In this document: one piece after another, positions 1 to 32,000 of the stretch
How positions within the stretch are numbered: position 1 is the first letter of the stretch
How the letters are laid out: each line of letters begins with the position of its first letter
From: Ktedonobacterales bacterium
GTDB taxonomy: Bacteria > Chloroflexota > Ktedonobacteria > Ktedonobacterales > JADMIN01
Assembly: GCA_030167145.1 (NCBI GenBank)
Contig: CP126532.1
Span: forward strand, 2,730,001-2,762,000
Length of the DNA: 32,000 nt
Direction of reading: 5' to 3'
The notes under the pieces: model-generated
Database searches by the model: none
What the model saw: the letters and a program-made list of their open reading frames with translations, nothing else
What the model was told of the DNA's origin: nothing
Position numbers and translations under genes: made by a program

Positions 1-1
1 C

Positions 2-151
2 TTGCATCTGCCGCAAGAGACCGTCGCCCGGTGGCTCGCCGCCGCCAACATTGACCCCATGCGCCGCGCCGAAACGCTCAGCCTCGGCGAATGGTTGAGC
101 CTCACGCGCATCGCGCTGGCGGACGACACCCTACCCGACGCGACGCCGTGA
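2..151 (+). CDS. rsmA: C-terminal end of 16S rRNA dimethyladenosine transferase RsmA/KsgA-like protein (5' part lies outside the window)
   Basis: The frame is open from the window edge to TGA at 149-151. The translation ...AANIDPMRRAETLSLGEWLSLTRIALADD has the IDPxxRAExLS tail typical of KsgA C-termini (recalled E. coli tail GIDPAMRAENISVAQY). Only about 49 codons are visible. Confidence 0.5.
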   Translation: MHLPQETVARWLAAANIDPMRRAETLSLGEWLSLTRIALADDTLPDATP

Positions 152-222
152 AAGCAGGTAGTGCTGTGCAATCAGGAGAACCACGCCGTATAATCCATGA
201 AGCAGCGCGCCCACCTCTCGGC

Positions 223-492
223 ATGCGAACGATGCTCTGGGCGATTCTCATCATCACCGCAGTGCTGCTCGTCGCCACCCTGGGCGAGGCGCTCACCCGC
301 GCCAGCGTCGAGAGCCAGGTTCGCGCCGCCGCCGCGCGCAATGCCGCTTTGCAGCGTGATGTCGCCGCGACACAGCGCGCCATCGCGCTCGCCCGTTCCG
401 ATGTCGAAATCGAACGGACCGCACGGCGCTGGGGCTATATCCGCTCTGGCGACCACCCCGTTATCGTGGTCGTCACCCCGGCTCCGAACTAA
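223..492 (+). CDS. septum formation initiator (FtsB/DivIC-like) small membrane protein
   Basis: ATG at 223. One N-terminal TM helix (LWAILIITAVLLVATL), then a coiled-coil-like Ala/Arg-rich stretch and the tail ERTARRWGYIRSGDHPVIVV, which resembles FtsB/DivIC family C-termini. The upstream part of track ORF 91..492 overlaps rsmA and is discounted. TATAAT at 189-194. Confidence 0.6.
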   Translation: MRTMLWAILIITAVLLVATLGEALTRASVESQVRAAAARNAALQRDVAATQRAIALARSDVEIERTARRWGYIRSGDHPVIVVVTPAPN

Positions 493-514
493 TCAGCCAT
501 ACTCAGGAGGACCT

Positions 515-1570
515 GTGCGGCAGGGAACAGACACTACACCAGAGCATCCCTTTCCCGAGGGCGACGCGCCCCAGCGTATCGAGCCGGATCTCTGGCGGAT
601 TCCTGTGCCGCTGCCCTTCGCGCTCCGCTCCGCCAACATCTATCTCATCGGTGGCGGCGCGGAGAACGGCTGGACCCTTGTAGACAGCGGCTTCGGCCTG
701 CCCGCCGACGAAGCCGCCCTGCGCGCGGGCCTCACTCGCGCCGGAGCCACGCTCGACGCCATCACTACGCTCATCCTCACCCACGCCCACCCCGACCACA
801 TCGGCCTCTCAGGCACAGTCCACGCCGTATCTGGCGCACCCGTCTACATGCTCGCGGGCGAAGATCAGATCATGTTCCGCGTCTGGAGCCGCCAGGAGCC
901 AGGAACCTTTGACACCGTCGGCGCCATGTACACCGCCAACGGCCTCCCACCTGATGAGGTGGCGCGCGCCCACAGCGCGATGGACCGCACACGCCATATC
1001 GTGTGTCTGCCGCCGCCAGCAGCGGTGCGGACGCTCGACGATGGCGCTGAACTGCGCCTGGGCCAGCATAGCTACCGCGCCATCTGGACCCCCGGCCATG
1101 CCGACTATCATCTCTGTCTGCTGCGTGATGATGGTCTCTTTCTCGCGGGCGACCACATCCTCCCCACTATCACCCCCAATATCGGCTGGTATCCCAATGC
1201 CCGCCCCGATCCCCTTGGCGACTATTACGACGCCCTTGCCCGCGTCCGCGATCTGCCCGCGCGGCTGGTGCTCCCTGGCCACGGACGCCCCTTCACTCAC
1301 CTTGCCACTCGCGTGGATGAGCTACGCGAGCATCACCACGAACGCAGTGAGCAGATCCTCACGCTATTGCGCGCCCAGCCCGAAGGCATGAACTCCAACA
1401 GCGTCGCCGCCGCGCTCTTCGGCGCGCGTTTGCACAGCGATGACGACCGACGCTTCGCCCTTGTCGAGGCGCTGGCTCACCTCGAACACCTGCGCCTCAC
1501 TGGCCGCGCCACGCGCGAAGACCGCGACGGCCACATCGTCTATCATGCGCTCCCCACTACCCACACGTAA
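515..1570 (+). CDS. MBL-fold metallo-hydrolase
   Basis: GTG at 515, in frame with track ORF 197..1570 and preceded by AGGAGG at 505-510. HxHxDH motif (LTHAHPDHIG) plus downstream His/Asp ligand motifs (TPGHADYH, AGDHILP, LPGHG). Confidence 0.85.
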   Translation: MRQGTDTTPEHPFPEGDAPQRIEPDLWRIPVPLPFALRSANIYLIGGGAENGWTLVDSGFGLPADEAALRAGLTRAGATLDAITTLILTHAHPDHIGLSGTVHAVSGAPVYMLAGEDQIMFRVWSRQEPGTFDTVGAMYTANGLPPDEVARAHSAMDRTRHIVCLPPPAAVRTLDDGAELRLGQHSYRAIWTPGHADYHLCLLRDDGLFLAGDHILPTITPNIGWYPNARPDPLGDYYDALARVRDLPARLVLPGHGRPFTHLATRVDELREHHHERSEQILTLLRAQPEGMNSNSVAAALFGARLHSDDDRRFALVEALAHLEHLRLTGRATREDRDGHIVYHALPTTHT

Positions 1571-1595
1571 CCCTTCAGGCCATGCTGCGATGCCC

Positions 1596-2186
1596 TCATC
1601 CTTCCCGCGCGCTCGCCGCAACGTTCGCGCTTGCCAGCCGCCTGCGTTCTGCCCGGCGCAGCGCCGTGCCCAGGCCAATGCCCAGCGCCAGCGCGATCAG
1701 GATCGTCGCCAGCGACGTTACGAGCTGCGGCTTATTGGTCATCAGAAAGACGATTCCCAATGTCACGACCAACAATATGCTATGCGACATCGTCAGCACC
1801 GGATCACTCACCCGCGCCCGCAGCGCCGCCGTCAGGGGGCCATCCGCCGCCGCTTCGGCTTCGCGCTTGATCGCATGTGCGCGTGGGCCGTTCACCAGCG
1901 GCGCTGTCGGCGCGATTATCAACAGACTTCCCAGCGCCACATCAATCCATGCCGTTTGGAAGCCCCATACCGTGATCGCCATATACAGGCCAGCGCCCAG
2001 CAACAGGAGGATGCTGATCGGGAAGAGCCGCTCAACGCCAACCATTAGCCCGCTCAGCACCCGCACCTGCTCCACCCGTCGCGCACCTCGCAACGCAATC
2101 GCGCATGTCATCTCGACGCCCAGCGCCATGAATAAGCCGACCACTCCGGTCACGTGCAGAAACAACGCTATCGTGTACGCTGACAT
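1596..2186 (-). CDS. integral membrane protein, family not firmly recognised (possibly DUF2269-like)
   Basis: ATG at 2186 (MSAYTIALFLHV...) preceded by GGAGG. Several hydrophobic helices are visible. Convergent with the MBL gene. Confidence 0.55.
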   Translation of the reverse strand: MSAYTIALFLHVTGVVGLFMALGVEMTCAIALRGARRVEQVRVLSGLMVGVERLFPISILLLLGAGLYMAITVWGFQTAWIDVALGSLLIIAPTAPLVNGPRAHAIKREAEAAADGPLTAALRARVSDPVLTMSHSILLVVTLGIVFLMTNKPQLVTSLATILIALALGIGLGTALRRAERRRLASANVAASAREG

Positions 2187-2369
2187 GCTGCTACTCCTCC
2201 ATTGGTGTTCATCTGTACGGTCGGCATCGCCGCCCACATTCGCTTCTCACAGTCTGCGCGGTGCGGAGCCGCTCTACCACGAACATCACTCACACGATGG
2301 CCCACATCATCGTCCGTGCTTTCATGTCGCGTCGTGTCCGCTCTTGTCCGCAATCGCCCCAGCCGCGCG

Positions 2370-2378
2370 TGTTAGAAT
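2370..2378 (+). promoter_or_regulatory. candidate extended -10 promoter element (TGtTAGAAT) for the STAND regulator gene
   Basis: TGTTAGAAT read at 2370-2378, about 75 nt upstream of ATG 2453. No good -35 is present. Confidence 0.3.
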
Positions 2379-2452
2379 GCCTTACATGCACTACCGCGAG
2401 GCGACCACTCAGGATGCGTGGGCGAGACAGATGTGTGGAGATAGATAACACG

Positions 2453-4804
2453 ATGAGCGCCGATCCACTCACATTTTTCGGACCGCTCTTGCGCCGCTAC
2501 CGCGAAGCCAGCGGGCTGACGCAAGAAGCGCTGGCCAGCCGCGCCGGGCTGAGCACGCGCGCCATCAGCGATCTGGAACGCGGTGTCAAGCGCACCCCTC
2601 GCCAGGAAACACTGCATTTGCTCCTCGAAGCGCTGGCGCTCTCACCGCACAAGCGCGCACTGCTCACCGCTGCCGCGCGCCCGCTAGCCGCTGTGTCGCT
2701 CGTTCCGCCCCTGGCGGACACACCGCCTCATAATCTACCCACGCCACTCACCCCGCTCATAGGACGCGAGCGCGAGAGCCACGCAGCGGCGGACCTCCTC
2801 AGCCACGCTGAAACGCGCCTGCTCACCCTCACCGGCCCCGGTGGCGCTGGCAAAACGCGCCTCGCCATTCAGGTCGCCACCGATCTGCTCGACCGTTTCG
2901 ACGATGGCGTCTGCTTTGTAGACCTCTCATCTTTGCGCGATTCGGCGATGGTGATGCCCGCACTGGCCCAGGCGCTGGCTCTGCGCGAAGACCCCACCGC
3001 GCCGCTGGCCAGTCGCCTGCGCTCTGCCCTGCGCGAACAACAGAAACTGCTGTTGCTGGATAACTTCGAGCATGTGACCGAATCCGCGCCCGACATCGTC
3101 GCGCTGCTGGCGGATTGCCCACGTGTCAATGCGCTCGTCACCAGCCGCGAGGCGTTGCGCGTGCGCGGCGAGCATCTCATGGCCGTCGCTCCGCTCGCCG
3201 AGGATGCCGCCGCCGAGCTATTCCTGCGCCGTGCTCGCGAGATTGCGCCTGAGCTGCCCGTCACGCCAGAGACATTGCCCATAGTCGCCGCCATCTGCGA
3301 CCGGCTCGATCGGCTGCCCCTGGCGATTGAACTGGCGGCGGCAATGGCGCGCGTGCTCCCGCTTCCTGCCTTGCTGGATCGCCTGACCTCCCGGCTGCCC
3401 CTGCTCACCGCTGGCCCGCGCGATCTGCCGCAGCGCCAGCGCACCATGCGCGATGCTATTGCCTGGAGTGACGATTTGCTCCCCCCCGACGAGCAGCGCC
3501 TTTTTCACTCGCTTGCGATCTTCGCGGGCGGCTGCACCCTCGACGCCGCCGAAAGCATTTTTCGCGCGACTGGCGTCTGCGCCCCCGAAGACACGCTGCC
3601 GGGGCTGCTGATGCTCGTCGAGAAGAGTCTGCTCCGTGTCGAAGTCGAAGCGGCGGATATGCCGCGTTTTAGCATGCTGCAGGTCATTCGTGAATATGCG
3701 CTCGAACGTCTGCGCGCCAGCAGGGGCGCAGGGCACGCACCCGAAGCGGATGAAGCGGCCGAAACCGATACATTGGGCCACCAGCACGCTGAATACTATG
3801 CGACGCTTGCGCAAGATGCGCTTATCATGGGCGCCGGCCAGGACATCCGCGACCAGCGCGCTATGGCGGAACTGGATAACATTCGCGCCGCGCTGGCCTG
3901 GGCGCGCGACCATAACGAGGCTGAGCTTGGGCTGCGGCTGATCGCCATCGCGCGTCTCTGGTACATGCGCGGTCTGCTCAGCGAAGGGCAATTCTGGCTG
4001 CGCGAGTTGCTCGCGCTGGATGCTCGCGCGGGCGACCGTGCCGCGCCACCGGCCCACCGCGCCATGGCGCTCTATGGCGCGACCCGCTTCGCCATGGACC
4101 GGCACGACTACACTGAAGCCGAAGCGCTCGCCAGCGAAGGGCTGGCGCTTGCGCGACGTGTGGGGGATGACGAGGCGATGAGCAACATGCTCGCCACGCT
4201 GGGGCATGTTGCCGAGGCGCACGGCGAGCTGGACCGCGCCGCCACGCTCTTCGCGGAAAGCCTCACCTACGCCGAGCGATCTGGCAACACCGGCGCGCTC
4301 AGTCGTGCGCTTAGCAGCCTGGGCAATTACGCACGGGCGCGCGGTGACCTGGATCGCGCCACCACCTATATGGAGCGGGCGCTAGCCTGCGCGCGGTCCA
4401 TCGGCATGTCCTGGGGCATCGCCTATCAACTAACGGGCCTGGGTCATCTCGCCTGCGAGCGCAACGACTATGCCCGCGCCAAAGACCTCTACCGCGAAAG
4501 CCTGGGCCTCTACCGCACCCTGCATAACCGGGCCACTGTCGCCTGGTGTCTCGAAGGTGTTGCCGTGGTCGCCGCCGCCGAAGAGCAACACGAGCGCGTG
4601 GCGCGACTGTCTGGCGCCATAGCCGCGCTCAGCGCCGGTGCGCCCGACGACCATACCACATCCCCCGCGTGGGCGCTCTACGAACACGCGCCACAACGTG
4701 CCCGCGCCGCGCTGGGCGGTGGTGCCTTTGCGGCGGCTGAGGCGGCGGGCCGCGCCCTCTCGCTGGACGCCGCCATCACCTACGCCCTGGCTGGCCTCGC
4801 CTGA
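2453..4804 (+). CDS. HTH (XRE-type) - NB-ARC/AAA ATPase - TPR signal-transduction (STAND) regulator
   Basis: ATG at 2453. N-terminal XRE-like HTH (LRRYREASGLTQEALASRAGLSTRAISDLERG). Walker A LTGPGGAGKTRLA and Walker B LLLLDNFE. The C-terminal third consists of repeated TPR-like units (LGxxAxxxGDLDRAxxxxERAL...). The first 64 codons of track ORF 2261..4804 are discounted. Confidence 0.85.
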   Translation: MSADPLTFFGPLLRRYREASGLTQEALASRAGLSTRAISDLERGVKRTPRQETLHLLLEALALSPHKRALLTAAARPLAAVSLVPPLADTPPHNLPTPLTPLIGRERESHAAADLLSHAETRLLTLTGPGGAGKTRLAIQVATDLLDRFDDGVCFVDLSSLRDSAMVMPALAQALALREDPTAPLASRLRSALREQQKLLLLDNFEHVTESAPDIVALLADCPRVNALVTSREALRVRGEHLMAVAPLAEDAAAELFLRRAREIAPELPVTPETLPIVAAICDRLDRLPLAIELAAAMARVLPLPALLDRLTSRLPLLTAGPRDLPQRQRTMRDAIAWSDDLLPPDEQRLFHSLAIFAGGCTLDAAESIFRATGVCAPEDTLPGLLMLVEKSLLRVEVEAADMPRFSMLQVIREYALERLRASRGAGHAPEADEAAETDTLGHQHAEYYATLAQDALIMGAGQDIRDQRAMAELDNIRAALAWARDHNEAELGLRLIAIARLWYMRGLLSEGQFWLRELLALDARAGDRAAPPAHRAMALYGATRFAMDRHDYTEAEALASEGLALARRVGDDEAMSNMLATLGHVAEAHGELDRAATLFAESLTYAERSGNTGALSRALSSLGNYARARGDLDRATTYMERALACARSIGMSWGIAYQLTGLGHLACERNDYARAKDLYRESLGLYRTLHNRATVAWCLEGVAVVAAAEEQHERVARLSGAIAALSAGAPDDHTTSPAWALYEHAPQRARAALGGGAFAAAEAAGRALSLDAAITYALAGLA

Positions 4805-4832
4805 AGGTTTGTGAAGCAGAAAGAATCCGCCA

Positions 4833-5690
4833 ATGCTCGTCTGTCCGCTCTGTGAACTGCCGCTCGCGCAGGCTGACCATGCGTTGCGCTGCGAGCGTGG
4901 CCACAGCTTCGACCTGGCTCGCGAGGGCTACGTCAATCTGCTGCCGCCGACCCGCACCGGCGAGACCGGCGACACCAGGGAGATGCTGCGCGCACGCCGC
5001 GCTTTCCTGGCGCGCGGCTGCTACGCCCCCCTCGCGGACGCGCTGAATGCCCTTGCGCTGGCGCACCTCGCCACCTATGTCGCTGCCGCGCCTATCAGTC
5101 CGCACACCATCCTCGACGCGGGTTGTGGTGAGGGCTACTATATCGGGCGACTGTATGATGCGCTCGCCACTGGCTTGCCCGTTGCCGCGCAGCCCCACTG
5201 CTATGGCCTGGATGTTGCCAGGGACGCGGCGCGCCTCGCCGCCAAACGCTATCCTGGTGTCCGCTTTGTCGTCGCCAACACCCATACGCGGCTGCCCTTC
5301 GCCACCGCCAGCCTTGCCGTCCTGCTCAACATCTTCGCCCCGCGCAATCCCACCGAGTTTGCCCGCATTCTCGCGCCCGGTGGCTTGCTGCTGATCGCCA
5401 TCCCCGGTCCCGCCCATCTGGCCGAACTGCGTGCCGCGCTGCCGCTGCTGGGCATCGAGAACAACAAACGCGAGCACATCGCCGCGCAATTCACGGACGC
5501 CTTCACCGCGCTCGCGCCCCATCCGCTGACCTACCCGATGACGCTTGATGCCCCTGCCATCCACGACCTGCTAGCGATGACCCCCAGCGCCCGCCATCTC
5601 CCAGCCGACGCCTGGGCATCTCTTGCCGTGCTAGCACACAAGGAGGTGACGGCAAGCTTCCAGATACTACCTTTCACACGCCGAGACTGA
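4833..5690 (+). CDS. rlmA: 23S rRNA (guanine745-N1)-methyltransferase RlmA
   Basis: N-terminal Zn-finger-like CPLCELPL...CERGHSFDLAREGYVNLLP and REMLRARRAFLARGCYAPL. SAM motif LDAGCGEGYY. Collinear with recalled E. coli RlmA (MSFSCPLCHQPL...HQFDMAKEGYVNLLP...DIGCGEGYY...TPGPRHLMELK). Confidence 0.9.
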   Translation: MLVCPLCELPLAQADHALRCERGHSFDLAREGYVNLLPPTRTGETGDTREMLRARRAFLARGCYAPLADALNALALAHLATYVAAAPISPHTILDAGCGEGYYIGRLYDALATGLPVAAQPHCYGLDVARDAARLAAKRYPGVRFVVANTHTRLPFATASLAVLLNIFAPRNPTEFARILAPGGLLLIAIPGPAHLAELRAALPLLGIENNKREHIAAQFTDAFTALAPHPLTYPMTLDAPAIHDLLAMTPSARHLPADAWASLAVLAHKEVTASFQILPFTRRD

Positions 5691-5720
5691 TACGAAGATG
5701 CCAGGAATCGAGGTGTTGGT

Positions 5721-6362
5721 ATGCCCTACAATCGCGAAGTACCGCACAGTCGTGACGAACTCATCCGCGATATTCTTTTCCTGTATCACGAATGTGCGAA
5801 CTACGGCACTATCTACGGCAACAACAATTACTGGACACTCTTGCGTGGTCCATATTACGAATTCTTCGACGAAGGTGAGGACTTCGATGCGTATGCGGCT
5901 GAATTGAAGAGCGAAGGCTTTCCAGACTTTTCATATGAGGATGGGGGAGATCCGCTGGATCCTTTGATTAGGGTTGGTTCGGTGCTCCTCTTCATTTCCA
6001 TGCTTGAGAATTGGCACGGCGAAGATGGCTACCCATTTGGCACCTATGAGGGAGAGTGCCGCCACCCGTTGCCAACCTATGTTCGTCGCCTGCTTCATGC
6101 GTACCGCCGTGTACGCACTGATGAGGCAGCCGCTGAGCGGCCCGTGTACGCCGCAGCGCTGTCCATATGTGCTGCCTTAGATAAGGCAAGTCAAAGGGCG
6201 CAGTTCAGCGAAGAGCTGCACGATGAAGTGTTGCTGGCGGAATTGCGCGCTGTTATCCGTGAAGATCAGCTTGGTAAGACCGACGAGCAGTTAGGAGAAC
6301 TCAAGCGTTGGCTCTATACGACATATATGCGCGCCTATTTCTTGGAATTGAGCCAACGGTGA
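5721..6362 (+). CDS. hypothetical protein (acidic, predicted all-helical), encoded in a low-G+C pocket
   Basis: 213-codon ORF with GAGGTG 6 nt upstream of the ATG. No family recognised. G+C is 47% in 5761-5820, compared with 73% in 5401-5460 (hand counts). Confidence 0.6.
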   Translation: MPYNREVPHSRDELIRDILFLYHECANYGTIYGNNNYWTLLRGPYYEFFDEGEDFDAYAAELKSEGFPDFSYEDGGDPLDPLIRVGSVLLFISMLENWHGEDGYPFGTYEGECRHPLPTYVRRLLHAYRRVRTDEAAAERPVYAAALSICAALDKASQRAQFSEELHDEVLLAELRAVIREDQLGKTDEQLGELKRWLYTTYMRAYFLELSQR

Positions 6363-6420
6363 GGCAAGTGGCCGAAATCTCGATCCGGTCATATGGGCAG
6401 GTTTCGCGGCCATTCGTACG

Positions 6421-6439
6421 GGCGCACGGCGTGTGCCCG
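6421..6439. repeat. GGGCGCAC-GGC-GTGTGCCC hairpin, a third copy of the hairpin found in the approximately 120-bp composite repeat
   Basis: 8-bp stem (one G.T pair) with a 3-nt loop, in the intergenic stretch 6363-6453. Compare 26576-26594 and 29076-29094. Confidence 0.6.
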
Positions 6440-6453
6440 CTAATCGCCCGCGT

Positions 6454-7023
6454 TCACGCATCCGAAGGGCCAGGTAGCCAGCCGGTTTCCTGCGCCCAGG
6501 CATCGGCCCGCGCGATCACCTGATAGATATAGGGCTGCTTTGCTTCCACGTAGCCCTCGCGGTCGTCGCGGTAGCGGCCAGCAAGTTCATATTTCAGCCG
6601 CGCATAAGCATCGGCCTCATTGGCATGCGCCCGCAAGTAGTCGCGGAAGAGCAGCGCGAATTGCTCGCTGAAGCTGCCCGCCCGCCGCACGTGGATGTGT
6701 GTGCGGCGCGTACCGGGCGGCTCGCGGAAGTAGCGCTTGGTGCGCTCTGGATTCTCCGCGCGAAAGACGTAGCCCAGCCTTTCAAGCGGCGCGCGGAAGG
6801 CGTCCAGCGGCTCGAAGCTCGCCACCGCAATCTGCACATCAATGATGGGCTTGGCCGCCAGCCCTGGAACCGAGGTTGAGCCGATATGGTCAATCCGCAG
6901 CGCCACTGCCCCCAGCGCGGCCCGCAACTTCGCTGCCTGTCGGGCAAAGAGCGCGGGCCACTCTGGGTCATACGGCACGACGATGATCGGGTCACGCTCC
7001 GCCGCCACAGTGCCTCCTTTCAC
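6454..7023 (-). CDS. GrpB family protein (UPF0157, nucleotidyltransferase-fold)
   Basis: VVPYDPEWPALFARQAAKLRAALG...RIDHIGSTSVPGLAAKPIIDVQIAV is the characteristic GrpB core. GTG at 7023. An alternative GTG at 7008 lies directly after AAAGGAGG. Confidence 0.9.
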   Translation of the reverse strand: MKGGTVAAERDPIIVVPYDPEWPALFARQAAKLRAALGAVALRIDHIGSTSVPGLAAKPIIDVQIAVASFEPLDAFRAPLERLGYVFRAENPERTKRYFREPPGTRRTHIHVRRAGSFSEQFALLFRDYLRAHANEADAYARLKYELAGRYRDDREGYVEAKQPYIYQVIARADAWAQETGWLPGPSDA

Positions 7024-7050
7024 ATTGCCCAGTATTCACTAGAGCGTCTG

Positions 7051-7554
7051 CTAGATGTGGCAGTGGCTCAGGCCACGCTTGGCCAGATATTGCTGGTGAT
7101 ACTCCTCCGCCTGGTAGAACGTGCTGGCGGGCACGATCTCAGTGACGATGGGCCGCTTAAAGCGCCCGGAGCGTTCCAGCGCCGCCTTCGATGCCTGCGC
7201 CGCCGTTTCCTGCTCTGGCGTGGAGTAGAAGATCACCGAGCGGTATTGGGTGCCTACGTCCGGACCCTGGCGGTTGAGTGTCGTCGGGTTGTGATTATTC
7301 CAGAAGACCTCCAGCAGCGTCTCATACGTCACCTTGGCGGGGTCATACTGCACCTGCACCACCTCCGCATGGCCCGTCCGGTCGGTGCAGACATCCCGGT
7401 AGGTCGGGTTATCCAGCGTGCCGCCCGCGTAGCCAACCGCCGTCGCCACTACCCCTGGCACCCCGCGGAAGGTCTCTTCCACTCCCCAGAAGCAGCCCGC
7501 GCCAAACGTCGCCGTCTCCAACTTTGTCGCTGTCGTCTCCGTTGTCTCCGTCAT
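7051..7554 (-). CDS. msrA: peptide-methionine (S)-S-oxide reductase MsrA
   Basis: Catalytic [10 protein letters not shown] motif, then GYAGG...NPTYRDVC...[17 protein letters not shown] lies upstream of ATG 7554. Confidence 0.95.
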
Positions 7555-7704
7555 CGCATATCCTCAGCTTTCAATCGGTCTCGTGGGCGCTCCGCCCGTT
7601 CCGCCGTGTATCCTATCGCGGACATCTTACATGTATCTTACCGCATCACAGCAGTGGCGCGGCGCTGGTGACTTTGGCATAGCCGATGCTTCTTTTTTTG
7701 CTGC

Positions 7705-7713
7705 TGCTATAAT
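7705..7713 (+). promoter_or_regulatory. candidate extended -10 promoter (TGcTATAAT) for the MFS fusion gene
   Basis: TGCTATAAT at 7705-7713 in the msrA/MFS divergent intergenic region, about 45 nt upstream of ATG 7757. Confidence 0.35.
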
Positions 7714-7756
7714 GGCGATACGACGTGTGTGCAGGGCAGCTCAAGTGGAGTGCGTG

Positions 7757-9745
7757 ATGAGTCTGCGGCATGTGGGAGATGAAGCGAGCTTCGAGCACGA
7801 TGGCGAAGGCGCGGCGTTGCTCGGCGTCCGCCAACAACTGTCCCTCAGCGTGCTGTGGTTCGCGCTCAACTTCCAGTCCGCCGCGCTGCTGCCAATTGTG
7901 CTGCCGGTGCAGATCGCGCTCTTCATCGCCCCGGCTGGCCAGGCGGGCAACGCTCAGCAGGCCGCGTTCCTCGGCTGGATCGGCGCGATTGGCGCGGTGA
8001 TCACGCTGGTCGCCACGCCAATTTCTGGCGCGTTCTCGGACCGCACGACGAGCGGCTTTGGCCGCCGCCGCCCCTACATCCTGCTTGGCGGCGTCCTGCT
8101 GCTGGGTGGGGCGTCGGTGCTGGCGGATCCACAGGACGCGGGCTATCTGATTGCGGGTATCAGCATCTTCTCGGTGGGCAGCGGCATTTGCACCGGTGGC
8201 TATCAGGGCTTGCTGCCCGATCTGGTGCCAGCGGTGCAGCGTGGCGCGGCCTCTGGCTACCTGGGCGTGATGACGATCCTGGGGAATGTGGGCAGTCTGG
8301 CGCTGGCGGGGCTGCTGCTGGGCGTGGTCAGCGCGGGCACGGCGGAGGCCACCTGGCATGGCGCGGCGATCTTCTACCTGCTGACTGGTATTGTGCTGCT
8401 GCTGGGGGTGGGGATTACGCTGGCCAGTGTCCGCGAGACGCCGCTGAGCGCCGCCCCACCGCTGGCCGATACCTTTCGGCAGCGGTTTTCCGCTGCCTGG
8501 CTGGAGCCATTTCGGCATCGCGACTTTACCTGGGTCTTTCTCACGCGCAGCTTCGTGATGCTGGGGCTGAACCTCTTCCTGACCTTCATCGCCTACTACT
8601 TCGCCAGCGTGGCGCACATCCAGAACTTTGCCGCAGCCACCGCCGCCGTTGCCGTGCTGGCGCTGCTCGGCGCGACTGCCAGCGCCTTCGCACTGGGCCA
8701 GATGTCGGACCGCATCGGGCGCGTGGGGCTGGTGTGCTTCTCGTCGGCTTGTATGTCGCTGGCGGCGCTGGCTTTTGTCGTGCTGCCCGCTGGGTTCCCG
8801 CTCTGGCCGCTGGGCGTGGTCTTCGGGTTGGGCTACGGGGCATATGCCAGCGTAGACTGGGCGCTCGCGGTGGATTCGCTGCCGTCGCCCGCCGCCTTCG
8901 GCAAGGATATGGGCATCTGGAGCATCGCCTCGAACCTGCCCGCGATTCTCGCGCCGCTGCTCGGCGGCATCGTTATCACCGTTGCGGGCGCGCTTGGCTA
9001 CACCGCACAGGGCTACCGGGCTATCTTCGCGCTGGCGGTGGTCTTTCTGGTGGCGGGCGCAATTTGCATTTTGCTGGTGCGCGATGCCGTCACGGCACGC
9101 AAGGGCGGCCAGCCACGGGAGCGGCGGGTAGGCTTCGGCTGGCGGCTCGCCTTTCGCACGCGGGCAGGCCAGGCGCGAGGCTTTCTGCGCTTCTGGCCGG
9201 TGTGGGAGCGCCTCAACCGCTGGGTCCATCCGGTACACCCGATCCCCAACGCACCCTATGGGCTGTTCTTGGTCCAGTTCACGCGCTACCGGAGACGGCC
9301 AATTACGCTGCCAGACGGCACTCGTGTTGGTCGGGGCGACGCTATCGCGGTGCTGCACATCAACAACCGGCTGATCGCGCAGGGGGCGGGCAGCGCGAAC
9401 AGCTTCCGGCTGCTGGGCATGATAGCTGGCGATCTGCGCGCGCTGGCGGTATGGTCGGCCACGCCCGGCTTCCCGCCGGAGGTGCGCGCGCTCTTCGGGT
9501 ATACGTTGCTGAACCGCGCCGCGCCGCGATTGGGCTTCACCCTGCGCGAACGCGGGGCAAGTCTGTATAACTGGCTGGACGGCTTCTTCATGATGGGGCT
9601 GCTGGCGCTCTACAACCCTGAAGGAACGCGCCGCCTGCGGCATGGCACCACCTATGGCAGCAGGCCGGTGGAGGTGTGGATGTCGCGCGGGGAGTTGGCG
9701 CGGCGCTATGGCAGTCGTGGTGGTCAGGGCCATGGCGCTGTATAG
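7757..9745 (+). CDS. MFS transporter (GPH-like motif) fused to a C-terminal soluble domain of about 220 aa of uncertain family
   Basis: ATG at 7757. About 12 hydrophobic helices, and the loop motif FSDRTTSGFGRRRPYILLG typical of GPH/MFS carriers. After the last TM helix (about nt 9080) a non-membrane Arg/Trp-rich domain follows (RFWPVWERLNRWVHP...GDAIAVLHINN...LYNWLDGFFMMGLLALYNPEG). Confidence 0.8.
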   Translation: MSLRHVGDEASFEHDGEGAALLGVRQQLSLSVLWFALNFQSAALLPIVLPVQIALFIAPAGQAGNAQQAAFLGWIGAIGAVITLVATPISGAFSDRTTSGFGRRRPYILLGGVLLLGGASVLADPQDAGYLIAGISIFSVGSGICTGGYQGLLPDLVPAVQRGAASGYLGVMTILGNVGSLALAGLLLGVVSAGTAEATWHGAAIFYLLTGIVLLLGVGITLASVRETPLSAAPPLADTFRQRFSAAWLEPFRHRDFTWVFLTRSFVMLGLNLFLTFIAYYFASVAHIQNFAAATAAVAVLALLGATASAFALGQMSDRIGRVGLVCFSSACMSLAALAFVVLPAGFPLWPLGVVFGLGYGAYASVDWALAVDSLPSPAAFGKDMGIWSIASNLPAILAPLLGGIVITVAGALGYTAQGYRAIFALAVVFLVAGAICILLVRDAVTARKGGQPRERRVGFGWRLAFRTRAGQARGFLRFWPVWERLNRWVHPVHPIPNAPYGLFLVQFTRYRRRPITLPDGTRVGRGDAIAVLHINNRLIAQGAGSANSFRLLGMIAGDLRALAVWSATPGFPPEVRALFGYTLLNRAAPRLGFTLRERGASLYNWLDGFFMMGLLALYNPEGTRRLRHGTTYGSRPVEVWMSRGELARRYGSRGGQGHGAV

Positions 9746-11034
9746 CCTCCACTCGCCGTAGCGGCCTCGGCTGAGGATGCGACGGGTACCTGCGGGATGA
9801 GTTGATGGGCGGAGGCGTCAACGGCCAGCACCAGACCGAAGCGCGCGATGAAGGTGGCGTGGTACGGCGGCCCAACCGCACTGATGGTGGGGCCAGCCAG
9901 CGACAGCGCGCAGCCTTCGATGCCGTTGGCGGGGTTTTGCGTGCCCTCGCTGAAGCTCGGCGCGACGCCATTGAGCATACCGGCGGCGATGTAGCAGTAA
10001 ATGTCGCCTACCTGCCCACCTATACGCCGATCCATGCTGCCAGCGATGGCCCACGGCGAGATACTCCAGCCCTGCGCCACATCGTAGATCAGCGGCAGTG
10101 TCAGCGCCCACGAACCGCGCGGCAGCATGATATTGGCCACAGTCGCCGTGGTCAAGGAGGTCTGTGTGACCGAGGAGAAGCGCCAGCCCAGCGTCAGCGG
10201 CGCCTGCACCAGCCACGAGCGCCCATATGCTAGCTGGATCCGGTCCAGATCATAGGGCATCGAGCCGGGGATATTGGGGAAGGGGCAGAGGATGTCATTG
10301 CAGTCTTGCAGACCGCTTTCCGGGCTGAGTGCGATGATCGGTGTGGCAAGCATCGGCTGCCGCGCGACCGCCGCAATGGGCAGGCCGTCGGTGGTGAGAC
10401 CGGCGATGTAGTGCTGGCCCGCTGGCACTGTCGTCCGCAGGCTAAGCGAGAGGTCGCCCAATGCCCGTGTGATCTGGTCGAGCGCCGGGGCGCGTTCGCC
10501 CAGCGGCAGATTGTTCATGCCGAAGGAGACATAGATCAGGAACGCTGGATAGTATGCCTGCCCGCCGACGTTCAGCGGCTCCCCGAATCGCACAGCCTGG
10601 CAGGTGTCGGCGCGCAGCGTAGATTTACTCAGCGTGAGATGACAGGTGTTGGGCATGAAGGGCTTCGCCGTCAGGGTTAGCGTGTTCGCGCCGGGCCGCA
10701 AGTTGGCGAGCACCGAGGTTTGGGCGGCAAAGTGATCGCCGTTGAGGATCACATCAGCGTAAGAAACATTGCTCATGATGTACGCAGTAGAGAGTGATGA
10801 TCTGGTGGCACCGGGCGCGGTGGTCAATGCCCGCGGTATGTGCGCAAGCGCCTGCCACGCGGGCACGAGCGCCAGCAGCACCGCCACGGTGATGAGTGTG
10901 ACCGCGGTCAGTCGTTGGCGGGGTGTCTTGCGCCGCGCCAGCAGCGTATCAAGCTCCACCTGGGCCAGCGTATCTGGTTCGTCAGGCGGCTGCTCTTGTT
11001 GCTCTGCTTCTTCCTTGGTCTCTGGTTCGGGCAT
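9724..11034 (-). CDS. hypothetical membrane-anchored protein (acidic N-terminus, one TM helix, large extracytoplasmic domain)
   Basis: 436-codon ORF. Acidic N-terminus MPEPETKEEAEQQEQPPDEPD, then TM helix LTAVTLITVAVLLALVPAW. No family recognised. Its 3' end overlaps the convergent MFS gene by 22 nt. Confidence 0.6.
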   Translation of the reverse strand: MPEPETKEEAEQQEQPPDEPDTLAQVELDTLLARRKTPRQRLTAVTLITVAVLLALVPAWQALAHIPRALTTAPGATRSSLSTAYIMSNVSYADVILNGDHFAAQTSVLANLRPGANTLTLTAKPFMPNTCHLTLSKSTLRADTCQAVRFGEPLNVGGQAYYPAFLIYVSFGMNNLPLGERAPALDQITRALGDLSLSLRTTVPAGQHYIAGLTTDGLPIAAVARQPMLATPIIALSPESGLQDCNDILCPFPNIPGSMPYDLDRIQLAYGRSWLVQAPLTLGWRFSSVTQTSLTTATVANIMLPRGSWALTLPLIYDVAQGWSISPWAIAGSMDRRIGGQVGDIYCYIAAGMLNGVAPSFSEGTQNPANGIEGCALSLAGPTISAVGPPYHATFIARFGLVLAVDASAHQLIPQVPVASSAEAATASGGYTAPWP

Positions 11035-11062
11035 GCTCAGCCTGCTTCAGAACGTCTTATGG

Positions 11063-11119
11063 GGCGGACAGAATGTCTGCCGCAGAGAAGGGCGCCCGCC
11101 GCAGACAGGAATGTCTGCG
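11063..11119. repeat. two adjacent copies of the GGCAGACA-GGAA-TGTCTGCC hairpin repeat
   Basis: GGCGGACA-GAA-TGTCTGCC at 11063-11081 and CGCAGACA-GGAA-TGTCTGCG at 11100-11119, in the intergenic region between 11034 and 11156. Other copies are at 13736-13755, 14064-14083 and 29143-29162, with a divergent one at 21763-21782. Confidence 0.75.
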
Positions 11120-11155
11120 CTACCACAATATGCGAACACATGGGCTTAGGTCTCC

Positions 11156-13411
11156 TTACTTTACAGGCGCGAGGGTGACGGGGATGGCGTTGAGAATGGC
11201 GTTGCCGGAGAGCGGGTCTACCGCGTCATCGGGGATCAGCCGGTTGATGCTGACGCCCGCGTGTTCGGCGGCGATGCGCATCTGGCTGCCGGGCACGCCA
11301 TGGCCCCAGCCGTGGGGCAGGCTGACGACGCCGGGCATCATCTCATCGGTGATATGGACAGGCGCGGCGACGCTGCCAGCAGCCGAGGTGACACGGGCGG
11401 CGACGCCTTCGGCCAGATTCAGCCGTGCGGCGTCTTGCGGGTGGACCAGCAGCACGCAGGGGTCATCGCCCTTCACCAGCACGTGCAGGTTGTGCATCCA
11501 AGAGTTGTTCGAGCGCAGGTCGCGCCGACCAATGAGCACGACCGGCGGGCGGGGGTGATCCAGCGCGGCGCGGAGCCGCTCTACGTCGGCGACGATCAGC
11601 GGTGGGGCTAGCTCGACCTTGCCGGATGGGGTGCGCAGCACTTCGGGGATGCGCGGCTGGAGCGGGCCAAGGTCTATGCCGTGGGGCGCGGCCTCAAGCT
11701 GGGCCAGTGTCAGTCCGTCAGGCCGCGCGCCGAAGGCATCGCCATAGGGTCCGGTGCGCAGCAGGAAGTCGAGCAGGCGTTCGGGGCCACGGCGCGGCTG
11801 GAGCGCGGCGAGCAGTTCCGCGCTGTCGCGGCCCTCCACCGGCGAGCCAGCGGTGCGGACCTCGCGCTGGACGAGTTGGGACGCGACCATATCATCTATG
11901 ACGGCGGCGGGGATGGTGGCGTCCTGACCGGCGGCGATGGCGGTCAGCCGCAGCAGTATCTCCCACTCATCAAGCTGGCCTGACTCGCGCGGGAAGACTG
12001 GCGGCGAATAGTGAGCGATGTTGCGGATGGAGAGCTGATAGAAGGCGAGGTCGTAGTGGGCGCGTTGCAGGGGCGAGGGTGGTGGCAGGATGACATCGGC
12101 GTGGCGGGTGGTCTCGTTGAGGTAGCAATCTACGCTGACCATGAAATCGAGCTGGCCGAGCGCGGCATTCAGCCGGTCGCCGTTGGGCGCGCTGAGCGCG
12201 GGATTGCCGGCGATGGTGATGAGGGCGCGCACCTGACCATCGCCGGGGGTGGTGATTTCTTCGGCGAGGCAGACGGTGGGCAGCTCGCCGTAGATCTGCG
12301 GCAGGCCGCGCACACGGCTCTTCTTGAAGCCGGGGCGAATGCCCTTGCCCGTGCCGGGGAGGCCGCTGGTGTTGCGTGCGCCCGCCGCCGCCCTGGGGAA
12401 GAGCGCGCCGCCGGGGCGGTCGAGGTTGCCGGTGAGGGCGTTGAGCACATCGCCAAGCCAACTGGTGAGCGTGCCGAACTGCTGGGTGCATGCGCCGATG
12501 CGCGTGTAGACGGCGGCGCGGGGCGCGGTGGCTAGCTCGCGGGCGATGCGGCGCGTGACGTCGGGGGTGATGCCACAGGTGGCGGCGACGGCCTCTGGGG
12601 TGAAGGGTGCGGCGAGGGCGCGGAGTTCTTCGATGCCGTTGAGATGTTCGGTAAGATGCGCGGGATTGACGAGACCCTCGGCAAAGAGGGTGTGGACGAG
12701 GGCAAAGAGGAAGTGCGGGTCTGTGCCGGGGTGGATGAAGAGATGCTCGCTGGCTTCGGCGGCGGTGCGTGTGCGGCGGGGGTCCACGACGACGACGCGG
12801 CCCCCACGCGCGAGCAATGCGCGGATGCGCCCACGCATGTCGGGCGCGGTCATCAGGCTGCCATTGGAGACGAGCGGGTTCGCACCGAGAATGAGCAGGT
12901 AGTCGGCGCGGTCTACGTCGGGGATGGGGATGCTGAGCATCGTGCCGAACATGTAGCCAGCGGAGACCTGTTTGGGCATCTGGTCGAGGGTGCTGGCGGT
13001 GTAGATGTTGCGGGTGCCAAGGGCGCGGAGCAGCGGGGTGTTGTAGAGCTGGCCGGAGAGGTTGTGGACGTTGGGGTTGCCGAGGTAGACGGCGACGGCG
13101 TCGCGTCCGTATTGTTGCTGGATGGGGGTGAGACGGCGGGCGATTTCGGCGAAGGCGTCATCCCAGGAGACGGCGCGCCACTGGCCGCCCTGGCGCAGCA
13201 TGGGGCCGCGCAGGCGGTCGGGGTCGGCGTCGAGTTCTTTGAGGCTGTAGGCTTTGGGGCAGATGTAGCCGTGGCTGAAGACATCTGCGGGGTCGCCACG
13301 AATGCCGGTGATCTGGCGGCCAGTGGTGGTGATTTCGAGGCCACAGGTGGCTTCGCAGAGTGGGCAGGTGGCGTAGGTGACCTGGGATGGCTCAGGCGTC
13401 GAAGGCGTCAT
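11156..13411 (-). CDS. molybdopterin-dependent oxidoreductase (bis-MGD / MopB superfamily), substrate unknown
   Basis: N-terminal 4Fe-4S Mo/W-bis-MGD-type cysteine cluster (CPLCEATCGLEI...GYICPKA). Length 751 aa. The C-terminal half and GMMPGVVSLPHGWGH tail resemble the molybdopterin dinucleotide-binding region. Intact, with no in-frame stop. Confidence 0.9.
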   Translation of the reverse strand: MTPSTPEPSQVTYATCPLCEATCGLEITTTGRQITGIRGDPADVFSHGYICPKAYSLKELDADPDRLRGPMLRQGGQWRAVSWDDAFAEIARRLTPIQQQYGRDAVAVYLGNPNVHNLSGQLYNTPLLRALGTRNIYTASTLDQMPKQVSAGYMFGTMLSIPIPDVDRADYLLILGANPLVSNGSLMTAPDMRGRIRALLARGGRVVVVDPRRTRTAAEASEHLFIHPGTDPHFLFALVHTLFAEGLVNPAHLTEHLNGIEELRALAAPFTPEAVAATCGITPDVTRRIARELATAPRAAVYTRIGACTQQFGTLTSWLGDVLNALTGNLDRPGGALFPRAAAGARNTSGLPGTGKGIRPGFKKSRVRGLPQIYGELPTVCLAEEITTPGDGQVRALITIAGNPALSAPNGDRLNAALGQLDFMVSVDCYLNETTRHADVILPPPSPLQRAHYDLAFYQLSIRNIAHYSPPVFPRESGQLDEWEILLRLTAIAAGQDATIPAAVIDDMVASQLVQREVRTAGSPVEGRDSAELLAALQPRRGPERLLDFLLRTGPYGDAFGARPDGLTLAQLEAAPHGIDLGPLQPRIPEVLRTPSGKVELAPPLIVADVERLRAALDHPRPPVVLIGRRDLRSNNSWMHNLHVLVKGDDPCVLLVHPQDAARLNLAEGVAARVTSAAGSVAAPVHITDEMMPGVVSLPHGWGHGVPGSQMRIAAEHAGVSINRLIPDDAVDPLSGNAILNAIPVTLAPVK

Positions 13412-13482
13412 GCGGGGTTCCCCTCTCTGGTCGGTGGCGCATGTGGGCGCGGATGATGGCGGTGGCAGGAACGTTGTTCTCC

Positions 13483-13488
13483 ATTATA
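13483..13488 (-). promoter_or_regulatory. candidate -10 box (TATAAT on the minus strand) upstream of the molybdoenzyme gene
   Basis: Plus-strand ATTATA at 13483-13488 reads TATAAT on the minus strand, about 70 nt upstream of ATG 13411. No convincing -35. Confidence 0.3.
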
Positions 13489-13513
13489 GCGGTGGTGGGC
13501 GACGATACCGCCT

Positions 13514-14140
13514 CGGCCATACATGGCCGGAGCACGACGGCGGGGCATGAATGCCTGAATGAGCGCGGTGGCCGATGTGGCCGATATGCGGATACTGGCA
13601 GTTGCCGAAATGGCCGATTTTTCGATTTGCGCGGAGGGCGGGATGGGTGGTATAGGAGGCTTGCGGCATGAATGCCGCAGGTAATCGCGACGGGACAGGA
13701 GTTGCCGGAGTTGCCGATTCTGCCGATTTTTGGATGGCAGGCAGGAATGCGTGCCCCGCCAGTGACCGAAATGGCAGAGTTGCCGAAATAGCCGATTTTT
13801 GGATTTTGCGTGGAATGCAGTTGCCGATTCTGCCGATTTTCGCGGTTGGGTGGGGGTGAATGACAGGATGTGACGGGAGATGGGGGGAGTTTTTTCGCCG
13901 TTTTCGCCGCAATTTTGGGTTGCGCGCAAGATGAGCAGTTGCCGATTCTGCCGATTTTTGGATTTGTGTGGAGGGCGGGATGAGAGGTAAGGGAAGCTCG
14001 CGGCATGAATGCTGCGGGTAATCCTGATGCGGGGCAGTGACCAAAATGGCCGATGTGACCGAAGGCAGACAGGAATGTCTGCCCCACCGATATGGCCGAT
14101 ATGGCCGATATGTGGGAGTTGCCGATGCTGCCGATTTTTT
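13514..14140. repeat. non-coding mosaic repeat island: AGTTGCCGA-N4/5-GCCGATTTTTGGATTT modules, 9-bp tandem units, a repeat pair of about 97 bp, and palindromes
   Basis: AGTTGCCGA-type module starts at 13600, 13699/13710, 13778, 13818, 13937 and 14116. 9-bp tandems at 13568-13585 and 14087-14113. 13600-13694 is repeated at 13937-14034. Irregular spacing. Confidence 0.85.
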
Positions 14141-14330
14141 TTGTTGGCATTGGTGTGCGTCCTTCGCAGTGATGGGAGTGGGCGCGAGGTGGGTTGGATT
14201 GGTGGCAAGGGAAGTGTAGCATGCGGCGGGATGGGGCGAGGGGTGCGGGCCGGTCACATGCGGACGGATGGGGACATGGGATGTTGTGGGCGGTGGTCCT
14301 GCGCATGGTGGGTGGCGAAGCAGCGGATAG

Positions 14331-14720
14331 CTACAGGCGCGGGTCAACTGGCTCGGTTTCGAGGGCGAGGACGGCGAAGACGGCCTGATGGACGCGCCAG
14401 AGGGGTTCGCGGCGCACGAAACGCTCTATTGCTTCGACGCCGAGGGCGAATTCGCGGATGGCGAGGGCACGCTTGGCGGCGAGGCCGCGTTTGCGCAGGC
14501 GTTCGAGGTTGGGTGGCGCGGTGTAGTCGGGGCCGTAGATGATGCGCAGGTATTCGCGGCCACGGCACTTGACGGCGGGCTGGAGGATGCCGCGCTTGCC
14601 GCGCACGATGAAGTCGAGTGGCTTGACGACCATGCCTTCACCGCCGTGCCCGGTCATCTCTTCCCACCAGGCGGTTGCGGCGGCGCAGTCATCCGGGTCG
14701 AGCAGGTTGACAAGACGATG
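14331..14720 (-). pseudogene. 3' remnant of a polynucleotide kinase-phosphatase (Pnkp, RNA-repair) gene: only the end of the ligase-like domain is left
   Basis: Translation LVNLLDPDDCAAATAWWEEMTGHGGEGMVVKPLDFIVRGKRGILQPAVKCRGREYLRIIYGPDYTAPPNLERLRKRGLAAKRALAIREFALGVEAIERFVRREPLWRVHQAVFAVLALETEPVDPRL. It contains nucleotidyltransferase motif IV (EGMVVKP) and a motif V-like element (AVKCRG), plus the ...EPVDPRL terminus I recall for bacterial Pnkp. About 130 of an expected approximately 850 codons remain. Upstream, the frame runs into the TMEM175-like gene in a different frame and reads Pro/Arg/His-rich nonsense. Confidence 0.6.
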
Positions 14721-14734
14721 CGGAGCTATGGCGG

Positions 14735-15421
14735 CTATGGTGTGGATGGGGCGGATTTGATGCGGTGGGGGAGCGCAAAGAAGAGGGCGAGGATGGCATT
14801 GAGCACAAAGCTGACGGGGACGCTGATGAAGGCGAGGGCGACACAGGCGAGGTAGAGCAGTGGGCCGAAGCGGTAGCGGCGGGTGATGCTGGCGGCGAAA
14901 TCGGAGGGCAGGTGGGTATCGAGGAGACGGTTGCCAGCGGCGGCGTAGAGCCAGAGGGCATTGAAGGCGATGGCGGTGAGGAAGTAGGCGCCGCTGTAGA
15001 TGACCATGGCGACGATCTGGTTGCGGCTGTAGAGCGCGGCGCTGATGTGGGGATCGCGCGGGGCGATGTAGTCGGCGAGCAGGGCGGTGGGAAAGGGGAT
15101 GAAGGTGATGAAGAACAGCAACAGGCCGTTGATGAAGAGGAAGGCGTGATCGGTGCGGACGATGACTTTGAACATATTGTGATGGTTGATCCACATGATG
15201 AGGATGAAGGCGAAGCTGATGAGGTAGGCGAGGAAAGCGGGCCACTGGCGCAGCAATGCGGCGAGGAGGTCGCCGGATTGCCCCAGGTCGCTTTGTAGGG
15301 GGACGCGCAGCGTGAGGACGAGGAGTGTGACGGCGATGGCGAAGACGCCATCGCTGAAGGCTTCGACGCGGCCGGTGTCGCGTTCGGCGGCTGTGGTGGT
15401 TTGGGGGTCGTCTACGCGCAT
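14735..15421 (-). CDS. TMEM175/DUF1211 family membrane protein (putative K+ channel)
   Basis: RxxxFSD signature in the first helix (GRVEAFSDGVFAIAVTLLVL). Six hydrophobic helices, 228 aa. Confidence 0.85.
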   Translation of the reverse strand: MRVDDPQTTTAAERDTGRVEAFSDGVFAIAVTLLVLTLRVPLQSDLGQSGDLLAALLRQWPAFLAYLISFAFILIMWINHHNMFKVIVRTDHAFLFINGLLLFFITFIPFPTALLADYIAPRDPHISAALYSRNQIVAMVIYSGAYFLTAIAFNALWLYAAAGNRLLDTHLPSDFAASITRRYRFGPLLYLACVALAFISVPVSFVLNAILALFFALPHRIKSAPSTP

Positions 15422-15446
15422 TGTGCCGTGCCATTCGTGGTAATTA

Positions 15447-15704
15447 TCAGAATATGAGCTTATCTACGTAGCACCAGCGCCAGTCTTCGCCCGGCTGGAA
15501 CGACTGGATGATAGGGTGGCTGGTGGCGTGGAAATGCTTGGTGGCGTGCTTGTTCTTCGAGCTATCGCAGCAGCCGACGTGGCCGCACTCCAGGCAGAGG
15601 CGTAAGTGTACCCACGTATCGCCTATCTCCAGGCATTCCTGGCAGCCATCTCCACTGGGAGTGACGTTATGGATCTGGTCCAGATGGGTGCAGTGCCGTG
15701 CCAT
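15447..15704 (-). CDS. UBP-type zinc-finger domain protein
   Basis: ATG at 15704 with AAGGAG upstream. Cys/His pattern CTHL...GCQECLEIGDTWVHLRLCLECGHVGCCDSSKNKHATKHFHATSHP is typical of bacterial zf-UBP proteins. The track ORF extension to 15773 is discounted. Confidence 0.85.
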   Translation of the reverse strand: MARHCTHLDQIHNVTPSGDGCQECLEIGDTWVHLRLCLECGHVGCCDSSKNKHATKHFHATSHPIIQSFQPGEDWRWCYVDKLIF

Positions 15705-15830
15705 GTGTATGCTCCTTGTCTCGCGCTTGTGTGCGCTCGTGATACGTTCCCGTTCGGGCATTGTAGCTCTCATTGGTAGGGTGCGTCACTGTCTATTCGC
15801 GCGGGGATAGCCTGGAGATGTGGGTAGGAA

Positions 15831-15870
15831 TAGACAGAGAAATAGCCGGACCGCGATGAACGGTCCGGCT
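15831..15870 (-). terminator. intrinsic terminator downstream of the DHA2 MFS gene
   Basis: Perfect 10-bp stem AGCCGGACCG (15844-15853) / CGGTCCGGCT (15861-15870) with a 7-nt loop. On the minus strand it is followed by AUUUCUCUGUCU. Confidence 0.6.
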
Positions 15871-15888
15871 TAGATGGATAGGAATGAA

Positions 15889-17601
15889 CTAGAGGGCGAT
15901 GTCGGCGATGACGGGCTGTTCGATGGCGCCATCAGTCGTTTGCGCCGCAGCGTCTGCGCTGGGTTTGTGGCTCTTGCGCAGGGGGATCTCGCGGAGGAAG
16001 AAGGTGACGACGAAGGCGAGCGCCATCATGGCGGCACCGATGATGAATACTTCGCTGATGGCGGAGGCGAAGCTGCTCTTCACAGCTAGTTCAAGCTGGC
16101 GCATGAGTTCCAATCCCTGGGGGCCAAGCTGGGCGAGGTGCGCTTGCAGCGAGGCAGAGCCGCCGCCCTGGCTCTTCTGGCCAAGCTGGGTGAGCTGACC
16201 CGCGCTGACGAACGGCTTGAGCGGGGCGGGAATCTTGGCCTGCACGTCGCTGGTGAAGGTGTTGGTGAGCACGGATCCCAGCACGGCGAGGCCGATGGTG
16301 CCGCCCATGGAGCGGAAGAAGCTGAGGGTGGCGGTGACTTCGCCGATCTGGCGCAGGGGGAAGGCGTTTTGCACGACGATGGTGAAGAGGCTCATCATCA
16401 CGCCGATGCCCAGGCCGGTGATAATCATGTTGCGGACCAGTTCGCCGTTGGTGGTGGCGAGGGTCATGCGCGAGAGCAAGAGCATGCCGACGGTGGCGAC
16501 GGCGAAGCCGACCAAGGCGAGGATTTTGTAGCGACCGGTGCGCGAGAGGAGTTGCCCGCCGATGAGGCTGCTGGCCATGAAGCCGAGCATCATGGGGGTG
16601 AGGACGACGCCGGAGTTGGTGGCGGATTGTCCCTGGGCGTCCTGCACGAAGTAGGGCAGGTAGAGGATCGCGCCGAACATGCCCGCGCTGAGCAGGAACG
16701 TCGTGAGCATGGAGATGGAGAAGATGTCGTTCTTGAAGAGGCGCGGGCTGATGATCGGCTCGGCGGCGCGAAGCTCGATGATGATGAAGAGGACCAGCAC
16801 GACGGCGGCGGTGGCGAAGAGTGAGATGATCTGCCACGAGTTCCAGGCGTATTGGTCGCCGCCAAGCGAGAGCGCGAGCAGCAGCGGGACGGACCAGCCG
16901 ATGAGCGCGGCGGAGCCGAGGAAGTCAATGCGGTGCGCGCGGCGTTGGATCATGCCGGGGATGGTGAGACCGGCGACGATGAGCGCGAAGGCGCCGACGG
17001 GCATGTTGACGTAGAAGGTCCAGCGCCAGCCCCAATTGTCGGTGATCCAGCCGCCGAGGAGTGGGCCGATGATGGTGGCGAGACCGAAGACGGCGATGAA
17101 GAGGCCTTGCCACTTGCCGCGCTCGATGGGGGGGAAGATGTCGCCGATGATGGCTTGGGCGATGGGCATGAGCGCGCCCGCGCCTAACCCCTGGATGCCG
17201 CGATAGATGATGAGTTGGGTCATGTCTTGGCTGGAGCCGGAGAGCGCGGAGCCGAGGAGGAAGAGGACCATGCCAAGCAAGAAGAAGATGCGGCGTCCGT
17301 AGATGTCGGAGAGTTTGCCGTAGATGGGGACGCTGACAGTGGAGGCGAGCAGGTAGCTGGTGTAGACCCAGGAGATGTTCTGGCCACCGAGGTCGGCGAT
17401 GACGCGGGGCATGGCGGTGCCGACGACGGTTTGGTCGAGCGCGCCGAGGAGCATGCCAAGCATGAGGCCAATGATGATGAGGATGAGGCGTTTGCGGCTG
17501 ACGGTGTCGCGCAGGCTGAGCGGCTCGGCCTCTGTGGCGGCCGGGGACGCGGAGATGGGAAGTGATTCTGCCATAGGGGAAAATGCCTTCTGTTCTAGCA
17601 C
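15889..17601 (-). CDS. MFS efflux transporter, DHA2 (EmrB/QacA-like, 14-TM) family
   Basis: LDQTVVGTAMPRVIADLGG, YGKLSDIYGRRIFFL and GIQGLGAGALMP motifs, with about 14 hydrophobic segments. GTG start at 17601 (alternative ATG at 17574). Lies immediately downstream of marR. Confidence 0.9.
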   Translation of the reverse strand: MLEQKAFSPMAESLPISASPAATEAEPLSLRDTVSRKRLILIIIGLMLGMLLGALDQTVVGTAMPRVIADLGGQNISWVYTSYLLASTVSVPIYGKLSDIYGRRIFFLLGMVLFLLGSALSGSSQDMTQLIIYRGIQGLGAGALMPIAQAIIGDIFPPIERGKWQGLFIAVFGLATIIGPLLGGWITDNWGWRWTFYVNMPVGAFALIVAGLTIPGMIQRRAHRIDFLGSAALIGWSVPLLLALSLGGDQYAWNSWQIISLFATAAVVLVLFIIIELRAAEPIISPRLFKNDIFSISMLTTFLLSAGMFGAILYLPYFVQDAQGQSATNSGVVLTPMMLGFMASSLIGGQLLSRTGRYKILALVGFAVATVGMLLLSRMTLATTNGELVRNMIITGLGIGVMMSLFTIVVQNAFPLRQIGEVTATLSFFRSMGGTIGLAVLGSVLTNTFTSDVQAKIPAPLKPFVSAGQLTQLGQKSQGGGSASLQAHLAQLGPQGLELMRQLELAVKSSFASAISEVFIIGAAMMALAFVVTFFLREIPLRKSHKPSADAAAQTTDGAIEQPVIADIAL

Positions 17602-17607
17602 GCTACT

Positions 17608-18090
17608 CTAGCATGCTACGGATGATTCGTCGGGTGTGGCCGCGCTGTCGTGTTCGGCGATGGCGGCGAGGGCACGGAGGCCGCGCAGGAGGGCGGCGAA
17701 GTCGTCTGGGGCGAGGGCGTCGAGCCAGCGCACGAAGCGCTCTGGTCCGCCCTGGCGCAGGCGCGTGATGAGATCGCTGCCGACGGGGGTGAGGGTGACG
17801 AGGGTGCGGCGGCGGTCTTCGGCGTCTTCAGTGCGGGCGGCGAGACCGAGCTGCACGAGGTGGTCTACGAGGACGCTGGCGGCGGGCTTGCCGATGTCGA
17901 GGGTGTCGGCGAGGGCGCTGACGTTGACGGCCTGGCGAGTGGCGAGGACGAAGAGTGTTTTGAGCTGGCCCATGGAGAGGTCCAGGTGAATCCACTCGCG
18001 CATGTGGGTGCTGAGCAGCGCGCGATAAATCTGCTTTTGCGCGGCAATGGCCTCGGCGATGTCGGGGTTGGGTGCGCGTGGGTCGTTCAT
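17608..18090 (-). CDS. MarR family transcriptional regulator
   Basis: ATG at 18090, 6 nt after GGAGG. Winged-helix core LSMGQLKTLFVLATRQAVNVSALADTLDIGKPAASVLVDHLVQLGLAARTEDAEDRRRTLVTLTPVG. Confidence 0.9.
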   Translation of the reverse strand: MNDPRAPNPDIAEAIAAQKQIYRALLSTHMREWIHLDLSMGQLKTLFVLATRQAVNVSALADTLDIGKPAASVLVDHLVQLGLAARTEDAEDRRRTLVTLTPVGSDLITRLRQGGPERFVRWLDALAPDDFAALLRGLRALAAIAEHDSAATPDESSVAC

Positions 18091-18107
18091 ATGATGCCTC
18101 CTCTTTC

Positions 18108-18148
18108 TTGACATCATTCATGATAACAGAATTGTTCGCGAATGTCAA
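18108..18148 (-). promoter_or_regulatory. marR-MFS promoter (TTGACA-N17-TATCAT on the minus strand) embedded in an inverted repeat TTGACAT-N27-ATGTCAA with central TTCGCGAA
   Basis: Minus-strand -35 corresponds to 18143-18148 and -10 to 18120-18125, with a 17-nt spacer. The palindrome arms are 18108-18114 and 18142-18148. This is a likely MarR operator region. Confidence 0.55.
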
Positions 18149-18222
18149 ACTATTTTCTCTGGAGCATGTTATTGCGCATGGTGAGCGGTAGGTGCGGATT
18201 GGAGACGCTGGTCTTATGCGCG

Positions 18223-18252
18223 TTGACAGCGCTTGGCGGGGCATGATATGCT
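18223..18252 (+). promoter_or_regulatory. candidate rpsP promoter (TTGACA-N18-TATGCT with a TG extension)
   Basis: TTGACA at 18223-18228 and TGaTATGCT ending at 18252. About 135 nt upstream of rpsP. Confidence 0.4.
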
Positions 18253-18387
18253 AGTCAGGCTTATTCTTTGGGCGTTTGTGCCCTGCGCTGGTTGACCAGC
18301 GCGCCGCGCTGTTGCGCTTCGAGCCGGTTGTTATGCGGCTTTACACCTTGTCCGCTGAGGCGGATATTGCGGAGGAAGAACGTTTCT

Positions 18388-18651
18388 ATGGTCAAGATTC
18401 GCCTGATGCGCGTGGGCGCGAAGGGTGCTCCTAGCTATCGTGTGGTCGTCTCGGATGCGCAGTCGCCACGTGATGGGCGCTTCATCGAGAATATCGGCTG
18501 GTATAATCCGCTGACCGACCCCTCGACGATCAAGATTGATGCGGACCGCGCGAAGTACTGGCTGGGCGTTGGCGCGCAGCCAACGGATTCGGTGCGCTCG
18601 CTGTTTATACGTTCGGGTGTGGTAGAGCGCCCAGCCGCGGCCACGAAGTAA
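18388..18651 (+). CDS. rpsP: 30S ribosomal protein S16
   Basis: [46 protein letters not shown] at 18371-18375. Confidence 0.95.
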
Positions 18652-18789
18652 CGCGGTGGCACGCGCGCTGTGGGTTGTTGCGTGCGTTTAGCTCGCAGGC
18701 TTTTCGGGCATCACGTCGGGATCATGTCAGGTGCGCTATCGCGGTAGATAGCGTGTTCGCTCGCCAGCAGCGACAAGCGGGGGCACGTC

Positions 18790-19125
18790 ATGCAGGGGCT
18801 TATCGAATTTCTCGCCCGCAATCTGGTGGATACGCCGGACGCTGTGGCGGTGCGCCAGTTGCGCGATGATCGCTATGCGACGATTCTGCGGCTGGATGTG
18901 GACAACGACGATCTGGGCAAGGTGATCGGGCGGCAGGGGCGTGTGGCGAAGGCGATGCGCACCCTGATGCGCGCGTCGGCCACACTGCAAGGCAAGCGGC
19001 ATATCGGCCTGGAAATCCACGAGGATATGCGCCAGGAGCAGCAACCGGATCAGGACCAGGATCAGGAAGCGTACCAGGAACCTCACGATGAAGCACCAGC
19101 GCCCGAACAGTCCCCCGAAGCCTGA
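18790..19125 (+). CDS. KH-domain RNA-binding protein (YlqC/UPF0109-like) with an acidic Gln/Pro/Asp-rich tail
   Basis: LVDTPDAVAV...DLGKVIGRQGRVAKAMRTLM contains the GxxG KH loop (IGRQGR). Conserved position between rpsP and rimM. Confidence 0.85.
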   Translation: MQGLIEFLARNLVDTPDAVAVRQLRDDRYATILRLDVDNDDLGKVIGRQGRVAKAMRTLMRASATLQGKRHIGLEIHEDMRQEQQPDQDQDQEAYQEPHDEAPAPEQSPEA

Positions 19126-19696
19126 CACGACAACGCACGCGGACGACTGGGCGGAGGTCGGCGTGATTGCCGGAGCATTTGGTCTGCATGGCGAGGTGAA
19201 GGTCCAGCCGGAGACCGCTTTTCCAGAGCGTTTCGCGTCTACCCCGACCATCTATCTCGGCGATGAGCGCACACCTTACGCCATCGAGCAGGCACGGGCG
19301 CACAAGCAGCAGATCGTGCTGCGATTGCGCGACGTGACCAGCATCGAAGCCGCCGAAGCGTTGCGTGGTCAGCGTGTCTGGATTCCCGCGAGCCAGTTGA
19401 TGCCGTTGCCTGAGGGTCAGTTCTATCTGCACGATGTGATCGGCCTGGAGGTGCGGCATGTAGATGGGCGGGTGCTGGGCACGGTGCGCGATATTCTGTT
19501 GGGCACAGGCAACGATCTGTTTGTGATCCAGCGCGTGCCCGTCGCTGGCGCGGATGGGGTGATGGCGGCACAGCAGGATGATGTGTTGCTGCCAGCGGTG
19601 AAGGCGTTTATCACGCGGGTGGACCTGGAGGCGCGAGTGATGATCGTGGACCCGATTCCCGGTCTCTTCGACGAGGAGTATGAGGAAGCGCGCTGA
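19088..19696 (+). CDS. rimM: 16S rRNA processing protein RimM
   Basis: VGVIAGAFGLHGEVKV...EALRGQRVWIP...EGQFYLHDVIGLEV...G..LGTVRDIL.TGNDLFVI is the RimM N-domain plus PRC barrel pattern. Overlaps the KH gene by 38 nt. Confidence 0.9.
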   Translation: MKHQRPNSPPKPDTTTHADDWAEVGVIAGAFGLHGEVKVQPETAFPERFASTPTIYLGDERTPYAIEQARAHKQQIVLRLRDVTSIEAAEALRGQRVWIPASQLMPLPEGQFYLHDVIGLEVRHVDGRVLGTVRDILLGTGNDLFVIQRVPVAGADGVMAAQQDDVLLPAVKAFITRVDLEARVMIVDPIPGLFDEEYEEAR

Positions 19697-19852
19697 TGGG
19701 GATGGGAGTGGCGCGCGGGCCGGAATCGCGCCGCTGGGGCCAGCATATGGACCGTGAATCCAGCCTATTTATCATGGGTTCTTGATTTCTTGATCTGACC
19801 CATGCTATTCTGACGCTGGTCGCTGGTCACAGGCCGGTGGGGTCCGTGCTAG

Positions 19853-21676
19853 TTGAGGAAAGGGAATAGCCTGGTGCGCCAACCAGCATCAAACGCGACG
19901 CTCACCTCTGGCACCGTGCTTTCCAAACGCTATCGTGTGGAGCAGTTGATCGGCAGCGGCGGGTACGCCAGTGTGTACCGCGCGACTGACCTGACCTATG
20001 GCTATGAGCGCGCCATCAAGGAAGTCACGGACCCCGACGAGAATGTGCGCAAGCAGTTCAAGCTTGAGGCCGAACTGCTGATTCACGTGAACCACCCCAA
20101 CGTGCCCCGTGGCTACGAGATTCTCGAAGATCACCATAAGCTGTATTTGGTGATGGACTATGTGCAGGGCAAGGATCTCGAAGAACTGCTGAACGAGAGC
20201 CTGGTGCAGCGCAAAGCGCCGCTCGAAGAAGATCAGGTGTTGACCTGGGCGATTGCCATCTGCGACGCGCTTGAGACGATGCATCGCCTGAAGACGCCGG
20301 TGATTCACCGCGACATCAAGCCAGCGAATATCAAGATTACGCCGGAGAATCAGCCGATCTTGATTGACTTTGGGCTGGCGAAGGTGCATGCGATGGGGCC
20401 GACGCATGTGGCCGCGCAGGGGGTATCGCCGGGGTTCGCGCCGCCGGAGCAGTATATGGCGAAGGGGCGGACCGACGCGCGCACGGACATCTATGCGCTG
20501 GGCGCGACGCTGTATGCGTGCCTGACGGGCAAAGATCCGCCAGAGGCACCGGGGCGGTTGCTGGCGCAGACGGGTGTGGGCGGGCCAAACGGGATGCAGC
20601 TCGTGCCGTTGCGCCGCAGCAATCCGCGCGTGAGCGAGACGACAGAGCGCGTGATCATGAAGGCGCTGGAACTGTCGCCGGGCGCACGCCAGCAGAGCGC
20701 TGCGCAATTACGCAACGAGCTGGCGGAGGCGCAGCGTAGGCTCCGTGCGGCGCATGGCGCGGGTATAGCCGGGCCATCGAGCAGCATGGCGCGGGGGTCC
20801 ACCGCCGTGATGGGTGCGCCGTGCCCGCGCTGCGGCACGCCGAATCGCCCGGACGCGCAACGCTGCGTGAATTGTCACGCGCCGCTGCCAATCAGCTCGA
20901 AGCATCCACGCACGCTCGCCGCCGCGCAGGCCGCTGTTGATGTGCGTCCCTCCACGCAGATGCCCGTCGTTAACGGGCCGGCTCGTGGCGCGCCTGCCGC
21001 GCTAGGTCAACGGGGGACGGCCAAGCAGCAGGCGGTTGCGGTGGAGCAGGAGCGGCGCACGGCCAAACAACAGGCAATCGCCGCTGAGCAGGAGCGCCGC
21101 ACGGGGAAACAGCCGGTGGCCGCTGCCGCGCCGGTGATGGCGGCGTTGCCGCCTGCCGCGCCCGCGGCAATGGGCAAAAAAGCGCCCGCCAGCAAGAAGG
21201 CTGGGGCCGCGGTGGCGGAGCCGGAGCAGCGCGACCCCAGTGCATGGCTGCGCTTCGGGCCGGATCTGGTGAGTGGCTTTGGCAAGACGATGCTCGCCGC
21301 TGCGGCTGTGGAGGCGCTGTGGGGGGCGCTGGTGATCGCGCTGGGTGTGATCGCACTGATGTACAAACAGACGAATCCGCCGGTCTTGCAGATGATTATC
21401 GGCTGGATGGTGGTGGTGTTGCTGGTCAGCGTGCTGGGCGCGCAGGCGCTGACACGGCCGGTCTACCGCAAGGGTTTCATGCCGAAGGGCCGCCGGGTAT
21501 TCCAGGGCTTCGTGATCATCGTCTACTCACTGGCGGTGCAGGCGGCGGGTATCTGGGGGGTATTTATCTTTCAGTCGCAGCAGGCGAATCCGACCCTGGC
21601 GATGGCGTCGTATATTTTGTTCGGCATCAGTTCGCTCATTGGCGGCATCGTCGGCGTTCTGACTGTACTGGGCTAA
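19853..21676 (+). CDS. Ser/Thr protein kinase with a zinc-ribbon, tandem 14-aa repeats and a C-terminal 4-TM domain
   Basis: Gly loop IGSGGYASVYRA, Lys in AIKEV, catalytic loop HRDIKPANI, DFG (LIDFGLAK), and PPE. Zinc ribbon CPRCGTPNRPDAQRCVNCHAPL. Four hydrophobic helices in the last approximately 150 aa. TTG at 19853, or GTG at 19874 after GAGGAAAGGG. Confidence 0.9.
   Translation: MRKGNSLVRQPASNATLTSGTVLSKRYRVEQLIGSGGYASVYRATDLTYGYERAIKEVTDPDENVRKQFKLEAELLIHVNHPNVPRGYEILEDHHKLYLVMDYVQGKDLEELLNESLVQRKAPLEEDQVLTWAIAICDALETMHRLKTPVIHRDIKPANIKITPENQPILIDFGLAKVHAMGPTHVAAQGVSPGFAPPEQYMAKGRTDARTDIYALGATLYACLTGKDPPEAPGRLLAQTGVGGPNGMQLVPLRRSNPRVSETTERVIMKALELSPGARQQSAAQLRNELAEAQRRLRAAHGAGIAGPSSSMARGSTAVMGAPCPRCGTPNRPDAQRCVNCHAPLPISSKHPRTLAAAQAAVDVRPSTQMPVVNGPARGAPAALGQRGTAKQQAVAVEQERRTAKQQAIAAEQERRTGKQPVAAAAPVMAALPPAAPAAMGKKAPASKKAGAAVAEPEQRDPSAWLRFGPDLVSGFGKTMLAAAAVEALWGALVIALGVIALMYKQTNPPVLQMIIGWMVVVLLVSVLGAQALTRPVYRKGFMPKGRRVFQGFVIIVYSLAVQAAGIWGVFIFQSQQANPTLAMASYILFGISSLIGGIVGVLTVLG
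21017..21124 (+). repeat. 42-bp in-frame tandem repeat (about 2.5 copies) inside the kinase gene
   Basis: 21017-21058 and 21059-21100 encode TAKQQAVAVEQERR and TAKQQAIAAEQERR. The copies differ mostly at synonymous sites. A partial third unit follows. Confidence 0.8.
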
Positions 21677-21704
21677 GTGGCGCGCATTGCGGAGCAGAGA
21701 GAGC

Positions 21705-21782
21705 GGGCGGTTGAAACCGCGCCTCTATGGCCCGCGGCCACAAAACCCGCCTGCGCGGGTTCGGGACAGACCAGTGTCCGCC
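21705..21782. repeat. composite intergenic repeat: GGGCGGTTGAAACCGCGCC ... ACCCGC-CTGC-GCGGGT ... GGGACAGACCAGTGTCCGCC
   Basis: The same ordered modules recur at 28684-28825, with an insertion between modules. Confidence 0.7.
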
Positions 21783-21869
21783 GGAAAAAGTACAAGCGCA
21801 TCATGCCGTGGCTAATCTCGGTTTCGACGCTGGTGTGCTGCTTCAACGGCTTAAGGGGGCAAGGAGACC

Positions 21870-23048
21870 ATGCCTCAACTCAATCCGGGCCTTGCCGGTC
21901 AGCAACCGAATCCAATGTTTCGCATCGGCGCGCTCGTGCATGGGCGCGCCGATGTGCTGCATCTGGAGTTCGGTGAGCCGGATTTTGCGACGCCGGAGCA
22001 TATCGTCGCGGCGGGTATCGCGTCGCTGCGCGATGAGCGGCAGGGCTATGGTCCTGGCAATGGTGTGCTTTCGCTACGCGAGGCACTGGCGGCGCGGGTG
22101 GCGCGGGTCAATCGCATCGCGGCTCCGCCGGAGCAGATCGTCGTCACGGCTGGTGGCACGGGCGGGTTGATGGCGTCGCTGCTAAGCATCTGCGCGCCGG
22201 GGGCTGAGGTGCTGGTACCCGATCCCGCGTGGGCGGGCTACGATGCGATGCTCGCGGCGGCTGGCGCACGCAAGGTGTATTATCCGCTGTCGCCTGCGCT
22301 GGGCTGGCAGCCGGATTTCGATGCGCTGGAACGGGCGATCACGCCGCGCACGACGGCGCTGCTGGTCAATTCGCCATCGAATCCCGGCGGGGCGGTCTTC
22401 TCGCGGGCGACCATTGCGCGGCTGGTGGAGATTGCCCAACGCTATGACCTGTGGCTGCTCTCAGATGAGTGCTATGACGAGTTCGTCTACGAGGGCGAGC
22501 ATGTCAGCCCGGCGGCGCTGGATAGCGATGGGCGAGTCGTCACCATCGGCACGTGCTCGAAGGCGTATGCGATGACCGGCTGGCGCGTGGGCTGGGTGGT
22601 GGCGCCGCCCGCGCTCGCCGCAAGCATCGGGCTGGCGACGGCGGCGCAGATCAACAATCTGCCGCTCTTCGTGCAGCGCGCGGCGGCGGCGGCGATCACG
22701 GGTCCGCAGGCGTGCGTGGGCGAGATGGCGCGGGCGTACCAGCAGCGGCGCGACCTGGCGGTGGAGTTGGTGCGAGCGCGCGGGCTGCTGGAATACGTGC
22801 CAGCAGGCGCGTTCTATCTGCTCGTGCCGCTGGCGCGGTTGGCGTCGCCGGACGATCCGGCGGCGTTCGATGGGGTGGCCTTCGCGGAGGCGCTGATCGC
22901 GGAACGGGGCATTGCTATCGCGCCGGGGGTGGCGTTCGGTCCGGCGACGGCGGGGCATGCGCGGGTGTCGCTGGCGAGCAGCGCCGAGACGCTGCGCGCG
23001 GGGATCACTGGAATGCTGGACTTCGCGGCGGATTACGCGACACGATAA
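21870..23048 (+). CDS. pyridoxal-phosphate-dependent aminotransferase, class I/II (aspartate aminotransferase-like)
   Basis: LEFGEPDFATP, NSPSNPGG, and PLP-lysine motif CSKAYAMTGWRVGW. 392 aa. Confidence 0.9.
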   Translation: MPQLNPGLAGQQPNPMFRIGALVHGRADVLHLEFGEPDFATPEHIVAAGIASLRDERQGYGPGNGVLSLREALAARVARVNRIAAPPEQIVVTAGGTGGLMASLLSICAPGAEVLVPDPAWAGYDAMLAAAGARKVYYPLSPALGWQPDFDALERAITPRTTALLVNSPSNPGGAVFSRATIARLVEIAQRYDLWLLSDECYDEFVYEGEHVSPAALDSDGRVVTIGTCSKAYAMTGWRVGWVVAPPALAASIGLATAAQINNLPLFVQRAAAAAITGPQACVGEMARAYQQRRDLAVELVRARGLLEYVPAGAFYLLVPLARLASPDDPAAFDGVAFAEALIAERGIAIAPGVAFGPATAGHARVSLASSAETLRAGITGMLDFAADYATR

Positions 23049-23342
23049 GGCAGCACTGTGGTCGCGACTGCGATACCGCTGTCTGTCGCCGCCCGGATGG
23101 TGTTGGTGTGGAAAGTGGAACGATGACAACATCCCTTCAACGCTATGTGGCGGGCACAAAGTGATGTGGGCAGAGCCGCTCGTTCTGGTGGGAGCCATGA
23201 CCGCTTTCTGCTAGAATTGAGGAGGTTTCCGCCGCATCATGGGCCATATTATGCGCTGCTAGACATATCCAACTTTAGTGGATGCCGGTTGTGTGATACT
23301 GATGGGCACGGGTACTAGCCCATGCACGAGAGGATCCGCAGC

Positions 23343-24041
23343 ATGAACGAGGATGACCTGGATGGTATCGAAGAACGAGACTGGACCGTGCGGGCGTTGG
23401 TCTATACGTTCATTGCGCAACACGAACGCCCGCCAACCGTGGGTGAGGCTGCGGCGGCGCTTAACGTGACGCATGATCGCGTGGCGCTTGCCTTCCAACG
23501 CCTCAATCGCCGTCATGCTGTCTTCCTGGAGCCAGGCGCCCAGACGATTCGCATGGCGCACCCCTTCTCCGCTATCCCTACGTCCTTCTGGGTGCGGGCG
23601 AATGGCCACAGCTATTGGGCGAACTGCGCCTGGGATATGCTAGGCATTCCGGCCGCCCTGCACACGGACGCCGAGATCGAGGCGCGCGTGGCTGATACGC
23701 AGCATACCGGCGTCACGTTGGACGTCATCCAGAACCGTGTCCATGGGCATGGCGAGGTGGTCCACTTCCCGCTGCCATTTCATCAGTGGTACGACGATCT
23801 CGTCTTCACCTGAGCGACTATACTGCTCTTCCGGTCGGAAGATGAGGTGGATGCCTGGTGCGAGCGCATGGCGCGGCCACGTGGCGAGGTGTTGTCCCTG
23901 GATCAGACCTGGGAGCTGGCACAGCAGTGGTATCACGACCGCATGCGGCCGGACTTTCACGGGCGATCCGCCGAGCAGGCGCAACAGATATTTCAGCAGG
24001 TGGGCTTGCATTCGCCTGCGTGGTCGCTACACCCTGACTAA
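23343..24041 (+). CDS. alkylmercury lyase (MerB) family protein interrupted by one in-frame TGA (23811-23813): candidate selenocysteine codon or nonsense mutation
   Basis: Track ORFs 23322..23813 and 23847..24041 share a frame, and TGA is the only stop between them. YWANCAWDMLGIPAAL matches the MerB C96-x-x-D99 region. VFT-TGA-ATILLFRSEDEVDAW aligns without gaps to recalled MerB SFCCHVHFFASVPTAEDW, placing TGA on Cys159. ATG at 23343 is 8 nt after GAGAGGA. Confidence 0.7.
23827..23842 (+). other. SECIS-like hairpin (6-bp stem, GGUC loop) downstream of the in-frame TGA
   Basis: TCTTCC (23827-23832) pairs with GGAAGA (23837-23842), with loop GGTC at 23833-23836. The loop starts 19 nt after the TGA. 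Confidence 0.4.
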
Positions 24042-24126
24042 GTACCTGCGGCTCTATCCCGCAGACCTGTTGGGGGCGCGGACGGCGTGGTATGAGGCAG
24101 AACTGGCACCTACCAATGTAGTCTGA

Positions 24127-25218
24127 CTAGGGTTCGGGGGTGGGGTAGGACCAGGGGATGGGCGCGGGGGCGGCGGAGATGCCTTCTTGCTCGAAGCCCC
24201 AGTTGAGCAGGGTACGCATGTCGGTGATACGTATTTCCCAGCTTGGCTCGCCCAGGACGACGCCGACGATGAGGTGTCCGTGGCGGATGGCGGCGAACGC
24301 CTGGCAGTAGCCTGCGTTGCCGGTGAAACCGGGCTTGACGCCGATGGAGCCGGGGTAGGGTGAGCGCGCGCCAGCGATCAGGTCGTCGCCGGTTTCGAGG
24401 TCGTAGGCTTTGTGGGTGCTGGTCTTGGCGATGCTGTAGTGCTTGGTGGAGGTGATGGTGACGAGGATGGGGTTTTTCATGGCGACGCTGGCCAGGATTG
24501 CCAGTTCGCGGGCGGTGGTGTAGTGGCCGTCGGCGTCGAGGCCGTGGGGATTGGCGAAATGGGTGTGAGTGAGGCCAAGTTGCTGGGCGCGGGCGTTCAT
24601 CATGGCGACGAAGTTGGTGACGTTGCCGCCAATATCGTCGGCGATGGCGACGGCGGCATCGTTGCCGGAAGGGAGCATGAGGCCGTAGAGCAGGTCGTGC
24701 AGCGAGACCTTTTCGCCCGCGCTGAGGCCCATGTGGCTGTTGCCTGGTCCGGCGAGGGCGGCGGCGTCGGAGCCGATGGTGACGAGTTGATCGAGCGAGC
24801 CATGTTCGACGGCGAGCAGCGCGGTCATGATTTTGGTGCAGCTTGCCATGGGCAACTCGACATCGGCGCTTTTGGTGTAGAAGATGGCGTTCTGGTTGGG
24901 ATCGAAGACGAAAGCGGCTTTTGCTGTGACGGAGGGCGGCGGCAGGGTGGTGAGGCCGAGCGCGCCCGCGCCAATGGGGCTGCGCCGCAAGGCATCGGAG
25001 GAGACGCTGCCGGCCGCGAGGCTGAGACTGTAGAATAGGCCAACCAGGGGTACGATGAGCACCAGCAGCCAGGCGAAGACGCGCGTGACGGTGGCGCGAC
25101 GCAGTGAGAGTGTGTCGGGGGTATCTCTGGCAGGGGTGTCGTAATCGTCGTCGTAGTTGTCGGCATAGCTGTCGCTGATTAACACCTGTTTATGCACCGC
25201 CGTCCGTCCCTGAGCCAT
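24127..25218 (-). CDS. D-alanyl-D-alanine carboxypeptidase (serine peptidase S11 / low-MW PBP) with an N-terminal membrane anchor
   Basis: SxxK (ASCTK), SxN (PSGND) and a KTG-like motif (KPGFTG). ATG at 25218 is 7 nt after GGGAGG. The upstream 71 codons of the track ORF are discounted. Confidence 0.9.
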   Translation of the reverse strand: MAQGRTAVHKQVLISDSYADNYDDDYDTPARDTPDTLSLRRATVTRVFAWLLVLIVPLVGLFYSLSLAAGSVSSDALRRSPIGAGALGLTTLPPPSVTAKAAFVFDPNQNAIFYTKSADVELPMASCTKIMTALLAVEHGSLDQLVTIGSDAAALAGPGNSHMGLSAGEKVSLHDLLYGLMLPSGNDAAVAIADDIGGNVTNFVAMMNARAQQLGLTHTHFANPHGLDADGHYTTARELAILASVAMKNPILVTITSTKHYSIAKTSTHKAYDLETGDDLIAGARSPYPGSIGVKPGFTGNAGYCQAFAAIRHGHLIVGVVLGEPSWEIRITDMRTLLNWGFEQEGISAAPAPIPWSYPTPEP

Positions 25219-25399
25219 CGCGCGCCTCCCGCTTCCGCATGCCGTGACAACATCACGTAGTGTAGTCGCTGCTGGCGGGCGCGTCAAATTACCCCACCCA
25301 TGCTCCCAGTACGGTGGGGCATGTGCTACACTGGCGGGGACGGACAGCAATGTGGCGCGGCCAGATAGGGGAGTGGCAGATTCGGAGGAGGCGCCTATT

Positions 25400-25912
25400 A
25401 TGCCGGTATCGCTTGCCAATTCGCAGCGCATCTATGACGCGCTGAAAGCGTGTGATGTGAAGATCATCTCGGCGCTGCCCGAAACGTGGCTGGTGCATTT
25501 GATTCGCATGGCGGATGATGACCCGGAGATGACGCTGGTGCGTATCGCCAAGGAGGAAGAGGCCATCGGCATCTCGGCGGGGGCGCATCTGGCGGGGGTG
25601 CAGTCGGCGTGTTTGATGCAGAACCACGGGTTTCTGGCGGCGATCAACCCTATCGTGTCGCTGGCGCTGCTCTATAAGATTCCGCTGCTGATGCTGATTA
25701 GCTATCGCGGGCATATGGGCGAGAAGGATCCATGGCAGACGATGGGCGGGCTGACCACCGAGCCGCTGCTGCGGGCGTTGAACATTCCCATCTGGCATCT
25801 GGCCAATCCCGACGATGTTGCGCGGCGGCTCAAGGATGCGCAGACGTTGGCCAATGCGGCGTTGCATCCGGTGGCGGTGCTGTTGGCTCGCGAGCTGATG
25901 TGGGAGGATTGA
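25400..25912 (+). CDS. comD: sulfopyruvate/phosphonopyruvate decarboxylase family, alpha (ComD-like) subunit
   Basis: ATG at 25400 after GGAGGAGG. The sequence KEEEAIGISAGAHLAGVQSACLMQNHGFLAAINPIVSLALLYKIPLLMLISYRG is the TPP-enzyme N-terminal (PYR) domain pattern of ComD. Confidence 0.75.
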   Translation: MPVSLANSQRIYDALKACDVKIISALPETWLVHLIRMADDDPEMTLVRIAKEEEAIGISAGAHLAGVQSACLMQNHGFLAAINPIVSLALLYKIPLLMLISYRGHMGEKDPWQTMGGLTTEPLLRALNIPIWHLANPDDVARRLKDAQTLANAALHPVAVLLARELMWED

Positions 25913-25914
25913 CT

Positions 25915-26487
25915 ATGCTGCGCGCCGATGCCTTAGAGGCTATCTACCCGGACATCGCTGAGCATGTTGTGGTGACGATCATGGGCGCGGTCGCTGCTGA
26001 ACTCTATACGTTGGGCCACCGGCACAATTTCTTCTATTTGGAGCATGCGATGGGGCTGGCCTCTTCGATGGGGTTGGGGATCGCGCTGGCGCTGCCGGAG
26101 CGCAAGGTGGTGGTGGTTGATGGCGATGGCTCGCTGCTGATGAATCTGGGCACACTGAGCACGATGGCGCGTTACAAGCCAGGGAATCTGCTGCATGTGG
26201 TGTTCGATAATGAGAGCCTGCTCTCGGTCGGCGGGTTCCCCACGGCGACGGCCACCGGAGCGGATCTGGCGGGGGTCGCACGCGCCTGCGGCGTTCCGCG
26301 CGTCGTTGAGGCGGATACGCCGGATGCGCTGGCGGTCAGTGTGCGCGGCGCGCTGGCCAGCGATACATTGACCACCATCGTCAGCAAGGTGGAGGCGGTC
26401 GGGCCGAAGTCGTTCCACATGGATTTGCCGCTGCTGGAGAACCGATTTCAATTCAAGCGCGCGCTGGAACAGATGCGGGCGGGATAG
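25915..26487 (+). CDS. comE: sulfopyruvate/phosphonopyruvate decarboxylase family, beta (ComE-like) subunit
   Basis: ATG at 25915, 2 nt after the comD-like stop and preceded by GGGAGGA. TPP-binding motif GDGSLLMNLGTLSTMARYKPGNLLHVVFDNES. Confidence 0.75.
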   Translation: MLRADALEAIYPDIAEHVVVTIMGAVAAELYTLGHRHNFFYLEHAMGLASSMGLGIALALPERKVVVVDGDGSLLMNLGTLSTMARYKPGNLLHVVFDNESLLSVGGFPTATATGADLAGVARACGVPRVVEADTPDALAVSVRGALASDTLTTIVSKVEAVGPKSFHMDLPLLENRFQFKRALEQMRAG

Positions 26488-26501
26488 AACCTAACCCCCA
26501 G

Positions 26502-26622
26502 CCCCTTCCCTACCAGGGAAGGGGAGTAGAGAGCGGACAGTCGCAACCGCGCGACGGGCGCACGCCGTGCCAGGAGGGCGCACGCCGTGCGCCCCTACGA
26601 ATGGTGTGTGGGTGTGAAAGCC
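26502..26622 (+). repeat. approximately 120-bp composite repeat, copy A (hairpin CCCCTTCCCT-ACC-AGGGAAGGGG ... hairpin GGGCGCAC-GCC-GTGCGCCC ... CCTACGAATGGTGTGTGGGTGTGAAAGCC)
   Basis: Collinear with copy B at 29007-29122 in the same orientation. Roughly three quarters of positions are identical by eye. Confidence 0.8.
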
Positions 26623-26682
26623 TTGCCTACGTGGGTTGAGGAGAGACGTGGGAAGGATGCTGCCCGGTCATTGCGCTCCCCG

Positions 26683-26711
26683 TTGACGGCAAGATGGCAC
26701 CCCATTATACT
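26683..26711 (+). promoter_or_regulatory. candidate promoter TTGACG-N17-TATACT
   Basis: TTGACG at 26683-26688 and TATACT at 26706-26711, about 100 nt upstream of the small membrane-protein ORF. Confidence 0.45.
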
Positions 26712-26809
26712 GGCGCAAGCCAGTTACCTCTTGGCGCAGCGATGTGGCAACTGACAATCGAGCAGTTTTCACGGATCGTTCGCACACTTATGTGCTCAGG
26801 AGGGATGTG

Positions 26810-26986
26810 ATGAAGTTCGCTCTTATCGGCGTTGGGATTCTCGTCGTTCTGTTTGGGGTGTTGAATCATTCCAGCCACTATCTGAACGGCAGCCGCATGA
26901 GCACCATTATCGTTGCGGTTGGCGCGATCATTGCCGTGGTTGGCGTCGCGATGATGTTCATGGGCCGCAAGAGCAGCGCCGCCTAG
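26810..26986 (+). CDS. small (58 aa) two-TM membrane protein, hypothetical
   Basis: ATG at 26810, 5 nt after AGGAGGG. Two hydrophobic helices (FALIGVGILVVLFGVL and TIIVAVGAIIAVVGVAMMF). Lower G+C than the flanks. Confidence 0.5.
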   Translation: MKFALIGVGILVVLFGVLNHSSHYLNGSRMSTIIVAVGAIIAVVGVAMMFMGRKSSAA

Positions 26987-26998
26987 CTCGTCTGCCCA

Positions 26999-27047
26999 AG
27001 GGATGCGCGGTGGAACCTTTCTGCGCGGAGGTCCATCGCGCATCCCT
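26999..27047. terminator. long hairpin between convergent genes (possible bidirectional terminator)
   Basis: AGGGATGCGCG (26999-27009) pairs with CGCGCATCCCT (27037-27047). There is no strong U-tract, so the call is weak. Confidence 0.3.
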
Positions 27048-27051
27048 CATT

Positions 27052-28653
27052 CTATCCGGCTGTTACCGAGGTGCTTGCGCCATTGGCGAGCAGCCGTGTC
27101 TGCCAGTAGAACGCTCCGTCGCTGGCGCGCAATGCGGTGATGGTGTTGAACCTGGCCGTGCCCAATGAGAGACCTGACGCGCTATAGATTCCCTGGATGA
27201 AGACCACGCCTTGCGCTTCGGCCTCGGGCGTGAGCACGTAGTTCGCCTGCGCCTGCTGCCAGAGGCGTGCGCCGTCGCTCGCCTGGAACACGTAGAGCGT
27301 GTTGCGGCCACCAAGGTAGAGCGCGTCGTCGGTGATCAAGTTGGTATTCTGTCTGTTCGGCCCGAAGTTCTGGATGGTGTAGCAGGGCAGGGTACGCTGC
27401 CAGTGAATCGCGCCGGTGGCGGTATCCAGCGCGTAGAGTGTATCGGTGGGCGGATTGCCGGCCAGCGCGGGGTAGTTGCTACACGCGCTGCCGGGCACCT
27501 CCACATACACGACGCCATTACGCATGCCTTCGATGCTGACCGAAGCTTTGGGAAAGCGCCAGAGCAGCTTGCCATCAGCAGCACGCAGCGCCACCAGACC
27601 ATCGGACGGCTGGGAGCTGACGTAGACGGTGTCGTCCGTCACGGTGAGGGTGCAGGTGTTCGTGGTATCGCTGCTTGATGTGGGGGGAGCGTACCGCCAG
27701 AGAGGCTTGCCGTCGGCTATGCGGGTGGCGAGGGCATTGCCATCTTGCTCGCAGGTATAAAGTGTGTCGCCGTGAAGGACGTATTGATTTGTGGCGTAGG
27801 GGTAGACTGGCGCTGGCAGGGTTGTGGTGAGCAGGGCTGTTTTGCGGAGCATCGTGCCGTCGCTTATGTTCAGGGCTACTGATTGCCATATCGTCTGTTG
27901 GGTGGTCGGTTGGGGCGTGGAGTTTTCGGAGCTGATGACATAGAGCGTATCGCCGAGCACCTCGAAGGTATAGACGTTGAAGGGGTAGGAGTTATGCCAG
28001 AGCAGCGCGCCATCGGTGGCGCGGACTGCCGAGAGGACGCTCGTGGGACTGTTGTTGGTACTGCCATTGCTGTAGCCGAAGTTGTAGAGGATGCCGCCGA
28101 AGATGGCTGGCTGGGTGTTGAAGTCCAGCAGGCCGGGCACTGTCGTATGCCACAGTACCGTGCCATCGGACGCACGCGCCGCGACAAGCTGCTGATTCTG
28201 ACGGGCGCCGTCGCTGCTATAGGTCGCGCTGCTGGTATAGGTATAGATGACGCCGTTGGCCAGCAGCGGCGCACCGAGCATGATGTCTGGATGGTTCGCG
28301 GGGGCGCTGCGCCAGCGGATCGAGCCGTCGGTCGCGCGCAGGGCATGGAGGGCGCTCGCGCCGTCGCATTGCCAGACGCCGAGGAAATTGCGGGCGCAGA
28401 CGCTGCCGGTGACAAAGACATTGAGCGCGGCATCCACGGGCGCGGGGCGTGGCTGCGGGTCGTTATTGCCCCAGCCCACATGCCCGGTGACGGAGAGCAG
28501 CGCAAGGACTGAGGCGCTGGCGAGCGTGAGCGCGACGACGCGATAGGTGATTTTGCTCGCGCGCGCCGCGGCGGCGCGCGCGCCGAACGTCAGCGCCACC
28601 GCCAGGAGCAGTCCTAGCCCCGCCAACACCAGAACTTCGATCACCAGCGCCAT
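27052..28653 (-). CDS. PQQ-like (BamB/YVTN-type) beta-propeller repeat protein with an N-terminal TM anchor
   Basis: At least 8 repeats of the (D/T)G-x-x-x-W motif (DGSIRWRS, DGTVLWH, DGALLWH, DGKPLWRY, DGKLLWRF, TGAIHWQ, DGARLWQQ, DGAFYWQ). N-terminal helix VLVLAGLGLLLAVALTF. Confidence 0.85.
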   Translation of the reverse strand: MALVIEVLVLAGLGLLLAVALTFGARAAAARASKITYRVVALTLASASVLALLSVTGHVGWGNNDPQPRPAPVDAALNVFVTGSVCARNFLGVWQCDGASALHALRATDGSIRWRSAPANHPDIMLGAPLLANGVIYTYTSSATYSSDGARQNQQLVAARASDGTVLWHTTVPGLLDFNTQPAIFGGILYNFGYSNGSTNNSPTSVLSAVRATDGALLWHNSYPFNVYTFEVLGDTLYVISSENSTPQPTTQQTIWQSVALNISDGTMLRKTALLTTTLPAPVYPYATNQYVLHGDTLYTCEQDGNALATRIADGKPLWRYAPPTSSSDTTNTCTLTVTDDTVYVSSQPSDGLVALRAADGKLLWRFPKASVSIEGMRNGVVYVEVPGSACSNYPALAGNPPTDTLYALDTATGAIHWQRTLPCYTIQNFGPNRQNTNLITDDALYLGGRNTLYVFQASDGARLWQQAQANYVLTPEAEAQGVVFIQGIYSASGLSLGTARFNTITALRASDGAFYWQTRLLANGASTSVTAG

Positions 28654-28683
28654 TGTTGACTACCTTTCTCATCGCAGCAGAGT

Positions 28684-28825
28684 GGGCGGTTGAAACCGCG
28701 CCTGAATGGCGTGCCGCCGCTCCGCTGCGCTCACAGCCCGCTCCACTCCTACACGTCGCTAGCTGCGCCGCGTGCTGGCCCCGCCTGCGCGGGTTGGAAA
28801 CAGGAGTGCGCAGCACCGCATCTCA
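28684..28825. repeat. second copy of the composite repeat GGGCGGTTGAAACCGCGCC ... CCCGCCTGCGCGGG ... GGAAACAGGAGTGCGCAGCACC
   Basis: GGGCGGTTGAAACCGCGCC at 28684-28702 is identical to 21705-21723. CCCGCCTGCGCGGG at 28780-28793 matches 21746-21759. Confidence 0.7.
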
Positions 28826-29006
28826 CCGCACCCTTCGCCAGTATATACGCCAGTTTGCGTTGTGTTCGCACAGAGCGGGTTTGCAATGCGTGCGCGGATG
28901 CGACATAGTCAATGGGATGGCGGACCTACCCCGCAGCCCTGCCTCGGAACCCCGCCTCGGAACGGCTCAGCGGGGCTGCGCGCTCGGCGGGGCTTCGCTT
29001 CGCTTG

Positions 29007-29122
29007 CCCTTCCCTACGAGGGAAGGGGAGTTTAAAGAGCGTGCGGTTGAAAGCGGGCAACGGCGTCCGGCCAACGGGCGTCCGGTGGACGCCCCTACGG
29101 ATGGCGTGTGGGCGCGAAAGCC
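29007..29122 (+). repeat. approximately 120-bp composite repeat, copy B (hairpin CCCTTCCCT-ACG-AGGGAAGGG ... hairpin GGGCGTCC-GGT-GGACGCCC ... CCTACGGATGGCGTGTGGGCGCGAAAGCC)
   Basis: Collinear with 26502-26622. The second hairpin differs from copy A by paired (compensatory) changes, CAC/GTG versus TCC/GGA. Confidence 0.8.
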
Positions 29123-29142
29123 GCGCACGCGGTGGTGGCGAA

Positions 29143-29162
29143 GGCAGACAGGAATGTCCGCC
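29143..29162. repeat. GGCAGACA-GGAA-TGTCCGCC hairpin repeat copy
   Basis: The 28-nt block GAAGGCAGACAGGAATGTCCGCCCCACC (29141-29168) differs at 1 position from 14061-14088. Confidence 0.8.
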
Positions 29163-29232
29163 CCACCAGGCGACGCGCGGGTGGTTGAATGCCCTGGTGG
29201 GTACATATGCGGTAGTTGAGAAGGAGAGGGAC

Positions 29233-30033
29233 ATGCAAGGTTCTTACAGCTTCCAGCCGAATGTGCTGATGCAACTCCTCGACGATCTGGACTCTGGCGC
29301 GCTGAAGATTGTGGATCTGACGACGCCGCTTGGACCGGATACGGTGGTGATTGATCTGCCGCCGCAGTTCGCGCCGTCGCCGGGCCTGACGGTGACAGAG
29401 ATCGCGCGCTATGATGACCGGGGTCCAGCGTGGTATTGGAATACGCTGACTATGGGTGAGCATACCGGCACACATTTCGATGCGCCGATCCACTGGGTGA
29501 CGGGGAAGGATTTGCCCAACAATGCGACCGATACCATTCCGCCGCGCAAGTTCATCGGCCCGGCGTGCGTGATAGATGTGACGGCGGATGTAGCGCAGAA
29601 TCCCGATTTCTTGCTTTCGGTGGAGCGGGTGAAGGCATGGGAGGGCGAGCACGGGCGCATCTCGGCGGGGGCGTGGGTGCTGCTGCGCAGCGGCTGGAGC
29701 GCGCGCACCAGCAGAGATGCGTTCCTAAATGTGGGGGCGGACGGCGCGCATAGCCCTGGCTTCCATCAGGATACGTCGGCGTTTCTGGTGAATGAGCGCG
29801 ACATTTTGGGTGTAGGGGTGGAGACGGTGGGCACGGATGCAGGCCAGGCGGGCGGTTTTACGCCGCCGTTCCCGAATCATACGACGATGCACGGGGCGGG
29901 CAAGTTCGGCATCACGAGCTTGGTCAACCTGGACCAGTTGCCGCCGACGGGGGCTGTGGTGATCGCTGCGCCGCTGAAGATTATCGGGGGATCGGGCAGC
30001 CCGCTGCGGGTGATTGCTATCGCACCGGTGTAG
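29233..30033 (+). CDS. cyclase family protein (kynurenine formamidase-like fold)
   Basis: ATG at 29233 after AAGGAGAGGG. HxGTHxDxPxH motif (EHTGTHFDAPIHW). The first 107 codons of the track ORF lie in repeat DNA and are discounted. Confidence 0.9.
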   Translation: MQGSYSFQPNVLMQLLDDLDSGALKIVDLTTPLGPDTVVIDLPPQFAPSPGLTVTEIARYDDRGPAWYWNTLTMGEHTGTHFDAPIHWVTGKDLPNNATDTIPPRKFIGPACVIDVTADVAQNPDFLLSVERVKAWEGEHGRISAGAWVLLRSGWSARTSRDAFLNVGADGAHSPGFHQDTSAFLVNERDILGVGVETVGTDAGQAGGFTPPFPNHTTMHGAGKFGITSLVNLDQLPPTGAVVIAAPLKIIGGSGSPLRVIAIAPV

Positions 30034-30054
30034 ACCTCTCCCCCCGGCCCCCTC

Positions 30055-30060
30055 CCCTAC
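30055..30060. repeat. left target-site duplication CCCTAC
   Basis: An identical hexamer directly abuts both IS ends (30055-30060 and 31389-31394). Confidence 0.7.
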
Positions 30061-31388
30061 TGTATAGACCGGAGACATCCTTTACAGGTGTTCGGGGACA
30101 TAGTTGACAACAGAGCGCTGTTTAGAAACAGGATACACGCCGTGCGAACGGGTGTCCAGGGAGGCGATCCAGTGGTCGGCAAAGTAGACGGCCAGCATCC
30201 CATCCACATCGGTGGGGGCCAAGGCGATGGGCTGGCCGACAAAAGCGCCGCCGACATGGTAGGCCTGCCCCTGCCAACTGATCCAGCCCTCCTGCTGGAC
30301 TTTGCGCACGGTCGCGGAGGCGGCGTACTCTACGGGCGGCAACGTCTCGGGGAAGGGGCGCGGACTGGGCGTATAGTGGCGGGCCGGCACGGTGAGACCC
30401 AGTGCTTCATGGGGCCGCTCCGTGTTATAGACCTGACGCCAGGTGTCGAAGACGGCTTGGGCGTGTGTCAGGTCGTGCAGCGGCTGGGCGAGGGCTTCGG
30501 CGCGCAGGGTGCGGTGGAAGCGCTCGTCCTTGCCCTGGGTTTGGGGATGACGGGGACGGCCATGCCGCACCGTGACGCCCAGGCGCACCAGCCAGACACT
30601 CAGGCGGGTCCAGGGCGTGGGTCCGCCCGCACTCCCCCAGGGCGCGCCGTGGTCACACAGGATACGGCGGGGCAGGCCATAGGTGCGAAAGAGCGTGGTC
30701 AAGGCGGCTTGCACGGTCGCGTGCTGCTCATTGGCGCAGGCCAACACGCCCACGGCAAAGCGCGAATGGTCGTCGAGCACCGTCAAGGGATGACACCGCT
30801 GGCCGCCGCCGGGGTGGGCCGTCAAGGGCAGATGCCCCTGAAAATCCATTTGCCACAGTTCATTGGGAGCGGCATAGGTAAAGCGCTGGGGCGGCGGACG
30901 GCGGTGCGGGGCGCGGTCCGCTGGGGCCAGCAAGCCGTGCCGCTGCAAGATCGCGGTGATCGTGCTGGCGGCGGGGACGGGCTGGTCGGGCGCCAGCACC
31001 TGCAACCGCGCCCGCAGTTTCCGTCCGCCCCAGGCGGGATGCTGGGCGCGCAACGCCAGCACGCGCTGCTCCAGGGCGGCGGCGGTGCGGGTGGGACTGG
31101 TCGTCGGGCGGCGCGACCGCTCAGCCAGTCCCGCGCTCCCCGCCTGCTGAGCGCGGGCCACCCACTTGTAGCCCGTGGGACGACTGATCCCGAACTGGGC
31201 GCACAGCGCGCTCAGGTTGACGTCAGGCTGCGACGCCTGCGCCACAAAGGCCAAACGAAGGGACATGGCTGATGACTCCTGCCACGGCATGGGCAACCTC
31301 CAAACAGTGTTCCTGACTCGCGGAATAGCACTGCTTGGATGTAAACCATGTCTCCGAACGTGTGTAAACCATGTCCCCGGTCTATACA
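30061..31388 (-). mobile_element. IS481-family insertion sequence (1328 bp), apparently intact
   Basis: Ends TGTATAGACCGGAGACAT (30061-) and ATGTCCCCGGTCTATACA (-31388) form inverted repeats that extend about 50 bp with a few mismatches and contain repeated GACATnGTTTACA motifs. There is a single DDE transposase ORF and 6-bp direct repeats CCCTAC. TGT...ACA termini are typical of IS481. Confidence 0.85.
30082..31290 (-). CDS. IS481-family transposase (HTH plus rve/DDE integrase core)
   Basis: Start MPWQESSAMSLRLAFV at 31290 (the MPW... start is recalled as common in this family). HTH FGISRPTGYKWVAR. DDE residues in WQMDFQG, LCDHGAPW and HPQTQGKDERFHRTL. The track ORF start at 31416 lies outside the IS and is discounted. 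Confidence 0.9.
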   Translation of the reverse strand: MPWQESSAMSLRLAFVAQASQPDVNLSALCAQFGISRPTGYKWVARAQQAGSAGLAERSRRPTTSPTRTAAALEQRVLALRAQHPAWGGRKLRARLQVLAPDQPVPAASTITAILQRHGLLAPADRAPHRRPPPQRFTYAAPNELWQMDFQGHLPLTAHPGGGQRCHPLTVLDDHSRFAVGVLACANEQHATVQAALTTLFRTYGLPRRILCDHGAPWGSAGGPTPWTRLSVWLVRLGVTVRHGRPRHPQTQGKDERFHRTLRAEALAQPLHDLTHAQAVFDTWRQVYNTERPHEALGLTVPARHYTPSPRPFPETLPPVEYAASATVRKVQQEGWISWQGQAYHVGGAFVGQPIALAPTDVDGMLAVYFADHWIASLDTRSHGVYPVSKQRSVVNYVPEHL

Positions 31389-31394
31389 CCCTAC
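31389..31394. repeat. right target-site duplication CCCTAC
   Basis: See 30055-30060. Confidence 0.7.
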
Positions 31395-31419
31395 AAGGGG
31401 AGGGGGAGGATGTCACCGC

Positions 31420-32000
31420 TTACACGCTCTCGTGCGAGGGGAGGAGATCGGTGCCGGCGCGGAGTTCGGTGCGGTAGAGCGCATAGCTTTGCGCGACGCG
31501 CATGCCAGCGCGGCTGTAGAGGCGCGGCGCGCCGGTGGGGCTTTCGGCGTCTACGCTCAAATTGACTTCGCGCACACCCTGGCGATAGTACTCGGCGAAG
31601 GTGGCGTGCAGCAGGGCCAGCGCCAGCCCGCGATTGCGCCAGGGACGCCGCACACCGACGGCGCCGATCCAGCCTTCGCCAGCGGCGATTTTACCCAGGG
31701 AGACGCCGGCAATTTCGCCAGTGGGCTGGTCAATCGCCAGGAACCACAGGCCGGGATCGGCGCGCTCGATCTTGGTCATAGCCAGCCAGCGCTCGAAGAT
31801 TCCGGGCGGACGGTTCCAGGTATCCTGAAACGCTTCTTCTACGGCGTCGAAGGTGGCGCGCTCGTCTGCGCCGGGGATAAAGGCGCGGATGCTGATGTTC
31901 GCTGGTGGCGCTGGGATGGGGGGTGGGGCATCCAGGGTGATGGCCATGACGTAGATGCCGCGTACGGGAGCGTAGCCGCGCGTTTGCATCAGGCGGATGG
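31420..32000 (-). CDS. GNAT family N-acetyltransferase (5' part probably outside the window)
   Basis: Acetyl-CoA motif IGAVGVRRPWRNRGLALALL. The frame stays open to the window end, and the segment RGYAPVRGIYVM looks like the end of a preceding GNAT domain, suggesting a two-domain protein. Confidence 0.8.
   Translation of the reverse strand, partial: IRLMQTRGYAPVRGIYVMAITLDAPPPIPAPPANISIRAFIPGADERATFDAVEEAFQDTWNRPPGIFERWLAMTKIERADPGLWFLAIDQPTGEIAGVSLGKIAAGEGWIGAVGVRRPWRNRGLALALLHATFAEYYRQGVREVNLSVDAESPTGAPRLYSRAGMRVAQSYALYRTELRAGTDLLPSHESV

Follow-up and report, generated by a model that had tools for sequence, protein, structure and literature searches.

A gene-like mosaic-repeat island upstream of a molybdoenzyme gene is one of several copies on a Ktedonobacterales chromosome

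The 5.07-Mb chromosome of a Ktedonobacterales bacterium carries at least five copies of a gene-like mosaic-repeat unit, and the segment between a Pnkp remnant and a molybdoenzyme gene is among them. The family is marked by conserved start signals, an absent coding signature, a depletion of stop trinucleotides on the sense strand and a constant orientation relative to the adjacent gene. We tentatively read these islands, at somewhat less than even confidence, as a Ktedonobacterales-specific family of transcribed and ribosome-traversed arrays, MIRU-like in layout, which combine 9-bp CGGC repeats with REP-like hairpins and would be kept open against downstream polarity. Positions given without a locus name refer to the window, the whole 32,000-nucleotide stretch that was analysed, and features are on the minus strand, the sense strand of the island, unless otherwise stated. 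The other copies on the host chromosome are L084 (2.684 Mb), L090 (1.794 Mb), L091 (4.092 Mb) and L088 (NCBI OJF49_004802), and related islands in other organisms are L085, L089, L067, L075 and L077.

Anatomy of the island

The island spans 13412–14330, from the stop of the Pnkp remnant to the ATG of the molybdoenzyme gene, and its sense strand is rich in C and A. Its 5′ boundary is the motif CATGCTACACT (14213–14223), invariant in five aligned islands, which contains an extended −10-like box, TGCTACACT (14213–14221). A Shine-Dalgarno-like GCGAAGGA (14160–14167), conserved across islands, stands 9 nt ahead of an ATG (14150–14148) that opens a frame of 252 codons (13392–14150), with its stop 17 nt into the molybdoenzyme gene.

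The modules comprise direct CGGC repeats with a 9-bp period (A, AAAAATCGGCAGAATCGGCAACT; C, GCGGCGAAAACGGCGAAAA; and simple 9-mers) and REP-like hairpins headed by GTAG or GTGG (H, V5 and D), and larger repeat units, U of about 95 nt and V of about 89 nt, are arranged head-to-tail. In the sense direction, the start codon is followed by an A module recognized by pattern match (AAAAATCGGCAGCATCGGCAACT, 14117–14139), a 9-bp tandem of 2.9 copies (CATATCGGC, 14087–14112) and the REP-like H hairpin with its GTGG head (GGCAGACA-TTCC-TGTCTGCC, 14064–14083, no strand assigned), a module that is also dispersed outside the islands. V unit copy 2 (13935–14023) consists of a V5 hairpin (GCAGCATTCATGCCGC, within 14000–14023), V3 (13960–13984) and an A module (13937–13959), and has homologous units in L085, L090, L089 and L091. 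The U unit (13817–13912), with a C module (13892–13910), a C-rich spacer (13842–13866) and an A module (13819–13841), is 87% identical to that of L084 over 99 nt and is present also in L085, L088 and L090. Beyond it lie a variant A module, again a pattern match (AAAAATCGGCTATTTCGGCAACT, 13778–13800), an imperfect H hairpin (13736–13755, no strand assigned), and an A module (13709–13731) joined to a twofold 9-bp tandem (CGGCAACTC, 13698–13716) in one block (13698–13731). V unit copy 1 (13598–13686) repeats the arrangement of V5 (GCGGCATTCATGCCGC, within 13663–13686), V3 (13623–13647) and A (13600–13622), and is followed by another twofold 9-bp tandem (ATCGGCCAC, 13568–13585) and by the gene-proximal D1 + D end module (GGCATTCATGCCCC...TGCTCCGGCCATGTATGGCCGAG, hairpin included, 13512–13556), with which the arrays of L084, L090 and L089 likewise end.

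Past the array, a TATAAT hexamer (13483–13488), 72 nt 5′ of the molybdoenzyme ATG, is a candidate for that gene's own promoter as read from the sequence, and its TAA provides the sole stop of one minus-strand frame. Its counterparts past the arrays of L090, L084 and L085 are the hexamers TATAGT, TATACT and TACAAT. At 13408–13411, an ATGA overlap unites the stop of the frame 13408–14208 with the molybdoenzyme start codon.

A preliminary description of this DNA had seen a mosaic of nucleotide repeats in the region, and this was borne out. The module AGTTGCCGAWNNNGCCGATTTTT matched at 13600, 13709, 13778, 13819, 13937 and 14117, with a further three-mismatch copy at 13700, all on the plus strand, against 0 expected by chance (100 shuffles), and 15 of the 58 GCCGAT hexamers of the window fall within 13571–14135, every one on the plus strand. 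Likewise, 9-bp tandems were recovered at 13568–13585, 13698–13716, 13892–13909 and 14087–14112, and the long internal duplication joins 13598–13686 with 13935–14023 (89 nt, 83% identity). The two reported copies of the hairpin GGCAGACAGGAATGTCTGCC are present, exact at 14064–14083 and with 3 mismatches at 13736–13755, and it also occurs outside the island on the minus strand: as two H-type hairpins oriented as in the island (11064–11119, with starts at 11064 and 11100), and at 29143–29162 as a 29-nt match including the flanks. A module fragment claimed at 6369–6385 was undetected at up to 3 mismatches and may have been a chance resemblance. The claimed extreme strand asymmetry was partly upheld, since the plus-strand G+T (0.63) and GC skew (0.34) both exceed those of every other 919-nt segment of the window, but they have the sign seen in the flanking minus-strand genes (skew 0.22–0.32) and are only modestly higher.

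Copies, relatives and orientation

Further genomic copies had been suggested as a check on the preliminary description, and the modules do occur elsewhere in the genome rather than at this locus alone; the same co-oriented modules are present in other soil Ktedonobacterales contigs. BLAST comparisons between and within islands gave 329 matches, all 329 plus/plus, and the module order is the same from island to island. In the orthologous pair L088/L089, both flanks are kept while the interior is reshuffled. Over about 107 kb of the 5.07-Mb chromosome examined, A and C modules were confined to islands, and H was found at four non-island sites in three intergenic regions. The closest homologues of the molybdoenzyme itself (75–80% identity) lie in other, non-syntenic gene neighbourhoods without modules.

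A pattern scan of genome contigs returned at least 60 single matches in unrelated taxa, and among the matches listed only L048, from a Ktedonobacterales MAG, was a true relative. In metagenomes (a collection without the host contig), the scan gave 17 matches, 5 of them true relatives, and a synthetic three-frame query added one further island only. The viral contigs, plasmids and phages searched gave no match. Most of the additional islands were located via called ORFs, so islands with long open frames are favoured in this sample. Two single cases place the modules in coding context: in the sucA linker of L048, A modules of about 100 nt occupy codons 55–83 in frame, flanked by the Pfam domains 2-oxogl_dehyd_N and E1_dh, and the L091 island reads in frame into nnr.

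Without exception, an island's sense strand matches the strand of the gene next to it or downstream of it. Because two host islands only 60 kb apart are oppositely oriented, the orientation tracks transcription, and an account based on replication direction was rejected. A promoter-like box, Shine-Dalgarno (SD) sequence and ORF precede a co-directional gene in the window, L090 and L091; no co-directional gene follows the L088/L089 island. Stop/start overlaps of the ATGA or GTGA kind occur in the window (13408–13411), L090 (10519–10522) and L085 (793–796) and are absent in L084. In the window and L090, this overlap is made by a frame other than the start-codon frame.

Start signals, open frames and competing explanations

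The motif CATGCTACACT, an SD and an ATG or GTG align in five islands (the window, L090, L088, L089 and L091), with the SD conserved as GCG(A/T)AAGGA(G) and a leader of about 45–60 nt between box and start region. The ORFs that follow are 237–838 codons long. Judged by its sequence, TGCTACACT resembles an extended −10 promoter box, and the same 9-mer precedes two ordinary genes, 67 nt (window 25324) and 45 nt (L091 12253) before their ATG. L084 has no clear SD-ATG, though it is co-directional with a gene, and L085 lacks its 5′ end. A scan for sigma-70 and terminator consensus sequences gave no match, but it needs a −35 box and is thus blind to extended −10 promoters; between the window island and the molybdoenzyme gene, no terminator-like site was found. 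The earlier view that there is no credible gene here holds as far as a conserved protein is concerned, but it overlooked a gene-like minus-strand 5′ end (TGCTACACT, GCGAAGGA and the ATG at 14148–14150) that paralogues and orthologues of the island retain.

The three long minus-strand ORFs (13392–14306, 13408–14208 and 13484–14347) lie where they had been placed. Their openness had been attributed to the G+T richness of the plus strand, which proved not to be the sole cause, because there is a specific depletion of stop trinucleotides and, of the frames, it is the one with the start codon that stays open. Within 13500–14250, the minus strand has 0 stop trinucleotides versus 8.6 ± 2.4 in dinucleotide-preserving shuffles, none of 1000 being as low, and across islands the sense strand has 0–6 stops versus 9–18 in dinucleotide shuffles. 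In 4.6 kb of arrays, observed and expected counts are 0 and 30 for TAA, 1 and 29 for TGA, and 3 and 6.6 for TAG. Among the 64 trinucleotides these rank 1, 2 and 7 in depletion, and their reverse complements rank 60, 30 and 18. The 74 distinct module variants contain 2 stops, against about 20 in simulation, and array-internal stops number 14 in the two other frames and 0 in the start-codon frame. Among tandem repeats, 39 of 45 have a period that is a multiple of 3, and 36 of 45 a period of 9. AAG is depleted to the same extent as the stops, so another compositional rule acts too. A stop-free founder sequence could account for part of the depletion, and the islands of the host clade are not independent samples, because the same few module families are common to all. 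In the distant high-GC relatives L067, L075 and L077, found by DNA pattern, the TAG/TGA depletion was not reproduced: TAG is enriched in the REP heads, and TGA is mildly depleted.

We consider an explanation as untranslated junk or selfish DNA somewhat unlikely. It supposes a BIME- or REP-like cluster of small repeats in permissive intergenic spots, with open frames arising from C/A-rich composition and stop-less founder modules, and a 5′ end that is simply part of the repeated unit. It is consistent with the H hairpins (GTAG or GTGG head, 8–10 bp stem) that stand alone in other intergenic regions, with compensatory changes among hairpin variants, with a short-read assembly that breaks inside an A module, and with the rapid turnover of the interior, as well as with the absent coding signature, the sense-strand stops of the distant relatives and the non-independence of the islands. 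However, the depletion holds against first-order Markov sequences as well as dinucleotide shuffles, is strand-specific and places TAA and TGA at the very head of the 64 trinucleotides, and the existing stops avoid the start-codon frame by 14 to 0. Five islands also have their invariant promoter-like box, SD and ATG at one and the same end, which this explanation does not predict, and the islands are strictly co-directional with genes, whereas the REPs of BIMEs alternate.

An improbable alternative is a real but fast-evolving protein family, repetitive, basic, rich in Cys, His and Pro and disordered, whose exact sequence would be unimportant, as in a structural or sacrificial role. Conservation of the start signals (promoter-like box, SD and start codon) and of long open frames suits it, as do the 39 of 45 tandem periods in multiples of 3, and both the JGI and NCBI pipelines call such ORFs hypothetical proteins. 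In contrast, the codon-position signature is absent: GC at positions 1/2/3 of the window ORF is 0.55/0.58/0.60, against a GC3 of 0.76–0.88 in the neighbouring genes. All modules are read in all three phases, nearly evenly relative to the start-codon frame (A 7/9/12, C 3/4/3, H 2/4/4), and orthologous islands have no colinear protein in common. Searched with the long ORFs, Pfam gave no family above the curated cut-off (Croc_4 was a sub-threshold chance match, 20 bits versus 25) and NCBIfam gave no match. Among 1.84 billion representative proteins there were just six matches at an E-value of 0.001 or below, namely one fragment of the query ORF, one unrelated tandem repeat (P0127, rejected as a relative) and four repeat-derived ORFs of the same kind. 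The translations thus mirror the nucleotide repeats, as first described, and an ordinary protein-coding gene is not supported: start signals are present, but codon-position bias, a constant phase and homologous domains are not.

Still less probable is a DNA-level array in which 9-bp-spaced ATCGGCA repeats and phased A-tracts bind a regulator, nucleoid or partition protein, or bend the DNA 5′ of the neighbour's promoter. The density of a single short direct repeat in one orientation (15 GCCGAT in 565 bp), the A-tracts in most modules and the position of arrays directly upstream of the −10-like hexamers of downstream genes would fit. The iteron or centromere array of the preliminary description nevertheless conflicts with at least five dispersed islands on one chromosome, all co-oriented with local transcription and none adjoining rep or par genes, which were not found within 10 kb. 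Moreover, one of the islands is not followed by a gene, the sucA gene itself contains a copy, the 9-bp spacing is out of helical phase, and the strand-specific stop depletion and the conserved SD-ATG would be left unexplained.

We regard a functional non-coding RNA, either structured or a sponge with many AUCGGCA (or antisense UGCCGAU) motifs, as very unlikely. The conserved promoter-like box, the many copies of one short motif, the compensatory changes in hairpin stems and an antisense strand that folds somewhat better than shuffles (z −2.5) point towards it. The structured transcript proposed earlier found no backing in Rfam, where the whole window at the gathering threshold and the island at an E-value of up to 10 gave two chance-level hits only, and the sense strand, which bears the promoter-like box, does not differ from shuffles in its folding (z −0.65). 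Orthologous islands are not colinear in their interior, and a conserved SD-ATG with stop avoidance would be unexpected in such an RNA. A CRISPR array was rejected, as the "spacers" are repeated between loci, the A copies are degenerate, and the gene lists contain no cas families within 10 kb.

A read-through model and its counterparts in known systems

Considering these results, we favour, tentatively, the ribosome-traversed array. Each unit begins with the TGCTACACT box, a leader, an SD and an ATG or GTG, and continues as co-oriented short modules over a length between a few hundred and about 900 nt. Transcription would run the same way as that of the neighbouring gene, and ribosomes would enter at the conserved start codon and probably run through the island without making a meaningful protein. 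The array is reshuffled fast, probably by slippage and unequal recombination between A modules, while its ends stay conserved. The peptide would be irrelevant and selection would maintain the open frame; as rearrangements keep altering the phase of the modules, only modules that are stop-free in all three phases would survive. The sense RNA is rich in C (0.40) and poor in G (0.19), with a C/G ratio of 2.05, and is unstructured by the folding analysis above; ribosomes on such RNA would avert Rho-type polarity. Read-through could also bring ribosomes to a co-directional downstream gene, as proposed for MIRUs, although the −10-like hexamers past the arrays suggest that the genes downstream may be served by promoters of their own and may not depend on it.

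MIRUs are units of tens of bp, repeated head to tail in intergenic DNA and co-oriented with flanking genes; they contain ORFs with a stop that may overlap the start codon of the next gene (ATGA, −4 spacing), so that the repeat is carried with little effect on expression (PMC12548453). The islands share the head-to-tail units of the 40–100 bp class (U and V) and the orientation of the adjacent gene in all cases; ATGA/GTGA overlaps are present in the window, L090 and L085, in the frames described above. In contrast to the tandem copies of a single unit in MIRUs, they mix A, C, U, V, H and D modules. They also differ in bringing a promoter-like box, SD and start codon of their own, in being free of stops whichever of the three phases is read, and in their phylum, Chloroflexota. 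With the REPs and BIMEs of enterobacteria and pseudomonads, the islands have in common short imperfect palindromes that bear a GTAG-type head (the H hairpins), are scattered through transcribed extragenic DNA and are joined with other short motifs into mosaic clusters. Unlike BIMEs, in which REPs alternate, their modules are all co-oriented, the main ones are direct 9-bp repeats instead of palindromes, and translation start signals and open frames are present. Rickettsia palindromic elements persist as in-frame insertions within protein-coding genes (PMC10969869), which recalls the in-frame modules of the sucA linker and the island that continues into nnr. Those elements, however, are palindromes of 100–150 bp that code for a single conserved peptide in a single phase, whereas the modules of the islands, as direct repeats, can be read in any phase and are mostly found outside genes.

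Another counterpart is the translated leader ORF through which Rho-dependent polarity is controlled. Polarity arises by the loading of Rho onto untranslated RNA (PMC12548453). The islands resemble such leaders in their putative promoter, SD and ORF upstream of a co-directional gene, their C-rich, G-poor and unstructured RNA, and, for the window island, the lack of an intrinsic terminator in between. The leader peptides of known systems are short, at tens of codons, and each occurs only in its own operon, whereas the island ORFs of 237–838 codons are multi-copy repeats beside unrelated genes, and a role of Rho here is putative.

A further-reaching idea, which we consider doubtful, is that the islands are previously undescribed "frame-agnostic" translated elements: multi-copy, hyper-variable, equipped with their own promoter and ribosome-binding site, and selected only for openness in every frame. 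Passed through by ribosomes, they would serve the adjacent gene as insulators or ribosome-delivery tracks, or act as a standing source of random peptides for new genes, with the peptide drifting freely.

Stop-free islands already mislead gene callers, as seen in a JGI Nnr with 225 additional N-terminal residues and an NCBI 418-aa "hypothetical protein" extending antisense across the gene next to it. Recognizing them would improve Ktedonobacterales annotation, and their repeats also break short-read assemblies. If ribosomes do traverse the arrays, selection would act on translatability alone and not on a protein. The islands would then be a clean natural case for transcription–translation coupling and polarity in Chloroflexota, and would show how repeat DNA lives beside and inside genes and how random open frames able to seed genes may originate.

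Repeat architecture and further islands

The host is a Ktedonobacterales MAG with a 5.07-Mb contig, on which window position x corresponds to 2,730,000 + x, and sense denotes the window minus strand, reading AAAAATCGGCAGAATCGGCAACT. In the window island (13412-14330), the repeat module AGTTGCCGAWNNNGCCGATTTTT (23 nt) was recovered with 0-1 mismatch at the six sites expected from the preliminary description (13600, 13709, 13778, 13819, 13937 and 14117) and once more with 3 mismatches; every copy lay on the plus strand, and 100 shuffles gave no match. Fifteen GCCGAT hexamers occupy 13571-14135 in a single orientation. The 9-bp tandem units also held, four perfect ones being found. The long internal duplicate is real, at 83% identity, with a length of 89 nt rather than about 97 bp, and one of the two hairpin copies GGCAGACAGGAATGTCTGCC is exact, the other imperfect. 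The module fragment reported at 6369-6385 was undetectable in the pattern search. The strand asymmetry, described as extreme, does reach the window maximum of GC skew (0.34, with G+T 0.63), but the flanking minus-strand genes have skews of 0.22-0.32 with the same sign, and the island is not far above them.

Four more islands were found on the same chromosome, at 2.684 Mb (L084), 1.794 Mb (L090), 4.092 Mb (L091) and NCBI locus OJF49_004802 (L088). Consistent with a multi-copy module, a short-read contig assembled from this organism and carrying the molybdoenzyme gene (L002, Logan SRR22113990) ends inside an A module, at window ~13728. Protein-database searches with the long frames gave only ORFs called over similar DNA. 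Such ORFs also revealed islands outside the host (L085, and L089, orthologous to L088), and a pattern scan of metagenomes brought in L067, L075 and L077, high-GC relatives that are more distant. The majority of the extra islands were reached via called ORFs, which biases the sample to open frames, and host-clade islands are non-independent samples because the modules are common to them. No module match was found in the viral contigs, plasmids and phages searched, and the nearest molybdoenzyme homologues had neither synteny with the window nor modules.

All similarities within and between islands are plus/plus. The arrays consist of A modules (AAAAATCGGCAGAATCGGCAACT in sense), C modules (GCGGCGAAAACGGCGAAAA), simple 9-mers with a CGGC core, and the hairpin modules H (GTAG or GTGG head), V5 (GCGGCA-TTCA-TGCCGC, with compensatory variants GTGGCA..TGCTAC and GCGGCC..GGCCG) and D (gene-proximal). 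An A module terminates each of the larger units U (~95 nt) and V (~89 nt), and 36 of the 45 island tandem repeats have period 9. Between the orthologous L088 and L089, both flanks are kept and the interior is reshuffled. H also stands alone at 11064, 11100 and 29143 in the window and at 13832 in L084. In L067 (200-400) and L075 (85-110 and 1080-1100), a different companion module, GCGGAAGGAAACGGAAACGAAC, reaches up to 7 copies and occurs with the A module and with REP-like hairpins that have a GTAG head.

In the gap separating two co-oriented genes, 9724-11034 and 11156-13411, the H-type hairpins GGCGGACAGAATGTCTGCC and CGCAGACAGGAATGTCTGCG stand in tandem (window 11064-11122), oriented as in the island. 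A second long non-coding stretch (28660-29235), upstream of minus-strand gene 27052-28653, contains REP-like GGCGTCC-GGT-GGACGCC followed by CCTACGG, other short hairpins, an H copy (29143-29162) and 13-, 17- and 15-nt tandems. The Pnkp remnant (14331-14657), directly after the TMEM175-like gene (14735-15421), is limited to roughly the final 127 residues of the ligase domain, and no hen1 gene was found there. In L084, 9535-9660 holds tandems of 9-bp GACAATAAC (x5) and 11-bp CATCATGTATC (x4) with a HicB-like antitoxin remnant, with the island on one side and a ParE-like gene pair on the other.

Stop codons in the sense strand

As previously described, all three minus-strand frames are open across the window island; TTA, CTA and TCA are absent from 13500-14250, against 8.6 +/- 2.4 in dinucleotide-preserving shuffles. 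Six islands have 0-6 sense-strand stops each, compared with 9-18 in dinucleotide shuffles. In 4.6 kb of arrays, TAA occurs 0 times, TGA once and TAG 3 times, where a first-order Markov model expects 30, 29 and 6.6, and in depletion they rank 1, 2 and 7 among the 64 trinucleotides (reverse complements 60, 30 and 18). Among the 74 distinct module variants 2 stops were counted, where random substitution would give about 20, and all 14 in-array stops lie outside the start-codon frame ((2/3)^14 = 0.003, assuming equally likely frames). These results show that stops have been purged from the sense strand of the arrays. The depletion of TAG and TGA was not reproduced in the distant relatives. The depletion of AAG equals that of the stops in strength (4 observed, 35 expected; seven islands, 4.6 kb), and GGG, GAT and AGG are likewise low in these arrays, a scarcity that might mean that Shine-Dalgarno-like sequences are avoided inside them.

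Start signals, neighbouring genes and gene-borne modules

Five islands (window, L090, L088, L089 and L091) align at their 5' ends, sharing CATGCTACACT with no variation, GCG(A/T)AAGGA and, 7-11 nt past the latter, ATG or GTG; in the window these lie on the minus strand at 14213-14223, 14160-14167 (Shine-Dalgarno-like) and 14148-14150 (ATG). The SD-ATG of L084 is not clear. TGCTACACT, which matches the extended -10 box TGnTAnnnT, also lies 67 nt ahead of the ATG of a TPP-enzyme subunit gene (window 25324-25332) and 45 nt ahead of that of a 340-codon BNR-like protein gene (L091 12253-12261), both ordinary genes with a good Shine-Dalgarno, and is probably a favoured extended -10 box of the lineage. 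Since the 5' features align and the box also precedes ordinary genes, the sequence makes a working promoter and translation start in the window island very probable. ORFs from the aligned starts span 252 codons in the window, then 278, 418, 237 and 838, the last continuing in frame into nnr.

The sense strand is the adjacent gene's strand in all islands. Directly downstream lie genes for the molybdoenzyme, a Ser/Thr kinase, an ABC transporter, nnr and a hydantoinase-like protein; the L088/L089 island lies 3' of a co-oriented gene with a convergent gene opposite and has no co-directional gene downstream. Because two islands of the host that are separated by 60 kb point in opposite directions, orientation tracks transcription, and replication-set orientation was rejected. 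No terminator-like site was found between the window island and its gene, and in the window, L090 and L085, ATGA or GTGA at the downstream start codon ends one island frame. The arrays are followed by -10-like hexamers, which suggest that downstream genes may have their own promoters.

Modules also occur inside genes. In L048, a Ktedonobacterales MAG, the N-terminal linker of sucA carries in frame a stretch of about 100 nt that holds two A modules; together with a V3-like spacer, these modules (L048 5611-5700; also L065 and L078) occupy codons 55-83 of 2-oxoglutarate dehydrogenase E1, read as ...EKSAESATRS...FPAESATS.... The JGI Nnr call in L091 (10001-12223, P0130) is too long at its N terminus by ~225 residues translated from the island, and the NCBI 418-aa hypothetical protein of L088 (10053-11307, P0123, OJF49_004802) starts in the island and crosses a neighbouring 134-aa gene antisense; both are annotation artefacts of stop-free islands.

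Interpretation: possibly translated arrays

We tentatively favour a multi-copy, lineage-specific unit that would be transcribed and traversed by ribosomes, its peptide being irrelevant. Our confidence stays below even because the sample is ORF-biased, the islands are non-independent, AAG is also depleted, distant relatives carry stops, -10-like hexamers follow the arrays, one island lacks a downstream gene and one start is unclear. Untranslated BIME-like junk is a somewhat unlikely reading. The island elements resemble REP/BIME, MIRU and RPE as interspersed mosaic repeats, and the modules within genes recall RPEs, which are tolerated there (PMC10969869); the islands differ in that they bring their own start signals, are strictly co-oriented, repeat CGGC with a 9-bp period and avoid stops in all frames. 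We found no description of such elements in the literature.

A real family of disordered proteins, which would also have open frames, is improbable. Normal coding sequence is disfavoured because codon-position GC in the island ORF is flat (~0.55/0.58/0.60; neighbouring genes have GC3 of 0.76-0.88) and modules use all three phases relative to the start-codon frame (A 7/9/12, C 3/4/3, H 2/4/4); no conserved peptide was found across modules. That the co-oriented repeats form a DNA-binding array is less probable still. A functional RNA is highly improbable: folding of the sense RNA does not exceed that of shuffles (z -0.65; antisense somewhat better, z -2.5), and Rfam gave no match.

On the favoured reading, module phases would continually shift as A modules slip and recombine unequally with one another, and, where an open frame is needed, only modules stop-free in every phase would persist. 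The likely reason for such a need is that an open frame would spare the C-rich, G-poor, unstructured RNA entering the next gene from Rho-type polarity. The arrays may perhaps also bring ribosomes to that gene, and the same logic of polarity and ribosome delivery has been proposed for MIRUs (PMC12548453).

Follow-up and report, generated by a model that had tools for sequence, protein, structure and literature searches.

A single TGA lies in the middle of a MerB-family gene of Ktedonobacterales bacterium, and the question is whether this codon ends the gene or is decoded as selenocysteine (Sec). We addressed it in a 32,000-nucleotide stretch of the genome, hereafter the window, and in related genes from genomes and metagenomes.

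One TGA interrupts a MerB-family reading frame

The original prediction of one in-frame TGA interrupting a MerB-family gene was confirmed: TGA 23811-23813 is the sole stop within the plus-strand frame 23322..24041, which closes at TAA 24039-24041. The likely start is ATG 23343, which has GAGG 9 nt upstream and agrees with the 156-residue database protein P0001; an upstream ATG at 23322 is an alternative start. The gene has the locus tag OJF49_002649. P0001 corresponds to 23343..23810, ends at the TGA, and is the sole part of the gene annotated in databases, whereas read-through from ATG 23343 gives a product of 232 residues. Table 1 lists the features of the locus.

Table 1. Coordinates of the putative selenoprotein gene and its parts in the window
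Feature	Coordinates	Strand	Remarks
MerB-like candidate selenoprotein gene, complete	23343..24041	+	232 codons including UGA (putative Sec), then TAA stop
N-terminal part: winged-helix-like domain and first half of MerB core	23343..23810	+	PF03243 50.3 bits alone
Cys-Ala-Trp-Asp codons TGC GCC TGG GAT, equivalents of MerB Cys96/Asp99	23625..23636	+	family-invariant
In-frame TGA, putative Sec, residue 157 from ATG 23343	23811..23813	+	aligned with MerB Cys159
bSECIS-type hairpin: stem UCUUCC/GGAAGA (23827-23832 / 23837-23842), GGUC loop (23833-23836)	23827..23842	+	comparative
C-terminal part, 75 codons: remaining MerB core and family-specific tail	23814..24038	+	conserved, under purifying selection
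Terminator of full gene: TAA	24039..24041	+	end of frame

With Cys substituted at the TGA, the read-through product matched Pfam profile PF03243 with 92.2 bits over positions 1-125 of 126, and the match ran across the stop. Scored separately against the same profile (gathering score, 27 bits), the two parts reached 50.3 (N-terminal) and 25.1 bits (tail); profile positions 87-125 fall in the C-terminal part, where the family-specific tail also carries the motif W..WY..R....GR.....F...GL. Profile alignment, for which the PDB-chain profile was built from full-length translations, placed C102/D105 (counted from 23322; C95/D98 from 23343) on Cys96/Asp99 of MerB and the TGA on MerB Cys159 and its Cys counterpart in MerB2. 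The family-invariant N-C-A-W-D aligns with W-C96-A-L-D99 of MerB, and the residue preceding the Sec position is an invariant Thr. The original placement of the TGA on Cys159 with Cys96/Asp99 kept was thus borne out, and the MerB strings on which it was based were right, as the PDB chains give RRLYAWCALDTLIFPALI and SFC[C/S]HVHFFASVPTAEDW.

An AlphaFold model of the Cys-form relative P0003, which is 51% identical to the window protein, had a pLDDT of 89.5. When it was searched against the PDB with Foldseek, the top 11 matches were all MerB or MerB2 (TM 0.44-0.67, the lowest belonging to the NMR model 1s6l), and the model has the same fold as MerB of plasmid R831b (PDB 3F0O/3F0P) and MerB2 of Bacillus megaterium (PDB 5C17). 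The window protein is a MerB superfamily member by its PF03243 score and, judged on this Cys-form model, is predicted to have the MerB fold. The catalytic Cys, the Asp, and the third ligand position of MerB are conserved in the Chloroflexota family; however, its identity to MerB is just 17-18%, and where MerB has Cys159 and the adjacent Cys160, the family has a putative Sec without an adjacent Cys. The window protein failed the MerB equivalog models NF009710 and NF033555 (EC 4.99.1.2), with 44.8 bits versus 193 and 31.6 versus 200, respectively; all 25 family members tested matched these models weakly, and at the position of the catalytic Cys159 of MerB, UGA stands in 161 genes and Cys in 5. 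Furthermore, MerB is carried on plasmids and transposons, whereas the window family is chromosomal and apparently inherited vertically within one phylum.

The TGA and the reading frame behind it are conserved among relatives

We compared 166 related genes read as DNA. The codon at the Sec position was TGA in 161 of them and TGC or TGT in the other 5, with TAA or TAG in none. TGA-form genes share a mutual identity of only about 45-70% and are spread over several Chloroflexota classes, the best genome match to the window gene being 69% identical. Behind the TGA, a tail of 64-93 codons is open in every TGA form and closes at a real terminator that varies (TAA in 72, TGA in 53, and TAG in 34). Truncated database homologues all finish on the same Thr, one residue ahead of the TGA. 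Homologues that have Cys aligned at the UGA (P0003, P0004, P0027, P0050, P0052, and L126) are single open reading frames, and a few full-length relatives read T-C-A-T at this position. For the tail, pN/pS was 0.43 family-wide and 0.20-0.33 between the window and its six closest relatives, as low as in the upstream part; these ratios indicate purifying selection on the part that follows the TGA. Both comparisons had been proposed along with the original prediction and came out in its favor: 161 orthologues combine the TGA with a conserved hairpin (see below), in 5 close relatives the codon is TGC or TGT and the hairpin is missing, and the ratios past the TGA are those of a constrained protein.

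The same prediction had allowed for a pseudogene in the source genome, produced by a recent TGC/TGT-to-TGA nonsense mutation in a Cys-type MerB-like gene. Either Cys codon is one step from TGA, and Cys-form relatives exist. However, the identical TGA recurs in 161 genes at about 45-70% identity across several Chloroflexota classes, the tail is intact and under purifying selection in the window copy as well, and the TGA is accompanied by a hairpin with frozen synonymous sites. The conservation of codon, hairpin, and tail contradicts a recent mutation, to which we give virtually no chance.

Alternatively, the TGA could be a true terminator of a 156-residue protein, with reinitiation or a separate start giving rise to the tail and with the hairpin serving translational coupling or mRNA stability. 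Codon +3 after the TGA is indeed ATG in 102 of 158 genes, and gene callers annotate the short form; yet there is no conserved restart, since codon +3 is Ile in the remaining 56 genes, the window among them. The first in-frame start in the window tail is a GTG at codon +12, and just 8 of the 158 genes have a Shine-Dalgarno-like motif ahead of their first start. The codon of a true terminator should also vary, as it does at the real gene ends, where TAA, TAG, and TGA all occur, yet it is TGA in 161 of 161 genes with a stop codon at this site. Moreover, the split would cut the MerB core in its active site, at the catalytic Cys of relatives, and the Cys forms are single open reading frames. Termination at this codon is therefore extremely unlikely.

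A hairpin downstream of the TGA is constrained at the RNA level

The hairpin reported in the original prediction stands as described, except for its spacing: the 19 nt given there separate the UGA from the GGUC loop, while the stem begins 13 nt after the UGA. All 161 TGA forms carry the hairpin in register, with six of six pairs formed in 147 and five of six in 14. The loop is GGUC in 112 of these genes, AGUC in 46, and another sequence in 3; its central GU is found in 80/80 sequences of the alignment described next and in 159/161 TGA forms overall. In this 80-sequence alignment of metagenome sequences and the window, 98.5% of the stem cells were paired, versus 48-70% when the partner strand was slid. 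Compensatory changes from C:G to U:A occurred in 8 sequences, each at the cost of a Glu-to-Lys substitution, and a change from U:A to C:G occurred in 1.

Synonymous sites in the stem were nearly invariant. Codon entropy was 0-0.1 bit at Leu+5 (CTC in 62/62), Arg+7 (CGG in 55/55), and Ser+8 (TCG in 78/79); elsewhere in the gene, most Leu, Arg, and Ser codons had 1.3-2.4 bits, and one Arg codon had 0.83. Likewise, pS was 0.32 in the hairpin codons versus 0.74-0.75 elsewhere. The Cys forms encode the corresponding LLFR(S/T)(D/E) by other codons, form 2-4 of the 6 pairs, and have no GGUC loop. The frozen synonymous sites and the compensatory pair changes indicate that the hairpin is constrained at the RNA level. 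The proposed folding check was accordingly upheld by alignment folding, covariation counts, and synonymous-site analysis; a conserved lower stem was looked for by alignment folding, and none was found. In single-sequence folding, the energy of the window hairpin was unremarkable by itself (z = -0.94). As a chance control, we searched both strands of the window for a stem of at least 6 bp with an NGUN tetraloop 15-23 nt after any TGA triplet; of the 838 triplets, only the one at 23811 had a matching hairpin.

The originally noted likeness to the SECIS element of Escherichia coli fdhF holds on the real sequence, in which the UGA is codon 140 and the GGUC loop lies 18 nt downstream. Both elements are coding-region hairpins, with the loop 18 nt after the UGA in fdhF and 19 nt in the window family. 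They differ in the stem, whose sequences are unrelated, in the bulged U of fdhF, for which no counterpart was identified in the window family, and in the loop, which is AGUC in about 29% of the family in place of the GGUC of fdhF.

These observations also bear on whether a suppressor or near-cognate tRNA, or a reassigned code, places Trp, Cys, or another standard amino acid at the UGA, without Sec. One orthologue, P0002, has been translated in this way by the JGI gene caller, which wrote Trp at the TGA codon. Nevertheless, TGA is the stop codon of 3 of the 17 genes with Pfam support in the window (two of them end at 4802-4804 and 5688-5690) and of 53 of 159 orthologues; thus, the genetic code is standard, and TGA is an ordinary stop elsewhere, as originally stated. 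Decoding as a standard amino acid needs no position-fixed hairpin with an fdhF-like, near-invariant loop GU, nor does it account for the loss of the hairpin exactly where the codon is TGC or TGT, and a tRNA-Sec gene adjoins one orthologue. We regard this form of read-through as highly unlikely.

A tRNA-Sec gene adjoins one orthologue

The tRNA-Sec gene (Rfam RF01852; 67.5 bits, gathering score 47) is located in locus L075, 170 nt upstream of the orthologue, and is divergently oriented. Within the window, Rfam and ARAGORN searches found no tRNA-Sec and no known RNA family, nor was any tRNA or sel gene detected there. In tblastn searches with E. coli queries, SelA, SelB, and SelD were absent from the window and from 1.5 Mb of orthologue flanks; two GTPase matches considered as SelB were rejected, as Pfam assigned them to IF-2 (L090) and LepA (L160). 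In the closest relatives and in L075-like loci, Rfam detected SRP RNA and rRNA only. The tRNA-Sec gene of L075 has an unrelated open reading frame on its other side.

We infer that Sec insertion in Ktedonobacterales bacterium is SelB dependent. It is conceivable that the family is truly one of selenoproteins but that the source genome has lost Sec decoding, leaving the window copy as a nonfunctional relic; bacteria have commonly lost the Sec trait in evolution (PMC1794560). On the other hand, decay or conversion to Cys would then be expected, yet in the window copy the UGA is perfect, all six stem pairs form below a GGUC loop, and the tail is open; compared with relatives, its pN/pS past the UGA is no higher than ahead of it. 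A relic is accordingly very unlikely.

The Chloroflexota family is related to, but distinct from, SaoL

SaoL (NF040728) is a MerB-like organometallic lyase selenoprotein with Sec at the Cys159 site (Haft & Gwadz 2022, 10.1101/2022.07.06.499078; J Bacteriol 2023), and it is found exclusively in anaerobic Firmicutes, deltaproteobacteria, and spirochaetes (10.1101/2022.07.06.499078). SaoL and the window family both belong to PF03243, share Sec (putative in the latter) at the MerB Cys159 position, and keep the Cys96/Asp99 equivalents, and rare Cys variants occur in both. Nonetheless, the window protein scored 33.6 bits against the SaoL model with its cutoff of 140 bits, and 0 of 25 family members passed, the best E-value among them being 8e-17. 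The active-site motif is C-U in SaoL and T-U-A in the window family, whose C-terminal tail is also longer; in addition, SaoL lies in a nine-gene SAO neighborhood and the window gene does not. Carriers of the window family are Chloroflexota (Ktedonobacteria, Thermomicrobiales, Anaerolineae, Herpetosiphon, Roseiflexaceae, and Nitrolancea) from soil, sludge, and groundwater. By its scores below the SaoL cutoff, its T-U in place of C-U, and its spread across Chloroflexota, the family forms a clade distinct from SaoL. The novelty claimed in the original prediction therefore holds for the clade but not for the kind of selenoprotein, which was already known through SaoL in 2022. Apart from SaoL, no MerB-type selenoprotein was found in deep-Sep, BSepDB, or a 2026 review (Haft & Tolstoy 2025 lay outside this comparison). 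The family of MerB-like candidate selenoproteins of Chloroflexota is real and seemingly uncatalogued.

Gene neighborhoods give no metal-related clue

The neighbors of the gene in the window encode an aminotransferase, an S11 carboxypeptidase, and a TPP enzyme. None of merA, merR, merT, and merP was found near it, and the nine SAO genes (the SaoB/P/X ABC transporter, SaoC, SaoE, and others) were absent from the window and from the ten largest annotated neighbor clusters obtained with 160 loci. Recurrent clusters with a Pfam match comprised HMG-CoA reductase, an HMG-CoA synthase-like protein, thiolase, histidine kinase, DnaA, and HAD hydrolase; four others had no Pfam match. Local synteny was strong in places, e.g., around the mevalonate genes in Anaerolineae-type loci, while no context shared family-wide or with the window, and no metal-related clue, was found. 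Because no mercury-resistance operon surrounds the gene, its natural substrate need not be an organomercurial.

Proposed decoding, chemistry, and significance

Altogether, 23343-24041 is very probably one gene for a 232-residue MerB-superfamily selenoprotein in which UGA 23811 is decoded as Sec; each test proposed with the original prediction that was run came out in favor of this interpretation. By the standard bacterial route, the hairpin at 23827-23842 in the mRNA would bind SelB-GTP-Sec-tRNA(Sec), and the complex would deliver Sec-tRNA(Sec) to the ribosome when the UGA occupies the A site. The resulting protein would have the MerB fold with a Cys-Asp-Sec triad replacing Cys96-Asp99-Cys159 of MerB, such that a thiolate and the selenolate may hold the metal and the Asp may give the proton. 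The reaction could be protonolysis of a carbon-metal(loid) bond, an assignment by homology at 17-18% identity that we put at slightly below an even chance. The Hg-Se bond is very strong and might hinder product release.

More broadly, and tentatively, the family may be a phylum-wide Chloroflexota lyase that has a MerB fold and a Cys-Asp-Sec triad with Sec as its ancestral and nearly fixed state (~97% of genes), arose or was retained independently of SaoL, and acts on a non-mercury organometal(loid) or a housekeeping substrate. Its carriers include many aerobic soil and sludge bacteria, among which selenoproteins are reportedly rare. The family would be a second, independent clade with selenocysteine as the MerB Cys159 ligand, strengthening the idea that Sec at the MerB metal-binding site is adaptive for organometallic chemistry, and would extend such chemistry from strict anaerobes to Chloroflexota of soil, sludge, and groundwater. 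This would bear on mercury and organometal cycling and on estimates of selenium use, and presence of the family could be used to mark Chloroflexota metagenome-assembled genomes (MAGs) that have the Sec trait. We found at least 580 confirmed stretches in species-representative genomes and at least 560 in metagenome contigs; in genome records and protein databases, hundreds of these genes appear as "organomercurial lyase" or "hypothetical" fragments of ~150-190 residues, from which one third of the protein, and with it a catalytic residue, is missing.

Reading frame and conservation of the TGA

The MerB-like gene at 23343-24041 very probably encodes a selenoprotein, as the original prediction held, given a conserved TGA, a hairpin coupled to it, a constrained tail, and an alignment that places the TGA on Cys159 of MerB. 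The plus-strand frame from ATG 23322 (or ATG 23343) to TAA 24039-24041 is indeed broken only once, by TGA 23811-23813. With Cys put at the TGA, Pfam MerB (PF03243) matched continuously over the stop at 92.2 bits (profile positions 1-125 of 126); the halves separately scored 50.3 and 25.1 bits. The database protein P0001 (156 amino acids [aa]; "hypothetical protein OJF49_002649" from a Ktedonobacterales MAG, 5.07-Mb contig) equals 23343-23810 and thus stops short at the TGA. TGA also serves as an ordinary stop in the window, terminating 3 of the 17 Pfam-supported genes, including both examples cited originally. It is the rarest terminator there (8 TAG and 6 TAA); the window is 64% G+C, a composition at which TGA is usually expected to dominate.

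Among the best 120 database homologues listed (54 to 71% identity), about 110 are only 143 to 217 aa long and cover 60 to 67% of the query, and all short homologues in the protein alignment terminate at one shared Thr, the residue immediately preceding the UGA position. This position is read through in six full-length relatives, as Cys in five and as Trp in P0002. The "Trp" of P0002 is TGA in the DNA (L081; see the table); a JGI gene call, evidently made under an alternative genetic code, gave rise to an artifactual full-length "W" entry in the protein database. We then examined the DNA of 160 loci, half of them from metagenomes and half from named species-representative genomes. TGA occupied the aligned site in 161 genes (the window gene, 80 metagenome loci, 79 genome loci, and L081), and TGC in one genome locus. 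Downstream of the TGA the frame was open for 64 to 93 codons (median, 74) in every TGA form, with TAA (72), TGA (53), or TAG (34) as the true terminator. Because the in-frame stop is always TGA while the true terminator drifts freely, this pattern is a signature of recoding.

A hairpin coupled to the UGA

The original prediction placed a SECIS-like hairpin 19 nt after the TGA. Its position and loop hold, but the 19 nt separate the UGA from the loop, whereas 13 nt lie between the UGA and the stem. For comparison, authentic E. coli fdhF has its UGA at codon 140 and a GGUC loop 18 nt downstream, in line with the spacing given originally, versus 19 nt for the GGUC of the window gene. In a chance control of 838 TGA triplets on both window strands, only that at 23811 was followed by a stem of at least 6 bp with an NGUN tetraloop at 15 to 23 nt.

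The folding energy of the single sequence is by itself unremarkable (z = −0.94); the hairpin is borne out by comparison of relatives. RNAalifold recovered the stem, and when 80 sequences were stacked without gaps, columns +15 to +31 were near-invariant at all three codon positions. The 6-bp helix paired in 98.5% of cells, versus 48 to 70% when the 3′ partner was slid by 1 to 3 columns. Compensatory changes from C:G to U:A occurred in 8 sequences (TTC...GAA to TTT...AAA), each at the price of a Glu-to-Lys substitution, and from U:A to C:G in 1; 11 sequences had U:G wobbles. Synonymous sites were frozen at Leu+5 (CTC, 62/62), Arg+7 (CGG, 55/55), and Ser+8 (TCG, 78/79), with an entropy of 0 to 0.1 bit, whereas most codons for these three amino acids elsewhere in the gene had 1.3 to 2.4 bits (0.83 at one Arg codon); pS was 0.32 in the hairpin codons versus 0.74 to 0.75 elsewhere.

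Among the 161 TGA forms, the stem had 6/6 pairs in 147 and 5/6 in 14, and the loop, always starting 19 nt after the UGA, was GGUC in 112, AGUC in 46, and other in 3. In the Cys forms L082, L083, L084, and L086, different codons (CGC, TCT, TCC, and ACC) specify the same LLFR(S/T)(D/E) peptide, and just 2 to 4 of 6 pairs are formed, with GCUC or GCAC at the loop position; the Cys form L126 has 4/6 pairs and AGAC. The proposed orthologue comparison thus found TGA and hairpin together and Cys forms lacking the hairpin, which is an RNA-level element coupled to the UGA. In one relative (L029), the stem is disrupted (TCG AGA for TCG GAA) and the conserved Cys of the tail is Ser (W-S-K for W-C-K); this copy may be undergoing decay, or its sequence may carry errors.

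Coding constraint beyond the TGA

With synonymous sites saturated, family-wide pN/pS was 0.31 for the 20 codons leading up to the UGA and 0.43 for the 45 that follow it. Between the window gene and its six closest relatives, downstream pN/pS was 0.20 to 0.33 and amino acid identity was 67 to 78%, no worse than upstream. This comparison of selection on the two sides, suggested originally as a check, shows that the tail is functional. No restart codon is conserved after the TGA: at codon +3, 102 genes have Met and 56, the window's among them, have Ile. Only 8/158 have an SD-like motif ahead of the first in-frame start. Codon +16 encodes a Cys (...DAWCER...) kept in 58/80 sequences, with Leu instead in one subclade (MNMLFF...EWL); a role for this Cys as a partner thiol of the selenol is speculative.

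Active site, fold, and relation to SaoL

In a profile of 25 full-length family members, an invariant N-C-A-W-D aligned with W-Cys96-A-L-Asp99 of plasmid R831b MerB, and T-[U/C]-A-T with F-Cys159-(C/S160)-H. The alignment to MerB2 (PDB 5C17) agreed, so the MerB strings and gapless alignment behind the original placement on Cys159 were correct. The AlphaFold model of P0003, a natural Cys-form relative (51% identical; pLDDT 89.5, pTM 0.85), had MerB or MerB2 as all top 11 matches among solved structures and no other fold, at 17 to 18% identity and TM 0.55 to 0.67 (0.44 for the NMR model 1s6l). By homology, Sec would be inserted at the UGA via SelB and the SECIS hairpin, and a Cys-Asp-Sec triad may catalyze protonolysis of a carbon-metal(loid) bond.

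SaoL is a MerB-like selenoprotein that databases cut at a C-U dipeptide and that carries Sec on MerB Cys159 (Haft & Gwadz, bioRxiv 2022, J Bacteriol 2023); it occurs only in anaerobes, within a nine-gene SAO locus (Haft & Gwadz), and reviews from 2022 and 2026 give it as the sole MerB-type selenoprotein. The window's family shares the Sec at the same ligand position. The window protein, however, reaches only 33.6 bits where the NF040728 model requires 140, and its family has T-U rather than C-U, lacks an SAO neighborhood, and occupies other taxa. It also differs from MerB, falling below the MerB equivalog model cutoffs. The family thus lies outside SaoL, though it works like SaoL as far as the placement of Sec is concerned. 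As to the novelty originally claimed, MerB-type selenoproteins are already known as a kind, and what seems to be new is the Chloroflexota clade. In NCBI records its members appear as "organomercurial lyase" with truncated lengths, so the family is unrecognized as a selenoprotein.

Selenocysteine machinery

The window contains no tRNA, Rfam match, or sel gene, and the closest match in the species-representative genome collection is 69% identical. ARAGORN found one tRNA-SeC (anticodon TCA) in 1.5 Mb of orthologue flanks, on the 1160-nt metagenome contig L075 (Rfam RF01852, 67.5 bits versus a gathering score of 47), 170 nt upstream of an orthologous TGA gene that is oriented divergently from it. 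No locus other than L075 had a tRNA-Sec beside the MerB-like gene; the presence of both on a single DNA molecule is thus proven for just one carrier. In tblastn searches of the window and these flanks, E. coli SelA, SelB, and SelD matched only IF-2 and LepA. tRNA-Sec is known from Chloroflexi (PMC5389517), and Dehalococcoidia are selenoprotein-rich in BSepDB; the literature yielded nothing on Sec use specific to Ktedonobacteria, versus documented use in Chloroflexota. The window also encodes a 751-aa molybdopterin oxidoreductase, which has no interruption and carries an Fe4S4 domain at its N terminus.

Distribution, neighborhood, and evolution

Confirmed stretches number at least 581 in species-representative genomes and at least 567 in metagenome contigs. 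Carriers include Ktedonobacteria, Thermomicrobiales, Nitrolancea, Herpetosiphon, Roseiflexaceae, and many Anaerolineae (Anaerolineales, Villigracilis, Ardenticatenaceae, Caldilineaceae, and Aggregatilineales). Two TGA forms with perfect hairpins bear other labels (L116, bin NC10; L117, bin Rubrobacter sp.), which could reflect horizontal transfer or mis-binning.

Neither a mer operon nor an SAO locus lies near the gene in the window or the ten largest annotated neighbor clusters, and no neighbor common to the whole family was found. In 40 to 53 Anaerolineae-type loci, HMG-CoA reductase lies upstream on the same strand, an HMG-CoA synthase-like gene and thiolase downstream, and dnaA nearby; the arrangement may stem from synteny within the lineage or from a functional tie to the mevalonate pathway. 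Two Ktedonobacteria-type loci, a TGA-form Ktedonobacterales MAG (L090) and a Cys-form contig (L082), have a 4HBT/DUF4442 thioesterase directly upstream on the same strand, absent from the window. The three closest Ktedonobacteria-type genomes (L087, L088, and L089) carry a bacterial large SRP RNA 3.5 to 8 kb upstream and the window does not, so their synteny does not extend to the source genome. The window neighbors are an aminotransferase, an S11 DD-carboxypeptidase, and a split thiamine-diphosphate (TPP) enzyme. The latter comprises adjacent ORFs with overlapping spans, for the N- and C-terminal TPP-binding domains, the first ending in TGA; they may resemble sulfopyruvate or phosphonopyruvate decarboxylase subunits. 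Near the window end lies an IS481-type transposase (rve integrase core and LZ_Tnp_IS481 domain).

Coordinates of features in the window and in related loci
Feature	Location	Strand
Hairpin stem	window 23827-23832 / 23837-23842	+
Hairpin loop, GGUC	window 23833-23836	+
Codon +16 Cys	window 23859-23861	+
Molybdopterin oxidoreductase	window 11156-13411	−
Split TPP enzyme, first ORF	window 25244-25912	+
Split TPP enzyme, second ORF	window 25732-26487	+
IS481-type transposase	window 30082-31416	−
Disrupted stem	L029:3439-3504	
tRNA-SeC	L075:257-351	−
Orthologous TGA gene	L075:519-1157	+
TGA gene of P0002	L081:43-732	
Mevalonate-gene loci (examples)	L128:3418-4692, L157:12610-13689, L111:14399-15559, L122:5073-6422	
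Thioesterase loci	L090:6715-7335, L082:376-834	
Large SRP RNA	L087:6264-6530, L088:2160-2423	
Large SRP RNA	L089:2396-2659	−

The six Cys forms fell into two clusters of three, both nested within Sec forms, in a rough NJ tree rooted at its midpoint. Crude as it is, this topology suggests that Sec is ancestral in the family and was converted to Cys twice.
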